A stretch of DNA of 64,000 nucleotides from the NCBI GenBank assembly GCA_038824665.1, contig JAWBBK010000005.1, forward strand, positions 1-64,000, read 5' to 3'. This DNA is from Acidilobaceae archaeon. Lineage in GTDB: Archaea > Thermoproteota > Thermoprotei_A > Sulfolobales > Acidilobaceae. This document shows, piece by piece, positions 1 to 64,000 of the stretch (position 1 is the first letter of the stretch; each line of letters opens with the position of its first letter). A program made the translations under genes and the position numbers. The notes beneath the pieces are model-generated. The model was not told where the DNA came from and did no database searches. It was given only the letters and a program-made list of their open reading frames with translations.

Positions 1-180
1 GCTTTAATAGGAAGAGGTTTCCTTATAATATATACCTGCAATAGATGTGGTCACTCCATGGCTGTCCTTAGAGAAGGAGGCGCATTTATTGGAGAAGAAA
101 CTGTCGCCTTCCCGCTTCTTGCAGGTCTCGCAGTAAACGCTGTGCGCACGACTCAAACTAGAGGCTCAGAAGCACACTAG
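1..180 (+). CDS. 3' fragment of a hypothetical protein with a CxxC (CNRC) motif, truncated by the window edge
   Basis: Open frame from base 1 (ALIGRGFLIIYTCNRCGHSM...) to TAG at 178-180. Confidence 0.3.
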   Translation, partial: ALIGRGFLIIYTCNRCGHSMAVLREGGAFIGEETVAFPLLAGLAVNAVRTTQTRGSEAH

Positions 181-219
181 ATCGTCACCTATCAGACCCT
201 GCTCCTAACGTCATCGCCT
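164..219 (-). ncRNA. box C/D methylation-guide sRNA
   Basis: Minus strand reads C GCGATGA, guide CGTTAGGAGCAGGGT, D' CTGA, C' GTGACGA, guide TCTAGTGTGCTT, D CTGA. Guides are complementary to recalled crenarchaeal 16S segments CCCUGCUCCU and GGCACACUAGG. Confidence 0.8.
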
Positions 220-248
220 TACTGTAGAACAACTTTGAGAGACTAAAA

Positions 249-305
249 GCTCAGTGAGGATGAGCTTCAACACCAAGCTTCAGCTAGGGAGACCTTTCAG
301 CACAC
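249..305 (-). ncRNA. box C/D methylation-guide sRNA
   Basis: C GTGCTGA, guide AAGGTCTCCCTAG, D' CTGA, C' GTGTTGA, guide AGCTCATCCTCA, D CTGA. Guides fit recalled 16S CUAGGGGGACU and GAGGAUGGG with G-U pairs. Confidence 0.75.
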
Positions 306-581
306 AGATTCTAAAACTCCTAGAGGCCTGCCTTATATGAATTCGTTGTGAGAGCGTTTAAACCCTCTAGGGTTCTCTAGAGTTTCCGACATCACGAACT
401 GAGACTAGGGATGTTTTCTTCTTGTCGATATCTTTAGGAAATGTTTGTAGCTATGTTACGTTGAGGAGGGTCTAGATAGATTTGGCTTTCCTTCCGCTAA
501 AACAGGATCACAACTGTTTCTAATTCAGCCTGTAGAATTAAGAAAAACTCTAGTCTCTAGCGCAAGCAGGGAAGAGACTAA

Positions 582-1256
582 TTGGGTAGAGTCTCTGTAG
601 TCGCTGTCACCCCTATTTTCCATGAAAAAGACCTTCTCAGAGCTAGGCTGATAGAGGACGCGGACTTCGTAGAGGTGAGAATAGCGTACGCTAGTAGCCT
701 CAAAGACTTAGACTTCAAGTGGTTACTCCCTTCTAGGGACAAAATCATAGTTTCGCTCAAAGGTTTGGAGAAGTCAGAATGGATAAGGAGCTTAGACAAA
801 GAAGCAGAAAGGGTTCTAACCTCAGCTAAAAGAATGAGATTGATGATCGAAATCTGTGCAGAGTTGTTAGAAAAATTGGGTTGGGCTGAAGACTTCCTCG
901 ACAACCGTACAGTTGTCTCGCTGTGCAGAGCCTATGACGAGAGTTCTTTGAGGAAGCTGGTGGAAAAGTACTCGCGCTCAGCTTATGTAGTCAAAGTCTG
1001 TCTCTCTGCAGAAGACAGAAAGTTTCTGTTGACCTCTGCTGTAGCGCTTTCGATTGCAGACAATGTGGCAATAGACTTAGAGAAAGGAAGGGAGAAAGAT
1101 ATAGCTCTTCTAGCTCTCATGAATTCTAAAATGCTTTACGGCTATGCAGACTACAAGATGGAGTACAACCTCAGCTACAAGACGGTGAAGCTTATCGTCT
1201 CTAAACTCGAAGAGCTTTTAAGTAGTTTATCGAGAAACAGATACTTTTCTCTCTAG
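582..1256 (+). CDS. divergent type I 3-dehydroquinate dehydratase-like protein
   Basis: DADFVEVRIAY resembles ADxVELRxD and YVVKV resembles DIVK; the SxH motif is absent. Confidence 0.5.
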   Translation: MGRVSVVAVTPIFHEKDLLRARLIEDADFVEVRIAYASSLKDLDFKWLLPSRDKIIVSLKGLEKSEWIRSLDKEAERVLTSAKRMRLMIEICAELLEKLGWAEDFLDNRTVVSLCRAYDESSLRKLVEKYSRSAYVVKVCLSAEDRKFLLTSAVALSIADNVAIDLEKGREKDIALLALMNSKMLYGYADYKMEYNLSYKTVKLIVSKLEELLSSLSRNRYFSL

Positions 1257-1656
1257 ACATCTCTCCACTATCTCGAGCACAACTCTAGAAACGTCTTGGG
1301 GACCTGGCGGTCCGAGTTCTATCCGAGGTCCAAGTTCAAGGTCTCTAAATCCTTCAACTATCGCTACGTCTACTTTATCCTTGAGGAACTCAAGAACCTC
1401 TTGAAGTCCCCAACCACGAGCAAAAACAGCCGCTTTCTCACCTGAATCCATAACCACAATGGAATAATCTGCAAGACCTTCGTTTAAGAATCTCCAAGAG
1501 TCTTTATGAGCTACATCTATTTCGTGATGAGTATGTTTTATGACTCCAGTTCTGACGCCTCTTTCCTTATAAGAGAGTCAAAGTTCTCACTATGCTCGTG
1601 GTCTTCCCTGAACCGCTCGGTCCCACTACTTGAACTATACAAAGGTCTTCTCTCAA
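1227..1656 (-). pseudogene. mobB: molybdopterin-guanine dinucleotide biosynthesis protein MobB, split by a +1 frameshift near 1569
   Basis: TTG at 1656 gives MREDLCIVQVVGPSGSGKTT...LL, then TAA at 1569-1567. The +1 frame continues KERGVRTGVIKHTHHEID...KDSWRF...IVEGFR. Confidence 0.8.
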
Positions 1657-1922
1657 ATACCTCCTCCTCCTGGAGGGAATAAATCAAGTGTGTCTTCATC
1701 GCTCAAAGAGGTCTCGAGTCCCTGAAGCAGTCTGGCGTTTACTCCGTTGACCAAGACTATAAGTTCTCCAGACTCAAAAAGCTGGATCAAAGGTCTGAGT
1801 TCTTCTACAGACTCTAGCACTTCTCTTAGTCTCACACTTCTACCCATATTGAGTTCTTTTGAAGACCATCCAAGCTTCTCTCTCAAAAAAGCGTAAACTC
1901 TGACTTTAACCACTTCTCTCAA
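1653..1922 (-). CDS. moaD: MoaD/ThiS/SAMP-family sulfur carrier
   Basis: Beta-grasp pattern VRVYAFLRE...VLVNG...LFPPGGGGI; lies in the AOR locus. Confidence 0.85.
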   Translation of the reverse strand: MREVVKVRVYAFLREKLGWSSKELNMGRSVRLREVLESVEELRPLIQLFESGELIVLVNGVNARLLQGLETSLSDEDTLDLFPPGGGGI

Positions 1923-1958
1923 CCCCTTCAGCTAGTGTAACGTAGATAAATAGAGATT

Positions 1959-3059
1959 TCATGAAGGACAGAAAGAAAGTCCGTGGAGATAAGGACAGCT
2001 GGAGCAAGAAGGAGCATTGCCCCAGCAGTCGAACGAGTTAGACAGAGTGATAGAACAAGAGCTTACAAGTTCACAGTCTAGACAAGAGGGAAGCAGGAGG
2101 AGTTGAAGCATCATGAGCTGTCTGTTATTAGACCTCCAGACCTCACTTAAGTCCATCTCAGCTACGTTTCCTAAAGAGACTTCCCTGACCTCCCTCTTAA
2201 CCCCACCGACTATTGTAGTCCAGGTCCGCGAGTAGTAGATACAGGGAGCTATCTGGCCATCGCTTCTTACAAACAGCATCCTGTTTGTTGCAAACGGACA
2301 GGACCTAGAGCTTCTCGTCTTCAAGTTAGGTTTCCCAACCCTGACCCCTGACTCTAAGACTTTCAACAAAGCTGTCTCTAGCTCTTTCTCTAAGGACTTG
2401 AGACATACCGGGTCTCCGAGACAATCTAGAGACTTGGTGAAGCTGTCGTAGGGGATAGCGATATTATAATCGACCTCCCAAATCATCATTTCTTTAGCGA
2501 ACTCCACCGCCTTTGAAATATGGCTTACATTGGCTTTAGTGATAGTAAATATGGCTTTTACGTAGGGCTTCAGACTACCTTTAGCCAATTTCTCTTCTTT
2601 GAGAGCTAGGAGCCCTCTAGCGACCCTCGATAGGTTCCCGCCTCTTCTTATTTTGGAGTAAAGTTCTACATCGAAAGCGTCTATGCTTACGTAGATCTCA
2701 TCTACTCCAAGCTTTACGAGATCTGGAGCCAGCTCTTCTAAGCGAAAGCCGTTAGTGTTGAGAACTACCTGAAGTCCTTTAGATTTGGTCAGAGCCAACA
2801 TATCAATTATGTTCGGATGGATTGTAGGTTCTCCCCATCCCGAAAAGACGATCCTTTTCACTCCTGAACGTAAAGCGTTCTCAATGGTCTTCTCGAAAAG
2901 AGCTACAGACATATCTTGTTCTCTAAAGTTTACGCTAGAAAACCTAAAACAATGGGGACAAACATAATTGCAACTGCTCGTCACCTCCACCATGAGAGCT
3001 TTAGGAGCAGAGTCGGAACGTAGCGAAATCTCCCAGTCCATAAACCTATATGCAGCCAT
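1959..3059 (-). CDS. radical SAM/SPASM protein, probable tungsten-cofactor oxidoreductase maturase
   Basis: CNYVCPHC motif, FSGWGEP, Cys-rich SPASM C-terminus; divergent from AOR. Confidence 0.8.
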   Translation of the reverse strand: MAAYRFMDWEISLRSDSAPKALMVEVTSSCNYVCPHCFRFSSVNFREQDMSVALFEKTIENALRSGVKRIVFSGWGEPTIHPNIIDMLALTKSKGLQVVLNTNGFRLEELAPDLVKLGVDEIYVSIDAFDVELYSKIRRGGNLSRVARGLLALKEEKLAKGSLKPYVKAIFTITKANVSHISKAVEFAKEMMIWEVDYNIAIPYDSFTKSLDCLGDPVCLKSLEKELETALLKVLESGVRVGKPNLKTRSSRSCPFATNRMLFVRSDGQIAPCIYYSRTWTTIVGGVKREVREVSLGNVAEMDLSEVWRSNNRQLMMLQLLLLPSCLDCELVSSCSITLSNSFDCWGNAPSCSSCPYLHGLSFCPS

Positions 3060-3185
3060 AACCTCTAGCCTACAACTTAGATTCTATTTCCGGAAAACTT
3101 ATTAATAGAAAGTTTTACTCAAAACGATCAATGCTTTTTAAAACTTTATAAGCGCTAATCTCAAAATCTAATCCTGACGCTCGAG

Positions 3186-5087
3186 GTGTTCTTATTGCCT
3201 CTTGGAGGATACATGGGCAAAGTCCTGAAAGTCAATCTTACCGAAGGCAAGACCTACATTGAACCCCTTCCAGACGAAGAAGTGTTAAAGATGTGGATTG
3301 GAGGTCGAGGACTCGGCGTTTACTATATGCTTAAAGAGGTAGACCCTAAAGCAGACCCGCTCAGTCCAGCCAACAAAGCAATAGTAGCTACGGGTCCTCT
3401 AACAGGAGTCGCAGGTCTTGTGGCTCCTGGCAGGTGGGTTTCAGTAACTAAGTCTCCTCTAACTGGAACGATCCACGATTCTCATAGCGGAGGCAAGTTT
3501 GGACCTGAGTTGAAGTTTGCTGGCTTCGACCTCATTATCATAGAAGGAGCTTCAGAAAGACCTGTTTATCTATGGGTTCACGACGGGAAAGCAGAACTCA
3601 GAGATGCAAAACATCTGTGGGGTAAGGATACGCACAGCACTACTGATATGATACGAGAAGAGCTAGCGACAGAAGTAGGAAGAGATGAAGCAGACAAGAT
3701 CAAAGTGGCCACCATAGGTCCGGCAGGAGAGAACCTTTCTAGAATAGCCTGTATAATTAACGATAAGTCTAGAGCTGCCGGCAGAGGAGGCCATGGAGCT
3801 GTTTGGGGCTCCAAGAAGCTCAAAGCGATCGCTGTGAGAGGACATATGAAGATCCCCATAGCCAACCAGGAAGCGTTTAGAGAAGCAGTCCTTAAAGGCA
3901 TGGAACTAGCTAAGAAATCTCCTGTGACTTCTCAAGCCTTACCGAAGTATGGAACAGCTGTACTAGTAAACATAATAAACGCTAGCGGAATACTCCCAAC
4001 TCGCAACTTCCAGACCGGAGTCTTCCCAGAAGCCGAAAAGATAAGCGGAGAGACCATAGCGTCCACGACTATGGATTGGGAGAAGTACAGAGAGGAGATC
4101 TGCTGGGGTTGTGCTATAGGTTGCGCTAGATATACGAGAGTCAGTGGGAAATTCTCAGGAGAAGGAGGAGGACCTGAGTACGAAACCGTTTGGGCTCTCG
4201 GAGCAGACACAGGAGTTTCAGACCTCGATGCAGTATCTAAAGCCAACTTCCTTTGTAACGAACTCGGTCTCGACACTATATCCATGGGAGCAACAATAGC
4301 TACCCTTATGGAACTCGTTGAAAAGGGGAAGATTCCGCCTGAGAAACTAAGGGGGCTCAACGTCAGATGGGGTAACGGAGAGGCTCTAGTAGAGTTAGTT
4401 TGGAGAACTGCCTACAGATCTGGAATAGGAGACGACCTAGCTGAAGGAGCTTTCAGACTAGCTAAAAAGTATGGAGCACCCGAGCTAGCCATGACTGTGA
4501 GAGGACAAGAACTTCCAGCCTACGATCCTAGAGGTGCCAAAGGACACGGATTGGCTTACGCTACCAGCAACAGAGGAGGATGTCATCTCAGAGCTTACAT
4601 GATAGCTCCTGAAGTCTTAGGCGTACCTCAGCTAGTCAATAGGTTTTCAACTGAAGGCAAAGGCAAACTAGTTAAACACTTCCAAGACGTCTTCGCAACT
4701 CTGGATAGCCTAGTGGTCTGTAAGTTCGTAACCTTCGCCTATTGGAGTGAGGTATTGGTTGAACAACTTAGAGCTGTGACTGGTTGGAACATAACGATCG
4801 ATGAGTTTGAGACTATAGGGGAGAGAATATACAACGCTGAAAGAGTCTTCAACGTGCTAGCTTTTGGAGACGGAGAACAGTACGACACTCTTCCCGCAAG
4901 ACTGCTCAAAGAGCCAATGCCAGAAGGTCCGAGCAAGGGTCATATAGTTGAGCTGAATCCTATGTTGAAAGAGTACTATCTCGTGAGAGGCTGGGTTAAA
5001 GGAAGACCTACCTATGAGACCCTTAAGAGGTTAGGGCTAGAAGACCTAGCCCGAAGGCTTAAAAACGAAGGTCTCTTACCCGAGTAA
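3186..5087 (+). CDS. aor: tungsten-containing aldehyde:ferredoxin oxidoreductase
   Basis: KSPLTG, RAAGRGG, CWGCAIGC, GPEYET, ELGLDTIS, YDPRG, RGGCH. Confidence 0.95.
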   Translation: MFLLPLGGYMGKVLKVNLTEGKTYIEPLPDEEVLKMWIGGRGLGVYYMLKEVDPKADPLSPANKAIVATGPLTGVAGLVAPGRWVSVTKSPLTGTIHDSHSGGKFGPELKFAGFDLIIIEGASERPVYLWVHDGKAELRDAKHLWGKDTHSTTDMIREELATEVGRDEADKIKVATIGPAGENLSRIACIINDKSRAAGRGGHGAVWGSKKLKAIAVRGHMKIPIANQEAFREAVLKGMELAKKSPVTSQALPKYGTAVLVNIINASGILPTRNFQTGVFPEAEKISGETIASTTMDWEKYREEICWGCAIGCARYTRVSGKFSGEGGGPEYETVWALGADTGVSDLDAVSKANFLCNELGLDTISMGATIATLMELVEKGKIPPEKLRGLNVRWGNGEALVELVWRTAYRSGIGDDLAEGAFRLAKKYGAPELAMTVRGQELPAYDPRGAKGHGLAYATSNRGGCHLRAYMIAPEVLGVPQLVNRFSTEGKGKLVKHFQDVFATLDSLVVCKFVTFAYWSEVLVEQLRAVTGWNITIDEFETIGERIYNAERVFNVLAFGDGEQYDTLPARLLKEPMPEGPSKGHIVELNPMLKEYYLVRGWVKGRPTYETLKRLGLEDLARRLKNEGLLPE

Positions 5088-6074
5088 AGCCCCATATCTT
5101 TTTCTTTCTTCTTTATCTTCTCTTTCGCTTGAAGTCTCTTCCATAAGGCTCTCTGCTAACTTGTCCATACATTTACATACCTCCTTAGCTAACAGAAAGT
5201 CTGCTATCCCTATTAGCTTAGGTCTGCTGGCTACGCTATCGACTTCAAGAACAAGAGGGACTCCGAGTTCGTCTAAGTACTTCACTTTGTCTTCTATCAC
5301 GCCTACATCAGGCTCTACAGGTATTGTGTAAGAAGCCATCATCTCGTAACCTTCTTCAGTTTCTATAGCTCCGCCCGCTATCATTATAGGAATCCCTGTC
5401 TCAACGCTTCTGGCTATGGCCAAGCTGAAGATGATGTCCTTCTTATAGCTTAAAACTCCGTTCTTCCCTCTTTCAACTGGGATCGCAGAAGCCGTTTGAG
5501 GCATCATAAGCCCTATAACTATATTGGTAGCTGAAAGACGAGCTAACTTAAATAGATCAGACATCAATATGTCTTCGTCCATGAAGAGAGCTATAGTCAG
5601 ATCGAAGCGGTCAAGCTTGACCACTCCTGAAAACCTTCCTGGACTTATTCCTATGCTTTCCTCAACGCCGTTTAATAACACCTTTCTGTGTTTTCCTATT
5701 ACCGTGCCTCTAGGAGATGTGACCACAGCTGTCAGATAGATCCTAGGACCTGCTCTCTCTATGATCGGACCTCCTATAAGATAGACGCCGTACTCAAAGC
5801 TCCACTTAATTAATAGGGATGTGATGTTTCCCTGTTTGGCCTTAGTGGGTCCTACCGTTATCCTCTCTGCATTGCTCCACGCTATTCTCTTAACCCTAGA
5901 CTCGTCGTAAACAGATAGAGGTCCATAAAAAGAGTAGGGAGGAAGCACTACTACGTCAACACTATATTCATCGACGAGTCTTCTGACTTGTTCGTTCAGC
6001 TTTTTAGCGTTAGACCTTTTGGCATCGAATTTCAGCTTGTCATGAATAACTCCTATTCTAACCTTCATTAGCAA
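5076..6074 (-). CDS. carbon-nitrogen hydrolase (nitrilase) fold protein with a degenerate catalytic triad
   Basis: VVVLPPY (for LPE), GKHRK, LFMDED (for ICYD), ARSVETG. Confidence 0.7.
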   Translation of the reverse strand: MLMKVRIGVIHDKLKFDAKRSNAKKLNEQVRRLVDEYSVDVVVLPPYSFYGPLSVYDESRVKRIAWSNAERITVGPTKAKQGNITSLLIKWSFEYGVYLIGGPIIERAGPRIYLTAVVTSPRGTVIGKHRKVLLNGVEESIGISPGRFSGVVKLDRFDLTIALFMDEDILMSDLFKLARLSATNIVIGLMMPQTASAIPVERGKNGVLSYKKDIIFSLAIARSVETGIPIMIAGGAIETEEGYEMMASYTIPVEPDVGVIEDKVKYLDELGVPLVLEVDSVASRPKLIGIADFLLAKEVCKCMDKLAESLMEETSSEREDKEERKRYGALLG

Positions 6075-9000
6075 CTCCCCTCTTCAGTAGCTGCTCTCTT
6101 TTAAGCATACACTCTGCCAGAGTTCGTATTATCCCTGACTCCTCGACCTCTCCTTTAGAAGCAGATTTAATAATGTGGACAAGCCCTCTCACCTCTTTAT
6201 AAACCTCTTCAAGCACTTCTCTCCAAGTCTTCGTTCCACTCTCGATCTCATCCATTGCTTTTTCAAGCTGTCTTGTCCTTTCTTCAGACACTAGCTCAGG
6301 AATTACCTTAGCTACGTCTCCAAGTCTCTCATTAGCGTTGTGAGGTAAATTCATGAGGTACTCGTAGACCTCTTCACCTTTACTCGTAGCTACTACATGA
6401 CCTGACTTAAGGGATAGTATATATCCTCTCTTCAGTAAGGTGTCTACTATTTTAGCATAAGTGCTGGGTCTCCCTATATCTTTTCTCTTCATTTCCTCGA
6501 CTAGCTCTCCTTGAGTGAAAAGCCTCACAGCGGGCACTCTTCTTCTAGCTACGTAACAAGCTATGAAGACCTTATCTTTCTGTCTAGAGATCAAAGCTTC
6601 TTCTTCCTCCTTTGGGACCAGAGGACGCTGAAGAGCTACAACTTCAGGAAACACAGCTAAAAATCCTTGTCTAATTCTATCTTGGGGTAACTCTACAATC
6701 CTCGTGACCTTATATTCATCACCAATTATATCTATCGAGTACGTTACTTCAAGCACTTCTGCCTCTCTCATCTGACTCGCTACAAACCTCCTAAATATCA
6801 AGTCATAAAGCCTGTAGTGTCTTTGAGTGAAGACGCCTGGAACCTCGATAGAGCCTTCTTCTATGAGCAACCTCAGGGTCTTAGCATCTAAAGGTTTAAC
6901 GGGACGAATGGCTTCATGAGCTCCTCCTTCGCTCCACCTTCGGGGCCTGAACACTTCTTCAACTTGGTCTCCATACGTTTGTTTTAACCACTCTTTAGCT
7001 ACCTCTATGCCTCTCTCGCTAACTCTAGTGGAGTCTGTTCTATGGTATGTGATCAGACCCCACTCGAAAAGGTCTTGAGCTAGCCTCATGGTCTCAGAGG
7101 CTCCGAAGGCTAGTCTCCTTCCAGCCTCGAGGATCAGAGTGTCGGTCATGAATGGAGGCTGTGGATATAGAGTGATCCATTTCCTCTCGACACTGATTAC
7201 CTTCAGCTCCAGCAACTGCTCTTTTCCTCTAGCGTATGCTCTAGCATAACTCTTCAAATCCGAAAGGATGCTTGGTTTCTTCAATTCATGTTCTCTTACG
7301 CTGAAAAGACGCTCCTTTGTGTCATGTTTCAAAAATGTAAACACGTCAACTTTCTTCTTATATTCGTTGGTTCTAGCAACAACCCAACCCAAAACTGGGG
7401 TCTGAACTCTTCCAGCGCTCAGATTATAGTTGTACTCTTCTGAGCACGCCTCATCCTGTCTTTTAGCGCAATAGTGTTTAGGCCAGAAGTCACACCAGAG
7501 AAGAGGAGACAGAGTGAACCCTATCCACCTGTCTTCAACTCTTCTGACTATCTGAGCTTCTACAAGTTTCTCGTTAAAGTCTCTCGGATTCTCGAGAGCT
7601 TTAAGTATAGCTTGTTTCGTTACTTCGTGAAACTCCAATCTCTTTATGTTCTTGTTGAAAGGTTTCAATAAAACCGCTATATCCCAGCCTATTTTCTCTC
7701 CTTCTGTATCGGGGTCCGTTCCTATCAGAACCTCGTCTACCTCCCAAGCTAGCCTCCTCAGATCCTCTATGACTTCTTTAGAGTCTCTGAAGACCTTGCT
7801 TCCGCATCGCGGACATCGGCCTAAGTCTTCAACAAACTGCTCTCCACAGGCAAGACATCTCTTTATGCTAGAGTATATCGGGACATAAACTTCTTTGGTG
7901 TCGTCTTTTCCTACAACGACCCCAAATATGTCGTCGTAGTTCTTTAACAACGAGCTTAAGACTATCAGGTCTCTTTCGTCAGTCGAGAGAACAAGGTCTT
8001 GTACGTGACCGCCGCTGGCTGCTACGATCAGTATCCGGTTCTGAAGAGAAACCTCGAAGGCTCTGAGCCCTCCGTGCAGTACCCTCACAGAAGGTCTTCC
8101 GAAGAAAGATGCTATAGTTCTAGCTTTGTTAGGAGATTCGACAACGAGCAGAGAGGTTCTCACTAGGTCTTTCCTCTCGGCTTTAGCTTCTCCTTTTAAG
8201 ATCCTCGAGACGTTAATCCTGTCCTGTTCTATCTCTTTTAGCACTTCATCTATATTAAGCTCTCTAAAGTCGACAAAGTCCACATCAGCTACATAATGAG
8301 ACCTGGAAACAAGCCTTCTGAAAACGCTAGGGCTGTCAACAATGACCACACTAAGGCCTTTAGTTATCCCGCCTACGTAGAGTCTGCTGGTTCTGCCGCT
8401 AGCTTGTAGATAAGTAGGAACGTCAGCTATTAAGATGAACGTCTTCCCGTTCTCAATTACGAGGCCTACGTCAGTCTTATCTCTGATCCTTCTCAGAACT
8501 TCTTCGTTTCTGAGAGCTTCTCTGATGAACTCTCGAGCTTCAATTATTATGCTTATAGATCTCTCAGACTCGTCGAAAACTCCAGATCTGATTTTGTCGA
8601 GAAGATACTGCAAATAGGACGGAGTGTACCTTCTTATTATGCGTCTCAGGTTGACCAAAATCCTCCTAGCTCTTTCTGAAAGCTCAGGCATTTCGAGTTC
8701 CGCTATCAACTCGGCTATTCTCGCTAGAGCTAGAGGATGAGGATCTATTTCGTCAGCCATTAAGGAAAACTTGTAGCGAGGGACCCCCGCGAAGACGGCG
8801 TGTCTAACGACCTCAGGTAGGTCTACGCCTCTCACCAGAGGACCGTAGTAGTTAGCCACTCCAACCAATACGTCTAGCTCTCCTCTCTGAAACTCTCGAA
8901 AGACTTCAAACGAGGTCTTGGAGTGATAAGCTTTAGCTCTAACCCCTGCTTCTTCTAGCCTTCTAGCGACCTCTTCTGCTTTCTCAATGCCCCAGTCGTT

Positions 9001-10107
9001 AGGGACGAAGACCAACGTGCCCTTGCCGAGCCTCTTAACGACTTTTACTGTCTCTTCAATTACGTCTTCTTTAGGAATTAAATAAGAGTCGATTATATTT
9101 CTTAACCCTATGTCGCTTCTTCCTCCTACGTCAAAGCCTAACAGAGCTCTGAAGATCCTAGAGGCTCCTCTAGGTCTGCCGGTAGCGCTACTGACTATGA
9201 GAATAGCTACTTGTCTCCTCTTTTCTTGAAGCTTTTTCCTCAAATCGTCTCTCTCCTGCTGAAGCTGATTTATCTTAGCTTGTATTTCGTTCTGTTTTTC
9301 TTTAGACTTTTCGGGAAGAGCTTCAGCTAATCTAGCTATTTCTCTTTCAAGTTGAAGAAGTTTAAAGCCTTCACTTACGTCTTCATCGCTAAAGCCGGCT
9401 ATCTTAAGCACTGCTTTTACTGTTCTACCGCTTTTCATAACTGCATCTACATCGTCTACAAATATGAGTTTGAACTTGTTCTTTTTCAAAGACTCTAAGT
9501 TCTTTCTAGCATAAGCTATAGTCGTAATGAGAATATCGAAGTCTCCTTCTTCTATCTTCTTCAACGCCTCTCTTTTCAAAGCTTCTTTCATTTTAGAATG
9601 TATGTAGACGACTCTAACTCTTTCTATAGAACTCTTTCTCATCATCGTTTCTAACTTTTCGGCTATCTGAGCTACTAAGGTTGATGTAGGAGCGATTATG
9701 TATGTCTTTTCGTTTTTAAAATAGGCTGAATAGAGAGCTAAGATAAGACCAAAGGTGGTCTTTCCAGTTCCCGTAGGGGCTACTATGCTAAAACTATCTC
9801 CTCGTACAAACCTCTTAATCCAAGTCCTCTGAATCCCCCAAGGAGGAGCTCCAACACATGTTTTGAAGAACTCTTCTAGATTTTTAACTTCTTTCTCAAG
9901 CTCGTAGAGTTCTTTTAAGTTCTTCAGCGTCCCGAGCCTTTCGAGAACTTTGACAAGACTCTCGAGATCCAGATCGCTTTCAGCGACCTTTGGTAGACAT
10001 TCAGGACAGGGAAGACCTTTAGCGAGTCTGCTCTCTGTGTTGGGACCTTTACAGTTTGGACAAGACCATCGGTAGAGACCTCTGCCCGTTCCTTCAACTA
10101 AAGCCAT
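6058..10107 (-). CDS. rgy: reverse gyrase
   Basis: N-terminal Zn finger CPNC, APTGTGKT, DDVD, QASGRTSR, VESPNKA, TDPDTEGE, ITYHRTD. Confidence 0.98.
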   Translation of the reverse strand: MALVEGTGRGLYRWSCPNCKGPNTESRLAKGLPCPECLPKVAESDLDLESLVKVLERLGTLKNLKELYELEKEVKNLEEFFKTCVGAPPWGIQRTWIKRFVRGDSFSIVAPTGTGKTTFGLILALYSAYFKNEKTYIIAPTSTLVAQIAEKLETMMRKSSIERVRVVYIHSKMKEALKREALKKIEEGDFDILITTIAYARKNLESLKKNKFKLIFVDDVDAVMKSGRTVKAVLKIAGFSDEDVSEGFKLLQLEREIARLAEALPEKSKEKQNEIQAKINQLQQERDDLRKKLQEKRRQVAILIVSSATGRPRGASRIFRALLGFDVGGRSDIGLRNIIDSYLIPKEDVIEETVKVVKRLGKGTLVFVPNDWGIEKAEEVARRLEEAGVRAKAYHSKTSFEVFREFQRGELDVLVGVANYYGPLVRGVDLPEVVRHAVFAGVPRYKFSLMADEIDPHPLALARIAELIAELEMPELSERARRILVNLRRIIRRYTPSYLQYLLDKIRSGVFDESERSISIIIEAREFIREALRNEEVLRRIRDKTDVGLVIENGKTFILIADVPTYLQASGRTSRLYVGGITKGLSVVIVDSPSVFRRLVSRSHYVADVDFVDFRELNIDEVLKEIEQDRINVSRILKGEAKAERKDLVRTSLLVVESPNKARTIASFFGRPSVRVLHGGLRAFEVSLQNRILIVAASGGHVQDLVLSTDERDLIVLSSLLKNYDDIFGVVVGKDDTKEVYVPIYSSIKRCLACGEQFVEDLGRCPRCGSKVFRDSKEVIEDLRRLAWEVDEVLIGTDPDTEGEKIGWDIAVLLKPFNKNIKRLEFHEVTKQAILKALENPRDFNEKLVEAQIVRRVEDRWIGFTLSPLLWCDFWPKHYCAKRQDEACSEEYNYNLSAGRVQTPVLGWVVARTNEYKKKVDVFTFLKHDTKERLFSVREHELKKPSILSDLKSYARAYARGKEQLLELKVISVERKWITLYPQPPFMTDTLILEAGRRLAFGASETMRLAQDLFEWGLITYHRTDSTRVSERGIEVAKEWLKQTYGDQVEEVFRPRRWSEGGAHEAIRPVKPLDAKTLRLLIEEGSIEVPGVFTQRHYRLYDLIFRRFVASQMREAEVLEVTYSIDIIGDEYKVTRIVELPQDRIRQGFLAVFPEVVALQRPLVPKEEEEALISRQKDKVFIACYVARRRVPAVRLFTQGELVEEMKRKDIGRPSTYAKIVDTLLKRGYILSLKSGHVVATSKGEEVYEYLMNLPHNANERLGDVAKVIPELVSEERTRQLEKAMDEIESGTKTWREVLEEVYKEVRGLVHIIKSASKGEVEESGIIRTLAECMLKREQLLKRGVANEG

Positions 10108-10319
10108 AGTCTCCTATCCATGTTTAGAGCGTTTCGGTCTCAGCGAGATTTAAAAGCCTTATGAGAGAACGTGAACTCTTTAGCCTTAGCCTCTTGAGCC
10201 TTGACGTTAGAAAGGCTTTCGACAGCGCTTTCTAGAGTCGGCTCTTGTAATCCTAGCTGAGTTAAAAAGAATTGCTTAAAGCTCTGTTCGAAATCTGAAG
10301 CTAAAGGTGTCTTTAAGCT

Positions 10320-11393
10320 TTGAAAGAGAGATTTTTCGTTATAGGGGGAGGACCTGCTGGAGCAGGAGCGGCTCTGCTCGCATCAAAGCTAGGCTATAAA
10401 GTAATTGTATATGAAGGTCTCGAGCGTCTCGCGTTTAAGCCATGTGGTAACGCTCTTCCTCTAGTGCCTTCTCTCATGTTGCAAGTGCCTAAAGACGCGA
10501 TCTTGAATCGAATCAAGAGAGCTAGAGTCTTCGTAGACGGAGCGAAGGCCTTTGAGACAAAGGGGTTTGTGGAAGGAGTTGAAGGCATCATAGTAGACAA
10601 AGCCCTTCTTTTAGAGAAAGCCTTTGCCGACGCTGGAGCTGAGGTAGTTTTTAGAGCAAAATATGATATAAGCAAAGGAGTCGTTAGAGCTGGAGAGACT
10701 GAAGTAAAAGTAGAGATAGGAGTCTTTGCAGGAGGGTTTCCATACTACGATGGAGATAAAGTCCCTATAGTTCAAACTCTCCTCTCTGGAGTAAAAGACT
10801 TTGAGAAAGACTCTGTAGAGATATATTACGACTCAAATCTCATAGGCTATTACTACGTGTTTCCTTACGGAGACGATGTAGAAGTCGGCGTAGGAGGTTA
10901 CGTTAGTTCTCACATTTTAACCAAACTTCTTCAAAAGTTCATAGAACTAGATGAAAGGCTTAGAAGAGGTAAAGCGAGATCTACGAGGTTCTCTCAAGTA
11001 TGTGTAGGAGGTCCTAAGCCTGGCTATCTCAATAAGCTCGTTAAGGTAGGCGAAGCTGCAGGCTATGTGTTTCCGCTGACTGGAGAAGGAATTAGGCCGG
11101 CTGTCGCTAGCGGATACATAGCTGCCAAGGCTTTGATAGAAGGAAAGAATCCCATCAAAGAACTTGAAAGGAGCTGGGTCCACAAAGCAGTCACTGTTCA
11201 GAAGAGGCTACTCGAAATCTCTATGAGCTTGAGCCCGAAGGAGAGAGGAGAACTTATAAAGAAGCTCTCAGCTGAAGAGCATGCTGAGATAGTACTAGCT
11301 ACCTTCAGAACCACCAAGCTTGTCGTCGCCTTCTTGAAGTTGTTCTTCTGGAAGCCCGGTTTAGCTCTCAGCGTAGCCAGAGCCCTTCGGTGA
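10320..11393 (+). CDS. FAD-dependent oxidoreductase, geranylgeranyl reductase family
   Basis: GGGPAG, KPCG, YYYVFP, VGEAAG...PLTGEGI. Confidence 0.8.
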   Translation: MKERFFVIGGGPAGAGAALLASKLGYKVIVYEGLERLAFKPCGNALPLVPSLMLQVPKDAILNRIKRARVFVDGAKAFETKGFVEGVEGIIVDKALLLEKAFADAGAEVVFRAKYDISKGVVRAGETEVKVEIGVFAGGFPYYDGDKVPIVQTLLSGVKDFEKDSVEIYYDSNLIGYYYVFPYGDDVEVGVGGYVSSHILTKLLQKFIELDERLRRGKARSTRFSQVCVGGPKPGYLNKLVKVGEAAGYVFPLTGEGIRPAVASGYIAAKALIEGKNPIKELERSWVHKAVTVQKRLLEISMSLSPKERGELIKKLSAEEHAEIVLATFRTTKLVVAFLKLFFWKPGLALSVARALR

Positions 11394-11401
11394 GCAGTTA
11401 A

Positions 11402-11454
11402 GGTCAGTTGGGTAAGTTCTCTTCATCTCTCAGACCGGGAGTATATCTTCATCC
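11402..11454 (-). ncRNA. box C/D methylation-guide sRNA
   Basis: C ATGAAGA, guide TATACTCCCGGT, D' CTGA, C' ATGAAGA, guide GAACTTACCCAA, D CTGA. The D guide fits recalled 23S GGGUAAGUUC. Confidence 0.8.
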
Positions 11455-11719
11455 CATCTTGAGAGCGAGCGCGAGATATTATTAAATTACTCATCTCAGC
11501 CCAAAGCGCGATCCACAAGAAAAACGTAAGAAAAGAGAGGACTGTGAACGCACAGCTAGATAGCGGACTCCCTCCTTCAAGTCTCCTCAAAGCCTCTGCG
11601 AGAACTCTAGAAGTTACTACTATGCCTGCCCATCCGAGCGCTATGATCAGAGCTGGAGGTATGAAAGTTAGCAGTATCAGCTTCCAGCGAAAAGGAGGAC
11701 CGCCTCTTCTAGCCTTCAC
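11423..11719 (-). CDS. small two-helix membrane protein
   Basis: Two hydrophobic stretches; TATA-like TATAAAAA upstream on the minus strand. Confidence 0.55.
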   Translation of the reverse strand: MKARRGGPPFRWKLILLTFIPPALIIALGWAGIVVTSRVLAEALRRLEGGSPLSSCAFTVLSFLTFFLWIALWAEMSNLIISRARSQDGMKIYSRSER

Positions 11720-11797
11720 TTCCGCTTGGCCTAGTCTAGAAGCTTTCTGAGCGCGTTTTTATAGCTCTAGAGAAGTTTTCTGACTGTATGTAGGCTC

Positions 11798-11908
11798 TTG
11801 GAGTTGAAGCTAAACGCGTTGATCGTCGTAGCTATAATAATGGGAACTCTCGCTGTCGTTCTCTCTCTGTACAAGCTAGCTAAACTCTTAAGAGGTCGTT
11901 TAAGATAA
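11798..11908 (+). CDS. 36-aa single-TM small protein (below the ORF-track cutoff)
   Basis: TTG...TAA, MELKLNALIVVAIIMGTLAVVLSLYKLAKLLRGRLR; TTTTATA about 35 nt upstream. Confidence 0.45.
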   Translation: MELKLNALIVVAIIMGTLAVVLSLYKLAKLLRGRLR

Positions 11909-11970
11909 GCTTCGACTAGCACAAAAAGATATATTAAGCACAGATACTCTACAGCCTAAGATTAGAAGTT

Positions 11971-13206
11971 ATGGATAGCACTGGTGTGTACATTTTGACT
12001 GAAGATCTGTGCAAAATCTTAAACCACCCTATACACGGTCGCATAGCTGTCGTGAACAAAGGGCTACAGAGAGTAGTGGTAAACTCGACAAGCATAAGTA
12101 GCGTCGATCCACGAGGGCTTCTGACTACGTATAGAGGCTATAAGATAGCCGACTTGGCAAAGCTCTCAGACTTCTACGACTCCGCGTTTCTTTTGCTTAA
12201 AGGAAGGCTTCCATGTCTTGATGAGTATGAAGTTTTCAAAAAAGAGCTCGATAAGGCTAGAGCTAGCGTAGAGGAGTGGGTTCTTGACGTTATAGAGTCG
12301 ATCCCGAAGTCTCATCCGTCTTACTACGCGATCGTCGGCTCAGTCCTTATGGCTCGTTCTCTCTATCCTTCTTGGAGAATGGACTTAAAGCAAGTTGAAG
12401 AACATCAGTTGAAAGTGATAGCACAACTACCAGCTATAGCTATCTACGGCTACAACTTTGCCTATAGAGGAGTGAGAGTCAAACCAGATCCCTCTCTTCC
12501 TCACGTAGTCGACTTGCTACGCATGATCTTGTTGAGAGAGCCTTCTGAGATAGAAGCGAGATCTCTCGAAGCCTCTCTTATACTTTATATGGATCATGGG
12601 TTTAACGCTTCTACTTTTGCTTTGAGAGTTGTAGCTAGCACTCTCAGCGATCTCTACAGCGCGGTAGCTGCCGCTATAGGAGCTCTCAAAGGACCTCTTC
12701 ACGGAGCCGCTAACGAAGACGCTTACTGGATGTTCATAGAGGTAGAGAAGAAGTCTAGAGAAAAAGGAATGAGTCTAGCGGACTCTTTAGAAACGTACGT
12801 CAAAGAGAAGCTGATAAGAGGAGAGAAGGTGCCAGGCTTTGGACATAGAGTTTACAAAGAGCTCGACCCTAGAGTTCCTGTGCTCAAGGAGCTCATAGTC
12901 AAGTTCGACAGAGGTGAAGAGTGGCTAGAAGCCATAGCTAAAGCCGAAAGATTGATGAAAAGTTCTAAAGGCTTAGTAGCTAACGTAGACCTCTACACAG
13001 CTCTCCTCTACATGTTGATAGGAATCCCGCCTGAGCTCTACGTTCCTCTCTTTATGGCTGGAAGAGTGGTCGGCTGGGTAGCTCACTACGTTGAACAACT
13101 TAGCAACAACAAACTGATACGTCCTCTAGAAAACTACGTAGGACCTCTCGGTTTAGAGTACGTTCCTCGTTCTCAGAGAGCTTGTAGCTCTGAACAACCA
13201 AGCTAA
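11971..13206 (+). CDS. gltA: citrate / 2-methylcitrate synthase
   Basis: DHGFNAST, GPLHGAAN, GFGHRVY, DPR, NVDLY. Confidence 0.93.
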   Translation: MDSTGVYILTEDLCKILNHPIHGRIAVVNKGLQRVVVNSTSISSVDPRGLLTTYRGYKIADLAKLSDFYDSAFLLLKGRLPCLDEYEVFKKELDKARASVEEWVLDVIESIPKSHPSYYAIVGSVLMARSLYPSWRMDLKQVEEHQLKVIAQLPAIAIYGYNFAYRGVRVKPDPSLPHVVDLLRMILLREPSEIEARSLEASLILYMDHGFNASTFALRVVASTLSDLYSAVAAAIGALKGPLHGAANEDAYWMFIEVEKKSREKGMSLADSLETYVKEKLIRGEKVPGFGHRVYKELDPRVPVLKELIVKFDRGEEWLEAIAKAERLMKSSKGLVANVDLYTALLYMLIGIPPELYVPLFMAGRVVGWVAHYVEQLSNNKLIRPLENYVGPLGLEYVPRSQRACSSEQPS

Positions 13207-14040
13207 CCCTATGGCTGTAGCCAACACGTCTAAAACAGCTCCAGGACTCCATCCTCTAGGTCTCCAAAGAGAGTCTAACCATCTTAAAGTTCTCAAGACT
13301 CCGACCTTTTGAGAAAGCCAGAGAGCAAGTCTAGCCTCCGCTAAAGCCTTTTTATAAGCGATCCATCCGTACTTAGCAGCTATCAGAGTATCTCCCTCGC
13401 TCGCAAGGAGTTCTAGCAAGGTCTTCAACAGAACTCTACGTTTTAGCCCTTCGATATTGAGCTTAAAAGCAGTCTTCAATGCGATAGGATAGCCTTCGAG
13501 GAGTTCTCTGTGGACTATATCCCATTTCGCTATCTCCAACACGCTTGTAAGGCTTTCAGGATGCTTTCCAGACCCGACTCCAGGAATAGGGCCTTCATAT
13601 GAGCCTAGATGTGAAGGTCTGAGGAGTTCGAGAACCAGATAGTACTCTTTAGCCACCTCTTCTCCGTCGTACTTCATGACGAACTCTCTGGCTTTAGAGC
13701 AAAGAGTCTCGAGACTAAGGTCGTTCTTCGACGCAGACAAAGCGGTTGCGAGAGGCAAGAGCAAAAGCATAGAGCCTAAGGCTATGTTCTTCTTCAATCC
13801 CAAAGATGAAAGGTCTGACCTGTATGAGCGAAGCCCTACAACTAAAGGATTGTATCCAGCTCTGCTTGCATGACAAGCTTTGAAGAGAGCTGTTTGAGCT
13901 ATAGAAGCGTGAAGCATGAAGTCCTTTATGTTCTTATCTCTATGACTTTTGAATAGCGTAACGGCTCCAGGCTTAGGATGAAGAAGAGGTTCTAGATAAA
14001 GACCTATGGAAAGATAAGAGATCAGAGAACACTCATCCAT
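13153..14040 (-). CDS. CitG-family (triphosphoribosyl-dephospho-CoA synthase-like) protein
   Basis: HPKPGAV, NIALGSMLLLLPL, DTLIAAKYG, SPGAVLD. Confidence 0.75.
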   Translation of the reverse strand: MDECSLISYLSIGLYLEPLLHPKPGAVTLFKSHRDKNIKDFMLHASIAQTALFKACHASRAGYNPLVVGLRSYRSDLSSLGLKKNIALGSMLLLLPLATALSASKNDLSLETLCSKAREFVMKYDGEEVAKEYYLVLELLRPSHLGSYEGPIPGVGSGKHPESLTSVLEIAKWDIVHRELLEGYPIALKTAFKLNIEGLKRRVLLKTLLELLASEGDTLIAAKYGWIAYKKALAEARLALWLSQKVGVLRTLRWLDSLWRPRGWSPGAVLDVLATAIGLAWLFRATSSLRTRNVL

Positions 14041-14794
14041 TGACTGAAGTCCCTTTGATCGTTCTCACGATCTCTGTAAACGCTTCTGAGTTCTCTTCAG
14101 CTATCGTTCCTGTAACTATTCCGTCTGCTCCAGCTTCAATGAGCGCTTTAGCCGCTTCTGGAGTTCTCACTCCGCCTCCAACTATTAAAATAGGGTCTAG
14201 GTTTGCTTTCTTCAAAAGAGTCTTGGAGAGCTTAACGGCCTGTGGAGGGACGTGTTGAGGAGCTCCGCTTCCCGCTTCTAAATACACTATCTGGTTGCCC
14301 ATCATGGAGCACGCTACTACGTGAGCCGCTATGAGGTCGGGCTTATCTATAGGCACAGGTCTTGCTCTCAGTATGTAGCCAGCAGTGCCTCCGTGTCCTA
14401 CTATAACGTAGCACGTAGGTATAGGCTCGATGCCGTGATGTAACACTATTATTGAACCCTGAACTTGTGCTATCCCATGGTAGTATGGATCATCGCTATT
14501 TAGAACAGTGAGGAAGAAAGCGGCATCAGCATAACGAGAGACGTTGTTCAAAGCTCCAGGGAACAGAACTACAGGAAGCCCGTAACTCTTCAAAGTTCTA
14601 ACCACAGCGTCAGTATTCTCAGGTGAGACTCCAAGACTTCCGCCTACTAAGAACACATCTGTTCCTGCTTGAACCGCTATTCTCGCTATTCTTTCAGCTT
14701 CTTGAGGTCCGCACTTATCGGGATCTATTAAAGTGAAGTGAAGCTTGATAGAATTATTCTTCTTCTCCAAAAGACTCTGAAGCACTCTCTTCAA
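14033..14794 (-). CDS. geranylgeranylglyceryl phosphate synthase
   Basis: HFTLIDPDK, VGGS, LFPG, YLEAGSGA, VGGGVR, VTGT. Confidence 0.93.
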   Translation of the reverse strand: MKRVLQSLLEKKNNSIKLHFTLIDPDKCGPQEAERIARIAVQAGTDVFLVGGSLGVSPENTDAVVRTLKSYGLPVVLFPGALNNVSRYADAAFFLTVLNSDDPYYHGIAQVQGSIIVLHHGIEPIPTCYVIVGHGGTAGYILRARPVPIDKPDLIAAHVVACSMMGNQIVYLEAGSGAPQHVPPQAVKLSKTLLKKANLDPILIVGGGVRTPEAAKALIEAGADGIVTGTIAEENSEAFTEIVRTIKGTSVNG

Positions 14795-15137
14795 GCTCTT
14801 CCCCCTCTACTGTCTCTCTTTCTTCAGCTCTTGTAACTTCTGTGCGACAGATTTCTACAAGCCTTCCGTCATACTCCATATCGGTTATCTTGTTGTAAAC
14901 GTCTATAGTTTCTTCTATCTCGGAGACCGGAAGTTCGCAGTAGAGTCCGCAGGTTCCACAACGCACAATGGCTGTTCTGGGGCCTTCCTTTGAGCGAGTT
15001 ATGTCGATAGTTAGAGTGAGTTCGCTACAAGAGGGACAGGTGAAGTATCTGCTTCTCAAGACTCTAGCTACTTGCTTTTGTCTTTTGATCTTCCTTCTCT
15101 TTCTTCTACCACCCACTCTTTGCGCACCTTCGCTCAA
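14754..15137 (-). CDS. Elf1-family transcription elongation factor
   Basis: Basic GGRRKRRK N-terminus, FTCPSC...CGTC Zn ribbon, IDVY, acidic tail. Confidence 0.85.
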   Translation of the reverse strand: MSEGAQRVGGRRKRRKIKRQKQVARVLRSRYFTCPSCSELTLTIDITRSKEGPRTAIVRCGTCGLYCELPVSEIEETIDVYNKITDMEYDGRLVEICRTEVTRAEERETVEGEELEESASESFGEEE

Positions 15138-15235
15138 CTTCAGCTAAAGAAGTTAAACCTATTTTTTAGCGATGTCAGCGCTCTTCATTCTTTTTATAGC
15201 GAGACCTCGTCTATCTTATTGAGAGGTGTGCGAGC

Positions 15236-16483
15236 TTGAACTTCAAGGTCAAAGATTTGAGCTTAGCTCCTAAAGGTCGAACTCAAATAGAGTGGGCAGA
15301 GAAGAATATGCCGGTGCTAAGAGAACTTGCTGAAAGACTAAAAGAGAATAGACCTCTTGAGAACTTCAAGGTCTCCGCTTGTCTTCACGTAACGAAGGAG
15401 ACAGCGGTTTTAGTTAGGACCTTAAAGTCTTGGGGAGCAGAGGTTTATCTGACTGCGTCTAACCCTCTATCTACACAAGATGAGGTAGCTGCAGCGTTAG
15501 TTGAAGACGGGATCCATGTCTACGCTTGGAGAGGAATGAGTTCAGAGGAATACTTCGAGGCGATCAGAGTCGTAGCCTCGAAAAAGCCTGACATAGTGAT
15601 AGACGATGGAGGAGACTTACATGTAATGCTTCATGAAGAGCTGAAAGAATTGGCCTCACACGTGGTTGGAGGAACTGAAGAAACTACAACCGGTGTCTTA
15701 AGATTAAAGGCTCTAGAGAGAGAAGAGAGACTGCTCTATCCTGTGATAGCTGTTAACAACGCTAAGACCAAGTTTCTCTTCGACAACAGATATGGAACTG
15801 GACAAAGCACTATTGATGGGATACTGAGAGCAACGAACACACTGATAGCCGGAAAGGTGGCTGTAGTGGCAGGCTATGGATGGGTAGGTAGAGGAATAGC
15901 GATGAGGCTTAGAGGTATGGGAGCTAGAGTTGTAGTCACAGAGGTCGATCCAGTGAAGGCTTTAGAGGCTTTAATGGATGGTTTTGAGGTTATGCCCATG
16001 AGAAAAGCAATTAAGATCGCCGATCTTGTAGTTACGGCTACAGGAAACATAAACGTAGTAAAAGGAGAGGATGTACTTGAAGCCAAAGATGGAGTGGTGT
16101 TAGCTAACGCAGGACATTTCAATGTAGAAATAAACGTAGAAGAGCTCAAGAAAATAGCCACTAGGGTCAAAGAGATCAGACCCAACGTAGAAGAGTATTT
16201 GCTCCCCAACGGTAAGAGGGTTTATCTGTTGGCTCAGGGAAGGTTGGTCAACCTAGTGGCCGCTGAAGGACATCCGAGCGAGGTGATGGATATGAGCTTT
16301 GCTAACCAAGCTCTTTCGGTTCTGTACCTGAAAGAAAAAGGAAGAACGTTGAAGCCTAGAGTTTACGACGTTCCAACAGAAATAGATGAAGAGGTAGCGA
16401 GACTAAAGTTGAAAGCGTTAGGAGTAGAAATAGACTCTCTATCTGAAGAGCAGAAGAGATATTTAGAAAGCTGGAAGGTCTAA
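15236..16483 (+). CDS. ahcY: adenosylhomocysteinase
   Basis: [43 protein letters not shown]. Confidence 0.98.
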
Positions 16484-16536
16484 GCAGACAAAGAAAATAA
16501 ATTTAAAGGTCACTCGAACTCTCTAAAATATCCAAG

Positions 16537-16610
16537 GGGCCCGTAGCTCAGCCCGGCAGAGCGCCCGGCTCATAACCGGGTGGTCGGGGGTTCAAATCCC
16601 CCCGGGCCCA
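16537..16610 (+). tRNA. tRNA-Ile2(CAU), CCA not encoded
   Basis: Cloverleaf GGGCCCG...CCCGG CT CAT AA CCGGG...TTCAAAT...CGGGCCC A. The acceptor stem is of the archaeal Ile2 (agmatidine) type, not Met. Confidence 0.9.
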
Positions 16611-16618
16611 TCATTTCT

Positions 16619-17593
16619 TCACTCTATCGGCTCTTCGATTTCGCCAAGAACTCCGATTAACTCTTTGTACCTATTTCTAACGGTAACCTCAGTGACTCCA
16701 GCTATGTTCGCTATCTCTTTCTGAGTCCTTCTGCATCCGTGCTTGAGAGCAGCTATGTAGACAGTGGCTGCTGCAAGTCCGCTAGGATCTTTGCCTGAAG
16801 ATATGCCTTTGCTTCTAGCTTCAGAAAGTATTCTGATCGCCTCCACCACTATGGCCTCTGAGAGGTTTAATGCGCTGGCTATTCTATAAACGAATCTCTC
16901 AGGCTCTATCACAGGTATAGTCAAACTGAGGTCTTTAATCAACACCCTATAAGTTCTCGCTATTTCTCTTCTAACCTCTGTCTCGTTTCCAGACCTCAAG
17001 TGTCTGACTATATCGTCTATGCCACAGGGTATCTTATGTCTTCTGCAGGCTGTGTAAAGACATGCAGCTACAACTGCCTCCATGCTTCTGCCTCTAGTGA
17101 TCCCTCGCTCAGCCGCTTCTCTATAGATCCTTGCAGCTTCTTCTTTGACCGAATCAGGTAGCTCGAGCTTGGCTACAAGCTCGTCCAACAACATTAACGC
17201 TTGAGATATGCTTCTCTCTACGCTAGAAGACACTCTGTTGAGTCTAAACGTTCTCTGAACTCTTAAGCTCTCAGCCTTTCTCGAAAGCCCTCTGATCTTC
17301 TTCCCTCCCGGCTCTCTGATGGGACCTACGTTGACGTTTATACCCATATGCGGCTTCGCAAAAGATATCGCACCTCCTGTTCTAGCTCTTCTCATCTTCT
17401 CTTCTGCAGTATAGGCTCTCCATTCGCTTTCATCAGTTATCACAGACTCTTCAAGAACTTCACCAGTCTCTATACAAACTCTAACGCCTCGCTGAGGGTC
17501 ATAAACGACTTTTTCAGGAGGACAAGCAGTTTCTCTACGTTTCTTTTCCAACTCTCCGTTATCGCTAAGGATATCTTGAGTCCCCAACTTCAC
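16619..17593 (-). CDS. tfb: transcription initiation factor IIB
   Basis: Zn ribbon remnant, EWRAY, two cyclin repeats, GVTEVTVRNRYKEL. Confidence 0.97.
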   Translation of the reverse strand: MKLGTQDILSDNGELEKKRRETACPPEKVVYDPQRGVRVCIETGEVLEESVITDESEWRAYTAEEKMRRARTGGAISFAKPHMGINVNVGPIREPGGKKIRGLSRKAESLRVQRTFRLNRVSSSVERSISQALMLLDELVAKLELPDSVKEEAARIYREAAERGITRGRSMEAVVAACLYTACRRHKIPCGIDDIVRHLRSGNETEVRREIARTYRVLIKDLSLTIPVIEPERFVYRIASALNLSEAIVVEAIRILSEARSKGISSGKDPSGLAAATVYIAALKHGCRRTQKEIANIAGVTEVTVRNRYKELIGVLGEIEEPIE

Positions 17594-17735
17594 ACACCCT
17601 TAAATATGTTTCTCACCGCAGAGGCTCCGATACATATATATGTTTCGCTAGTAGAGGTTAAAAAACTTGTATGAACTTTAACTTGGTTAATTAATAATTA
17701 ATAACTGAAACTAATTCAAGAATTGTTGCAAGGTC

Positions 17736-18737
17736 TCACCTAAGCTGTAGCTCCTCTATAGTTGCCGCTACTCCATGAATCTCAACAGGCTTCACATAGA
17801 CAGCATAGCCTTCAACACACTTCAGCACTCGCTCAAGACGGTCGCGAGAGACTACAGCTATAGCGCTACCTCCCCAACCAGCTCCTGTAAGCTTTGCTCC
17901 TAGAGCTCCGCAAGACTTCGCTCTGTTTACTAAATTGTCTAACTCCAAGCTGGAAGCTCCTAAAGATGTCAAAAGTCCGTGGTTTATGTTCATAAGCTCT
18001 CCAATCCTTTCTCCATCGCCCTCCTCTAATGCCTTAACGGCTTCAGAGACTAGAGAGTCTGCAGCCTCATATATGTGTTTCATCACAGTCCAGTTCTTAT
18101 CAGCTAGCTTCAAGACGTGTTCTACTACGGCCTTTGTGGATCTCTTAACTCCTGTGTCCATGACGATGAAAGAGTAACTCGAAAGTCTCTTGAGGTCTAT
18201 TTTAACGTGTTTTGGTTCTTCTCCCCGTCTATAAACTATGGTGCCTCCCCATGTAGCTAACGCGTTGTCTATTCCGCTAGGTCTTCCATGAGCTACTTGC
18301 TCGCTTTCAAGAGTAATCTCGAAGAGTTCCTTTTGACTCAAAGAGATTCCTAGAAGGCGAGAATAAGCTAAAGCGTAAGCTGTAGCTGTAGCTGCGCTCG
18401 AGCCAAGGCCTGCGGCTATAGGAACTTCGCTCTCTATCACTGCTCTATGTGGAGCTATCTTATAGCCGCGCTTCGCTAGAGCTTTAAGCAGAGCGACAAA
18501 AGGCTCGGCTTCTTTAGACTCTGCTTTCAACTCGCTCAAATCAAGCCTCCAGACAGCTTCAAGGTTCTTACTCTCTATAACTATGTGACTCTCTGAAGAG
18601 AGTTCTACAGCTACTCTAGCCCTTAAGCTCAGCGCTGTGGCGACAGCTCTCGTCCCCTTTACAACGAAGTGTTCTCCAAAGAGGATCGTCTTCCCTGGAG
18701 CGCTCGCTACTACTCTCATGAACGTCTCTCCTCCCAC
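17736..18737 (-). CDS. mvk: mevalonate kinase
   Basis: APGKTILFGEHFVV, PIAAGLGSSAA, HGRPSGID, KLTGAGWGG. Confidence 0.95.
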   Translation of the reverse strand: MGGETFMRVVASAPGKTILFGEHFVVKGTRAVATALSLRARVAVELSSESHIVIESKNLEAVWRLDLSELKAESKEAEPFVALLKALAKRGYKIAPHRAVIESEVPIAAGLGSSAATATAYALAYSRLLGISLSQKELFEITLESEQVAHGRPSGIDNALATWGGTIVYRRGEEPKHVKIDLKRLSSYSFIVMDTGVKRSTKAVVEHVLKLADKNWTVMKHIYEAADSLVSEAVKALEEGDGERIGELMNINHGLLTSLGASSLELDNLVNRAKSCGALGAKLTGAGWGGSAIAVVSRDRLERVLKCVEGYAVYVKPVEIHGVAATIEELQLR

Positions 18738-20332
18738 GGAACTTTCAAAACGTCGTCATCTTGAACGTAGTTCTTAGAGAGCTTGAGAGCGAGATCGGCT
18801 TTAGCTAGTTCGTAACCTAAATAGGCTGAATGCTCAGAATCCATTCCAACGAGTCTTATTAGAGCTCTGGCTAGGCTCATAGCGTGTCTTCCCTTAACTC
18901 CGTAGACTTTTCCTGAGTATTCTATATAATGAGCAATGATGACTTTCTCTTTATGGTCTACCGCTATCTTGACATAGCCTCTTTTATCCCACTTAGGCTC
19001 TATATAATCTACGTATTGAGCTTCTAGCTGTTCTTTTTCAAGAGATAAAGGAGTAGGACTTTTAATTATGAAAAGCCTGCTGTGATCAAGAGTTCCATGC
19101 CCATAGTACATAGCTGAAGAAACTCTGAGAGCCTCTCTCGCCTCAGCAGTAGTGTGAGCTAGCCTACCTTGCTCGTCGACCACTGAGTATATCGAGATTC
19201 CTAGCTCAACCGCTAACATCGTCAAAAGAGCTTGAGCTCCGTGAGTATCTGCAGGAAGAACGTCGAGAACGTTAGAAGCAGAGAAGACTAGAGGTAGACC
19301 TAAGCGTTTCAGCTCTGAGTATCTGACCAATGACGAAGAGAAATCGAAGAGAGGAACACCCAGAACAGGGTCTAGAGCTATCTTTGTGACCCCTTCGTCA
19401 AGTAAAGCTTTAGCTATAGACTCTAGGGTCGTTATATCTCTGTCTCCGACTAATACCGCTATTCCTTTATCTAAAGCTTTCGCTTTCAAGAGACTTTTTG
19501 CCGTCTCAACAGATACTACGACTCCGTCGGCTCCTGCGTCTAGCGCTCTTTCTGCGTGCTCTATGGTAGGAGCTTCAGCCAACAAGGGCTTTGTTGTGCT
19601 TTCTCTAACGACCGCTACTCTTTTCGATAGTTCCTGGGAACTCATATCGTAGGATGAGCCGACAGTTATGATATCAGCTCCTTCGAGCTCCACTCTTCTC
19701 ACTTCCTTTTCGAGTCTTTCTATAGGACATCTGTGCGAGAGTTCTGAAGAGAGAAGTACAGGAGGCCCTCGAAGTGGCACTGAGACCTCTCTCAGCTTGA
19801 AGGCTTCAACAAAGTCGATCCGTTTGAGGTCTGTACGTGTCCGTTCTTCAAGAGGCTTTACTTTATCTAGGTCTACCCCTCTCGCTATGAGGTCTAGCGC
19901 TGAGGTTAGAAGATGAGGAGAGCGAGGACCTTTCATTACCTTAGGCTTCGCGAGACTGACCTCTAAAATTGATGAGTCCCCTTCTACAGTTCCTGGAATC
20001 AGAACTACATCAAATCTCCTTAGCTTCTCGAGAAGTGCTGGGTCTCTCTCTATGAGACGTCTTAAGGAGTCTGTTGAGTGTCCAGCTATTGAGTGAATTG
20101 GAAGAGCTATCACTTCGACCTCTAAAGCTCCTTTCGATTTGTAGTTTTTAAGTTGAGCTTCTATCATAGGCTTAGCAGTTACGCTTGTGAGCACAGCTAC
20201 TCTGATGTCTAAAGACATCTCAAACGTACCCCGTTTTCCTAAAAGCTTAAGAGCATTCTCTTCTTTTAGCTTTTCTATACAGTCTCGAGATGTAAAGACA
20301 GATTTAGAGACGCCTATACAAGGACCAAGCAA
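18716..20332 (-). CDS. archaeal dihydropteroate synthase-related protein with a C-terminal DUF4346-like domain
   Basis: GADII, IALDPVL, C-terminal DKRGY...HSAYLGYELAKA...YVQD. Confidence 0.75.
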   Translation of the reverse strand: MLGPCIGVSKSVFTSRDCIEKLKEENALKLLGKRGTFEMSLDIRVAVLTSVTAKPMIEAQLKNYKSKGALEVEVIALPIHSIAGHSTDSLRRLIERDPALLEKLRRFDVVLIPGTVEGDSSILEVSLAKPKVMKGPRSPHLLTSALDLIARGVDLDKVKPLEERTRTDLKRIDFVEAFKLREVSVPLRGPPVLLSSELSHRCPIERLEKEVRRVELEGADIITVGSSYDMSSQELSKRVAVVRESTTKPLLAEAPTIEHAERALDAGADGVVVSVETAKSLLKAKALDKGIAVLVGDRDITTLESIAKALLDEGVTKIALDPVLGVPLFDFSSSLVRYSELKRLGLPLVFSASNVLDVLPADTHGAQALLTMLAVELGISIYSVVDEQGRLAHTTAEAREALRVSSAMYYGHGTLDHSRLFIIKSPTPLSLEKEQLEAQYVDYIEPKWDKRGYVKIAVDHKEKVIIAHYIEYSGKVYGVKGRHAMSLARALIRLVGMDSEHSAYLGYELAKADLALKLSKNYVQDDDVLKVPWEERRS

Positions 20333-20966
20333 GCCTGTTCGATAAAGCCCGCAGACCTAAAAGACCAGGATACGGAGCTGTACGACCTTTTCTTATAGCT
20401 TCTAACACACTATCGGCATTTGCCGAGTCTGAGTCCACAAGCGAGAATGCGGCTCCAACCTCTTCAGGAACATGAGCATCGCTTGACGCGAGCCAGGCAG
20501 CTTTCACTTTATCCGCTAAAATAAGCGTAAGCAGGTTGAACACAGGTAGACTGCTGGCGTTCCAGACCTCAACTCCATCAAAAAAGCCTCGTTCAGTGAA
20601 GATCTTCGTTCTCACGCTGCTCTGAGTGACGTCGAAAGGGTGAGAGGCTATGAGAACACAGTTGTCTTTAGAAGCTCGCTCCTTTAACTCATAGGGATCT
20701 CTTGAGAGAATCCACTGTGGCGCTTTCTCGCAGAGGACCAGTATGTGACCCCACTCTGTACTGACTTCTGCTCCAGCCAACACTAAGATCTTGTCTACAG
20801 AAAGTCTAGAGTACCTTTGAGCGGCTATAGATCCTTTAAAGGTGTCGTGATCAGTTATAGCTACTACGTCAAGTCCTCTCTTTTTAGCCAAGAGGATCAC
20901 TTCATGAGGCTCTATAGACCCGTCGCTCTCAGTACTGTGAACATGAACGTCCGCTTTTAACATCAT
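20304..20966 (-). CDS. PHP-domain metal-dependent phosphoesterase
   Basis: DVHVHS..SDG, AITDHD, GAEV, SHPF, SSDAH. Confidence 0.9.
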   Translation of the reverse strand: MMLKADVHVHSTESDGSIEPHEVILLAKKRGLDVVAITDHDTFKGSIAAQRYSRLSVDKILVLAGAEVSTEWGHILVLCEKAPQWILSRDPYELKERASKDNCVLIASHPFDVTQSSVRTKIFTERGFFDGVEVWNASSLPVFNLLTLILADKVKAAWLASSDAHVPEEVGAAFSLVDSDSANADSVLEAIRKGRTAPYPGLLGLRALSNRLAWSLYRRL

Positions 20967-20990
20967 TTTTAGGAAAGCCTCTCAAACGCT

Positions 20991-22109
20991 TTAGTAGTAC
21001 TCTAACATCTTCGGTCTAACGCTTACACCCAGACTCTCCAGCCCTTCGTATAGCATCTTGAGTGAATCATAATCAGATTTTGTATGTAGAGGCGGATGTT
21101 TGAAATAGAAAGCTGAAGCCCAAGCGACACTACCGCCTATTCCGATATCTCTAAGCACTTTAGCTATCCTAATCACGTCTACCAACACAGCTGTAGCCAT
21201 GGCTTTATCGTCTACTTTGAGCTTAACCTCTATCTCTACATCGAGACCTGCGAAAGCTTTAGCTCTCATATACATGTACGATATTTTGGTGTTACCAAGG
21301 AACGGAACGAACCCACTGGGACCTGCGAACACCTTGCCTTCTTTAAGCAAAACCTGAGGTTCTTCTTGAGTAGAAGCTACAGCCATGGTCTTACTGACCT
21401 TTTTGCTGCTCAGTCTATCCAAGACGAGCATGTTTTTGAAGTCTGTGTTACCGCCGACGTTGAGCTGATAGGTTTCAAGAAGTCTAGCTCCTCTCATTCT
21501 GATCAAGCTGGCTAGAGCTCTGTGAACTATTGTAGAGCCTAGCTGACCCTTTATGTCGTCACCCAAAATAGGAGCTCTCTTCTCCTCAAATAGTTTGAGA
21601 AGTTCACTAGGCTGACTAGCAACGAAAACAGGTATCGCATTTATGAAAGCAACACCAGCTCTAGCTGCTGCTTCAGCATAGAAGTGTGTAGCCTCTTCGC
21701 TACCTACAGGCAATAAGTTCACTAAGACCTCAGTTCCGCTGTCTTCTATATCTTTAGCCACCTCATGAACTGTGGGCTCAGGAGCTTTGAGGGGTCTAAA
21801 GTCTTCTTCCATATGAAGCGCTACTCCATCGAGAACCCTTCCTAGTCTTACTTCAACGCCAAGTTTAGGAACTTCGGCTATCTTGGGAACTACGTTGGGA
21901 TAAGCAAATATAGCTTCAGAAAGGTCTTTACCCACTTTGTCTCTAGAAACGTCAACAGCATATGAGAACTCTATGTCTGTAACCTTAAAGCCTCCTATGT
22001 CTTCATGTATTAGACCTTCGCTAGTTTCTAGACGTTTGTAGTAGAACACGCTCTGAACTAGCATAGAGGCTATGTTACCAACTCCTACTATACCTACTTT
22101 TATACCCAC
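20991..22109 (-). CDS. ino1: myo-inositol-1-phosphate synthase (true start probably GTG 22109 or TTG 22118)
   Basis: IVGVGNIAS, LPVGS, GDDIKGQLG, QLNVGGNTDF. Confidence 0.92.
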   Translation of the reverse strand: MGIKVGIVGVGNIASMLVQSVFYYKRLETSEGLIHEDIGGFKVTDIEFSYAVDVSRDKVGKDLSEAIFAYPNVVPKIAEVPKLGVEVRLGRVLDGVALHMEEDFRPLKAPEPTVHEVAKDIEDSGTEVLVNLLPVGSEEATHFYAEAAARAGVAFINAIPVFVASQPSELLKLFEEKRAPILGDDIKGQLGSTIVHRALASLIRMRGARLLETYQLNVGGNTDFKNMLVLDRLSSKKVSKTMAVASTQEEPQVLLKEGKVFAGPSGFVPFLGNTKISYMYMRAKAFAGLDVEIEVKLKVDDKAMATAVLVDVIRIAKVLRDIGIGGSVAWASAFYFKHPPLHTKSDYDSLKMLYEGLESLGVSVRPKMLEYY

Positions 22110-22185
22110 CGTACCCAACCCTCTTTCATGCACGTAAATAGGAAGCTTAAAGCTCTTTTCTGTTCGTAAATAGTCGGGAGGAAGT

Positions 22186-22509
22186 TTGGAGACCAAAGCC
22201 CTTTCCAGACTTAAAAGAAAGCTCACAACAGAGAATCTCTGGATGTATATCGTTAAGGTGCTAGCGGACGAGGGAGATATGCGAGCATATGATGTGATCA
22301 AAAGGGTTAGAGAAAGGTTTTCTATAGGAGTAGCTACCGTGACTGCTTACGTAGTGTTATACAAAATGTCTAGAGAGGGCTTGATAGAACGCTATTCGTC
22401 TGCGTCTGGAGAGACTCTTTACAGAGCTACTGAAAAAGGAAAGACTGCTCTGAAAGAAGCTATATCGTTTTTCAAAAAGCTCTCTGAAGAACTTGATCCT
22501 GAAAAGTGA
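22186..22509 (+). CDS. PadR-family transcriptional regulator
   Basis: wHTH pattern AYDV...YVVLYKMSREGLI...YRATEKG. Confidence 0.85.
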   Translation: METKALSRLKRKLTTENLWMYIVKVLADEGDMRAYDVIKRVRERFSIGVATVTAYVVLYKMSREGLIERYSSASGETLYRATEKGKTALKEAISFFKKLSEELDPEK

Positions 22510-22510
22510 G

Positions 22511-23164
22511 CTACTCGAAAACGAACTGAGAAAGCCACGTGGCTAGGATAGCTAAAAGCACACCCGAAAGCGTCAATAAAGCTATTGAGCCTAAGCTTGT
22601 ATACATCATCATATTCGAAATGACGTTCTGTGCATAGGGAGCGCTAAGAGCGAGAACTATAGTGGGAATTAGGAGACTTCGAGCCTCAATGTATACAGCT
22701 AAAGCCGAGGAGAAAGCAGCAACTGCTGAAAAGTAAATTGCTGAAACCGCAATTATGAAAAACATTGATAAGAAAATGTTTAATCCTGCTCCACTGAAGA
22801 AAGTAGAGCTGGTTAAAGCTATGAAGCTAAAAGTTTCAAGCAGTATTAAAGTGAAGAGGAGCTTTGAAAAGAACATCGTCTCAGAGCCTATAGGTAAAGC
22901 TTTAAGTCCGTAAAGAGTACCTCTATCAGCTTCTCTTACGAAGCCCATTATTGCTGTGAAAACCGCTAAAAAGAGCTGAATGAGTATAAGTGAGGACCCT
23001 ATAATAGCTTGAAGAGTATAGTCGTCTATTGCGTATCTTGAGGCAACGTAGCCAGAAAAGCTTGCTGCACTGATAGCGAATACAATAGCTGATACGAATT
23101 CTAAAGGTCTACGAGACTCAATTAATAGGTCTTTCCAAAGCAAAACAAAAACCTTATAGACCAA
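22511..23164 (-). CDS. ccmB: haem exporter permease CcmB
   Basis: KDLLIESR, FVREADRGTL; six TM helices; in the ccm operon. Confidence 0.85.
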   Translation of the reverse strand: MVYKVFVLLWKDLLIESRRPLEFVSAIVFAISAASFSGYVASRYAIDDYTLQAIIGSSLILIQLFLAVFTAIMGFVREADRGTLYGLKALPIGSETMFFSKLLFTLILLETFSFIALTSSTFFSGAGLNIFLSMFFIIAVSAIYFSAVAAFSSALAVYIEARSLLIPTIVLALSAPYAQNVISNMMMYTSLGSIALLTLSGVLLAILATWLSQFVFE

Positions 23165-23819
23165 CTCTCTTGACCGTGCCTCCTTCTATAACAAACGCCT
23201 TTATGTCTAAACCTTTCTTTTTTAGATAAGATAAGTCTGAATCAACATTAGGCGACGTTAACAAAATAGCTTTGTCTCTCTTGCTTAACTCTAAGAGGAT
23301 TTCGCTTACGCCTTCTCTCCCCTCTACATCGAGACCAGCAAGAGGCTCGTCTAGGAGAATTACTGAGGGGTCTCCTAACAGAGCTCTCACAAAATCTGCT
23401 CTCTTCTTCCATCCAAAGCTGAGTTCAGCTACTCTCTTCCCAAAATACTTTCTAAGCCCTAGAGCTTCTACGAGTTCTATAACTGAACCGTCAACGTCTG
23501 AATCTTTCAACTTAGCGTAGTACTTTAGGTTCTCTTCTACAGTGAGTTCTGGATAAAGCATAGGCTCGTGTAACATCACTCCTATCTCTCTTTTGATGTT
23601 TCTGTTTTTAACGTTTACTCCTTTGACAAAAACTTCGCCATGCGTAGGAGATATGAGACCTGCTCCAAGCTTTACGAGAGTAGTTTTACCTGACCCGTTT
23701 GGACCAAAAATCAGAGCTACGTCTCCTAAGCTTAAAGACAGGTTAACAGAGTTCAAAATAAAGGAGTCAGTTGTGTACTTTTTCCATACATCCCTATATT
23801 CAATCAGAACAGCAACCAT
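23154..23819 (-). CDS. ccmA: haem ABC exporter ATPase CcmA
   Basis: GPNGSGKTT, LYPELTVEENL, LLDEP; coupled to ccmB. Confidence 0.85.
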   Translation of the reverse strand: MVAVLIEYRDVWKKYTTDSFILNSVNLSLSLGDVALIFGPNGSGKTTLVKLGAGLISPTHGEVFVKGVNVKNRNIKREIGVMLHEPMLYPELTVEENLKYYAKLKDSDVDGSVIELVEALGLRKYFGKRVAELSFGWKKRADFVRALLGDPSVILLDEPLAGLDVEGREGVSEILLELSKRDKAILLTSPNVDSDLSYLKKKGLDIKAFVIEGGTVKRVGL

Positions 23820-23843
23820 TAGTCTATCCTCCCTAGCTCTTTG

Positions 23844-24266
23844 CTAACCGCGTTTAGCTGGCGGACTCCCGTAACCTTCATGACATGGAACCATTATGTC
23901 TCTTACATCTATAATCTGAACTTCTGGATAGAAGACCCCTTTGACCACAATCTCTCTTCCTATCATCCAGTCTCCTGGAGCTTGTTTATGCATAACCACG
24001 AACTGATTGTAGTTGAACCTGACGTTGACTATTGCAGAGCTGTCTTTCTTGCTAGTGAGCTTTATGTAGAGAACTCCCTCTTCAGGCTTACTTTCATAGC
24101 TAATTATGACCCCAGTTACGGTCACAGTACACGGTCTGTTTATGCTCGCAAGATCGACCACGTCTAAATATCTTCCACTTGTCACCACAGAATACATTGT
24201 GAACCCTATCACAGCTATTAATGCCAGAACTATAACGAATGAGACAATGTTTTGTTTCGAAACCAC
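23844..24266 (-). CDS. ccmE: variant haem chaperone CcmE (CxxxY type)
   Basis: N-terminal TM, OB-fold pattern, C-terminal CHEGY. Confidence 0.8.
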   Translation of the reverse strand: MVSKQNIVSFVIVLALIAVIGFTMYSVVTSGRYLDVVDLASINRPCTVTVTGVIISYESKPEEGVLYIKLTSKKDSSAIVNVRFNYNQFVVMHKQAPGDWMIGREIVVKGVFYPEVQIIDVRDIMVPCHEGYGSPPAKRG

Positions 24267-25451
24267 CTACAGCCCCCTAAATATAAGGATCACTATAGCT
24301 AATAGAGTTAGCGCATAAAGTAGTGCTGAAGCCGCCACACACCATGCTGTAACTACCTCTATAGAAGACGCTATGACCTCGCCACCTGTAACCACTCCTT
24401 CAATCACTACATAGTGACCGAGCAGTGTAACCACCCAGTTAGTCGTCTCACCACGTCTGATCTCGACCTGAGGAGGATCGATCACAAACTTTCCGTTGTA
24501 TTCAACCGGTACTTCTCTGTCTCCGCTTAGAACCTTTAGCTTTAACTCGTAGGTCTTCGTACTTTCATCTAGTTTCAAAAGCTCAGCGTGTATCACTGTT
24601 CCGAAGAACCTAACGTTCGCTCCTTCTCTTAACTCAGTCGCAGCTTCAGTCATAAAGCCCATTACTATCGGAAGAGAGGACAATATTGCAGCTATTAGAA
24701 CAAAAGCTGGAACAACTAGGATTAGCTTCGGGACTTCTATACCTTTCGTGACTCTCAAATACAAAGTTCTAGCTAATAAAGCTCCTAAAGTCAACACTAT
24801 AACCGCTCTGAGAAGCATGTAGGCTATCGAGAAGGAGCCCGCTCTAAAAGTTTCTCGAGGAGTTGGGTGTAGAGCCTCAACTACTTGAGGCAAGACAAAA
24901 CTCAAGGGAATCGTGACATAAGCGGCTACGGCATAAGCCATAGAGACCTTGGTGGCCACATCTGGATCCTTAACGCTAGACCGTATTATATAGTAGACGA
25001 TGTAAGCTATGAGAAGGAACAAAATGCTTGTCTGTCTCGGGTCCCAGGACCACCAGGTTCCCCACGACTCTACTGACCAAAGAGTGCCAGTAATCCAAGT
25101 GACAGCTCCGTAAAGCCATCCAATCGTTATGCTAACATGTGCTATTCTCTCCATCCTGGCATCTCTCCGAATTAAGTACAAGATCGCAGCGACGAAAGCT
25201 ATTGTGAAGAAGAGGTATGTAGCCCATCCCAGCTGGATGTGAACGTACATGTTCTTATAAGCAGTAGGAGACCCTCTATCTACATACGATGGAAAAGCTC
25301 CTTTAGAGACTCCATAAATCAGTGTGAAAGCGTCAACTAAAGCTAGTAAGATCATTCCGTAGAGCAGAGCCCTTGGAATGCTTGAAGAGAAGGTAGTCAT
25401 GACAGAAAGCCCTCGTTGTTTTATATCTACAAACTTAATATGTTTTCCCAA
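24267..25451 (-). CDS. ccmC: CcmC with a fused C-terminal CcmE-like OB-fold domain
   Basis: YVH, WGTWWSWDPR (WWD motif), LHP; then a ~100-aa soluble insert and a final TM helix. Confidence 0.85.
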   Translation of the reverse strand: MGKHIKFVDIKQRGLSVMTTFSSSIPRALLYGMILLALVDAFTLIYGVSKGAFPSYVDRGSPTAYKNMYVHIQLGWATYLFFTIAFVAAILYLIRRDARMERIAHVSITIGWLYGAVTWITGTLWSVESWGTWWSWDPRQTSILFLLIAYIVYYIIRSSVKDPDVATKVSMAYAVAAYVTIPLSFVLPQVVEALHPTPRETFRAGSFSIAYMLLRAVIVLTLGALLARTLYLRVTKGIEVPKLILVVPAFVLIAAILSSLPIVMGFMTEAATELREGANVRFFGTVIHAELLKLDESTKTYELKLKVLSGDREVPVEYNGKFVIDPPQVEIRRGETTNWVVTLLGHYVVIEGVVTGGEVIASSIEVVTAWCVAASALLYALTLLAIVILIFRGL

Positions 25452-25534
25452 CTACTAAATTATATTGTGAACGATAAATTGAAAATCCGAAACCTTTAAA
25501 ACCAGTTAAGGATCTTCTCTTATACCCAGAGAGC

Positions 25535-26254
25535 GTGGTCAGGTTGAGCTTAAGAACGAAAGTAAGCTCAGTTCTCTCAACAGCCATTAGCGATATGAGA
25601 GTCAAGCTCTTCCTGCTCGTAATCCTTGTGGTTTTAGCTACTTATGGGGCTCTCGCGTTTTATGATCATGATCCAAGGTCTAATGTCTTTTGTGTTCTCT
25701 TCTGTCACAACATGAGACCTTTTTACGACGAATTCAAAGTCAGTCCTCACTCCAACTTCAATTGTCATGTATGTCATGGTGGCGGTATAAGCGGGATAAT
25801 AAGAGCTATGACTCACGAACTTCCGTCTCAAATCCTCAAAAGGCCTTCAGCTGCCGAGATCGCTGCCAGAACTCTCCATCTCTACGAGGAGTGTACACAA
25901 TGTCATAAAGAGAACCTTTTAACCAAACTAGAAATCCATAGGATTCATCTTGGGGTTGCGAGACAGCTATCGTGTTCTGCATGCCATAGCAGACATCTAG
26001 TCAATTTAATCCGCAATGATGACTGTACTCAATGTCACCCCTACGATAGGACTTTGAGAGTTCATGCAGAGTTCCATCTCATAGCTCAGCTTAGTCTAGA
26101 GAAAGGCATAATAAACTGTGAAAGATGTCATACAATCACCGATCCAGCTCATGTGAGATACGCGGTACAGGGCGCTTCTTGTTTCGACTGTCATGGAGCT
26201 TTAAGACCTGTTTCTATAGCTGGAAGGAACTGTGTAGAATGTCATTCAAAATAG
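25535..26254 (+). CDS. membrane-anchored multihaem cytochrome c (7 CxxCH + 1 CX3CH), NapC/NirT-like N-terminus
   Basis: TM helix, then CVLFCHNM, CHVCH, CTQCH, CSACH, CTQCH, CERCH, CFDCH, CVECH. Confidence 0.9.
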   Translation: MVRLSLRTKVSSVLSTAISDMRVKLFLLVILVVLATYGALAFYDHDPRSNVFCVLFCHNMRPFYDEFKVSPHSNFNCHVCHGGGISGIIRAMTHELPSQILKRPSAAEIAARTLHLYEECTQCHKENLLTKLEIHRIHLGVARQLSCSACHSRHLVNLIRNDDCTQCHPYDRTLRVHAEFHLIAQLSLEKGIINCERCHTITDPAHVRYAVQGASCFDCHGALRPVSIAGRNCVECHSK

Positions 26255-26300
26255 CTTAAAGCGCTGTTTTTGCTTTAATTCTATTTCTTTGTGTAAAGCC

Positions 26301-26642
26301 TTAACTCTTAGCCTTTTTTGTGATTGCGTTCATATACTCTAGAAGCGTTTTAAAAGACTCCTGACCTCCTGCCACTTCTCTCAGCACTTCTAGTGCTTTA
26401 GCTCTGTCTTGAATAAAGAGCAGATCAAAGCTCTTTTTGTACCTTACATAAGAGAGCAGATCAAGTCTGAGCGTAAGCCCATAGAGGTTCTTGTCAAACG
26501 CAGAGAAATCTGTTTTCGTCATTTTGCTGAACTGTCCAAAATCGCTCTCACTTGGCTGTTCCTCCAAAAGCTTAAGCAATCTCAACACCGACCGTATAAC
26601 AGGCTTTGAAAGCTTGGATTTCTTTAAGGTTGAGTTCGTCAT
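26301..26642 (-). CDS. hypothetical protein
   Basis: 113-aa ATG ORF, helical character. Confidence 0.5.
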   Translation of the reverse strand: MTNSTLKKSKLSKPVIRSVLRLLKLLEEQPSESDFGQFSKMTKTDFSAFDKNLYGLTLRLDLLSYVRYKKSFDLLFIQDRAKALEVLREVAGGQESFKTLLEYMNAITKKAKS

Positions 26643-26702
26643 GAATTCCTGATAAAAGCTATAAAAACCGTGTGGTCTGCTTAAGACTCTCCGACCCTGG
26701 TC

Positions 26703-26963
26703 TTACTCCTTTTCTTCTTCAATGTTGATTGCGAAACTCCAAGCGATGATGCTGATCAGGAGGAGAGCTAGCTGAAGAACTAAGGCTATCGTGAGCTTCT
26801 GAGAAGTCTGAGATATGCTACTGCCTTCAGCTAAAAACGGAGGAGCTACAGGTTTGAGACTAGCGACTATAGAGACTCCTAGAAAACCGGTAGCCATCAG
26901 CACTAACGCAAACGAAGCCAAAATGCTCTTTACGTCCATTTGTTGTCCACTCTCCAGCAACAC
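26703..26963 (-). CDS. hypothetical two-TM membrane protein
   Basis: Two hydrophobic segments. Confidence 0.5.
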   Translation of the reverse strand: MLLESGQQMDVKSILASFALVLMATGFLGVSIVASLKPVAPPFLAEGSSISQTSQKLTIALVLQLALLLISIIAWSFAINIEEEKE

Positions 26964-27163
26964 ACTGTTCTTCTCGAACTCTACGATCTCGCTGATTCAA
27001 CTAAAGCTTATAATGATTCAAAGGAGTTTGACGCCAAAAAGAGTCTTTTTGCCTTAATACTAAATGTAGGTGGTTTAAATTCTTAGTCAAAGAGGTGATT
27101 TAGTCTGTTCCTCAACACAAATAAGAGCTTCCAAATAAGAAGGGTTTAGCGTGGGACAAGAGG

Positions 27164-28081
27164 TTGTCCAAAGCTTTCGCAATAGTTGCTGAAGGTTTAG
27201 CCAAACAATATAGCAACGGGACTTGGGGTGCGATAGACATATCCTTCGAGGTGAAAAGAGGAAGTGTTTGTGTACTGCTAGGTCCAAACGGAGCAGGCAA
27301 AACCACGACTATAGGAATATTAACCACTTTGCTAAGACCTACTCGAGGAAGAGCTCTTGTTGAAGGATATGATGTAGTCAAAGAATCCCAAAAAGTTCGT
27401 GAGATCTCAGCTCTAGTCCCTCAGGACGGAAGACCTGATGGCTACTGGACTCCTAAAGAGGCTGTAAAGTGGTATCTCGCTATAAGAGGCGCTAGTCTCA
27501 GCACTGCTGAGAGAGAAGCAGATTACTGGATCGAGCATCTCGACCTCTCTAGCGTTAAACACGTCCCTATAATGGAGCTAAGCGGAGGACAGAGAAAAAG
27601 AGTTCTGCTAGCTATGGCTTTAGCCTCAAACGCTCATGTGCTCTTTCTAGATGAGCCTACAAGCGGGCTCGATATAGAAGGTAAACACCTTCTCCTCAAA
27701 ACCATAAGAGAGATCGCTAGAGACGGTAGAACAGTAGTTATCACAACCCACGATATAGAAGAGGCTGAGATAGTAGCGGACTTTGTGGTTTTAATAAACA
27801 AAGGGAAGACCGTAACGAAAGGTACTCTAAATTCGCTCATAGAGAGTCTGCCTTATAGATGTAAGGTAGTAGCTAGAAGCGAAGTTCTCGATAGAGTTAA
27901 AGCCTCTGCGAGCTTATTGCTCGGAGACTCCGTAACTTTCTACTTCTCGAGCTGTGAAGAAGCAGAGTCTATAGCTAGAACTCTAGGACTGTTCGTAAAG
28001 AAAGTAGGATTGTTCGACGTGTATCTCTACTACATTAACGAGGGAGCACAGAAATGGCTTCAGAGAGAAAAGGGATTTTGA
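27164..28081 (+). CDS. ABC exporter ATP-binding subunit
   Basis: GPNGAGKTT, LSGGQ, LDEPT, TTH. Confidence 0.93.
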   Translation: MSKAFAIVAEGLAKQYSNGTWGAIDISFEVKRGSVCVLLGPNGAGKTTTIGILTTLLRPTRGRALVEGYDVVKESQKVREISALVPQDGRPDGYWTPKEAVKWYLAIRGASLSTAEREADYWIEHLDLSSVKHVPIMELSGGQRKRVLLAMALASNAHVLFLDEPTSGLDIEGKHLLLKTIREIARDGRTVVITTHDIEEAEIVADFVVLINKGKTVTKGTLNSLIESLPYRCKVVARSEVLDRVKASASLLLGDSVTFYFSSCEEAESIARTLGLFVKKVGLFDVYLYYINEGAQKWLQREKGF

Positions 28082-28821
28082 GAAACATCTCTTTCCACTT
28101 AATGCAGATAATCGGAGTAGCCGTTCTCGCTTCAGGAGAGTTTCGAAGAAATCTGGACATGGCTGTAAGCGGGTTCGTCAACGCCTTGGCTCTCACAGTG
28201 CTCCTATACTTCCTCCTCCAGAACGAAACCGCATTTCTCTTAGTAGCTACAGGCTTCACTATAGCGGGCTCTTTCAACGCTGGAGGCACTGTAGCTAATA
28301 GAGTTGTCTTTCTCTGGAGATACGCTAAAGCGCTAGACGCTATAATGGTTTCAGGACTAAAACCTTGGAATTTTGTGTTAGGAGCTACTCTCGCAGCCTT
28401 CACCTTCGGTTTTGCCTCCGACTTCCTCTACATCTCCGTGATCTCAGTAATAGTGGGAAAGCCTGAGATCGCATTACTCGCCTTAGTCTTTGCTCCATTT
28501 ATGTCTTTCTTAGGAACTCTCATAGGTATGAATATAGCGTTTAGAATAAAGAGTCATCTGAAAACTCAAACTCTCTACGGGATGATCTTCTTCAACCTGT
28601 TCTACCTCCCTCCTGTTTTTTACCCAGTAGTTAACATGCCTGAGCCTTTGAGACCTCTGGTCTTTTTGGCCCCCACGGGTTTAGGAGCTGAGACTTTGAG
28701 AGTCTTAACGGGAGTGAGCGAGCCTGTGTATTCTCTAGAAATACTGCTAGGAGCACTCTTCTTGTGGCTAGTAATTCTGCTTGTGCTTTCAATCAAAGGT
28801 TTAAAGTGGGACTTAGACTAA
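28054..28821 (+). CDS. ABC-2 type permease
   Basis: Six TM helices, PPVFYP..MPEPL; overlaps the ATPase gene. Confidence 0.85.
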   Translation: MASERKGILRNISFHLMQIIGVAVLASGEFRRNLDMAVSGFVNALALTVLLYFLLQNETAFLLVATGFTIAGSFNAGGTVANRVVFLWRYAKALDAIMVSGLKPWNFVLGATLAAFTFGFASDFLYISVISVIVGKPEIALLALVFAPFMSFLGTLIGMNIAFRIKSHLKTQTLYGMIFFNLFYLPPVFYPVVNMPEPLRPLVFLAPTGLGAETLRVLTGVSEPVYSLEILLGALFLWLVILLVLSIKGLKWDLD

Positions 28822-28834
28822 AGCTTATGTTAAC

Positions 28835-29521
28835 TTGACTATAAATTATTTAAAGATTAAAGTGAGGTCAGGATCGGTGTCAATTTTGAGGATGACCAGA
28901 GAAGAAGCGAAAACAAGAACAAGAAATGAGTTGATCAAAGCTTTGATCTATATCATTCTTTATATAGTTACTGGAGCCATAATTACAGTTATCTTAGGCA
29001 TCATCAGGTCCGTCTTCAATGTAGACCTCACGGGACTCTCTCCCTATGTCAACGCCGCTCTTTTAATAATCTTCGGTTATTTCGTAATCAAAGCTATATC
29101 TAATGCCGCCTTTTACACTACGTATTCCAGCCACGAAGACCTGGCTACAGCCGCTGCTGTAAAGAACGCCGTTTTCCTCATAGGTCTAGGAGCTCTAATA
29201 GTGGCAATAGTTGGAGCTGTTGTAGGCGGAGCTACTGCTGTAGCCTTAGCTGGCTTCCTAGCTATCGTTATCGGTTACGCTACTCAACAAGTCCTGTCTC
29301 AAGTGCTAGCCGGCTTCTTCCTTATCCTGATAAGACCTTTCAAGTTGGTTACAGATAGAGTGAACGTAGTCGGCGAAGAGGGCTACATTGAAGAGGTTGG
29401 AGTGATCTACACTAAGATGAACAAAGACGATAAGACTGTAGTCCTGATCCCCAACACGTCTCTCATCGGGAACAAGATCTACATACTTACAGAAAAGGTC
29501 AAGACGGAGTCTCGATCGTGA
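28835..29521 (+). CDS. MscS-family mechanosensitive channel
   Basis: GYATQQVLSQVLAGFFL..IRPF, IPNTSL. Confidence 0.88.
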   Translation: MTINYLKIKVRSGSVSILRMTREEAKTRTRNELIKALIYIILYIVTGAIITVILGIIRSVFNVDLTGLSPYVNAALLIIFGYFVIKAISNAAFYTTYSSHEDLATAAAVKNAVFLIGLGALIVAIVGAVVGGATAVALAGFLAIVIGYATQQVLSQVLAGFFLILIRPFKLVTDRVNVVGEEGYIEEVGVIYTKMNKDDKTVVLIPNTSLIGNKIYILTEKVKTESRS

Positions 29522-30254
29522 GTCTTTCTGTTCTTTTCGTTTTATCTGTAGCTTTTTTCACTCTTTCTATATAAACTTGTATGGCTTTAGCGTTCGCTTC
29601 AACAACTCCATCAGCGCCTAAAACGCTTCTTCTTCTAAACCTTATCTCAGCTAGCCATCCAGAACTGTCAACGGAGACTACTTTATCGAGAAGCCCTGCT
29701 TTAGAAAGCCCTGCAACAGCTCTAGCTCCTACTCCAAAGAGATGAAGACCTTTAGGAAGAACTCTCACCACACTAGCTATGAAGCTCGTTCTTCTTTTGT
29801 CTCCGTCTAGTCCTCCTATTCCTCTAACTGTTGTAGAAATCTCTTCGAGCTCTTTATAGCACTTCAGATTTTTGCCTTGAACTACAGGCATAAACTCTCC
29901 TCTGTAAACTTTAGCGAACTCTCTAGTTCTCGCTAAAGTCGTGCTACAGTCTCCAGGAACGTCTGGAGCTACAACTATATCGAAGAGCTTGTTGTGTTTT
30001 AAGATCAGATCTGCGTAATCTCTTACTCCAACTTCAAGACCTAACTTAGCTAAGTGGTATGCGCCTGAATCTAGCATTACAGAAACCTCTGTTTTAGATC
30101 GCAAAGCTGAAAGCCTTTCGAGAACTACAGGCTTCATCTTTATAATAGAATAAGAGACAAGGATTCCGAAATCAGCTTCTCTCGAAGCTATCTCTATAGC
30201 TTTGATTTTAGTTATGCTGAGATCAGGCAAAACTATGTAGATACGTAAGCTCAA
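29499..30254 (-). CDS. minimal guanine-transglycosylase (TGT)-fold protein without Zn or PUA domains
   Basis: LDSGAYH, APDV, PVVQG, GIGGL, HLFGVG, SVDSS appear in TGT order. Confidence 0.75.
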   Translation of the reverse strand: MSLRIYIVLPDLSITKIKAIEIASREADFGILVSYSIIKMKPVVLERLSALRSKTEVSVMLDSGAYHLAKLGLEVGVRDYADLILKHNKLFDIVVAPDVPGDCSTTLARTREFAKVYRGEFMPVVQGKNLKCYKELEEISTTVRGIGGLDGDKRRTSFIASVVRVLPKGLHLFGVGARAVAGLSKAGLLDKVVSVDSSGWLAEIRFRRRSVLGADGVVEANAKAIQVYIERVKKATDKTKRTERLTIETPS

Positions 30255-30729
30255 GAAGGGCCCTCCTCAGCTTCTCTAAGTTCTTTTTTGATCTAAACGA
30301 AAGAGGTGACATCAAAGAAGGGCTGAGATCGGTTATAGAGACGTTGCTTCTCTTAGAGGCTTCAAGCACTGCAATCCTGTAAGCTTTGACGTTTATGTAT
30401 GTAGCTATAGCAGTATAGCGTAAAGAGAGTTCTTTGAGGTCTTTCGCTAAAGCCTCGATCAGAACTTCAAGTCTTTCTAAATCCTTAGAGTAGACTTTAT
30501 CCCAATAAGGAGCTATGTCGCACCACGAGTACTTCAACTCATCTCCGTGAAGCACAACGCCTGGCTTACATGAGTCTACAGCTCCAAGGTTTACTAAACC
30601 TGCTGAAACGAGGTCTCCTACGTAAGCTTTAACTATCTTCCATCCATCGCAAAGAGAGTAGTCTCCTAACCTTACGCACTGATTACATGGAAGCAAGAGA
30701 AGAACTCTCCTCATATCTCTACTCATCAA
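30223..30729 (-). CDS. stand-alone ArcS/DUF5591-like Cys-rich protein
   Basis: VLLLLPC...YS...GVV...YWD...Y..I..Y...S..NLEKLR follows the ArcS core-domain pattern; overlaps the TGT-like gene. Confidence 0.55.
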   Translation of the reverse strand: MMSRDMRRVLLLLPCNQCVRLGDYSLCDGWKIVKAYVGDLVSAGLVNLGAVDSCKPGVVLHGDELKYSWCDIAPYWDKVYSKDLERLEVLIEALAKDLKELSLRYTAIATYINVKAYRIAVLEASKRSNVSITDLSPSLMSPLSFRSKKNLEKLRRALLELTYLHSFA

Positions 30730-30939
30730 TTTAGTGTTATCTCAAGCACAAATAGCTGAACAGCCTTGTAATCCCAGTGAGCTAGCTTTTAGTTTCCAAC
30801 AGTTAAGTAATATCGTTGTATGCTATAACATCTATTGTTTCATACATTTATAGCTAGTTATATTTGTAAAGTAAAAACTTAGTTTTGTAACGAATGTAAC
30901 TTTATAACCTCGAGAGCTAAGAGACAACGAGGAGTTCTA

Positions 30940-32295
30940 ATGTTGTCAAAAGAACCTCTGAGAGTTCTTGTGCTAGGAGCTGGTGGAAGAGATTTTCACA
31001 ACTTCAACGTGTTTTTTAAAGATAATCCAAGCTTCAAGGTAGTCGCTTTCGCTTTAACGCAGATCCCAGGAATCGATAGATTGAAGAAGTTCCCTCCTGA
31101 GCTAGCAGGAGCTCTCTATTCTGAAGGGATCGAGATACTCTCCGCTGAGAAGCTCGAAGAGATCATCATTGAAAAGAAGATCGATGTAGTGGTGCTTGCT
31201 TTTAGCGACATAACCTACAACGAATTGGGAAGGATCGTTAGCAGAGTCTTAGCTACAGGAGCTTCGTTTATGGTGCTCGGACCTAAGCATACAGTGTTAG
31301 AGTCTAAGAAGCCAGCGATAGCCATCACGGCTACGAGAACAGGAGCAGGAAAAAGTAGCGTAGCTAGAAAGATAGCTTCTATTTTGATAAATAAAGGTTA
31401 TAAAGTAGCTCCAGTTAGACATCCTATGGTCTATAACGACTTCAAGGAAGTCTTGACGGTATCTACTGTAGAGGAGTTAGAACATATGAGATTAACTCTT
31501 GAAGAGAGAGAAGAGTTCGAACACTACATAAAGATGAAGCTGAAAGTGTACGCAGGTGTGAACTATCTAAAAATCTTAGAGTTAGCGGAAAGCGAAGCAG
31601 ACATAATCCTTTGGGATGGAGGTAACAACGACTGGCCTTTCATAAAGCCCGACTACCTAATTGTCGTAGCGGACGCCTTGAGACCTGGTCAAGAAGTCGG
31701 AAGTTATCCAGGCGAAGTCAATATTAGAATGGCTGATGCAGTGATAATTAACAAAACGGATAGAGCAAAGCTTGAAGACGTAAAGAGAATAATAGACAAC
31801 GTGAAAAAAGTAAATCAAAAAGCCAAGATATCTTTAGCGATTAGTAGAGTCTACGTAGATGACCCCAAAGAGGTCTTAGGGAAAACAGCTATAGTAGTTG
31901 AAGACGCTCCTACAGTTACACATGGAGAAGCTCCTTATGGAGCAGGTTACGTAGCGGCTTTAGAATATGGAGCACGTATAGTAGATCCTAAACCTTACGC
32001 TGTAGGCTGGATAGCTGAAGCCTATAAGAGGTATCCGCACATAGGAGCAGTAGTTCCCACATTAGGCTATACTCAAGAACAGCTGAGAGATCTTGAAGAG
32101 ACTCTCAATAGAATCCCAGCTGACGTTATAGTCTCAGGAAGTCCTCTCGACCTGTCTAAAGTGCTAAAGCTGAACAAGCCTGTGATTAGAGTACGTTATG
32201 AAGTAGAGATTATAGAGGGTCCTACCTTAGAAGAACTTGTCGAAGAGTTCTTAGAAAAGGCTTCGCCTAAGCTGAAAAGCGTCAGAACTCGATAG
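30940..32295 (+). CDS. COG2403-type P-loop ligase (arginine synthetase ArcE-like; often labelled cyclic 2,3-DPG synthetase)
   Basis: GAGGRDFHNFN, RTGAGKS, RHPM, EEREE, WDGGNND, EDAPTVTHG. Confidence 0.8.
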   Translation: MLSKEPLRVLVLGAGGRDFHNFNVFFKDNPSFKVVAFALTQIPGIDRLKKFPPELAGALYSEGIEILSAEKLEEIIIEKKIDVVVLAFSDITYNELGRIVSRVLATGASFMVLGPKHTVLESKKPAIAITATRTGAGKSSVARKIASILINKGYKVAPVRHPMVYNDFKEVLTVSTVEELEHMRLTLEEREEFEHYIKMKLKVYAGVNYLKILELAESEADIILWDGGNNDWPFIKPDYLIVVADALRPGQEVGSYPGEVNIRMADAVIINKTDRAKLEDVKRIIDNVKKVNQKAKISLAISRVYVDDPKEVLGKTAIVVEDAPTVTHGEAPYGAGYVAALEYGARIVDPKPYAVGWIAEAYKRYPHIGAVVPTLGYTQEQLRDLEETLNRIPADVIVSGSPLDLSKVLKLNKPVIRVRYEVEIIEGPTLEELVEEFLEKASPKLKSVRTR

Positions 32296-32314
32296 CTCGT
32301 CTCTGGGCACAGGT

Positions 32315-33652
32315 GTGAGTGAATATCGCGACTTGCTGAAAATTGCAGAAGAAGTTCTGAAAGAGACCTCTCTCTGCGACAGATGTTTTGGGAGACTTTT
32401 TGCAAAGCTAGGTCACGGTTGGAACAATAAGGTGCGAGGCGAAGCTCTCAAGAGAGTAGTGTTGATGAGAGTTCACGAGAGATTACGTCGCGGAGACGCG
32501 AGCGCTGAAAACGACCTTAGAAAGATAGCGCCGAACGTTGGAGAGATCGCTAAAGGAGTATACCTTCAGGTCTTTGGCGAAGAGCTAAAGACCAGTGAGT
32601 GCGTTATTTGTGGAAGCATCATAGAGGAGTTTTTAGAACGCGTCTCAAAAGACGTAGCGTCAGTTGTAAAAGCTCATAACGCTCCTAGCTTCTTGATCGG
32701 TGTGATCTGCGATAAAAACGTCCTAAAGAGAGAGGAGGAAATAACGAGCAAATACGGTATTGACTTCTGGGAGTCTATAAAAAGAGAGATAAAAAGAGAG
32801 ATAGGAAAAAGAGTACAACAAATGACTAGTGCTGTTCCTGATTTCAAACATCCCGCTTTGACGCTTATCGTGAAGTTTCCAGAAGGCTCTTTAGAGATCG
32901 CACCTTCAAGCATGTTAATCAAAGGAAGATATTGGAAGACAGGAAGGATGATCAGTCAGGCGTTCTGGCCAACAGTTAATGGCCCCAAATATTTCTCAAT
33001 AGAAGAAGCGGCTTCGGGAGTTCTTGCGCTGACTAGAGGCGATAGCGTTGTGGTTCACGCAAGTGGACGCGAGGACGTAGACGTCAGAGTTCTGGGTTCA
33101 GGAAGACCTCTCATAATAGAAATAAAAGCTCCTTCCGTTTGGGTCGAAGACCTAGAAGCAATTGAGAAAGCGCTCAACTCTACTGCAACAGAGGTAGTTA
33201 AATTCAAGGTGGAAGGCTTTGCTGAATCTAAAAACGTGATCAGAGTCTACAAAGAAGAACTCGCAATAAAGGGAAAAACCTATAGAGCTCTCATCTACGT
33301 AGAAGGCGGAGTTAGAGAAGAAGACATGAGAACTCTCGAGGAGAGATTCGCTAATAGGACGATATTACAGAGAACCCCTAAGAGAGTGTTGAAGCGAAAG
33401 AAAGACATGGTTAGAACGAAGCTGGTTGAGAGCGTAAAATGCAAGATCTTGACTTCAAATCTCATAGAGTGTCTCATAAGAGCTTCAGGAGGTCTCTACG
33501 TTAAAGAGTTAGTCAGCGGAGACGACGGAAGGACTACTCCAAGCTTTTCTGAAGCTCTCGGCAGAAGAGCTTTCTGCATAGAGCTTGATGTGCTAGAAGT
33601 AAGCGTTAATCCAAAGCCTCTCGAAGCTCAAGGTCTAGCTGAAAAACCTTAA
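32315..33652 (+). CDS. pus10: tRNA pseudouridine(54/55) synthase Pus10
   Basis: CDRCFGR, GREDVDVR..G.GRP, QRTPKRV, GGLYVKEL. Confidence 0.95.
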   Translation: MSEYRDLLKIAEEVLKETSLCDRCFGRLFAKLGHGWNNKVRGEALKRVVLMRVHERLRRGDASAENDLRKIAPNVGEIAKGVYLQVFGEELKTSECVICGSIIEEFLERVSKDVASVVKAHNAPSFLIGVICDKNVLKREEEITSKYGIDFWESIKREIKREIGKRVQQMTSAVPDFKHPALTLIVKFPEGSLEIAPSSMLIKGRYWKTGRMISQAFWPTVNGPKYFSIEEAASGVLALTRGDSVVVHASGREDVDVRVLGSGRPLIIEIKAPSVWVEDLEAIEKALNSTATEVVKFKVEGFAESKNVIRVYKEELAIKGKTYRALIYVEGGVREEDMRTLEERFANRTILQRTPKRVLKRKKDMVRTKLVESVKCKILTSNLIECLIRASGGLYVKELVSGDDGRTTPSFSEALGRRAFCIELDVLEVSVNPKPLEAQGLAEKP

Positions 33653-33688
33653 ATAACCTCACTCTATCCGAGCACTAGGTGAAATGCT

Positions 33689-34006
33689 TTGGTCAAGGCT
33701 CCAAAAGGCTACAGACATAGAACGAGAAAGCTTTTGAGAAAAGAAGTGAGAGAACGTGGAGGCGTTCCTAGACTCAGCGTTTTGCTTAGAGAGTATGCTG
33801 TAGGAGAAAAAGTAGCTATCGTTATTAACCCTTCGTTCCACAGCGGTATGCCTCATAGAAGATATCATGGAAGGACTGCAACTATTGTTGGAAAAAGAGG
33901 AGAATGCTATATTGTTAAGGTGAATCTAGGAGATAAAGAAAAGACCTTGATTGTAGCTCCTTACCACCTCAAACCTCTAGAGTCTTCTCAAAAAGCTGTT
34001 AACTGA
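33689..34006 (+). CDS. rpl21e: 50S ribosomal protein L21e
   Basis: KGYRHRTRK, GMPHRRYHGRT. Confidence 0.97.
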   Translation: MVKAPKGYRHRTRKLLRKEVRERGGVPRLSVLLREYAVGEKVAIVINPSFHSGMPHRRYHGRTATIVGKRGECYIVKVNLGDKEKTLIVAPYHLKPLESSQKAVN

Positions 34007-34032
34007 GAACAACATGGGATAGGTGTGAACTC

Positions 34033-34371
34033 TTGGAGAGAAGGATTCTCAGCAAGAAATATATCACAATTCATGAAGCTAGGAAGATCGTAGAGGAAAG
34101 ACTTAAAGATGAAAGCAACGCTACCGAGGTGCTTAACAGAGTTCGCAACTACTTGATGATATTTGGAAAGCTTGATGCAGAGACCTCGAGAAAAGCTATA
34201 GAAAGCTTGCTTGAGCTAGGCGTTCCTTTAGAAGCTGCTGTCAACATATTAGATCTGTGTCCGCAATCTGAAGGAGAAATCAGGTCGATCTTGTCCACGT
34301 TTAAAGAAACTGCTCTAGACCCAGAACTCATATCTAATGTTCTCTCTATAGTTCGAAGAGCTTGCGGTTGA
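34033..34371 (+). CDS. rpoF: RNA polymerase subunit Rpo4 (F)
   Basis: AVNILDLCP..EGEIRSIL; conserved position after rpl21e. Confidence 0.9.
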   Translation: MERRILSKKYITIHEARKIVEERLKDESNATEVLNRVRNYLMIFGKLDAETSRKAIESLLELGVPLEAAVNILDLCPQSEGEIRSILSTFKETALDPELISNVLSIVRRACG

Positions 34372-34434
34372 CTAGCATAACACAGCTAATCACTTAAAAA
34401 CTTTACGCACGGAAGTTGTTCGTGGGAACTCCTG

Positions 34435-35340
34435 GTGGAAGGGACTCCTTTACAGCCCAAAAAGATTCACGTAGCGGCTCTAGAGAGAGAGGCGATTGTA
34501 ATTGACTATAGCCCTACAGGCATAGACTCCGACCCTCATAAAGAACACAAGGGCAAGCCTGTAGCTCAAGCTGTAGGCGTGAGACGGTTCAGCTTAGTCG
34601 ATGGGATTCCGCTGTCAGACGTTGAGATTTTTGAGAGAGTCACTTTAGTTAGAGAAGTCACCAGACTCTTAAGCCAACCTATTGATGTAAAGGGAACGAA
34701 GTTCAGAAAGATAACAGTAGTGCTTGCATGTCTTCCAGGTCCGGAAAGAACGTCCTACTGTTATTCTTTAACGGAGTTAGACCCATGGACTGAAGACTTA
34801 CTTAGAGAAGCCATTCAAAGCGAAGGAGGATGGGCTCTTCTCGTCGACTCTCCTTCCGAATTGGTTAAGATAGTCTCTGAACGTGGTCTACCGGAGAAGA
34901 TACTAGTGGTGCCTCAACGGCCTTTATCCTATAACGAACTAACCGATATAGCTAAAGAGAACCTTCTAGAAGCTGTGAAGAAAATAATTCAATCTGATGA
35001 AAAGACCTTCGTAGAGTTCTTTAATGTAGCTGAGCCTATAAACATCAGGCTTCACGCTCTCGACCTCTTTGCAGGAATAGGGAAGAAGACTGTACAAGCT
35101 CTGCTTGAAAGAAGGTCTCAGAAACCCTTCGAGAGCTTTGAAGAAATAAAGAAAGTCATCAGATCAGACCCTGTAGAGCTGTTGACCAACAAGATCGTTG
35201 AAGAGATTAAAGGCGAAGCTAAATACTATCTCTTCGTAGAGCCTGCCGACTACTCAGCTCCATTTCTAGATTATCCAGAAAAGATCAGAAGGTCGTTACA
35301 AATGAGGAAGAGAGGAGGTGGAGTTCAAGCCTTTACTTAA
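34435..35340 (+). CDS. DUF655 putative RNA-binding HhH protein
   Basis: PVAQAVG, FVEFFN.AEPI.IRLHAL...GIGKK, KYYLFV. Confidence 0.88.
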   Translation: MEGTPLQPKKIHVAALEREAIVIDYSPTGIDSDPHKEHKGKPVAQAVGVRRFSLVDGIPLSDVEIFERVTLVREVTRLLSQPIDVKGTKFRKITVVLACLPGPERTSYCYSLTELDPWTEDLLREAIQSEGGWALLVDSPSELVKIVSERGLPEKILVVPQRPLSYNELTDIAKENLLEAVKKIIQSDEKTFVEFFNVAEPINIRLHALDLFAGIGKKTVQALLERRSQKPFESFEEIKKVIRSDPVELLTNKIVEEIKGEAKYYLFVEPADYSAPFLDYPEKIRRSLQMRKRGGGVQAFT

Positions 35341-36142
35341 CCGTAGAGAGCTTTTGAAGTACACAAAGAGAGCCCTCAAGTCTTTAGGACTAAGACCTTC
35401 AAAAAAGCTCGGTCAACACTTCCTGATAGACCCTAGAGGAGTGAGACTGTTTTTAGACTGTTTAAACTCAAGCAACTCCAGAAGGTTTTTAGAAGTAGGC
35501 TCAGGCTTAGGGGTCCTTACTATAGCCGTCTCTCAAATAGCCGAGCTCGTAGTGGCTTTCGAAATCCATCCAAAGCTTGTTGCGTTTTTAGCTAAGCTCG
35601 AGTTAGAGAATGTTCAGGTTATCAGAGGCGACGGAGTTGAAGCCGCTTCTTCAACAACTATAGAGCACGTTTACTCAAACACTCCTTACAATTTGTCGAC
35701 AGCAATACTCTTTGCTCTAGCTAAAAACAACAACATAAAAGAAGTCACGCTAGGAGTTCAATTAGAGGTAGCCGAAAGACTGCTAGCTAAGCCAGGTCTT
35801 GAGAGCTATGGAAGACTAACGGTTGTAACGCGTAGGGTCTTCAATACAAAGATGGTAGGCGTTCTGCCTCCCGAGTTTTTCTATCCGAAACCTGAAGTCT
35901 ATGGAGCAGTTGTAAAGCTCGAGAGGAAGAAAGAGTGGACTCGAGAGGACGACGCAGTAGAGGCTGTAGCTAAATGTCTCTTCACAGGAAAGAACAAAAA
36001 AGTGGTGAAAATGATGAAGAAGTGTTTCAACATAAAGCTAGAAAGCAGTCCGCTAGGAGAGAAGAGAGTGAGAGAGCTGAGTCTAGAAGACATGGAGGAG
36101 ATTTTGAAAACGTTGGACTTAGAGAGACTTCTGACAACTTAA
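35318..36142 (+). CDS. rsmA: 16S rRNA dimethyladenosine transferase
   Basis: LGQHFL, EVGSGLG, NTPY, YGRL, FYPKPEV. Confidence 0.93.
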   Translation: MEFKPLLNRRELLKYTKRALKSLGLRPSKKLGQHFLIDPRGVRLFLDCLNSSNSRRFLEVGSGLGVLTIAVSQIAELVVAFEIHPKLVAFLAKLELENVQVIRGDGVEAASSTTIEHVYSNTPYNLSTAILFALAKNNNIKEVTLGVQLEVAERLLAKPGLESYGRLTVVTRRVFNTKMVGVLPPEFFYPKPEVYGAVVKLERKKEWTREDDAVEAVAKCLFTGKNKKVVKMMKKCFNIKLESSPLGEKRVRELSLEDMEEILKTLDLERLLTT

Positions 36143-36156
36143 AAGCTATATTCGAA

Positions 36157-36720
36157 GTGGAACTCGATGAATGTGTCTACAAGCCTTCAGACGACACAGA
36201 GCTAGCGGCTGAAGCTTTGTTGAACTTATCTAGAGAAGGTAGGACATACTCTAGCATAATCGAGATCGGCTCCGGTAGCGGAGTTCTAGCTCTTTTAGCT
36301 TACAAGTTGTTCAAACCCTCAAAGCTCATCGCTACAGACATATCGCCTTACGCTACTAGGCTCTCTCGCAAAAACCTGCCTGAAGAAGTTCTGGTAGTCA
36401 GGTGTGACGGAGCTACATGCTTTAGAGACGGCTGGGACTTAGCTATACTTAACCCTCCTTACTTGCCTGTAAAGCCTCGAAGTCCTCTGCCTGAAGGTTG
36501 TGAAGACTGGCTAGACCTGGCTTGGAGCGGGATGGAAGACATGGAGAGGCTGGTAAGAGAGGCTCTTCGAATATCGAGAGAGACCTTGGTAGTCTCTTCT
36601 AGTCTTTCTCCTATAAGCGTTGAAACGATAGCGTTAGAAGAAAAGCGTAGAGCAAGACTACTGATTTCAAAACGTTTCTTCTTTGAAGAAATATACGTAT
36701 ACTATATAGAATCAACTTAG
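36157..36720 (+). CDS. HemK2/MTQ2-family methyltransferase (start uncertain)
   Basis: VYKPSDDT, EIGSGSG, NPPY, FFFEEI. Confidence 0.88.
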   Translation: MELDECVYKPSDDTELAAEALLNLSREGRTYSSIIEIGSGSGVLALLAYKLFKPSKLIATDISPYATRLSRKNLPEEVLVVRCDGATCFRDGWDLAILNPPYLPVKPRSPLPEGCEDWLDLAWSGMEDMERLVREALRISRETLVVSSSLSPISVETIALEEKRRARLLISKRFFFEEIYVYYIEST

Positions 36721-36778
36721 GTCAGAAAAAAGAAATCAAAAATATGAGCGAACGACTTGCTTAAGTATCCTAATGTCT

Positions 36779-36835
36779 TCATTTCTTCTTTTCTTCTTTC
36801 TTCTCTTCTTTCTTCTTCTCTTCCTTCTTGGCCAT
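36779..36835 (-). CDS. candidate 18-aa Lys/Glu micropeptide MAKKEEKKKEEKKEEKKK
   Basis: ATG...TGA with a GGTG RBS upstream and a T-rich tract downstream. Confidence 0.5.
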   Translation of the reverse strand: MAKKEEKKKEEKKEEKKK

Positions 36836-36970
36836 CTCTTACACCGCTAATAATATAGATGACAATCACGACTAAATAGAGTTAGTAAGCTGACTACATA
36901 TTACGGAGACTTGTCAGAGCTGCAATAAACATAGCTTCTCAAAAGAGACCCGGCTCCTTTGTAGAACTCT

Positions 36971-38170
36971 GTGCTTAAGAGGTTTAGAATCTCGAAGGCT
37001 TTCGAACGGAGTCGTGGAGTGAGATTCAATGGTAACGTAGTGCTTCAAGACCTAAAGATCAAAAAGGAGCTGAAAGTCAAACTAGAGAGTTCTCTTAGCG
37101 AAGCCGAGATTAGAGAAGCTCTGCTAGATGGCCATGCTAAAAGAAGACCTAGACCCTGTGGGCTCACTATACACACCTCTACAGGATGTAGTTATGGATG
37201 TCTCTACTGCTACATATTCGATATGGGGTTCTCACAAAGACCTGAACCATATAAGCTATCGAGTTCGCAACTGGTATATGCTCTAATCAGTAACGAGAGC
37301 TTCGTAGTCGGTCGTCACGGCACTCTCTTAGCCTTTGGGAGCGTAACCGAGCCCTTCATGCCTATAGCTAAGAGGAAGACTATGGAGTACTTGAAGGCTA
37401 CGAGCTCTCATTTAGGTAATCCACAACAGATCTCGGTTAAAGGAGTGCTAGAACCTCAAGAACTAGAAGACTTTACAGCTAGCGCCGAAACAGACATAGA
37501 TGTCCTGATCTCGCTCACTACTTTTAATAAAGCGAAACAACTAGAGCCTAGAGCTCCTTCGCCTACCGCTAGACTCGACTTCGCTATGGAGCTAATCAAA
37601 AGAAAAGTCAGCGTAGCTCTTTTCGTGAGACCTATATTGCCTAGCGTCACTGACCGCGAGTTCGACTTGATTCTAGAAGGAGCCGAAAAGAGAGGAGTTA
37701 AGAGATTAGTTCTTGGAACTTTGAGACTCACGAAACTCATTCTCAAAAGACTAGAGACCTCAAGAGCTATAGACATAGAAGAGCTTAGAAGCAGAACGCC
37801 ATTAGGCTTTGAGAAGTCGCAAAAACAAATAGCTCTTAGAGCGTCAGATATCAAGAAGCGTCTGCAAGCAGAAGCCAACTCTCGAGGCTTCAAAGTCTAC
37901 CCAGCTGCTTGTGCTTCAAGCATAGACGCCCATAAGCTGTACTGTAGATTATGTGGAATGGGACCTTGTGGAGAAAAAAGCGAAGCTGTGAAAGTTGATG
38001 AAGAAGGGATCAAAGACGCTGCTGAGACGTTAAGAGCTAACGTAGCTGTCAACGTCTGTAATGACGTTATTGATATAATCTGTCTGAGCAACTGGAAGGC
38101 CTGCGATAAACTAAAGCTGTATATAGAAACGGTAGCGAAGGTCAGAACTAGAGTCAGAAGACAGGAATGA
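36971..38170 (+). CDS. radical SAM protein (SplB-like archaeal family)
   Basis: GCSYGCLYCY, FGSVTEPF, EPRAPSP..R, RPILP. Confidence 0.85.
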   Translation: MLKRFRISKAFERSRGVRFNGNVVLQDLKIKKELKVKLESSLSEAEIREALLDGHAKRRPRPCGLTIHTSTGCSYGCLYCYIFDMGFSQRPEPYKLSSSQLVYALISNESFVVGRHGTLLAFGSVTEPFMPIAKRKTMEYLKATSSHLGNPQQISVKGVLEPQELEDFTASAETDIDVLISLTTFNKAKQLEPRAPSPTARLDFAMELIKRKVSVALFVRPILPSVTDREFDLILEGAEKRGVKRLVLGTLRLTKLILKRLETSRAIDIEELRSRTPLGFEKSQKQIALRASDIKKRLQAEANSRGFKVYPAACASSIDAHKLYCRLCGMGPCGEKSEAVKVDEEGIKDAAETLRANVAVNVCNDVIDIICLSNWKACDKLKLYIETVAKVRTRVRRQE

Positions 38171-38180
38171 GGGAAGAGCT

Positions 38181-39056
38181 TTGAACAACGACAAACAAGT
38201 GCAGGATTTGAGCCCTTCAGTCAGGATCTCTCTTGAAAGGATAGGCTTCAAGGAGCTCAAGAGAAGAGTTAAGCTAGAGACTCCTATAGGGCTTTTGCAA
38301 CTAGACTTAACCTTAGACCTCTATATAAGCATATCTAAAGATAGAAGAGGAGCTCATCTCTCTAGAACTGCTGAAACAGCTTTAGAGGTTCTAGAGACTT
38401 CCTTCATAGCGAAAAGTGTTGAGGAACATTTAGAACTGTTGGCGCGCCATCTTCTCAAAAAGCACGAATATGCTGAACAGGTCGAGGTGAAGGCTACCTT
38501 TACGTATTACGTAGAAGTAGAGTACGGAAAGCTGAAGGGAACTGAGCCTGTAGTAGCTGAAGTAGAGATAAGCTTAGATAGAAACGGGAGGAAGAGATGG
38601 AGTGTAGCCGTTACCGTCGTTGGGCTTACAGCTTGTCCTTCTGCACAACAAGCGATAGCGACTCTTTTAAAACGAGAACCTCACGAAGTTCCTACTCATA
38701 TGCAGAAGGTTCTAGTAAAAGGAAAAGTGAGCGGAGAAGAAGGCTTTGTCAGAATCGAAAGACTTGCGAGAGCTCTTCATAAGAGTCTATCGGCTCCAGC
38801 ATTCACTTTGCTTAAAAGAGCTGATGAAGCCGAGCTGATATTGAGAGCGATCTCCAACGCTAAACTTCTCGAAGACGTTGTGAGAGACTCTATAGCTAAC
38901 ATAGCTTTAGAATTCAAAGACCTTTCGCTCGATACGCTGATCGAAGTAGAAGCGGAAAGCTTTGAAAGTATTCACCCCCATAACCTTTATGCTTATAAAA
39001 GAGTCGCTCTCAAAGAAGCTCTTGAAGCTCTAGCCTTTTCGGAAAGTCAAGGCTGA
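38181..39056 (+). CDS. mptA: GTP cyclohydrolase, FolE2/MptA family
   Basis: RGAHLSR, TACPSA, THMQ, LLKRADE, ESIHPHN. Confidence 0.88.
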   Translation: MNNDKQVQDLSPSVRISLERIGFKELKRRVKLETPIGLLQLDLTLDLYISISKDRRGAHLSRTAETALEVLETSFIAKSVEEHLELLARHLLKKHEYAEQVEVKATFTYYVEVEYGKLKGTEPVVAEVEISLDRNGRKRWSVAVTVVGLTACPSAQQAIATLLKREPHEVPTHMQKVLVKGKVSGEEGFVRIERLARALHKSLSAPAFTLLKRADEAELILRAISNAKLLEDVVRDSIANIALEFKDLSLDTLIEVEAESFESIHPHNLYAYKRVALKEALEALAFSESQG

Positions 39057-39113
39057 GTTAAAGCTTAAGTTTAAACTTAATTACCCTCAATCAGAACACC
39101 TCTAAAATAGGAT

Positions 39114-39214
39114 GGGCCCGTAGCTCAGCCAGGCAGAGCGGCGGACTCACGCCGAGCGCGAGGCCGGAGCTCCAGACCCGTAGGTCGGGGGTTCGAATCC
39201 CTCCGGGCCCACCA
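39114..39214 (+). tRNA. tRNA-Trp(CCA) with a 24-nt intron (39145-39168) at position 30/31
   Basis: Splicing restores GCGGG CT CCA GA CCCGT. Perfect BHB: GAG/CTC, CGGC/GCCG, bulges GG^A and GA^G. CCA is encoded. Confidence 0.92.
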
Positions 39215-39252
39215 CACCCCTCAAAGGGCTCCTCTTTAACGTTTTTGAAAAA

Positions 39253-39307
39253 CGTCAGCCGGGGATAACTTCTTCACTGAGATCAGCTTTAGCGCACCAC
39301 ATCATTC
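39253..39307 (-). ncRNA. box C/D methylation-guide sRNA
   Basis: C ATGATGT, guide GGTGCGCTAAAG, D' CTGA, C' GTGAAGA, guide AGTTATCCCCGG, D CTGA. Confidence 0.78.
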
Positions 39308-39333
39308 ACAAAACACACTGAACCTTGAAGTAT

Positions 39334-39666
39334 TTATTCTTGGAACCTAACTTTGACTATCTGAGCGTATTCAAGAGAGCCTACTTTAAGTATTGCGTCT
39401 TCATGCACGTATCCGGATTCCACGCCTAATCTCACAGCTCTCTTACCGACCAATATGATCACCTCAGCTTCTTCTATGACTCTCAACGCCTCTGATTCTT
39501 CCACGATCTCTCCTTTGTAGAAAGACTCGTTTACATCTATTATCAAGCCTTTCTCTTCATCTCTCTCAACAAGACCTAACGCGTCCTCATCTACTATAGA
39601 TGCCATCAGCTCTCCTAACGGTAGCGTGTACATTTTTAAATGAAACCTAGCGCTACCTTCTCTCAA
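39334..39666 (-). CDS. DUF424-family protein
   Basis: VNESFYKG, LVGKRAV..G...GYVHE. Confidence 0.8.
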   Translation of the reverse strand: MREGSARFHLKMYTLPLGELMASIVDEDALGLVERDEEKGLIIDVNESFYKGEIVEESEALRVIEEAEVIILVGKRAVRLGVESGYVHEDAILKVGSLEYAQIVKVRFQE

Positions 39667-39748
39667 AGTCGTAACCCTTTACAACATCAAGCATGAAGCT
39701 TAATATTTATGAGTTCACGATAGCTTCCTAAGGCAGAGGCGGTCTGCT

Positions 39749-40732
39749 TTGGCTTCTCTGCTTATAGGGATCTACGGCTTTGGCTCTATAGGAAGACTTA
39801 TAGCAAAAGAAGCCGTTTACAGAGGATTTGAGATCGTTGGGATCGTAGATATAGATCCAGCCATAGTTGGGAAGACCGCTGGTGAATTGCTAGGAGTTAA
39901 AGACGTTTCCGTCAAGGTTTCTAACGACATCTCGACTTTGAGAGGAGCTGAAGTAATCATTCACGCTACAGGGTCTTATTTAGACAAAGTGTACGATCAG
40001 TTAGCCGCTAGCTTGAAGCTTGGAGCAGATGTGATATCGACTTGTGAGACCTTAGCTTATCCCTGGTTTAGATATCCTGTGTTAGCGAGAAAGCTTGATG
40101 AAATAGCCGTGAAAAACGGCGTCGCTATCTTGGGCACAGGGATCAATCCAGGTTTTCTTTTAGACGCTCTGGTTGTAACCCTTTCTGCCTCTGTATCTGG
40201 GGTTAAGAAAGTCGTAGCCAAGAGAAGTGTAGACGCTACTTCAAGAAGAGAGCCTTTTAGAAAAAAGATAGGTGTAGGACTTACTTTAGAAGAGGCTTTG
40301 ACAGGCTTGAGATCAGGAACTCTCACAGGTCATGTAGGATACGCTGAATCCGCTATGCTGATAGCGGACGCATTAGGAGTTCAGCCTTCTCGAGTAGTAG
40401 AGTCGCAAGAGCCTGTGATAGCTGAAACTTACGTAGAGTCTAAAGGAATAAGAGTAGAAGCGGGAAAAGTGAAAGGCGTTAGAGGAAGCGGTATAGCTTA
40501 CAGAGCCGATGGAGAAGAGATGGTTAGAGTAGAGTTCGAGGCCTACGTCGGAGCTTCTGACTATGAGGAGATAACTATTGAAGGAAGAGAACACAAAGTA
40601 GTTTGGAAGAGCAGTGGAACTCCTGGCGATGCTGGAACAGCTACTGTAGTCTTAAGCATAGCTGAAAAACTGAGATCCTACGGTCCAGGGCTTCTAACTA
40701 TAATCGACCTGCTTCCGTTTAGGCCTCGCTAG
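39749..40732 (+). CDS. DapB-like / 2,4-diaminopentanoate dehydrogenase-family NAD(P) oxidoreductase
   Basis: YGFGSIG, STCE.L.YP, GTGINPGF, GHVG, GDAGT. Confidence 0.82.
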   Translation: MASLLIGIYGFGSIGRLIAKEAVYRGFEIVGIVDIDPAIVGKTAGELLGVKDVSVKVSNDISTLRGAEVIIHATGSYLDKVYDQLAASLKLGADVISTCETLAYPWFRYPVLARKLDEIAVKNGVAILGTGINPGFLLDALVVTLSASVSGVKKVVAKRSVDATSRREPFRKKIGVGLTLEEALTGLRSGTLTGHVGYAESAMLIADALGVQPSRVVESQEPVIAETYVESKGIRVEAGKVKGVRGSGIAYRADGEEMVRVEFEAYVGASDYEEITIEGREHKVVWKSSGTPGDAGTATVVLSIAEKLRSYGPGLLTIIDLLPFRPR

Positions 40733-40916
40733 CCTTTTTGTTCTCCTCTTTTCCTACAGATCTCTCAGTCTGCTCTTCTGAAACGGACTTTCTGAACTCT
40801 TTAACCGATTGTCCTAAAGCTCTAGCTAGCTCTGGCAACTTGGAAGCTCCAAATATGAGAACGAGTATAAGCAAGATCACTAAAAGCTCGGGTAGACCTA
40901 AAGACCCTATAGGCAT
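40719..40916 (-). CDS. tatA: twin-arginine translocase TatA
   Basis: GLPELL...IFGASKLPELARALG..VKEFRK. Confidence 0.93.
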   Translation of the reverse strand: MPIGSLGLPELLVILLILVLIFGASKLPELARALGQSVKEFRKSVSEEQTERSVGKEENKKASEA

Positions 40917-40967
40917 AGAGCGTCCCCTAGCACTTCCTGAGCTTCCGAGACTTAATAATTTGGGGGT

Positions 40968-41432
40968 TTAACTTAGATTGAGATGAGACCCTAGGTCTAA
41001 TAATACCTCATACGACCGCTTTGGATCCTTCAAAGTCTCAAGAGATACAGAAAGAGAGGGAGGCTGAAAACACAGAGAGTGTTTGCTCGTTTTGGGTGGC
41101 ATAAGACATCCCTCTAGTCCCGCCCTTCTCACATCGTTTTTAGTTACAGCTACCCCTTCTCTCCAAGAGGAGATCTTCACGCAATCGCTATCGTAATCTA
41201 CGAGAAGCGCTGGCACTAAAGAACAACCCAAAAGTCTTAGAGCCTCTACTCTATGATGTCCATCAAGAACAATTAAGGTCTTAACGTCAATCAACACCGT
41301 TGAGCGGATTTCTCCTGAACTCTTTAAGAGCGAGACTAATTCCAACACTTTTTCTCGTTCTGTTTCTTCATGTGGTCTGAGCAACTCTATGGGAACTAGA
41401 ACAACCCTCCAAGCCTTCAGCTCAGAACTCAA
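40968..41432 (-). CDS. stand-alone ParB/Srx-domain protein
   Basis: LRPHEE, VLDGHHR, PPKTSKH. Confidence 0.8.
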   Translation of the reverse strand: MSSELKAWRVVLVPIELLRPHEETEREKVLELVSLLKSSGEIRSTVLIDVKTLIVLDGHHRVEALRLLGCSLVPALLVDYDSDCVKISSWREGVAVTKNDVRRAGLEGCLMPPKTSKHSLCFQPPSLSVSLETLKDPKRSYEVLLDLGSHLNLS

Positions 41433-41479
41433 GTCTTGATCACCGATAAGCGGCTTTGTAAGTCCTTGTTTTAAAGACC

Positions 41480-42535
41480 TTATCTGCTCTCAGCGCCTAT
41501 TTTAGACATCTCGGCTAAGTACTTCGTTTTGAGTTGTACGAACTCTCTTACGGAGTTCACATCTATCACTATCTCAGCTATATCCAATAGGTAGCTCGTT
41601 ATCCTATGCAGGTCTAGCAACACAGAGTGTTTATCGGTGTTGCTCTCTTCAATCAAGTACTTTTCGAGTTTTTTCTTTATGTTTTCGCTAAGCGAAGCTA
41701 CAGACTTCGCTTGTCTAACGTCTAGCTTGAGAAGAGCGTTAAGCATATCTCTCTCAGCTCTTGCTGTATCCTCCATGAGGAGTAGAGCGTCGTTAGCTAG
41801 CTTTTCACCATGTGAATAAAGTTTGACTAAAGCGCAAGAGGCAGAGCAGATGTGATCTGAGATCCTTTCAAGAGTCTTGACTGCATGATAGAAGTGAAGA
41901 ACTTCTGCATATGACTTCAAGCCAGCTTCAGCTAAAGAAGCTTCGCCTGAAAGCGTTTTAGATAGAATCTTCGCTACCATAAAGTAGATCTTGTCTACTA
42001 CGCTGTCTCTTTTGTAGATCTCTTTCAGCTTCTCTACGTTTTCTTTCTTAGCGTTCTCTACAAGGTCTTCTGTCATCTCCAATATGTTTTTTACCATCAA
42101 CGTCATCAAACGACTTAGCTGATCAGGTCTCGAACTCGAAGCTATAGAAAATACAATCATGCTTGGCTTTTCTGCAACAACCATAAGGTCTGCAAGCCTT
42201 TCTTTACATTCTTCGATTAGCCTTTTAGGAAGCTCTAGCTCAGACTCTCCGTAAAAAACTACGATCGAATCGTAGCCAGCTCTGTAAGCTGAAACCACTT
42301 CTCTTATGATCTCGTCTAGGTTTAGACCTCTGGCGTCAACTACTTTCACCATCCCTCTCGTCTCTTCTGCTGATCTCTCAGCCGATACGAGAAGACTGCC
42401 GTCAGGCATCTCCTCTAGATATACATGAGACCCTCTAGAGAGCCCAACTCTCTTAACCCAGCTTTTAGGCAGAGAAACTATGAATGTAGACTTGCCGACT
42501 ACTTGTACTTTTCTTTTAACCGCTCTGAACTTGAG
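41480..42535 (-). CDS. AbrB + PhoU-domain phosphate uptake regulator; extends 5' of the ORF track, no canonical start found
   Basis: In-frame RKVQVVGKSTFIVSLPKSW upstream of ATG 42409; ERISDH PhoU motif. Confidence 0.82.
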   Translation of the reverse strand, partial: LKFRAVKRKVQVVGKSTFIVSLPKSWVKRVGLSRGSHVYLEEMPDGSLLVSAERSAEETRGMVKVVDARGLNLDEIIREVVSAYRAGYDSIVVFYGESELELPKRLIEECKERLADLMVVAEKPSMIVFSIASSSRPDQLSRLMTLMVKNILEMTEDLVENAKKENVEKLKEIYKRDSVVDKIYFMVAKILSKTLSGEASLAEAGLKSYAEVLHFYHAVKTLERISDHICSASCALVKLYSHGEKLANDALLLMEDTARAERDMLNALLKLDVRQAKSVASLSENIKKKLEKYLIEESNTDKHSVLLDLHRITSYLLDIAEIVIDVNSVREFVQLKTKYLAEMSKIGAESR

Positions 42536-42594
42536 CCACCTCTAACCTATAGTTGAGTTCAACCCTAAAACCGTAGAGCAAAGACTTCGTTACG

Positions 42595-42876
42595 TTAGCG
42601 CAGTATGCGGAAATCTTTGAACTCTCCTGACGGTTCTGAGAACTTTACGTTAAGCTCTTCAACTTTTGCAAGCGGAGGTCCTCTAAGACACCAACACACG
42701 AGCTTTTCAACTCGTTCTCTTTCGCCTTCTACTACAGCCTCGACAGTAACGCCGTCTGGCAGATTTCTAACCCATCCTTTGAGGTCTAAGCTGTTCGCAA
42801 GTTCTTTCATATGAGCTCTGAAGTAGACTCCTTGAACAAGTCCTCTAACTATAATATGAGCTCTAACGGCTGTCAA
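42595..42876 (-). CDS. acyP: acylphosphatase
   Basis: GLVQGVYFR, GWVRNLPDG, GPPLAKV. Confidence 0.95.
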   Translation of the reverse strand: MTAVRAHIIVRGLVQGVYFRAHMKELANSLDLKGWVRNLPDGVTVEAVVEGERERVEKLVCWCLRGPPLAKVEELNVKFSEPSGEFKDFRILR

Positions 42877-43017
42877 GAGGAATCGCCTCTTAGGACTTTA
42901 AGTCGAAAGCTTAAAAGAGACGTCTAGTTGACTACTCGACTTTCATAATGAGACCTTTAAGAGACATAATGTATTTTTAAACTTAGGAATTGAAACACGT
43001 TTATCTAGGCGATAGTA

Positions 43018-43752
43018 GTGTATAACTGCTCTAAAGAGGTCGTAGTTGTAGAGAACTTAACCAAACGATTTGGAGAAGTAGTAGCTGTAGCTGGCATCTC
43101 TTTCAAAGTCTATAGCGGAGAGATCTTTTGTATAGTCGGTCCTAACGGATCTGGAAAGACCACAACTCTTAGAACGATAGTAGGGCTTCTCAAACCTGAA
43201 GGAGGTTTTGTAAAAGTTCTTGGACACGACAGCTCTAACCTAAGCCTCGAGGTGAAAAGAAAAATAGCGTACGTGCCTGAAGACGCTGGCGTTCCTAAGG
43301 GGTTAACGGGAGTTGAGTATCTAGAGTTCGTCGCAGAGATCTACGGAGCTGGAGAAGAAGCAGTTAAGAAAGGCATACAGCTCTCTGGGCTAGGTGAAGC
43401 TATTTGGAAAAGAGTAGAAGAGTACAGCAAAGGAATGAAGAGAAGGCTCTTGATCGCTAGCGCGCTTGCTGTCGAGCCCGAACTCTTAGTTCTCGATGAA
43501 CCTACTGCAGGACTTGACGTATCTTACTCTATAGCCATAAGGGATGCTATAGTCTCTTATGTAAAGTCTAAAGGTGCTGCCGCTATAATTTCAAGTCACA
43601 ACATGCTAGAAGTCGAACATCTCTGCGATAGAGTTGTTTTGCTTAACCGTGGAGCTATAGTTGAAGAAGGTTCTCCAAAAGACATCATAGCGAGACACAG
43701 AGCTAGAAACCTTGAAGAAGTCTTCGTGAAAGTTATAGGTGAGAGAGCTTGA
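43018..43752 (+). CDS. ABC exporter ATP-binding subunit (NatA-like)
   Basis: GPNGSGKTT, YSKGM, LDEPT, SSH. Confidence 0.93.
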   Translation: MYNCSKEVVVVENLTKRFGEVVAVAGISFKVYSGEIFCIVGPNGSGKTTTLRTIVGLLKPEGGFVKVLGHDSSNLSLEVKRKIAYVPEDAGVPKGLTGVEYLEFVAEIYGAGEEAVKKGIQLSGLGEAIWKRVEEYSKGMKRRLLIASALAVEPELLVLDEPTAGLDVSYSIAIRDAIVSYVKSKGAAAIISSHNMLEVEHLCDRVVLLNRGAIVEEGSPKDIIARHRARNLEEVFVKVIGERA

Positions 43753-45038
43753 GTTCTCTAAGAGCTGTATTCGTCAAAGAAGTCAAAAGCCTGCTGAGAG
43801 ATCGCTACGTATTGTTCAGCGTGATCTTAGCTCCTTTCTTAGCGCTTATGGTCATAGGCCTCATAGCCATCTTAGCTTTTCAAGGAATGGCTCAACAAAT
43901 AGAGGAGCTAGAGAGCAGAGGACTACCTAAAGATACCTTTGTTTGTCTAGAAGACCAACACGACGAGCTGGCTTTAAAGCTAGTCTATTTCTTAAACGCT
44001 GAGGTTGTTGATTGCGACACAGCTAATTACAGAGCTCTGATAATCGTTCACAAAGGCTTTGGTGAAGCTCTTCGATCTGGAGCTCCAGGCTTAGCGACTA
44101 TAAGGATAGCTGTAGACAATCCTCTCAGCATAGTCTCGATGACACTAATGAGTAGAGTAGACCAAGAGGTCAAATTAGCTACTACAAAACTTATTTCAGA
44201 CCTCTACGGCATTAACGCAACGTTTTTGAAGAGTCCTGTTATAACCGTCTTAGAAATGCGGCTTCACGATAAGACGCTCGTAGAGAGCTCTCAGCTAGCT
44301 TTATCGTACATCTATCTTGGAGCGCTCATAGCAGTTCTAGCTCTCGCTACGACATCAATACAAGTAGGAGCTCTAGGCGTAGGCATAGAGAGAGAAGCTA
44401 AAACAATAGAAAGCCTGTTAGTAATGCCTTTACCTCTTTGGAAAGTCGTAGTAGGCAAGACTGGAGGAGCCGCTATCGTTAGCGTTCTTTCGCTAATAAG
44501 CCTTATATGCGGTCTCTTCGTATACCTTTACGGCGTGTCTCGAGCCTTTCCTGCTGTGCTCGCTGGTGAGACCGTTAGCATAAACGAACTGATCTCTACA
44601 AGCTTAGAACAACTAGGAGTAGGCGCTGTCAATCTAGCTTTAGCTCTAGCGTCTTTAGCTTTGATAGTAGTTCTGAGTTCTCTCATAGGAGTAGTGTTAG
44701 GAGCGTTCTTCGCTGGCGACGTTAGAGGAGCTCTGACCACAGGATCTTATGCAGGAATAGCTATGGTTGCTCCTCTTTTCCCAATAGTTTTAGGCTATGA
44801 ACCTCAACCTTTAACTGAAGCGTTATTCGCTCTGTCTCCTGTCTATCTTCCTGCTCGAGCTATGATTTTGTTCCTCAGCGGGTCTTTGTTTGAAGCTCTT
44901 CCTTATATGCTCTTCAGCTTTGCCCATATACCTATAGCTATAGCTTTAGTTTCTTTCGCTTTCAGACCTGCTGTAATAGTGAGCGGAGTTAAAGGACTCA
45001 TATCTGAACTCAGGATTTACAAAAAGATGAAAAAGTAA
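43749..45038 (+). CDS. ABC exporter permease (NatB-like)
   Basis: KEVKSLLRD, EREAKTIESLL, multiple TMs. Confidence 0.85.
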   Translation: MSSLRAVFVKEVKSLLRDRYVLFSVILAPFLALMVIGLIAILAFQGMAQQIEELESRGLPKDTFVCLEDQHDELALKLVYFLNAEVVDCDTANYRALIIVHKGFGEALRSGAPGLATIRIAVDNPLSIVSMTLMSRVDQEVKLATTKLISDLYGINATFLKSPVITVLEMRLHDKTLVESSQLALSYIYLGALIAVLALATTSIQVGALGVGIEREAKTIESLLVMPLPLWKVVVGKTGGAAIVSVLSLISLICGLFVYLYGVSRAFPAVLAGETVSINELISTSLEQLGVGAVNLALALASLALIVVLSSLIGVVLGAFFAGDVRGALTTGSYAGIAMVAPLFPIVLGYEPQPLTEALFALSPVYLPARAMILFLSGSLFEALPYMLFSFAHIPIAIALVSFAFRPAVIVSGVKGLISELRIYKKMKK

Positions 45039-45055
45039 AGAGGTTCAAAAAAGAC

Positions 45056-45343
45056 TTAATCGGTCTTTCTTCTTTTAACCGCTCTATCGAATATTATCCA
45101 GTTTCTATACCATTCTTCATTTTCTTTTCTTAAGAGGTCTAAGATCATTCTAGCGAGCTCTTTCGCCTCTACAGTGTTGACTCCTGATTCGAGTATTCTA
45201 GCCTCTACGATCTTAGCTATCTTTCTAGCCACATCAGGTGGAGCTCCAGCCTTAATACAACTAACTACGATCTTCTCAGGAATGAACTCTTCTTGTCTTC
45301 CATCTCGTTTGAGAACGGTGATCTTGGTCACGTTCTCAACCAC
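45056..45343 (-). CDS. stand-alone ATP-cone domain protein
   Basis: VLKRDGRQEEFIPEKI. Confidence 0.85.
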   Translation of the reverse strand: MVENVTKITVLKRDGRQEEFIPEKIVVSCIKAGAPPDVARKIAKIVEARILESGVNTVEAKELARMILDLLRKENEEWYRNWIIFDRAVKRRKTD

Positions 45344-45408
45344 TTAGATCTCGTTGCTTCTAGAGCTTAATAGCTTCTTCTAAATATGAATCAAGACTAG
45401 GGGCTTCT

Positions 45409-46185
45409 GTGGGCTGTTTCGGTTTAGCCACAGCGTCTAGCAGAGGAGTTGGAAGAGCTCTAGCTGAAGCTCAAGCCTCTTTGTCATGTTCTCTCGTGAT
45501 ATCCTCAAGAGATCTAGAAGAACTCCAAAAGACTGCAGAAGAGATCTCGAAAACCTACGGAGTTGAGGTCTTTCCAATAAGATGTGATTTAAGAAACAAA
45601 AAAGACGTAGATGAGCTGATGAGAAAAGCCTTAAAGCTTTTCGGAAGACTCGATTACGTAACGTTAAGCTATGGCAATCCTTCTCGAGAACCTCTTTATT
45701 TACATCAAGCTGAATGGGAGGACTGGATTGAAGCTTCTAATCTCTACTTAGCGAGCACTGCTTTCATAATTAGAAGGCTTGTAGAGTTCAACCCTTCTAA
45801 AGCTTTAGTTCTAGCTGTAACCAGCTTTAGCGTAGCTGAGCCTATGAGTCCTCTCATAGTATCGGATACTGTAAGAGCTGGACTTTCGAGACTCTTAAAA
45901 ATAGCGGCTAGAAGCTATCCAGACAAGCTGAGAACGGTGTTGTTAGTCTTAGGTAGTTTCGACACTCCTGGAGCTAGAAGAACTATTGAGGAGATCGCTC
46001 GTATAAAAGGAGAAGACCCGCTAGAGCTTTGGAGAAGAGAAGTAGAGCTGAGAAGCCCTTTGAGAAGAGCTGGCACGCTTGACGAACTTAGAGATTTCGT
46101 CAGCAAGCTTCTTACATCACCAGAATACTTAACGGGATCTATCGTTTTGTTTGATGGAGCTTCTTCTAGAACGGTCTGGCCTTAG
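45409..46185 (+). CDS. short-chain dehydrogenase/reductase
   Basis: TASSRGVG, SDTVRAGL, PLRRAG, YLTG...FDG. Confidence 0.88.
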   Translation: MGCFGLATASSRGVGRALAEAQASLSCSLVISSRDLEELQKTAEEISKTYGVEVFPIRCDLRNKKDVDELMRKALKLFGRLDYVTLSYGNPSREPLYLHQAEWEDWIEASNLYLASTAFIIRRLVEFNPSKALVLAVTSFSVAEPMSPLIVSDTVRAGLSRLLKIAARSYPDKLRTVLLVLGSFDTPGARRTIEEIARIKGEDPLELWRREVELRSPLRRAGTLDELRDFVSKLLTSPEYLTGSIVLFDGASSRTVWP

Positions 46186-46205
46186 AGAAGCCTTCTGTCT
46201 TCGTT

Positions 46206-46227
46206 TATATATGCTTAAGCATATATA
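46206..46227. promoter_or_regulatory. 22-bp perfect palindrome over the alba promoter
   Basis: TATATATGCTTAAGCATATATA. Confidence 0.55.
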
Positions 46228-46256
46228 TGCTCTACGCTTTGCTGTTATCGTTTTAG

Positions 46257-46574
46257 GTGTTCAAAATGGTCTCGCCGCATCCAATAAACGCTGTGATGGT
46301 AGGAAGCAAGCCTACATCTAACTACGTGATAGCTGCTGTGAGAATGCTCAGTCAAGAAGGCTTTAACGAAGTAGTAGTGAAAGCTCGTGGAAGCAATATA
46401 GCCAAAGCTGTAGAAGTCGTTGTTAGAGTACAGAGAGTTCTTCCCTCTATCAGCATAAAGCACATAAACATCTTCAGCGAATACCATAAAGACAGTAGCG
46501 GTAGGACTAGAAGATTTTCAGCTATAGAAATAGTCATAGCTAGAGAAGCGATACAGAAGTCAGAGCGCTCCTAA
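46257..46574 (+). CDS. albA: Alba DNA/RNA-binding protein
   Basis: VGSKP..NYV, VKARG..IAKAV, SAIEI. Confidence 0.92.
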   Translation: MFKMVSPHPINAVMVGSKPTSNYVIAAVRMLSQEGFNEVVVKARGSNIAKAVEVVVRVQRVLPSISIKHINIFSEYHKDSSGRTRRFSAIEIVIAREAIQKSERS

Positions 46575-46677
46575 TGCTGGTCACAAAGCTCAAAAGACTT
46601 TTTATAGCGAGTTCGTTGGGATTTGAGTTCAGGACTTCTACATTAGGGGGATTGAAGGTTCTAGCACGCTACACAAG

Positions 46678-46743
46678 CTGAAACGTCAACGTATAGCTAA
46701 AGGCGAACGAAGATATTCCTCTTTGAAGTCTGAAACGTCAACG
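46678..46743. repeat. 14-bp direct repeat CTGAAACGTCAACG (46678-46691, 46730-46743)
   Basis: Two exact copies just inside the putative att site. Confidence 0.7.
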
Positions 46744-47101
46744 CTAACTGACGAACACTAGGGCATAGAGCTTTAAGTCAGCTACTTAAAGTCGTTATAC
46801 ATATAGTGAAGCGCGACAATCCAGGCATATATGCCCGTAAAGTACGTTTTGAACAACGAAATACGTAAGATAATCTCTATGGTTAGAATCTATTCCATCA
46901 AGACGTGGAATAAGAAGAAAACTCTATGCAACATACTGAAAAGTGTTGTTAATGCTTAAGTTACCGAAGTCTTTTTGACTAAGTAAGCATTAAAGACTAC
47001 GTAATCTTTTTTGGCTGACTAAGACCTTCGTTCGTCTCATTAGAGTGGAGATACAGCTTTGACTTCCCATGTGTGATTTAATGTAGACGAATCCTTGGCA
47101 T

Positions 47102-47326
47102 TTGGCGAACTCGCATAGAAAATTTTTAAAGGTGCATGCTATAATAGAATATGGGATATTAGATATGGGATTAGATATGAAAAAGTGGGCATTAAATTGG
47201 CTAAGAGGATCTGTAAGAAGCTATTTAGATGGTGGAACGAGTAAGAAAATAGTACTGGGTAGAATGAGAAAATGTTATGAACATTATGGAGTGTCCCTTC
47301 ATGAGATAAGTACTAGTAGCTCATAA
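47102..47326 (+). pseudogene. short, probably truncated hypothetical gene inside the island
   Basis: MKKWALNWLRGSVRSYL... ends in a low-complexity tail in AT-rich surroundings. Confidence 0.35.
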
Positions 47327-47510
47327 CGTTACCTCTGCAATTAGTTGCGCTAATAAGAACTCAAAACCGAAGACTCAATGAGCAGTTGCATTAAGACGGA
47401 ACCTTCGAGGATTTAATAAGCTTATAGCGCTATACACGTTTTCATGTTTATATATATAGTTCTAACGACGTGCTAGTATAGGGGCTCTACTTTAACTAGG
47501 TGTTTAAAAA

Positions 47511-48437
47511 ATGATATTAGTCGTTAGAAACTAAGTGAAGTACTTAGATTCACGAAAAGTTCTTGATGACGTTTCGTGGATGATAGAGACACCTGGCGTA
47601 TACAGCTTGCTTGGTCCTAACGGAGCAGGTAAAACTACTCTACTCAGCATAGTAAGCGGAGTGATGAACTTCGATAAAGGAGAGGTACGCGTTAAAGGTT
47701 TACCGCCTAGCGACCCAATTGCACGAAGAGCGATTGGCTACTGTCCTCAAGAGTCTGGCTTAATAGATAATATATCGGGATACGATAACGCATTATTCTA
47801 TGGCAGACTATATGGCTTAACTACAAACGAGATCGTCAAAAAGACGAAGAACATAGCTGAATCGTTAGGTCTGAAAGACTCGGATCTGAAAATGAAAGTT
47901 GGAAAGTACAGTGGCGGCATGAAGAAAAAGCTAGCGCTAGCTGTTTCACTACTTCACGATCCTGAAGTACTTGTACTAGATGAGCCTACAGCAGGACTAG
48001 ACCCCGGTATTCGTCGAGACGTATGGGATTTAATACTCAAGCTTCGAGAAGAAGGTAAAACAATAGTTCTAGCTACTCACTACATGGACGAAGCGGACAG
48101 ACTATCAGACCGGGTTGCGATAATTGACCGCGGAAAGATACTTGTAGAAGGAAAGCCTGTAGAGCTTAAGGAAAAGTATGGACCTCCTTCCGTAGTAGAG
48201 CTAGTCTTTGAGAATGAAGCGTCTCCTGTAGTAACAGATATCATTGAGAAATACACCGCTAAACACTATATTGAAGGGAAAACAGCTAGATTGCATCTAG
48301 ATGAACCCGATAAGCATCTTCCAATGTTAATGGGAGAACTCTTCTCTAAAGGGTATTACATAGTAGAGTTTAGACTCGCTAAGCCCACTCTCGAAGACGT
48401 TTTCTTAAAGCTGACTGGTAGGAGGTTAAGAGAATGA
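47511..48437 (+). CDS. ABC exporter ATPase with an in-frame TAA at 47532-47534 (possible restart at GTG 47535)
   Basis: RBS AGGTG, then ATG ATA TTA GTC GTT AGA AAC TAA GTG AAG; GPNGAGKTT, YSGGM, LDEPT. Confidence 0.85.
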
Positions 48438-49741
48438 TGTGGATCAAGCAGATCTATGCGTTTATTGTACGCGACCTTAAAATCGTTATAGCCGATAAGG
48501 TAGCGTTGTTCTGGCTCTTGTTATGGCCTATACTTTTGATCATGTTATTAACGTATGTACTTGTACCTCCAGGAACTACATCGCCTATAAAGCTAGCTGT
48601 AGGAGTGGTAAACTACGATACTGAGATTGAAGGGCTATACCTTACAGGCGTACAGTTCGTAGAAATAATGTCGAACGTAAGTTATAGAGGAGAGCGAATT
48701 TTCGATGTGAAGAACTATAGCGATAAAGCTTCATTAATAAGTGATCTGAAGAAAGGCAAGTTAGACGTAGGAATAGTGATCCCTGCGAACTTCTCATCTA
48801 ATCTAACGTTCGGCACCGCTAGAATGGACGTATTTATTGGCGCTAGAGACCCCTACTCTGCGTCAATCAGCTACGGTGTAATTAACGGCTTTCTAAACGA
48901 GTTCTCGCGTAGAGTGGGCTTAATTAAAGCTAACGTTACGTTGCTCTATTTCGAGGAGTCATTGAAGTACATTAATCAAAGCCACGTTCTACCGGATACG
49001 ACTCTCTCAGAACTCGTAGAGACCGTTAAGACATATATTTACGGTATGGCGTTACCGCTAAACGTTACATACGAAGAGGTTAAACCTGAAGCTCTTGCTA
49101 CCAGAGCTAACATAATCGGCTGGTATACAATTGGAGCAATGGGCATGATGTTTCTTTACGCAGGCTTTTCGCGAGGAGCTACGATCGTTTACGAAGAGAA
49201 AGCTTACGGTACGCTTAGAAGAATACTAGCGTCACCTATAACGCCACGCGTGTTGGTCATAGCGCTAATTCTGTCAAACATGATCGTTTTGCTCTTATCG
49301 GCTCCACTGATTCTGCTAGCGGGAGTATACATTGCTGGCGCTAACATATCGTTTAATCCCGCTAACCCCGTCCACTGGCTCATACCTATACTTCTCATTA
49401 TAGCTGCTTTCATGAGCATAGGAACAGGTCTTATTCTCTCGCTATTTGTCAAAACGTTGAGAGGTGGAGCGAGTCTCGGCACTGGACTTGGACTAGTGTT
49501 GTCTTTCACTACAGGAATATGGTTTCCCAGAACGTGGTTACCTTCATGGTTGCAATTAATTGCTGACTACTTCCCATTCACGTGGGTTATTGACACCATT
49601 AGGAACATCGTGATATACGATGCCAGCCTCAACGACATATGGTTAGACCTCGTTAAGATATTGGTTGCGCTAATAATCGTTATCTCTGCAGATATAGTTG
49701 TTTATAAAGTAAAGATAAGAAACGTGATTACAAGTTATTGA
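48434..49741 (+). CDS. ABC-2 permease
   Basis: TM + extracellular loop + TMs; EEKAYGTLRR, GIWFP..WLP. Confidence 0.88.
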   Translation: MMWIKQIYAFIVRDLKIVIADKVALFWLLLWPILLIMLLTYVLVPPGTTSPIKLAVGVVNYDTEIEGLYLTGVQFVEIMSNVSYRGERIFDVKNYSDKASLISDLKKGKLDVGIVIPANFSSNLTFGTARMDVFIGARDPYSASISYGVINGFLNEFSRRVGLIKANVTLLYFEESLKYINQSHVLPDTTLSELVETVKTYIYGMALPLNVTYEEVKPEALATRANIIGWYTIGAMGMMFLYAGFSRGATIVYEEKAYGTLRRILASPITPRVLVIALILSNMIVLLLSAPLILLAGVYIAGANISFNPANPVHWLIPILLIIAAFMSIGTGLILSLFVKTLRGGASLGTGLGLVLSFTTGIWFPRTWLPSWLQLIADYFPFTWVIDTIRNIVIYDASLNDIWLDLVKILVALIIVISADIVVYKVKIRNVITSY

Positions 49742-49921
49742 GAGTGATGAGGAAATCGTTTAACTCATCAGCGATCGCGTAAACGATAAGCTCACAGCTC
49801 GATATTGTATATAGGTCGTTTCGTTTTGGTTTTCCCGATTGTCTGAGGTGTTCTTACGGATTCCGAAAAACATACCTGAAAGCTTGTAAGAACATCATGT
49901 TTTCAAAAGATATCAAAATAG

Positions 49922-49997
49922 CGGGCCCGCCGGGATTTGAACCCGGGACCTCCGGCTTAGAAGGCCGGCGCTCTAGTCCTGGCTGAGCTACGGGCCC
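49922..49997 (-). tRNA. tRNA-Arg(UCU), CCA not encoded
   Basis: GGGCCCG...CCGGC CT TCT AA GCCGG...TTCAAAT...CGGGCCC G. Confidence 0.95.
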
Positions 49998-50061
49998 GAT
50001 AGCCTTATGTTGTGGAGGCTTAAAAAGCTAGGAGCGACAGCGGTTTAGAAAAGGTATAGCT

Positions 50062-50116
50062 CAGATGAGGATAGCTCGATTAACTGAGATGTGATGATGG
50101 TTTCTGGTGCCGACTG
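50062..50116 (+). ncRNA. box C/D sRNA
   Basis: C ATGAGGA, guide TAGCTCGATTAA, D' CTGA, C' GTGATGA, guide TGGTTTCTGGTG, D CCGA; CAG/CTG terminal stem. Confidence 0.7.
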
Positions 50117-50138
50117 CTTCGAATTCTTAAAGAGATCT

Positions 50139-50894
50139 TCAGATAGGAGGAGAGAGATAGCTTGTCTTGTCTAAAAGACCTGCCTCCTTGAAAGCTTTAG
50201 CTCTGTTTCTACAACTCTCGCACTCTCCACAATGAGCTTCAAGGCTTCTGTAGCAACTCCAGGTCTCGTAGACCAGGTCTCCTATTAGTTTGTGACATAA
50301 TTTCAAGAGCTCTGACTTTCTCAGCTCTTCTCTGCTCGGACTCCAGACCTCTAAACCTCTCTCTCTTCTGAAATGACATAGTCTGAACGCGAGCTCAAGA
50401 GACTCGATACACTCAGGACTACAGTCAGGATACTTGGGCTCCCAAGTGTCCTCTTTCGGCTCGATATCGTTATACTGTCCTCCAAACACTACGTAGACCT
50501 TTTCAGATTTCTTTATAGATAGCGCATATGCTGAAGCTACAGCTAACATAACGACGTTTCTAAGAGGAACCACTACGGAGACCTCGTACTCTTCTTTTAC
50601 GCGGACCTCGTCATCAGTTAATTGAAAGCCTTTCCAGAGCTCTCTCAAAAGCTTCATATCGATAACTTTATGTTCTACGATCTCTCCCCATCCTTTCTTT
50701 ATCGCTACTTCTTTAAGCTTAGAGACAAGACCTTTAGCGATATCTATTTCCTTGAATCCCTTTTGTCCATAATTGAAAGTGATAACGTGAGCGTTACATC
50801 CTCTGCTAAGCCACAAAGCTAAGTAACATAAACTATCGGGACCGCCGCTTACAATAGCTACGACCTCACAGTCTTTTACTATCTGGGGCTTCAA
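50139..50894 (-). CDS. queC: 7-cyano-7-deazaguanine (preQ0) synthase
   Basis: SGGPDS, FNYGQ, VPLRN, YPDC, TWSCY...HCGECESC. Confidence 0.92.
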
Positions 50895-51070
50895 CTAAGC
50901 CACCGCTTTCCGCTTTTTCTAATTGAGCTTATAATAAGACCTGTTGTCTGCTTAAAGACGAGGCTATAGACAAAAGGTGATCGCGTTGCTTAGAAAAACC
51001 GTTTCCGTAACTCTCTTAAGCTGTGGGCTACTGGTGGGCTTTCTTAGCGTCGCTAAAGCGGGTGCGCGAC

Positions 51071-52300
51071 TTGACTCTGACTTACAACATATTGAGTAAA
51101 AAAGCTGGAAGAAGCGTGTCACCGGGAGAAGTAGTAGACGTAGCTGTAGACGTGATCGCATTTCACGACCTAACAGGTCATCACGTCATAGAGGTCTTAG
51201 AGAAAGCAGGAGTCAAAAGGCTTTGTGGACTCGATAAGCTTGTAGTCGTTTTCGACCATCTAGTTCCGCCTCCTGACGTTAGAAGCGCTGAACTACAGAA
51301 AAGGATCAGAGAGTTTGTAAGAAAACACTCTGTTGAGAAGTTCCACGATTATGGCTATGGCATAATGCATCAAGTAATTCTTGAAGAAGTAGTTCTTCCA
51401 GGTCAAGTAGTAGTCGGCGCTGACAGTCATACTTGTACTGCTGGAGCTCTGGGAGCTTTCGCTCAAGGACTAGGAGCTAGCGACGTAGCTCTAGCCTTAG
51501 CGAGAGGTAGAGTCTGGTTAACCGTTCCAGAAGCTGTTGCGTTCAAGCTTTCAGGACAGCTTAAAGAGTTCGTTACAGGAAAAGAGGTTGCGCTCGAGAT
51601 GATAAGAAGATTTGGTTTAAACTTCTTCAACAGAAGATCAGTAGAGGTCTTTGTTGAAGAGCCTAACGCTATGCCTATAGATTATAGAGCTACGCTAGCT
51701 AACATGGGTATCGAAATGAACGCTGATGCTCTAATAGTGGTTCCCGACGCTCTAACGCTCTCGTTTATAGAGAAAACACGAGGATGGACTCCACCTCTTC
51801 CAGAGTTCTCACTAGATGGGTATTCTGAAAAAGTCGAAATCGAGCTGTCTAAAGTGGAGTTTCTAATAGCGGCGCCACCGACTATAGACAACGTGAAAAA
51901 CGTTGAAGAAGTTGAAGGACTAGAAGTAGATTACGTTTTCTTAGGCTCATGTACTAATGGAAGGCTGAGCGACTTAGAGATAGCCGCGAGACTGCTAAAA
52001 GGGAAGAAAGTTAAAACTAGGTGTATCGTCATACCGGCCTCTAAGAGGATATTCCTAGAGGCTCTGAGAAAAGGCTACATAGAGGTTCTTACAGAAGCTG
52101 GTTGTATAGTTACTCATAGCACTTGTGGTCCCTGTCTAGGCGGACATTTCGGTATAGCTGGACCGAAAGAAGTAGTGGTCTCAACATCAAATAGAAACTT
52201 CACAGGAAGAATGGGTAGTCCTGAAGCAAAAGTCTATGTAGCTGGACCTGCTGTAGCTGCAGTCTCGGCAGCAGAAGGCAGGATCTCAAGCCCTAGGTGA
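51071..52300 (+). CDS. leuC: 3-isopropylmalate dehydratase large subunit
   Basis: GADSHTCT, GSCTNGR, CGPCLG, STSNRNF. Confidence 0.9.
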   Translation: MTLTYNILSKKAGRSVSPGEVVDVAVDVIAFHDLTGHHVIEVLEKAGVKRLCGLDKLVVVFDHLVPPPDVRSAELQKRIREFVRKHSVEKFHDYGYGIMHQVILEEVVLPGQVVVGADSHTCTAGALGAFAQGLGASDVALALARGRVWLTVPEAVAFKLSGQLKEFVTGKEVALEMIRRFGLNFFNRRSVEVFVEEPNAMPIDYRATLANMGIEMNADALIVVPDALTLSFIEKTRGWTPPLPEFSLDGYSEKVEIELSKVEFLIAAPPTIDNVKNVEEVEGLEVDYVFLGSCTNGRLSDLEIAARLLKGKKVKTRCIVIPASKRIFLEALRKGYIEVLTEAGCIVTHSTCGPCLGGHFGIAGPKEVVVSTSNRNFTGRMGSPEAKVYVAGPAVAAVSAAEGRISSPR

Positions 52301-52306
52301 TCACAC

Positions 52307-52822
52307 ATGATCGTAACTGGAAAAGTCGTAAGAGTAGGCGATAACATCGATACTGATTTAATCATACCGGCAAAGCATCTGAAGTACACAGACCCTAGCT
52401 ATCTAGCTGAACACGTGTTTGAAGCTATGGGTGAAGACTTTAGGAAAAAGCTAAAAGGAGCAGTGATCGTAGCTGGAAGAGCTTTCGGAATAGGCTCTTC
52501 TAGAGAACAAGCAGCGATAGCTCTCAAGGCTGCAGGAGTAGTAGCTGTGCTTGCTGAGTCCTTCTCAAGGATATTTTATAGAAACGCCATAAATAACGGT
52601 CTTCCTGTTCTTGAGTGCGACCCACGAACGTTAAGTCTTCTCCAAGAGGGCAACGAAGTCTCTATAGATATCGAAAAAGGCATCGCTAGCTCAGCTGAGA
52701 TAGTTGTGATGTGTAAACCTATAAGGGGACTGGTTTTAGACATATTGAGAAAAGGAGGACTGATAAGCTATCTGAAAGAGCTATCTACTGAAGAGGAGAA
52801 CGCTCGGAGTTGTCTAGCTTAA
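52307..52822 (+). CDS. leuD: 3-isopropylmalate dehydratase small subunit
   Basis: [29 protein letters not shown]. Confidence 0.9.
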
Positions 52823-54484
52823 AACCGCTCCTCTGCTTGCTGAAGCAGCTTGTTTAGAATATCTGTAAAGAATTCCTCTAAGCTTTCGCTGAGGCGGTTT
52901 CCAAGTCTCTCTTCTCTTTTTCATCTCCTCCTCGTCTACATATACCTCAAGCTTCTTCTTCTCAAGATCTATCTCTATCATATCCCCATCCTCTACGAAA
53001 GCTATAGGACCTCCTTCTGCTGCCTCAGGCGATACATGCCCAACAGCTATTCCTCTAGTAGCGCCCGAAAACCTGCCGTCAGTAACTAAGGCTACATCAG
53101 TATCAAGCCCCATGCCTACAAGCGTTGCTGTCACCATCAACATCTCCCTCATTCCAGGACCTCCTTTAGGTCCCTCATATCTTATTACTACTACGTCTCC
53201 TCTCTCGATCTTACCCTCAGCGATAGCTCTAGAGGCTTCTTCTTCTGAGTTGAAGACCTTAGCTGAACCTTTGAACCTCTTAAGACCAGGTCGTATAGCT
53301 GAGATCTTGACTAGAGCCCCTTCAGGAGCTAGATTGCCTTTGAGAACTACTATAGCGCCTCTTGGGCTTATAGGGTCTTCTACAGGTCTGATCACATCTC
53401 TTCGTGTAATCGTTGCCGCTTTCACTATATCTCTAACTGTGTTCAGAGATACCGTTATCCTTTCTAGATGAATCAAATTGAGCTTACTTAGCTCTTTCAT
53501 AACAGCAGGCACTCCGCCTGCTTCATGAAGGTCTTCAAGATAATGAACACCGTTAGGACTTATAGTAGCCAATATAGGCGTTCTTTCAGATACTTCATCG
53601 AAATCGTCTAGACTTAAGTCTACGCCAGCTTCTTTAGCTATAGACATTAAGTGTAATACTGCGTTAGTCGAGCCTCCTAGAGCTGCATCAACAGCTATAG
53701 CGTCAAGAAACGCCTCTCTCGTTAGTATAGAGCTAGGTCTTAGGTCTCTTTCGACTAACTTTACAACTAACATTCCAGCCTTTTTAGCTAATCTTAGTCT
53801 AGCCGCGTCTACAGCTGGGATCGTACCGTTACCTGGTAATGCTATGCCTAACGCTTCGCTCAGAACTCCCATAGTGTTAGCCGTATAGAGTCCAGCACAA
53901 GAACCTACTCCTGGACAAGCGCTTTCTTCTAAAACTTTGAGGTCTTCTAAACTCGTTCTGCCAGCTCTCACAGCTCCTACAGCTTCGAATACGGTCTTAA
54001 TGTCAGCTCTTCCTCCTTTAAACCTTCCGGTAAGCATAGGACCTCCGTTCACTAATATCGCAGGTATGTCGAGACGTGCCATAGCCATCATCATGCCAGG
54101 CGTTATCTTATCGCAAGACCCTATCAGCACAAGACCGTCCAATCTGTAAGCTTCTACCATGACTTCTATAGAGTCCGCTATCACTTCTCTTGAGGGCAAC
54201 GAGTATTTCATTCCTTCGTGACCCATAGCTATCCCATCGCAGAGTCCTATCGTATTGAACTCTAAGGGAGTGCCTCCCGCTATTCTTATCCCGGCTTTCA
54301 CGGCTTCCGCTAGCTCTCTGAGGTGTTTATGTCCTGGCACTAGCTCGTTCCATGAGTTAGCGATCCCTATTAAAGGTCTCGAGAGTTCTTCCTCAGTCAT
54401 CCCTAAAGCCTTGAATAGAGTTCTATGCGGAGCTCTCTCTAGTCCTTCGACTACTTCTCTGCTTCTAAAACGACGATCAGCCAT
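52814..54484 (-). CDS. ilvD: dihydroxy-acid dehydratase
   Basis: [37 protein letters not shown]. Confidence 0.97.
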
Positions 54485-56018
54485 AGACCTCACCTACGAC
54501 CTCTCCGTCAACACATAACTTCGTTTTATCTCGTTCAAACATCTCATAAACAACAGCGTCTTCAACAGCTTTGAGCAAAGCTTCAAACAAGTCTCGAGAG
54601 ACTCTCTGAAATGTGCCGTTGTTTGTAACGACCGTTACTCTATAAGAGTCTTTTATTTTTCTCACTGAGACCTCTTTAATCTTTACAGAGGAATTGAAGT
54701 CTTCCAATCTTGAGCTGATGGCATCTACGATAGTTTCAAAGAAGTCTAGCTCTCCTTGCTTGCTTACGGCTTTGATCGCGTTTTGTACTATAGCTAAGCG
54801 TTCATTAAACGTAAGGAGCTGAGGTCTTCTACAGTACTCCTCTAAAACCAACAGAGAGACCATAGTCTGAGCTTCGCTGAAGCTGTAGCCTTCTGTTTCC
54901 ATCTTCTTAATCTTTAGCAAAACGTTTTTGACTCTGCTATCAGCTTTGCTTAACTCTTTCCCTAAAAGCTGAGACGCCATAAAGGCTATCGCTGAAGAGC
55001 CTGAAAGGTGAGTTATCTCGAAAGACCTAGTAGAGCCTACGAGTTCAGGATCTACGTGTTCGTAAGCTCTCGGACTCTTCAACACAGCATCTATATGTGT
55101 GCCTGCTTTGTGTCTAAAAGCGTGCTCTCCTACATAGGGTTGTCTAGGGTCTGGCTTTAGTCCTGAAATTTCATACACAAATCTAGAGACTTCCTTAAGT
55201 CTTCTTAAACCGTTTTCGTTCTTCAAAACCTTGAACCCTAGCTTAAAAGCTATCCCAGGTATGACTTGAACCAAGTCAGCGTTTCCTGTCCTCTCGCCGA
55301 GACCGTTGATAGTGCCCTGAACGTGTCTCGCTCCTGCTCTTACAGCTTCAAGTGTGTTTGCAACAGCACAACCGCAGTCGTCGTGCATATGAGCTCCTAC
55401 TTTAACCTTAGACCCGAACTCTTTCACCACTCTTTTAGTTATCTTGTACACACCTTCAGGCAACATGCCGCCGTTTGTATCGCAAAGCACCAAAGTGTCG
55501 GCTCCTGCTTCCATAGCCGCTTTTAAGACTTCCAAAGCATAACCTCGATTCTCTAGATAGCCCTGGTAGAAGTGTTCAGCATCGAAGATAACTCTAAGCC
55601 CATGTGAACGTAGATAAGAAACCGAGTCGTAAATCATGTTGATGTTTTCTTCAAGACTTGTCTTAAGAACGTTCACTACATGAAGGTCCCAAGCTTTTCC
55701 ATAGACTACCGCAACCTCTACTCCAGAATCTAAGACCGCGTTGAGTCCCTCATCGGTTTCTGCTTTAGTTTTAGGTCTTCTAGTTGCAGTAAAAGCCGCT
55801 AGCTTAGACCTAGTTAAACTGTAACTCCTCATCACCTTAAAGAACTCCATGTCTTTTGGACTAGCTCCAGGATATCCTCCTTCAATTAAGTCTACCCCGA
55901 ACTCTTCTAAGAGTAAAGCGATCTTGACCTTGTCCTCGACTGTAAAGGATATGCCAGGAGTTTGTTCTCCGTCTCTTAAAGTAGTGTCCAGGACTTCAAC
56001 GGATTTCTAGACCACCAC
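54477..56018 (-). CDS. cimA: citramalate synthase; the N-terminal DTTLRDGEQ lies upstream of the ORF track, after an in-frame TAG at 56009-56007
   Basis: [39 protein letters not shown]. Confidence 0.88.
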
Positions 56019-56094
56019 GCACCTCTGGCCCCCTCTGAACTCACTTGTTCCGAGAGCTAGCCTTCTTAGAACTTCAGAGCTTAAATGCGTTACG

Positions 56095-56814
56095 CTAGGG
56101 CTTCGTTAGAGTCTCAGAAAGCCTCGTCCAACCACAACTTTCGAGAAGCGTTATCGTAATGTCTACAGCGTTAACCAACAGCTCTGTTGAAACTCCGGGA
56201 ACTCCTGCTCCTATGATCAATACTCTCACAGTAGATTCATCAACAGCAGTCTTAACGCTGTCACGATGGGGATAAAGATGCATAACTGTGTTCGAGCTGT
56301 CTACAAGAATAGGAACACCTGGCGGCAAGAGTTCTGAAAAGCCTCCTATAGACTCAAACACTTCGCCACCACGACTCAATTTGAAAGTTAAAGGTAACGT
56401 TGCTTTATCTAAATCGTAAATTCCTATTGGAACCAAGGTCTTAGCTGATGCAACATTTCCCGCATCGACTACGGTGTTTACTCTAGGAAACCTTTTGTTT
56501 TTCAAAACCCTTCTCACAAGAGCTTCGCTAGAAGGTCTCACTTTAGTCGGGTCTATTCCAAGTCTCCAATAAAAGCTTCTGTAAGCCTTAATAACTGTAT
56601 TGTCTTTAAGGCTTTCAAGATCGTATGTGTTCATTATTTGTTCAACAAGCTTTTCTATCTCTTCATCGAGACACCTGCTGGAGCCGCTTTTTGAACTCTT
56701 CATGGCGATCGCGTAAGCTATCCGAACGCCTATCTCAACTACTCCTTCATCTAGCTTAATTAAAGACCTAGCGTCGATCTTTTCGCCATATGGGAAAGAG
56801 CTACTGTCTGTCAA
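56095..56814 (-). CDS. stand-alone B3/4 (PheRS beta editing-like) domain protein
   Basis: AYRSFY..LGIDPTK.RPSSEAL.RR, N.VVD..N..S, PIGIYD, RDS..T. Confidence 0.9.
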   Translation of the reverse strand: MTDSSSFPYGEKIDARSLIKLDEGVVEIGVRIAYAIAMKSSKSGSSRCLDEEIEKLVEQIMNTYDLESLKDNTVIKAYRSFYWRLGIDPTKVRPSSEALVRRVLKNKRFPRVNTVVDAGNVASAKTLVPIGIYDLDKATLPLTFKLSRGGEVFESIGGFSELLPPGVPILVDSSNTVMHLYPHRDSVKTAVDESTVRVLIIGAGVPGVSTELLVNAVDITITLLESCGWTRLSETLTKP

Positions 56815-56920
56815 GGTTGATCAGCGCTTCTTCGCTGTTGCTCGAGTTCTTTATCTTCTCTTTATCTTCTATGATATGTGTTTATTGTAGACTTAGGCTT
56901 TTAAAAATGTTAAGAGGTCT

Positions 56921-57907
<987 letters not shown>

Positions 57908-57943
57908 TTACACCATAAACCCTCTAACCGATAGCTCGAAGCC

Positions 57944-58234
57944 TTATAACTTTGATAAAATGTTTTCCGTTTTACACTCTACTACGGTCTCGCCTAGCAC
58001 TTCAAAGCTTTCTATTCCTACTAGCTTGCTGAGATTGAGAAGAGATATGTTCAGATTAGGATTGTCTCTAAGACCTAAATAGACCTCGTAGAGTCCGCTT
58101 ACTTCATCAAGTCTTCTTCCGTAGATCCACTCTATGTCTACTAAAAGCTTTCGGAAATTGGCTATGATTACTTCTAAAAAGCTCGCATCTCTATAATATC
58201 CGAGAACCTTCACTATCCTGATCACGTTGCTCAT
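57944..58234 (-). CDS. ACT-type acetolactate synthase small subunit-like protein
   Basis: Lies between ilvB and ilvC; YRD...NFRK..VDI pattern. Confidence 0.6.
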   Translation of the reverse strand: MSNVIRIVKVLGYYRDASFLEVIIANFRKLLVDIEWIYGRRLDEVSGLYEVYLGLRDNPNLNISLLNLSKLVGIESFEVLGETVVECKTENILSKL

Positions 58235-58239
58235 TTAGC

Positions 58240-59952
58240 TCACCTAGGCGCAGAAACTATCATTCGCTTAAGACTTCCTCCTGGAGGTAACGTCGGTAAA
58301 GCCAGCTCTTCCGTCGGTATCGGAACTCTGATCACAGACGTGTTACCCGTTCTCAAAGACTTGGCTAGAGCTGTCTCTAGCTCCTCATAGCTTCTAGCGT
58401 CATAACCGTCAGCTCCGAAAGCTTCAGCAAGCTTCACGAAATCTGTGAGATAGCCTAAGTCGACAGCGATAAACCTCTTCCCTAAGAAGAGATCTTGGAC
58501 TTGACGGACTAGACCGAGGCTTCTGTTATCGAAAACCACCACTATAACTGGTAGGTTCTCTTCTACAGCTACAGCTAGATTTGTAGCTGTCATTAAAAGA
58601 GAGCCGTCGCCGTCTAGGTCTACTACTACTCTTTCAGGCTTAGCCGCTTTGGCACCTATCGCAGCTGGTAGTCCGAATCCCATAGTTCCCATGCCTCCTG
58701 AAGTCACAAAAGTCCCAGGCTCAAGGACGTCCCAGAACACCTCAGCCCACATCTGATGTTGACCTACTCCAGTCGTAATTATAGAACTCGGAGGTATGCT
58801 TTTTCTTATCGTTTTCATGACCTTCCAAGGCTTAAGTCCGCGACCTTCTTCTCGATAGTATATCTTTGAGTACTCTTCCCTTAACTCGAACACTCTTTTA
58901 ATCCATGTCTCATGTTTAGGTTTGTAGTCTGAAGATATTTGAGCTGAAATCGCTTCGAGAAGCGATGAGAGAGCTCTCTTAGCATCAGCCGTTATCGCAA
59001 CTTCTGGAGGTAATGGAAGCTTCTTGTGTTCTGTTGGGTCTCTGTTTATAAAGATTATCTTCTTGTCCTTCAGGTCTGACGCGTTAGGTAGGGTTCTATC
59101 GCTTATTCTAGCTCCTACCGCTATGACGACATCAGACTCAATAAAAGCCTCATTGGCCTCAGCTCTTCCGTAATACCCCATTACTCCTAGGTATAACGGA
59201 TGGTTGTGAGGTATAGCTGACTTGCCTAGTAGCGTAGACACCATAGGTATCCACAGCTTCTCAGAAAGCGTAAGGAGTTCGTCAGTAGCCCGAGACCAGA
59301 CAACACCGGCTCCAGCTAAGATCAAAGGCTTCTCTGCTTCAAACAGTAATCTGGTTGCTTTCTTTATCTCAAGCGGATCTATGACATCGATAAAGTCTCT
59401 GTAGCCAGGAACTATAGGTTCTTCTGGATACTTTACTTCGTCTACATCTTCTGTGAGGACGTCTCGCGGGACATCGATTACTACTGGCCCTTGTCTTCCG
59501 GTTGTCGCAATATAGAAAGAGTTTTTAATCCATAGAGGGATCTCCTCAGCTTTTCTTAATTGAACCACGAACTTGGCTGCGTCTTTGAATATGCCAATGA
59601 CGTCGGCTTCTTGAAAAGCCATCTTGCCTATAGAAGACTTAGGAACTTGTCCAGTTATCGCTATTAGGGGAGAGCTATCCCAATAAGCCGTAACTACGCC
59701 AGTCACTAGGTTCACAGCTCCAGGACCTGAGGTAGCTGTACAAACTCCAGGAAATCCAGAAACTCTTGAGTAAGCATCAGCAGCGTGAGCTGCTGCTTGT
59801 TCATGTCTTACTAGAATGCTTCTTATCTTTCCATTCTCTACATAGTCCAGCAAGGCATCATAAAACGCTAAATTCGATAAGCCGGGAACTCCAAAAATCA
59901 CTTTGACTCCTTCTCTAACGAGAGCCTCCGCTAAGAGTTTAGCTCCTTTCAT
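58240..59952 (-). CDS. ilvB: acetolactate synthase large subunit
   Basis: RHEQ, TSGPG, AFQE, GVGQHQMW, GDGS. Confidence 0.95.
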   Translation of the reverse strand: MKGAKLLAEALVREGVKVIFGVPGLSNLAFYDALLDYVENGKIRSILVRHEQAAAHAADAYSRVSGFPGVCTATSGPGAVNLVTGVVTAYWDSSPLIAITGQVPKSSIGKMAFQEADVIGIFKDAAKFVVQLRKAEEIPLWIKNSFYIATTGRQGPVVIDVPRDVLTEDVDEVKYPEEPIVPGYRDFIDVIDPLEIKKATRLLFEAEKPLILAGAGVVWSRATDELLTLSEKLWIPMVSTLLGKSAIPHNHPLYLGVMGYYGRAEANEAFIESDVVIAVGARISDRTLPNASDLKDKKIIFINRDPTEHKKLPLPPEVAITADAKRALSSLLEAISAQISSDYKPKHETWIKRVFELREEYSKIYYREEGRGLKPWKVMKTIRKSIPPSSIITTGVGQHQMWAEVFWDVLEPGTFVTSGGMGTMGFGLPAAIGAKAAKPERVVVDLDGDGSLLMTATNLAVAVEENLPVIVVVFDNRSLGLVRQVQDLFLGKRFIAVDLGYLTDFVKLAEAFGADGYDARSYEELETALAKSLRTGNTSVIRVPIPTEELALPTLPPGGSLKRMIVSAPR

Positions 59953-60174
59953 AAGCTTATCACCTTAGAGAACCTGAGACCTTCTTTTGACTTGGTCTTA
60001 ACTTTTGCTCTGAACCTGAGTTGTCTAAATGATAAGAAACTCATATTGAGGTGCTTATATTCAAAACCAAATATTGACACCGTAGTTCCAGGAGTTTAGT
60101 GAGAGACGCTTATAAGCGTTACTGAATATAGACTCACAGAGAAATTTTTTTAACCAGCAAACTGTGGGTTCGTA

Positions 60175-61392
60175 GTGGTGCTCCTGATTGTTGAAGCTAG
60201 GAGATTAGAGTTTTCCCAAGATTACGTCAGGATTTTAGACACAACTCTAAGAGACGGAGAGCAGATGCCAGGAATATCCTTAACTCCACAACAGAAGCTC
60301 GAGATAGCGTTAGCTTTAGAGGACGCAGGCGTAGACGCTATAGAGGCTGGCTACCCGGCTGTTAGCGAAGGCGAATTCAAAGCTGTCAGAGAGATCGCTC
60401 GAAACGTCTATAAGTCTGAGGTGATCGCTCTAGCCAGAGCCACAAAGAGTGACATAGATAAAGCTATAGAAGCAGAAGTTCCATCTGTACATCTCTTCAT
60501 AGCCACCTCAGAAATCCACATGAAGTACAAGCTAAAGATGAGTCCCGAAGAGGTCTTGGAGAAAGCTGTTTGGGCTGTAGACTACGCTAAGTCTCACGGC
60601 CTAACTGTAGAGTTCAGTGCTGAAGACTCTACCCGCTCGGACCCACGCTTTTTAGCGAAGGTGTTTCAAGCGGTAGTGGATACAGGAGCTTCGAGAATAG
60701 ATATAGCTGACACTGTAGGAGTAGCTACCCCCAGTAGCATGAAAAAACTGGTCGAGTATGTTTCAACAGAAGTCAAAGGAAGCTATATCATTAGCGTACA
60801 CTGTCACGACGATTTTGGAATGTCTGTAGCAAACAGTATATCGGCTGTAGAGGCTGGTGCTCGACAGGTTCACGTAACCGTATTAGGAGTAGGAGAGAGA
60901 GCAGGTAACGCTGCTCTTGAAGAAGTGGTAACGTCTCTAGAGTTTCTCTTAGGGTTTAAAACCAAAGTAAGGCTTAACGCTATACCTAAACTAGCGGAGC
61001 TAGTTTCTAAACACTACAAGCTAGTCATACCCCCAAACAAAGCTATAGTAGGAGCTAACGCGTTCGCTCACGAATCAGGCATCCATGTGCATGGAGTCTT
61101 AGTCAACCCTCTGACCTACGAGCCTCTTGATCCGTCGTTGCTTGGACTACAAAGGAAGATCGTAGTCGGCAAACACTCCGGTAGACACGCTATAGAACAT
61201 GTTCTCAAAAACTTAGGTATAGAGCCCAAGAAAGAAGTTGTTGATGCTGTTCTGCTAGAAGTAAAGAGATTCGGAGATATAGGTATAAGAGTCACCGATG
61301 ATGTCCTAATAGAAATAGTCAGAAAAGTAGTCAACGGACAAGGTGAAGTCTTTGAGGATAGCGGTGATCGAAGGAGATGGAATAGGACCTGA
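60175..61392 (+). CDS. leuA: 2-isopropylmalate synthase (short form, no regulatory domain)
   Basis: [26 protein letters not shown]. Confidence 0.88.
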   Translation: MVLLIVEARRLEFSQDYVRILDTTLRDGEQMPGISLTPQQKLEIALALEDAGVDAIEAGYPAVSEGEFKAVREIARNVYKSEVIALARATKSDIDKAIEAEVPSVHLFIATSEIHMKYKLKMSPEEVLEKAVWAVDYAKSHGLTVEFSAEDSTRSDPRFLAKVFQAVVDTGASRIDIADTVGVATPSSMKKLVEYVSTEVKGSYIISVHCHDDFGMSVANSISAVEAGARQVHVTVLGVGERAGNAALEEVVTSLEFLLGFKTKVRLNAIPKLAELVSKHYKLVIPPNKAIVGANAFAHESGIHVHGVLVNPLTYEPLDPSLLGLQRKIVVGKHSGRHAIEHVLKNLGIEPKKEVVDAVLLEVKRFGDIGIRVTDDVLIEIVRKVVNGQGEVFEDSGDRRRWNRT

Positions 61393-62410
61393 GGTCGTGA
61401 GAGCATCTATTCGTGTTTTAGCTGAAGCTGTAAGCCTTTGGGGTCTCCAAATCGAAGTAGTAACTGTAGAGGCTGGCGACTCTGCTCTAGCTAAATACGG
61501 AGACCCATTACCTCCTCAGTCAATGAAGGTTTTAGAAAAAGCCGACGTTATATTGAAAGGTCCTGTAGGCGAAAGCGCAGGTGACGTAGTAGTAAAGATA
61601 AGAAGAGGACTTGACCTCTACGCCAACATCAGACCGGCTAGATGTATCGTGAAGAACCTTTGTCTTAAAGATATAGACGTCTTAATAGTGAGAGAGAATA
61701 CCGAAGACGTATACGTTAGAGCCGAATACATGTTGCCAGACAACGTCGCTGTCGCTCTCAAAGTGATTAGTCGACACGCTAGTGAGAGAATAGCTAGAAC
61801 AGCTCTAGAGCTAGCTAGAACGAGGAGAAAACGCGTCACTATAGTTCACAAAGCCAACGTCCTTCCCATTACTGATGGTCTGTTTAGAAACGTAGCGAAA
61901 GAAGTGGCTAGAGCGTATCCCGAGGTCTCAGTAGACGAAGCCTACATAGACGCTGCTGTAATGGATTTAGTTAGAAGACCTGAGAGATTTGATGTAATAC
62001 TCACTACCAACCTTTACGGAGATATTCTCAGCGACCTAGCCGCTTACGTCAGCGGTAGCATCGGAATCACTCCTTCAGCTAACTTGGGAGACTCGAGAGC
62101 GATGTTTGAACCAGTACATGGAGCAGCTTTTGACATAGCCGGGAAAAACATAGCTAACCCTGCAGCTATGATCTTCTGTGTAGCTTGGAGTCTGAAATGG
62201 TTAGGAGAAAAGAGAAATGACGAAAAGCTAAGAGAAGCTGGACTCGCAATAGAACGTGCTGTCGAATCAGTGTTAATCGAAGGTAAAACCTTAACCCAAG
62301 ACCTTGGAGGCTCTTCGTCTACTCAAGACTTCGCTGAAGCTGTAGCTCGTAAAATAGTGGTGCGGGGGGTGGGATTTGAACCCACGCCGGCCTACGCCAA
62401 CGGGTCTTGA
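61343..62410 (+). CDS. leuB: 3-isopropylmalate dehydrogenase
   Basis: GDGIGPEV, ANIRP, RENTE, HKAN, NLYGDILSD, EPVHG.A.DIAG. Confidence 0.9.
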   Translation: MKSLRIAVIEGDGIGPEVVRASIRVLAEAVSLWGLQIEVVTVEAGDSALAKYGDPLPPQSMKVLEKADVILKGPVGESAGDVVVKIRRGLDLYANIRPARCIVKNLCLKDIDVLIVRENTEDVYVRAEYMLPDNVAVALKVISRHASERIARTALELARTRRKRVTIVHKANVLPITDGLFRNVAKEVARAYPEVSVDEAYIDAAVMDLVRRPERFDVILTTNLYGDILSDLAAYVSGSIGITPSANLGDSRAMFEPVHGAAFDIAGKNIANPAAMIFCVAWSLKWLGEKRNDEKLREAGLAIERAVESVLIEGKTLTQDLGGSSSTQDFAEAVARKIVVRGVGFEPTPAYANGS

Positions 62411-62445
62411 GCCCGCCCCCTTCGACCTGGCTCGGGCACCCCCGC
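62358..62445 (-). tRNA. tRNA-Leu(CAA)
   Basis: GCGGGGG...GCGGG CT CAA GA CCCGT, long variable arm, TTCAAAT...ACCA. Confidence 0.95.
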
Positions 62446-62502
62446 TTCAATTATAATCTCTAAGCTGAGCGTGCTTTAGTATTTTTAGATAAACGAAACC
62501 GT

Positions 62503-62563
62503 GCGGGTCGTTGTGGGCTTTTCGTCACTAAGCCCACGCAGTCAACGCCTAACTCATCCCCGC
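62503..62563 (-). ncRNA. atypical K-turn (C/D-like) RNA
   Basis: GCGGG-GAU-GA-GUU / AAC-GA-CCCGC K-turn; internal GTGGGCTT/AAGCCCAC hairpin; 11-nt segment antisense to recalled 16S helix 31. Confidence 0.6.
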
Positions 62564-62640
62564 CAGCGCTATCATGTTTTAGCGAACGGCTAAAACTTTG
62601 TATAATTCTATATTGTCTATTATTCGAGGGTGCTACTGAA

Positions 62641-62928
62641 TTGACAATTAAAGACGAGAGTTCTGCAATAGAGGTCTCTAGACTTTTAGACAAAGTCAGA
62701 GAGCTGAATAAAGAAGAACGTGAAACGCTTAATTACTTTTTGGAGAACATATCTGTCGGTTCTATAAGAGCTGTCAAAGAGCTAAAGCTTTCAGGAAAAG
62801 TCAGAGACCCGATTAGCGCTATAAGAAAACTTGTAGCGATGGGATTCTTGGAAGACGCAGGCGAGTGCTATAACCTAGCTAAGCCTTTAAGAGAATACGT
62901 GCTTGTGAGAGGAAAGCTCAGAGTGTGA
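62641..62928 (+). CDS. small winged-helix-like hypothetical protein
   Basis: IRKLVAMGFLE..G.CYNL pattern. Confidence 0.6.
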   Translation: MTIKDESSAIEVSRLLDKVRELNKEERETLNYFLENISVGSIRAVKELKLSGKVRDPISAIRKLVAMGFLEDAGECYNLAKPLREYVLVRGKLRV

Positions 62929-62951
62929 AGATTCGAGGTTATACCTCTTCA

Positions 62952-63407
62952 TCAAACGTGGTCTAATGTTCTGTAGAGTCGAGAAGACAACTTGTACCTC
63001 TTTAAGACTTTGTTAAGTTTAAGATATTCTATCACTCTCTCAACTACCCAGTGGTATCGGTAATCGCCTAAAGAAGGTCTGACTTTGAGCTTCCTGATCA
63101 CGGCTTTATACAATAAGGTTCCTCTTTCATCATAAACGTTTATATAGCCTTTAACTCTGCCATATAAGTTCCTGACTAATCTAAGCTGAACTGCATAACT
63201 TTCTGGAGAAACCTCTACGCTGATCACACAAGCTCTACCTTTTGAATAAACAGGTTTTACGAGTTCTGTCTCGATACAGAAAGATTCATCAAATGCCTTT
63301 ACAGAGTCTTTAGATACCACGAATGCCATTTTCTTTTCTATGTGCTTTCCTGTTCGGCTCCTAGAACTCTCGACGATAAGCTTAACTGACATCTCTCGCT
63401 CTCTCAA
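62952..63407 (-). CDS. basic hypothetical protein
   Basis: 151-aa ORF, SRSRTGKH...RKLKVR. Confidence 0.65.
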   Translation of the reverse strand: MREREMSVKLIVESSRSRTGKHIEKKMAFVVSKDSVKAFDESFCIETELVKPVYSKGRACVISVEVSPESYAVQLRLVRNLYGRVKGYINVYDERGTLLYKAVIRKLKVRPSLGDYRYHWVVERVIEYLKLNKVLKRYKLSSRLYRTLDHV

Positions 63408-63412
63408 AAACT

Positions 63413-63910
63413 TTATATGCTCTCATACTTCTTGAGAACGGCTAACAGGCCCTCTATACTATTAGTCTTACCGGACCTCCATATCTCGTACTTGATCACT
63501 CCCTCAGAGAGTTCTACTCTAACTTTAACAAGAGGTCTCTCAATTAAGACATATCTGGTTCCGTGTTCGTCCGTTAATATCTCTGCTTGTATACCTTCTA
63601 GCTTAAGCTTTCTCACCAACATGTCTAAAGTTATCTGATGTTCTTGTGTTTGAAAAGATTGTTTCTCGAGTTTTGTGATGTTCTTTAAAGCCTCTTCAGC
63701 TTTAATAGCTACTTCTGGACATGATTTCTCATAATCTTCTTTTAGCCTCTTTAAAGCCTCCTTCAGAACCCAAAGAGCATCTGTACTATTAGCGTAGCTC
63801 ACTATATTTCTCCACTCCTCGCTCTCAAAGAATTTGATAAGCCCTCTAGGGTCTCCTCCATAGATAGAAAATTTGAATCTATCCTCAGCTCTAGCCATTC
63901 TTTTCTTCAA
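63413..63910 (-). CDS. hypothetical protein
   Basis: 165-aa ORF, co-oriented with 62952-63407. Confidence 0.6.
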   Translation of the reverse strand: MKKRMARAEDRFKFSIYGGDPRGLIKFFESEEWRNIVSYANSTDALWVLKEALKRLKEDYEKSCPEVAIKAEEALKNITKLEKQSFQTQEHQITLDMLVRKLKLEGIQAEILTDEHGTRYVLIERPLVKVRVELSEGVIKYEIWRSGKTNSIEGLLAVLKKYESI

Positions 63911-64000
63911 CTCTTCAATAACAACAAGAGGAAGAGACCTACCTGACGACTCTTCTAGAAGTACCGTATTAAATATGTTTCTGAGGAAGTCTAACCGAGG

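Follow-up and report, generated by a model that had tools for sequence, protein, structure and literature searches.

Two overlapping genes in the genome of a hot-spring Acidilobaceae archaeon (GCA_038824665.1) encode a TGT-like barrel protein of 251 amino acids and a divergent stand-alone relative of the ArcS core (DUF5591), and they probably work as the two subunits of a DpdA + ArcS2-type module that modifies nucleic acid, most likely the DNA of its own cell; we put the probability of this reading at roughly 0.55. Most likely the pair acts as a stand-alone module that modifies DNA with 7-deazaguanine. The window analysed is a stretch of 64,000 nt (contig JAWBBK010000005.1, positions 1 to 64,000 of the forward strand). 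The genome is 83% complete. The features of the locus are as follows.

29499-30254, reverse strand: candidate minimal TGT/DpdA-like base-exchange enzyme, 251 aa (ORF list, AF2, Foldseek, hhalign)
30223-30729, reverse strand: divergent stand-alone DUF5591/ArcS-C1-like protein, listed as 168 aa, probably 163-167 aa (ORF list, AF2, hhalign)
30223-30266, reverse strand: gene overlap and Shine-Dalgarno-like box (read from the sequence)
30730-30939, no strand assigned: divergent AT-rich intergenic region of 210 nt, with presumed promoters

Both listed ORFs begin with TTG. The small ORF overlaps the TGT-like ORF by 32 nt (30223-30254) and contains a GGAGG Shine-Dalgarno-like box at 30262-30266, 7 nt 5' of the TGT-like TTG start, an arrangement that suggests coupled translation of the two genes. 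The true start of the small protein is likely to be an ATG at 30726 or 30714; its homologues open with MKRVLLLL or MRRVLLLL. The intergenic region at 30730-30939, which presumably holds promoters, is shared with a 451-aa P-loop gene starting at 30940 on the forward strand, and has 32% GC versus 44% across the window; a preliminary description of this DNA had pointed out both the overlap and the AT-rich gap correctly. The two genes are not chance ORFs, since the large protein has 88 homologues (lowest E-value 1e-110) and the small one 17 (lowest 1e-82). GC content is flat around the pair, which lies two genes away from the gene for the tRNA pseudouridine synthase Pus10, in a housekeeping synteny kept in the sister species. 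The orthologues in that species are 60% and 67% identical, and in both species of the genus the ORFs are intact with all invariant residues present.

The 251-aa protein is, in its AF2 model (pLDDT 92.1), a TGT-type (beta/alpha)8 barrel, followed by a single long helix with which the chain ends. Foldseek against the PDB places arcTGT 1iq8 first (E 1.5e-8, TMq 0.71), followed by Zymomonas mobilis TGT entries; arcTGT and bacterial TGT take all of ranks 1 to 18, with E-values from 1.5e-8 to 7e-6 and TMq of 0.65-0.73, and aldolases come next. The six TGT motifs named in the preliminary description, which had also predicted the barrel, are all present: LDSGAYH at 61, APDV at 96, PVVQG at 123, GIGGL at 145, HLFGVG at 171 and SVDSS at 194. 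We take them to correspond to Zymomonas TGT residues D102, D156, Q203, G230 and M260 and the nucleophile D280; the residue alignment itself was made to the arcTGT of the same genome and to STSV2 DpdA. With the former, hhalign gives a probability of 93.5% and aligns DSGAY, PDVPG, PV.QG and HLFG.G; with the latter, it gives 87.6% (E 3.5e-6) over an alignment that covers DSGAY through SVDS. Residues invariant among the 39 sequences of the barrel family include D62, S63, G64, D98, Q126, G147, G148, L149, H171, G174, D196, R207 and R208, and the TGT catalytic set is intact, comprising the two aspartates D62 and D196 and a base pocket of D98, Q126 and GGL. The CxCxxC...H zinc site is absent, since there are only two cysteines (Cys103 and Cys132), neither of which lies in an invariant or near-invariant column of the 39 sequences, and Pfam finds no PUA, C1-C3 or other domain in the protein; the absence of zinc site and PUA had likewise been recognised.

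None of the 39 family members, the 251-aa protein included, matches PF01702, and the score of the 251-aa protein against TIGR00449 is 11.1 bits, versus a cut-off of 47.6. The DpdA profile PF23859 is matched by 11 of the 39 relatives, all below its cut-off (the best at 25.1 versus 27 bits, E 1.1e-5), and not by the 251-aa protein itself. In profile space the barrel family lies nearer to DpdA than to tRNA TGT. No PADLOC model matches the 251-aa protein, a sequence search of the PDB with it gave 0 matches, and profiles of the barrel and small-protein families produced only chance matches against the PDB. The sole phage matches of the barrel by tblastn are mycobacteriophage genes annotated as queuine tRNA-ribosyltransferase, one of them as 'DpdA-like' (E 2e-4). 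Pattern scans of viral contigs with both families gave no relatives, and no fused barrel forms longer than 440 aa were found, a negative that counts as weak evidence.

The small protein, which contains RRVLLLLPCNQCVRLGDYSLCDGW and has cysteines at 15, 18, 27, 54 and 70, is a remote DUF5591/ArcS-C1 homologue. Against 10 canonical stand-alone DUF5591 proteins taken from this archaeal family, its own protein family aligns at 96% hhalign probability (E 2.8e-9 and 4.6e-9 over 129-153 columns) and the protein aligns with STSV2 ArcS2 at 76% (E 2.3e-5), whereas Pfam DUF5591 (PF17884) matches it neither singly nor in a genome-wide scan. A Foldseek search of BFVD with its AF2 model (pLDDT 85.4) retrieved a nameless viral protein of 170 aa (TMq 0.68, E 7e-5) and, among the top matches and at TMq 0.62, the DUF5591 protein from Vibrio phage nt-1; together with the hhalign result, this bears out the kinship with the ArcS core proposed earlier. 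Nothing in the PDB fell below E 1e-3; the nearest entries, lumazine synthase and the uracil-DNA glycosylase SMUG1 (TMq about 0.5), were set aside as generic alpha/beta likeness, and a PADLOC match to the PtuA coiled coil was dismissed at only 15 bits. No phage sequence was matched by tblastn of the small protein.

The ArcS signature PC-x3-KPY-x2-S-x2-H aligns with PCNQCVRLGDYSLCDGW, in which P14, C15 and Y24 survive, K is replaced by V19 or G22, P by D23, S by the variable C27 and H by the invariant W30; two distant relatives, P0139 and P0142, retain PCTxxKPY. Catalysis by the small subunit is uncertain because the K, P and H of the motif are lost. Across the wider family, Cys15 is kept in 35 of the 35 rows that have a residue there and Y24 in 33 of 35, and W30, P74 and Y117 are found in 36 of 36. 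The other cysteines are less constant: C54 and C70 are invariant among close relatives only, and just 11 of 17 rows have cysteine at positions 18 and 27 alike, so that the metal or Fe-S site formerly read into this Cys-rich segment is weakly founded. Some distant homologues carry an additional domain of about 150 aa with a weak winged-helix match. Modelling of a complex between the barrel and the small protein scored 0.01, which speaks neither for nor against binding.

Among 67 genomes of the archaeal family, the large gene is present in 22, the small gene in 21 and both in 20, counts that overstate independence because genomes of one family are kin. The barrel gene and the small gene belong together, as this co-occurrence, their adjacency in 18 of the 20 genomes and a natural TGT-like + small fusion of 418 aa (14 cluster members) attest, and the conservation of the pair across genomes anticipated in the preliminary description is thus real. 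The order is small-then-TGT in 10 of the adjacent pairs and the reverse in 8, with the order swapped between genera. Within genera the pair is patchy (3 of 8, 1 of 6, 1 of 7 and 2 of 4 genomes), which is typical of accessory genes.

In other genera the pair has a defence-like context. A gene encoding a protein of about 530 aa is present in 16 of the 22 pair-bearing genomes versus 4 of the 45 other genomes of the family; in 10 genomes no more than about 3.5 kb of one contig separates it from the pair, and in an eleventh a contig break lies between them. In all seven examined loci that contain it, the ~530-aa gene adjoins a gene for a HerA-like ATPase (PADLOC HerA match, 1.9e-35). Gene orientations differ among these loci, and in one genome the whole set, together with a CARF gene, runs in one direction as a single row. 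The ~530-aa protein has no Pfam match even at E 10, no PADLOC match and no PDB profile match, and its protein-atlas scores (0.82) are under the meaningful range; a 54-column local match of its C-terminus to 10 NurA proteins (hhalign, 48% probability) suggests that it may be NurA-like. Searches of this genome (83% complete) and of the sister species G190 did not find the HerA-like partner gene, so the pair would be solitary in this genus. Of the nuclease and que genes that had been envisaged near the pair, a putative nuclease gene, that of the ~530-aa protein, lies beside it in related genomes; the QueC-family gene of the window is not linked to it.

The preliminary description regarded the system as a candidate undescribed one, which does not hold: a two-gene module of DpdA and stand-alone DUF5591 (ArcS2) is in print for the Sulfolobus virus STSV2 and for Vibrio phage nt-1 (PMC10516641), and this viral pair is the closest known parallel of the cellular one. 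In STSV2, whose DNA carries the 7-deazaguanine dCDG (PMC10516641) and whose host is also a thermoacidophilic crenarchaeon, the genes for DpdA (STSV2_15, 291 aa) and ArcS2 (STSV2_16, 185 aa) overlap (NC_020077) as they do here, and each pair consists of a small PUA-less TGT-like enzyme and a stand-alone DUF5591 core. The STSV2 pair is viral whereas the pair in the window is chromosomal and in housekeeping synteny; the viral order, DpdA then ArcS2, is the reverse of that in the window but is found in 8 of the 18 adjacent relatives; STSV2 ArcS2 keeps PCx3KPYx2Sx2H (PMC10516641), of which the window protein has P, C and Y alone; and the likeness is detectable only by profiles, tblastn giving nothing. 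When nt-1 DpdA2 and ArcS were co-expressed in E. coli, plasmid DNA acquired dPreQ0 and subsequently dG+, nt-1 ArcS being the enzyme that converts the first into the second in DNA (PMC10516641, Table 3). The nt-1 pair likewise combines a base-exchange enzyme with a stand-alone ArcS core, one called 'slightly degenerated', but its sequences are remote, the ArcS motif of the window is much more degenerate, and nt-1, which infects bacteria, brings a preQ0 pathway of its own (PMC6884629).

In the bacterial Dpd restriction-modification island (DpdA/B/C and DpdD-K), a cellular TGT paralogue, DpdA, labels self-DNA with a 7-deazaguanine, the nitrile is processed by another enzyme, and both are linked with ATPase and nuclease genes (PMC10164549), a layout to which the archaeal pair can be likened. 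The tailoring partner differs, being DUF5591-like in the archaeal pair, and the partner genes in its relatives are those of the HerA-like ATPase and the ~530-aa protein instead of DpdD-K; DpdC/DUF328 (PF03883) was not found in this genome (83% complete), and PADLOC reports no system for the pair. The island further includes DpdB, a ParB-like ATPase, and DpdD-K are its restriction genes. From arcTGT and ArcS-RaSEA the pair differs in that its barrel lacks Zn, C1-C3 and PUA, although the barrel shares the arcTGT fold and catalytic motifs and the small protein is homologous to ArcS C1. The BREX-related capture (BRC) system, a computational proposal for archaea and bacteria in which a TGT homologue marks self-DNA with 7-deazaguanine within a defence centred on a HerA/FtsK translocase (NAR 2026, PMC12839542), resembles the pair in combining predicted TGT marking with HerA; it contains PglZ, DUF6079, a STAND NTPase, DUF4007 and GNAT, a gene set different from that near the archaeal pair, and the words ArcS and NurA are absent from the article text. 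No prior description of the cellular pair was found in the literature searched, and the DpdA and ArcS lists in the Supplementary Data of PMC6884629 and PMC10516641 might contain relatives.

The fold, the homologies, the linkage and fusion of the genes and their context are observed; the substrate base, the DNA target, the chemistry of the small subunit and a defence role are inferred. In the mechanism proposed, Asp196 of the barrel would become covalently attached to the (deoxy)ribose as guanine leaves, Asp62 would serve as acid/base, and the barrel would put in a 7-deazaguanine, either preQ0 or a close derivative, which the cell would make with its QueC-family enzyme or import. The small DUF5591-like subunit, translated from the overlapping upstream ORF, would act on the C7 substituent through the conserved Cys15 or help the barrel to hold its substrate. 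In related genera the pair would do the marking within a larger system that also comprises the HerA-like translocase and the ~530-aa, maybe NurA-like, partner, whereas in this genome and the sister species it would mark DNA alone, as an 'orphan' module.

The pair might instead serve RNA, either as a second, PUA-less tRNA/rRNA transglycosylase or as an alternative archaeosine route without ArcS-RaSEA, QueF-like or Gat-QueC, in which the barrel would bind preQ0-RNA and the DUF5591-like subunit would amidate the nitrile. A tRNA role would fill a gap, because this genome (83% complete) shows no known archaeosine synthase, be it DUF5591, QueF-like or Gat-QueC, and tblastn finds neither a RaSEA-like nor a DUF5591 homologue in it; the sister species, too, has arcTGT and QueC, with DUF5591 and QueF-like not found. 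The nearby Pus10 gene fits such a role, ArcS is itself a TGT paralogue with a C1 domain of which split forms are reported (PMC10516641), and the ArcS of T. kodakarensis accepts very small preQ0 substrates (PMC11298593). The genome nevertheless has, as the preliminary description had expected, a separate full-length arcTGT (512 aa, with a CNCSVC zinc motif, on a different contig). Replacement of ArcS by the pair was rejected because of how the genes are distributed: of the 22 pair-bearing genomes, 10 also have canonical DUF5591/radical-SAM and one more has QueF-like, which makes the pair independent of archaeosine synthases, and lack of a known synthase is not special to pair-bearers, because 29 of the 45 pair-less genomes are also without DUF5591 and QueF-like, including all seven QueC-holding genomes of one genus. 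Canonical DUF5591 overlaps or is fused to a radical-SAM gene of about 250 aa in every case examined (9 of 21 genomes), whereas the small gene of the window partners the TGT-like gene and not a radical-SAM RaSEA. Variable presence within genera, the missing PUA, the affinity to DpdA profiles and the HerA-like linkage also count against RNA, and both transglycosylase aspartates are invariant, which a mere amidotransferase would not need. An RNA target is therefore considered unlikely.

Somewhat less probable still is that the barrel is the sole enzyme and leaves the base untailored, the small protein being a non-catalytic adaptor or substrate-binding subunit comparable to DpdB, the non-homologous partner needed by bacterial DpdA (PMC10164549). 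The replaced K, P and H, the fusion to a weakly winged-helix-like domain in some relatives and the want of any accessory domain on the barrel agree with this, but the near-complete conservation of Cys15, Y24, W30, P74 and Y117 resembles an active site and not a scaffold, and nt-1 ArcS is active though 'slightly degenerated' (PMC10516641). There is little to recommend the barrel as an effector, working as a glycosylase to strip invading DNA of 7-deazaguanine or other odd bases, with the HerA-like and NurA-like proteins finishing the attack where present: defence by glycosylases against phage DNA that contains 7-deazaguanine is known (bioRxiv 10.1101/2025.10.29.685425) and the linkage to HerA-like ATPase is suggestive, but those glycosylases were found by mutual structural likeness, the available part of that preprint describes no TGT barrel, the invariant base pocket fits base insertion, and an ArcS-like partner makes sense only given a nitrile-bearing base. 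That the pair is a functionless remnant heading to pseudogenisation after loss of the HerA-like arm is scarcely credible, even though that arm was not found in either species of the genus, since the ORFs are intact and keep all invariant residues at only 60% and 67% identity and the overlap and SD-like box are maintained in the window. Observations that run against the DNA-module reading include the Pus10 housekeeping synteny, the flat GC, the failure to find the HerA-like gene in either species of the genus or a known archaeosine synthase in this genome, the loss of K, P and H from the ArcS motif, the subthreshold DpdA matches, the want of relatives on viral contigs and the failure to find QueD in six genomes.

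If the pair marks DNA, it would extend 7-deazaguanine DNA chemistry, documented so far in phages, archaeal viruses and bacterial Dpd islands, to cellular hyperthermophilic archaea, and would do so with a very small high-temperature writer of two proteins or one fused protein. No 7-deazaguanine in an archaeal chromosome is documented in the literature searched. A fuller and distinctly more tentative proposal is that the pair writes into the chromosomal DNA of a hyperthermophile a 7-deazaguanine derivative, possibly an undescribed one, which would serve as the self-label of a hitherto undescribed restriction system with HerA-like and NurA-like proteins in most related genera and as a stand-alone mark here. 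The derivative may be new because the ArcS motif has been rebuilt, with K, P and H lost and Cys15, Tyr24 and Trp30 kept; such a rebuilt active-site motif could yield a new base. If true, a 7-deazaguanine modification of DNA would for the first time be on record for a cellular archaeon, and in this genus an epigenetic or protective mark would have outlived its restriction arm. The HerA-like linkage in sister genera would then define an archaeal defence system of the restriction-modification type in which the marking arm, like an orphan methyltransferase, can survive by itself. Should RNA be the target, the pair would add a piece to the incompletely known archaeosine pathways of Thermoproteota.

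Two genes of the window bear on the source of the base.

38181-39056: GTP cyclohydrolase, MptA-type (TIGR00294, 225.5 bits), 8 kb from the pair
50139-50894: QueC-family gene (106.7 bits versus the NCBIfam cut-off of 150.3; above that of Pfam), 20 kb from the pair

The preliminary description had cited QueC and a GTP cyclohydrolase in support of preQ0 chemistry. Both are indeed encoded in the window, but they sit in gene rows unrelated to the pair, and the cyclohydrolase is of the MptA type. QueC is absent from 14 of the 22 pair-bearing genomes, and QueD was found in none of the six genomes examined (this one, G190, G028, G180, G125 and G077). A genomic link of the pair to preQ0 synthesis was rejected on the distance of QueC and MptA and the failure to find QueD in those six genomes. 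Two of them, G028 and G180, are without QueC but possess a Vut_1/YhhQ-type transporter.

The two overlapping minus-strand genes may well form a two-subunit 7-deazaguanine writer and tailor that acts on DNA (probability about 0.55), standing alone here without the HerA-like arm of sister genera, a ~530-aa gene together with its HerA-like ATPase neighbour. The pair and its divergently transcribed neighbours are as follows:

29499-30254, minus strand, larger ORF of the pair (251 aa)
30223-30729, minus strand, smaller ORF of the pair (168 aa)
30940-32295, plus strand, 451-aa P-loop protein, cobW-like at 1.6e-5, without an NCBIfam name
32315-33652, plus strand, archaeal tRNA pseudouridine synthase Pus10 (Pus10_C at 5e-52)

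The two ORFs of the pair share 32 nt, and a GGAGG box read from the sequence inside the small ORF, 7 nt 5' of the larger gene's TTG start, suggests that their translation is coupled. Homologues of the small protein open with MKRVLLLL or MRRVLLLL, so its true start is probably the ATG at 30726 or 30714. The features named in the preliminary description are in place: the overlapping ORFs, the larger of which encodes the six motifs at residues 61, 96, 123, 145, 171 and 194, and the AT-rich gap, a divergent intergenic region of 210 nt on the 5' side of the pair with 32% GC versus 44% window-wide. The P-loop protein and Pus10 occupy one flank, an MscS-like channel and an ABC transporter the other. 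The entire 19-kb neighbourhood is syntenic in the sister species (G190), where the divergent arrangement of Pus10 and P-loop genes recurs; other genera have different neighbours.

The 251-aa protein has no match in Pfam, PADLOC or PDB sequence searches, and its sole NCBIfam match is TIGR00449 at 11 bits; its 88 homologues, where named, belong to 'Acidilobaceae archaeon' or 'Desulfurococcales archaeon'. AlphaFold2 models its fold with confidence (pLDDT 92.1), and Foldseek against the PDB supports the expected TGT barrel, with P. horikoshii arcTGT as the top match (E 1.5e-8, TMq 0.71), 17 entries for Z. mobilis TGT next and aldolases only after these. An alignment of 39 family members leaves D62, S63, G64, A65, Y66, P97, D98, Q126, G145, G147, G148, L149, H171, F173, G174, S194, D196, W200, E203, R207 and R208 invariant. 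By hhalign the barrel family matches the genome's own arcTGT at 93.5% (E 2.4e-7), with DSGAY, PDVPG, PVVQG and HLFGVG of the barrel opposite DSGAY, LDIPTG, PVQGG and HLFGAG of arcTGT. This arcTGT, an ordinary 512-aa protein with CNCSVC encoded on contig 1, is the separate full-length enzyme that had been anticipated. The barrel protein lacks a Zn site and a PUA domain, as had been claimed, because its two cysteines are unconserved and the chain ends after the barrel. The Pfam DpdA model matches 11 of the 39 family members, slightly below its cut-off, and PF01702 matches none of the 39. Among phages, tblastn finds only mycobacteriophage genes annotated as queuine tRNA-ribosyltransferase, with one match (25% identity, E 2e-4) annotated 'DpdA-like'. 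Weak barrel-profile matches (E 6.5e-9 to 5e-4) also occur in ~300-390-aa ORFs from other families of the class, at the loci L016 (G034), L021 (G061), L023 (G194), L024 (G089) and L017 (G011), and these may be further DpdA-like paralogues.

The small protein has no Pfam, NCBIfam or PADLOC family match and 17 close homologues. Searched with a profile, a set of 1.84 billion representative proteins yields 44 relatives, including one 418-aa fusion and more distant proteins of 200-300 aa. Its kinship with the DUF5591/ArcS core is supported by hhalign, in which the family matches a set of 10 canonical stand-alone DUF5591 proteins from the same archaeal family at 96% (E 2.8e-9 and 4.6e-9). The structural model (pLDDT 85.4) has no significant neighbour in the PDB; among viral models it lies near a 170-aa protein without a name (TMq 0.68), the Vibrio phage nt-1 DUF5591 protein (TMq 0.62) and DUF6884 proteins. 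The aligned ArcS motif PCx3KPYx2Sx2H retains only P14, C15 and Y24, its histidine being replaced by an invariant W30; PCTxxKPY is still present in two distant relatives. The proposed Cys-rich metal or Fe-S site does not survive comparison: C15 is kept in 35 of 35 rows, invariance of C54 and C70 is confined to the close family, and among its 17 rows C18 and C27 are cysteine together in 11 and replaced together in five, the last row being truncated before position 18. As only C15 of the five cysteines is universal, a four-cysteine site is not a feature of the family judged by its alignment. An extra Cys-containing domain of ~150 aa is present in two distant relatives, P0114 (308 aa) and P0117 (307 aa), at the N-terminus of one and at the C-terminus of the other, and it matches a winged helix weakly (BLACT_WH, E 0.016).

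The two genes go together across the archaeal family. Of its 67 species genomes, 22 have the barrel and 21 the small gene; 20 have both, and in 18 of these the genes are adjacent, ten with the gene order of the window and eight reversed, one genus showing both orders. The genes lie on separate contigs in two genomes; two genomes (one at a contig end) have the barrel without the small gene, and one has the small gene alone. In the 418-aa fusion P0111, whose cluster has 14 members including one from an NCBI MAG record, residues 3-155 make up the small domain and residues 161-406 the barrel, which is 36% identical to the window protein (hhalign 100%). Conservation of the pair across genomes is thus borne out, with a patchy distribution within genera (3/8, 1/6, 1/7 and 2/4 genomes).

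This kind of system is already known from STSV2 and other published systems, and the preliminary description's term "undescribed" has to be withdrawn. According to PMC10516641, the Sulfolobus virus STSV2 carries dCDG and encodes only DpdA and a C1-only ArcS ('ArcS2'). In the STSV2 record, STSV2_15 (291 aa) and STSV2_16 (185 aa) overlap as the genes of the pair do, again joining DpdA to an ArcS core, and they match the barrel and small-protein families at 87.6% and 76%, respectively (hhalign). Literature searches found no description of a cellular, strongly diverged branch of the pair. Bacterial DpdA requires Asp95, Asp256 and the ATPase DpdB (PMC10164549), a HerA/FtsK-centred system with TGT as self-marker is a prediction (PMC12839542), and ArcS transfers lysine onto preQ0 nucleosides (PMC11298593).

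The neighbourhoods of relatives show a defence-like context in other genera: in seven of 16 loci examined, the ~530-aa gene and a ~740-aa HerA-like ATPase (DUF87 at 2e-16, PADLOC HerA at 1.9e-35) adjoin the pair (in G207, the barrel alone), in convergent, divergent or co-directional orientation. The ~530-aa protein has no family match and only a weak likeness to NurA (hhalign 48% over 54 columns). Its gene is present in 20 of the 67 genomes, 16 of 22 pair-bearers versus four of 45 others, counts that are not independent because the genomes are kin. By genus, seven have both the pair and the ~530-aa gene, three the pair only, none the ~530-aa gene only and five neither. In ten genomes the ~530-aa gene shares a contig with the pair at a distance of no more than ~3.5 kb, and in an eleventh a contig break separates the two; neither the window's genome nor G190 gave a match. 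In G209 the pair is separated from the other two genes by a CARF gene, a hint of control by cyclic oligoadenylates or of a defence island:

L039:8489-8953 (G209), minus strand, CARF-domain protein, 154 aa, PADLOC CARF 8e-37, same strand as the pair, the ~530-aa gene and the HerA-like gene

The main rival to a DNA target is that the pair acts on RNA, which we consider unlikely. The pair was also tried as a substitute for archaeosine synthase and rejected: it coexists with canonical DUF5591 or QueF-like genes, is patchy, and 29 of the 45 pair-less genomes equally lack DUF5591 and QueF-like genes. Canonical DUF5591 is found in 21 of the 67 genomes (10 of 22 pair-bearers, 11 of 45 others). Nine of the 21 were examined for gene form, and two forms were seen: a separate protein of ~235 aa, its gene overlapping the ~250-aa radical-SAM gene upstream of it in the three cases checked, and a fusion with a radical-SAM domain (468-494 aa). 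Both fit a minimal form of ArcS-RaSEA logic. Canonical DUF5591 (motif PCSYGKPYSQSYIH) occurs in one form or the other at the following loci of related genera, apparently as a minimal ArcS-C1/RaSEA unit that lacks TGT-like, C2 and PUA domains:

L041:1384-2790, minus strand, radical-SAM/DUF5591
L043:610-2094, plus strand, radical-SAM/DUF5591
L045:1070-2499, radical-SAM/DUF5591
L046:516-1939, radical-SAM/DUF5591
L047:799-2219, radical-SAM/DUF5591

In genus g5, each of the six genomes has a QueF-like gene beside QueC, a short ORF of 114-154 aa, and one of the six is a pair-bearer; this adjacency fits a QueF-L route to archaeosine. Two examples are:

G044:C1:934084-935137, QueC and QueF-like
G086:C1:884471-885521, QueC and QueF-like

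The view of the pair as a base-exchange enzyme with a tailoring partner is partly supported: the TGT barrel and DUF5591 kinship hold, and the metal site, the term "undescribed" and the link to que genes are weakly supported or overstated. A QueC-family gene and a GTP cyclohydrolase gene are indeed encoded in the window:

50139-50894, minus strand, QueC-family protein, 128.6 bits, above the Pfam cut-off
38181-39056, plus strand, MptA-type GTP cyclohydrolase, TIGR00294 225.5 bits, above cut-off

The QueC-family protein scores 106.7 bits against the NCBIfam QueC equivalog, below the cut-off of 150.3, and QueC occurs in only eight of the 22 pair-bearers. The cyclohydrolase is rejected as FolE, being MptA-type by TIGR00294; no FolE (PF01227) was found in the window's genome, and no QueD (PF01242) in this genome and five relatives. 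Two checked pair-bearers without QueC carry a Vut_1/YhhQ-type transporter. Such genes lie near canonical DUF5591 in G222 and G028 and beside QueC in G125, which suggests that the family may salvage 7-deazaguanine precursors:

L051:2449-3204 (G222), plus strand, Vut_1/YhhQ-type transporter
G028:C5:57929-58435, Vut_1/YhhQ-type transporter
G125:C11:8630-9082, Vut_1/YhhQ-type transporter

Besides its intact QueC, G190 has a second QueC-like stretch (G190:C1:32000-32642, minus strand) with three stop codons (one TGA, two TAG), apparently a pseudogene.
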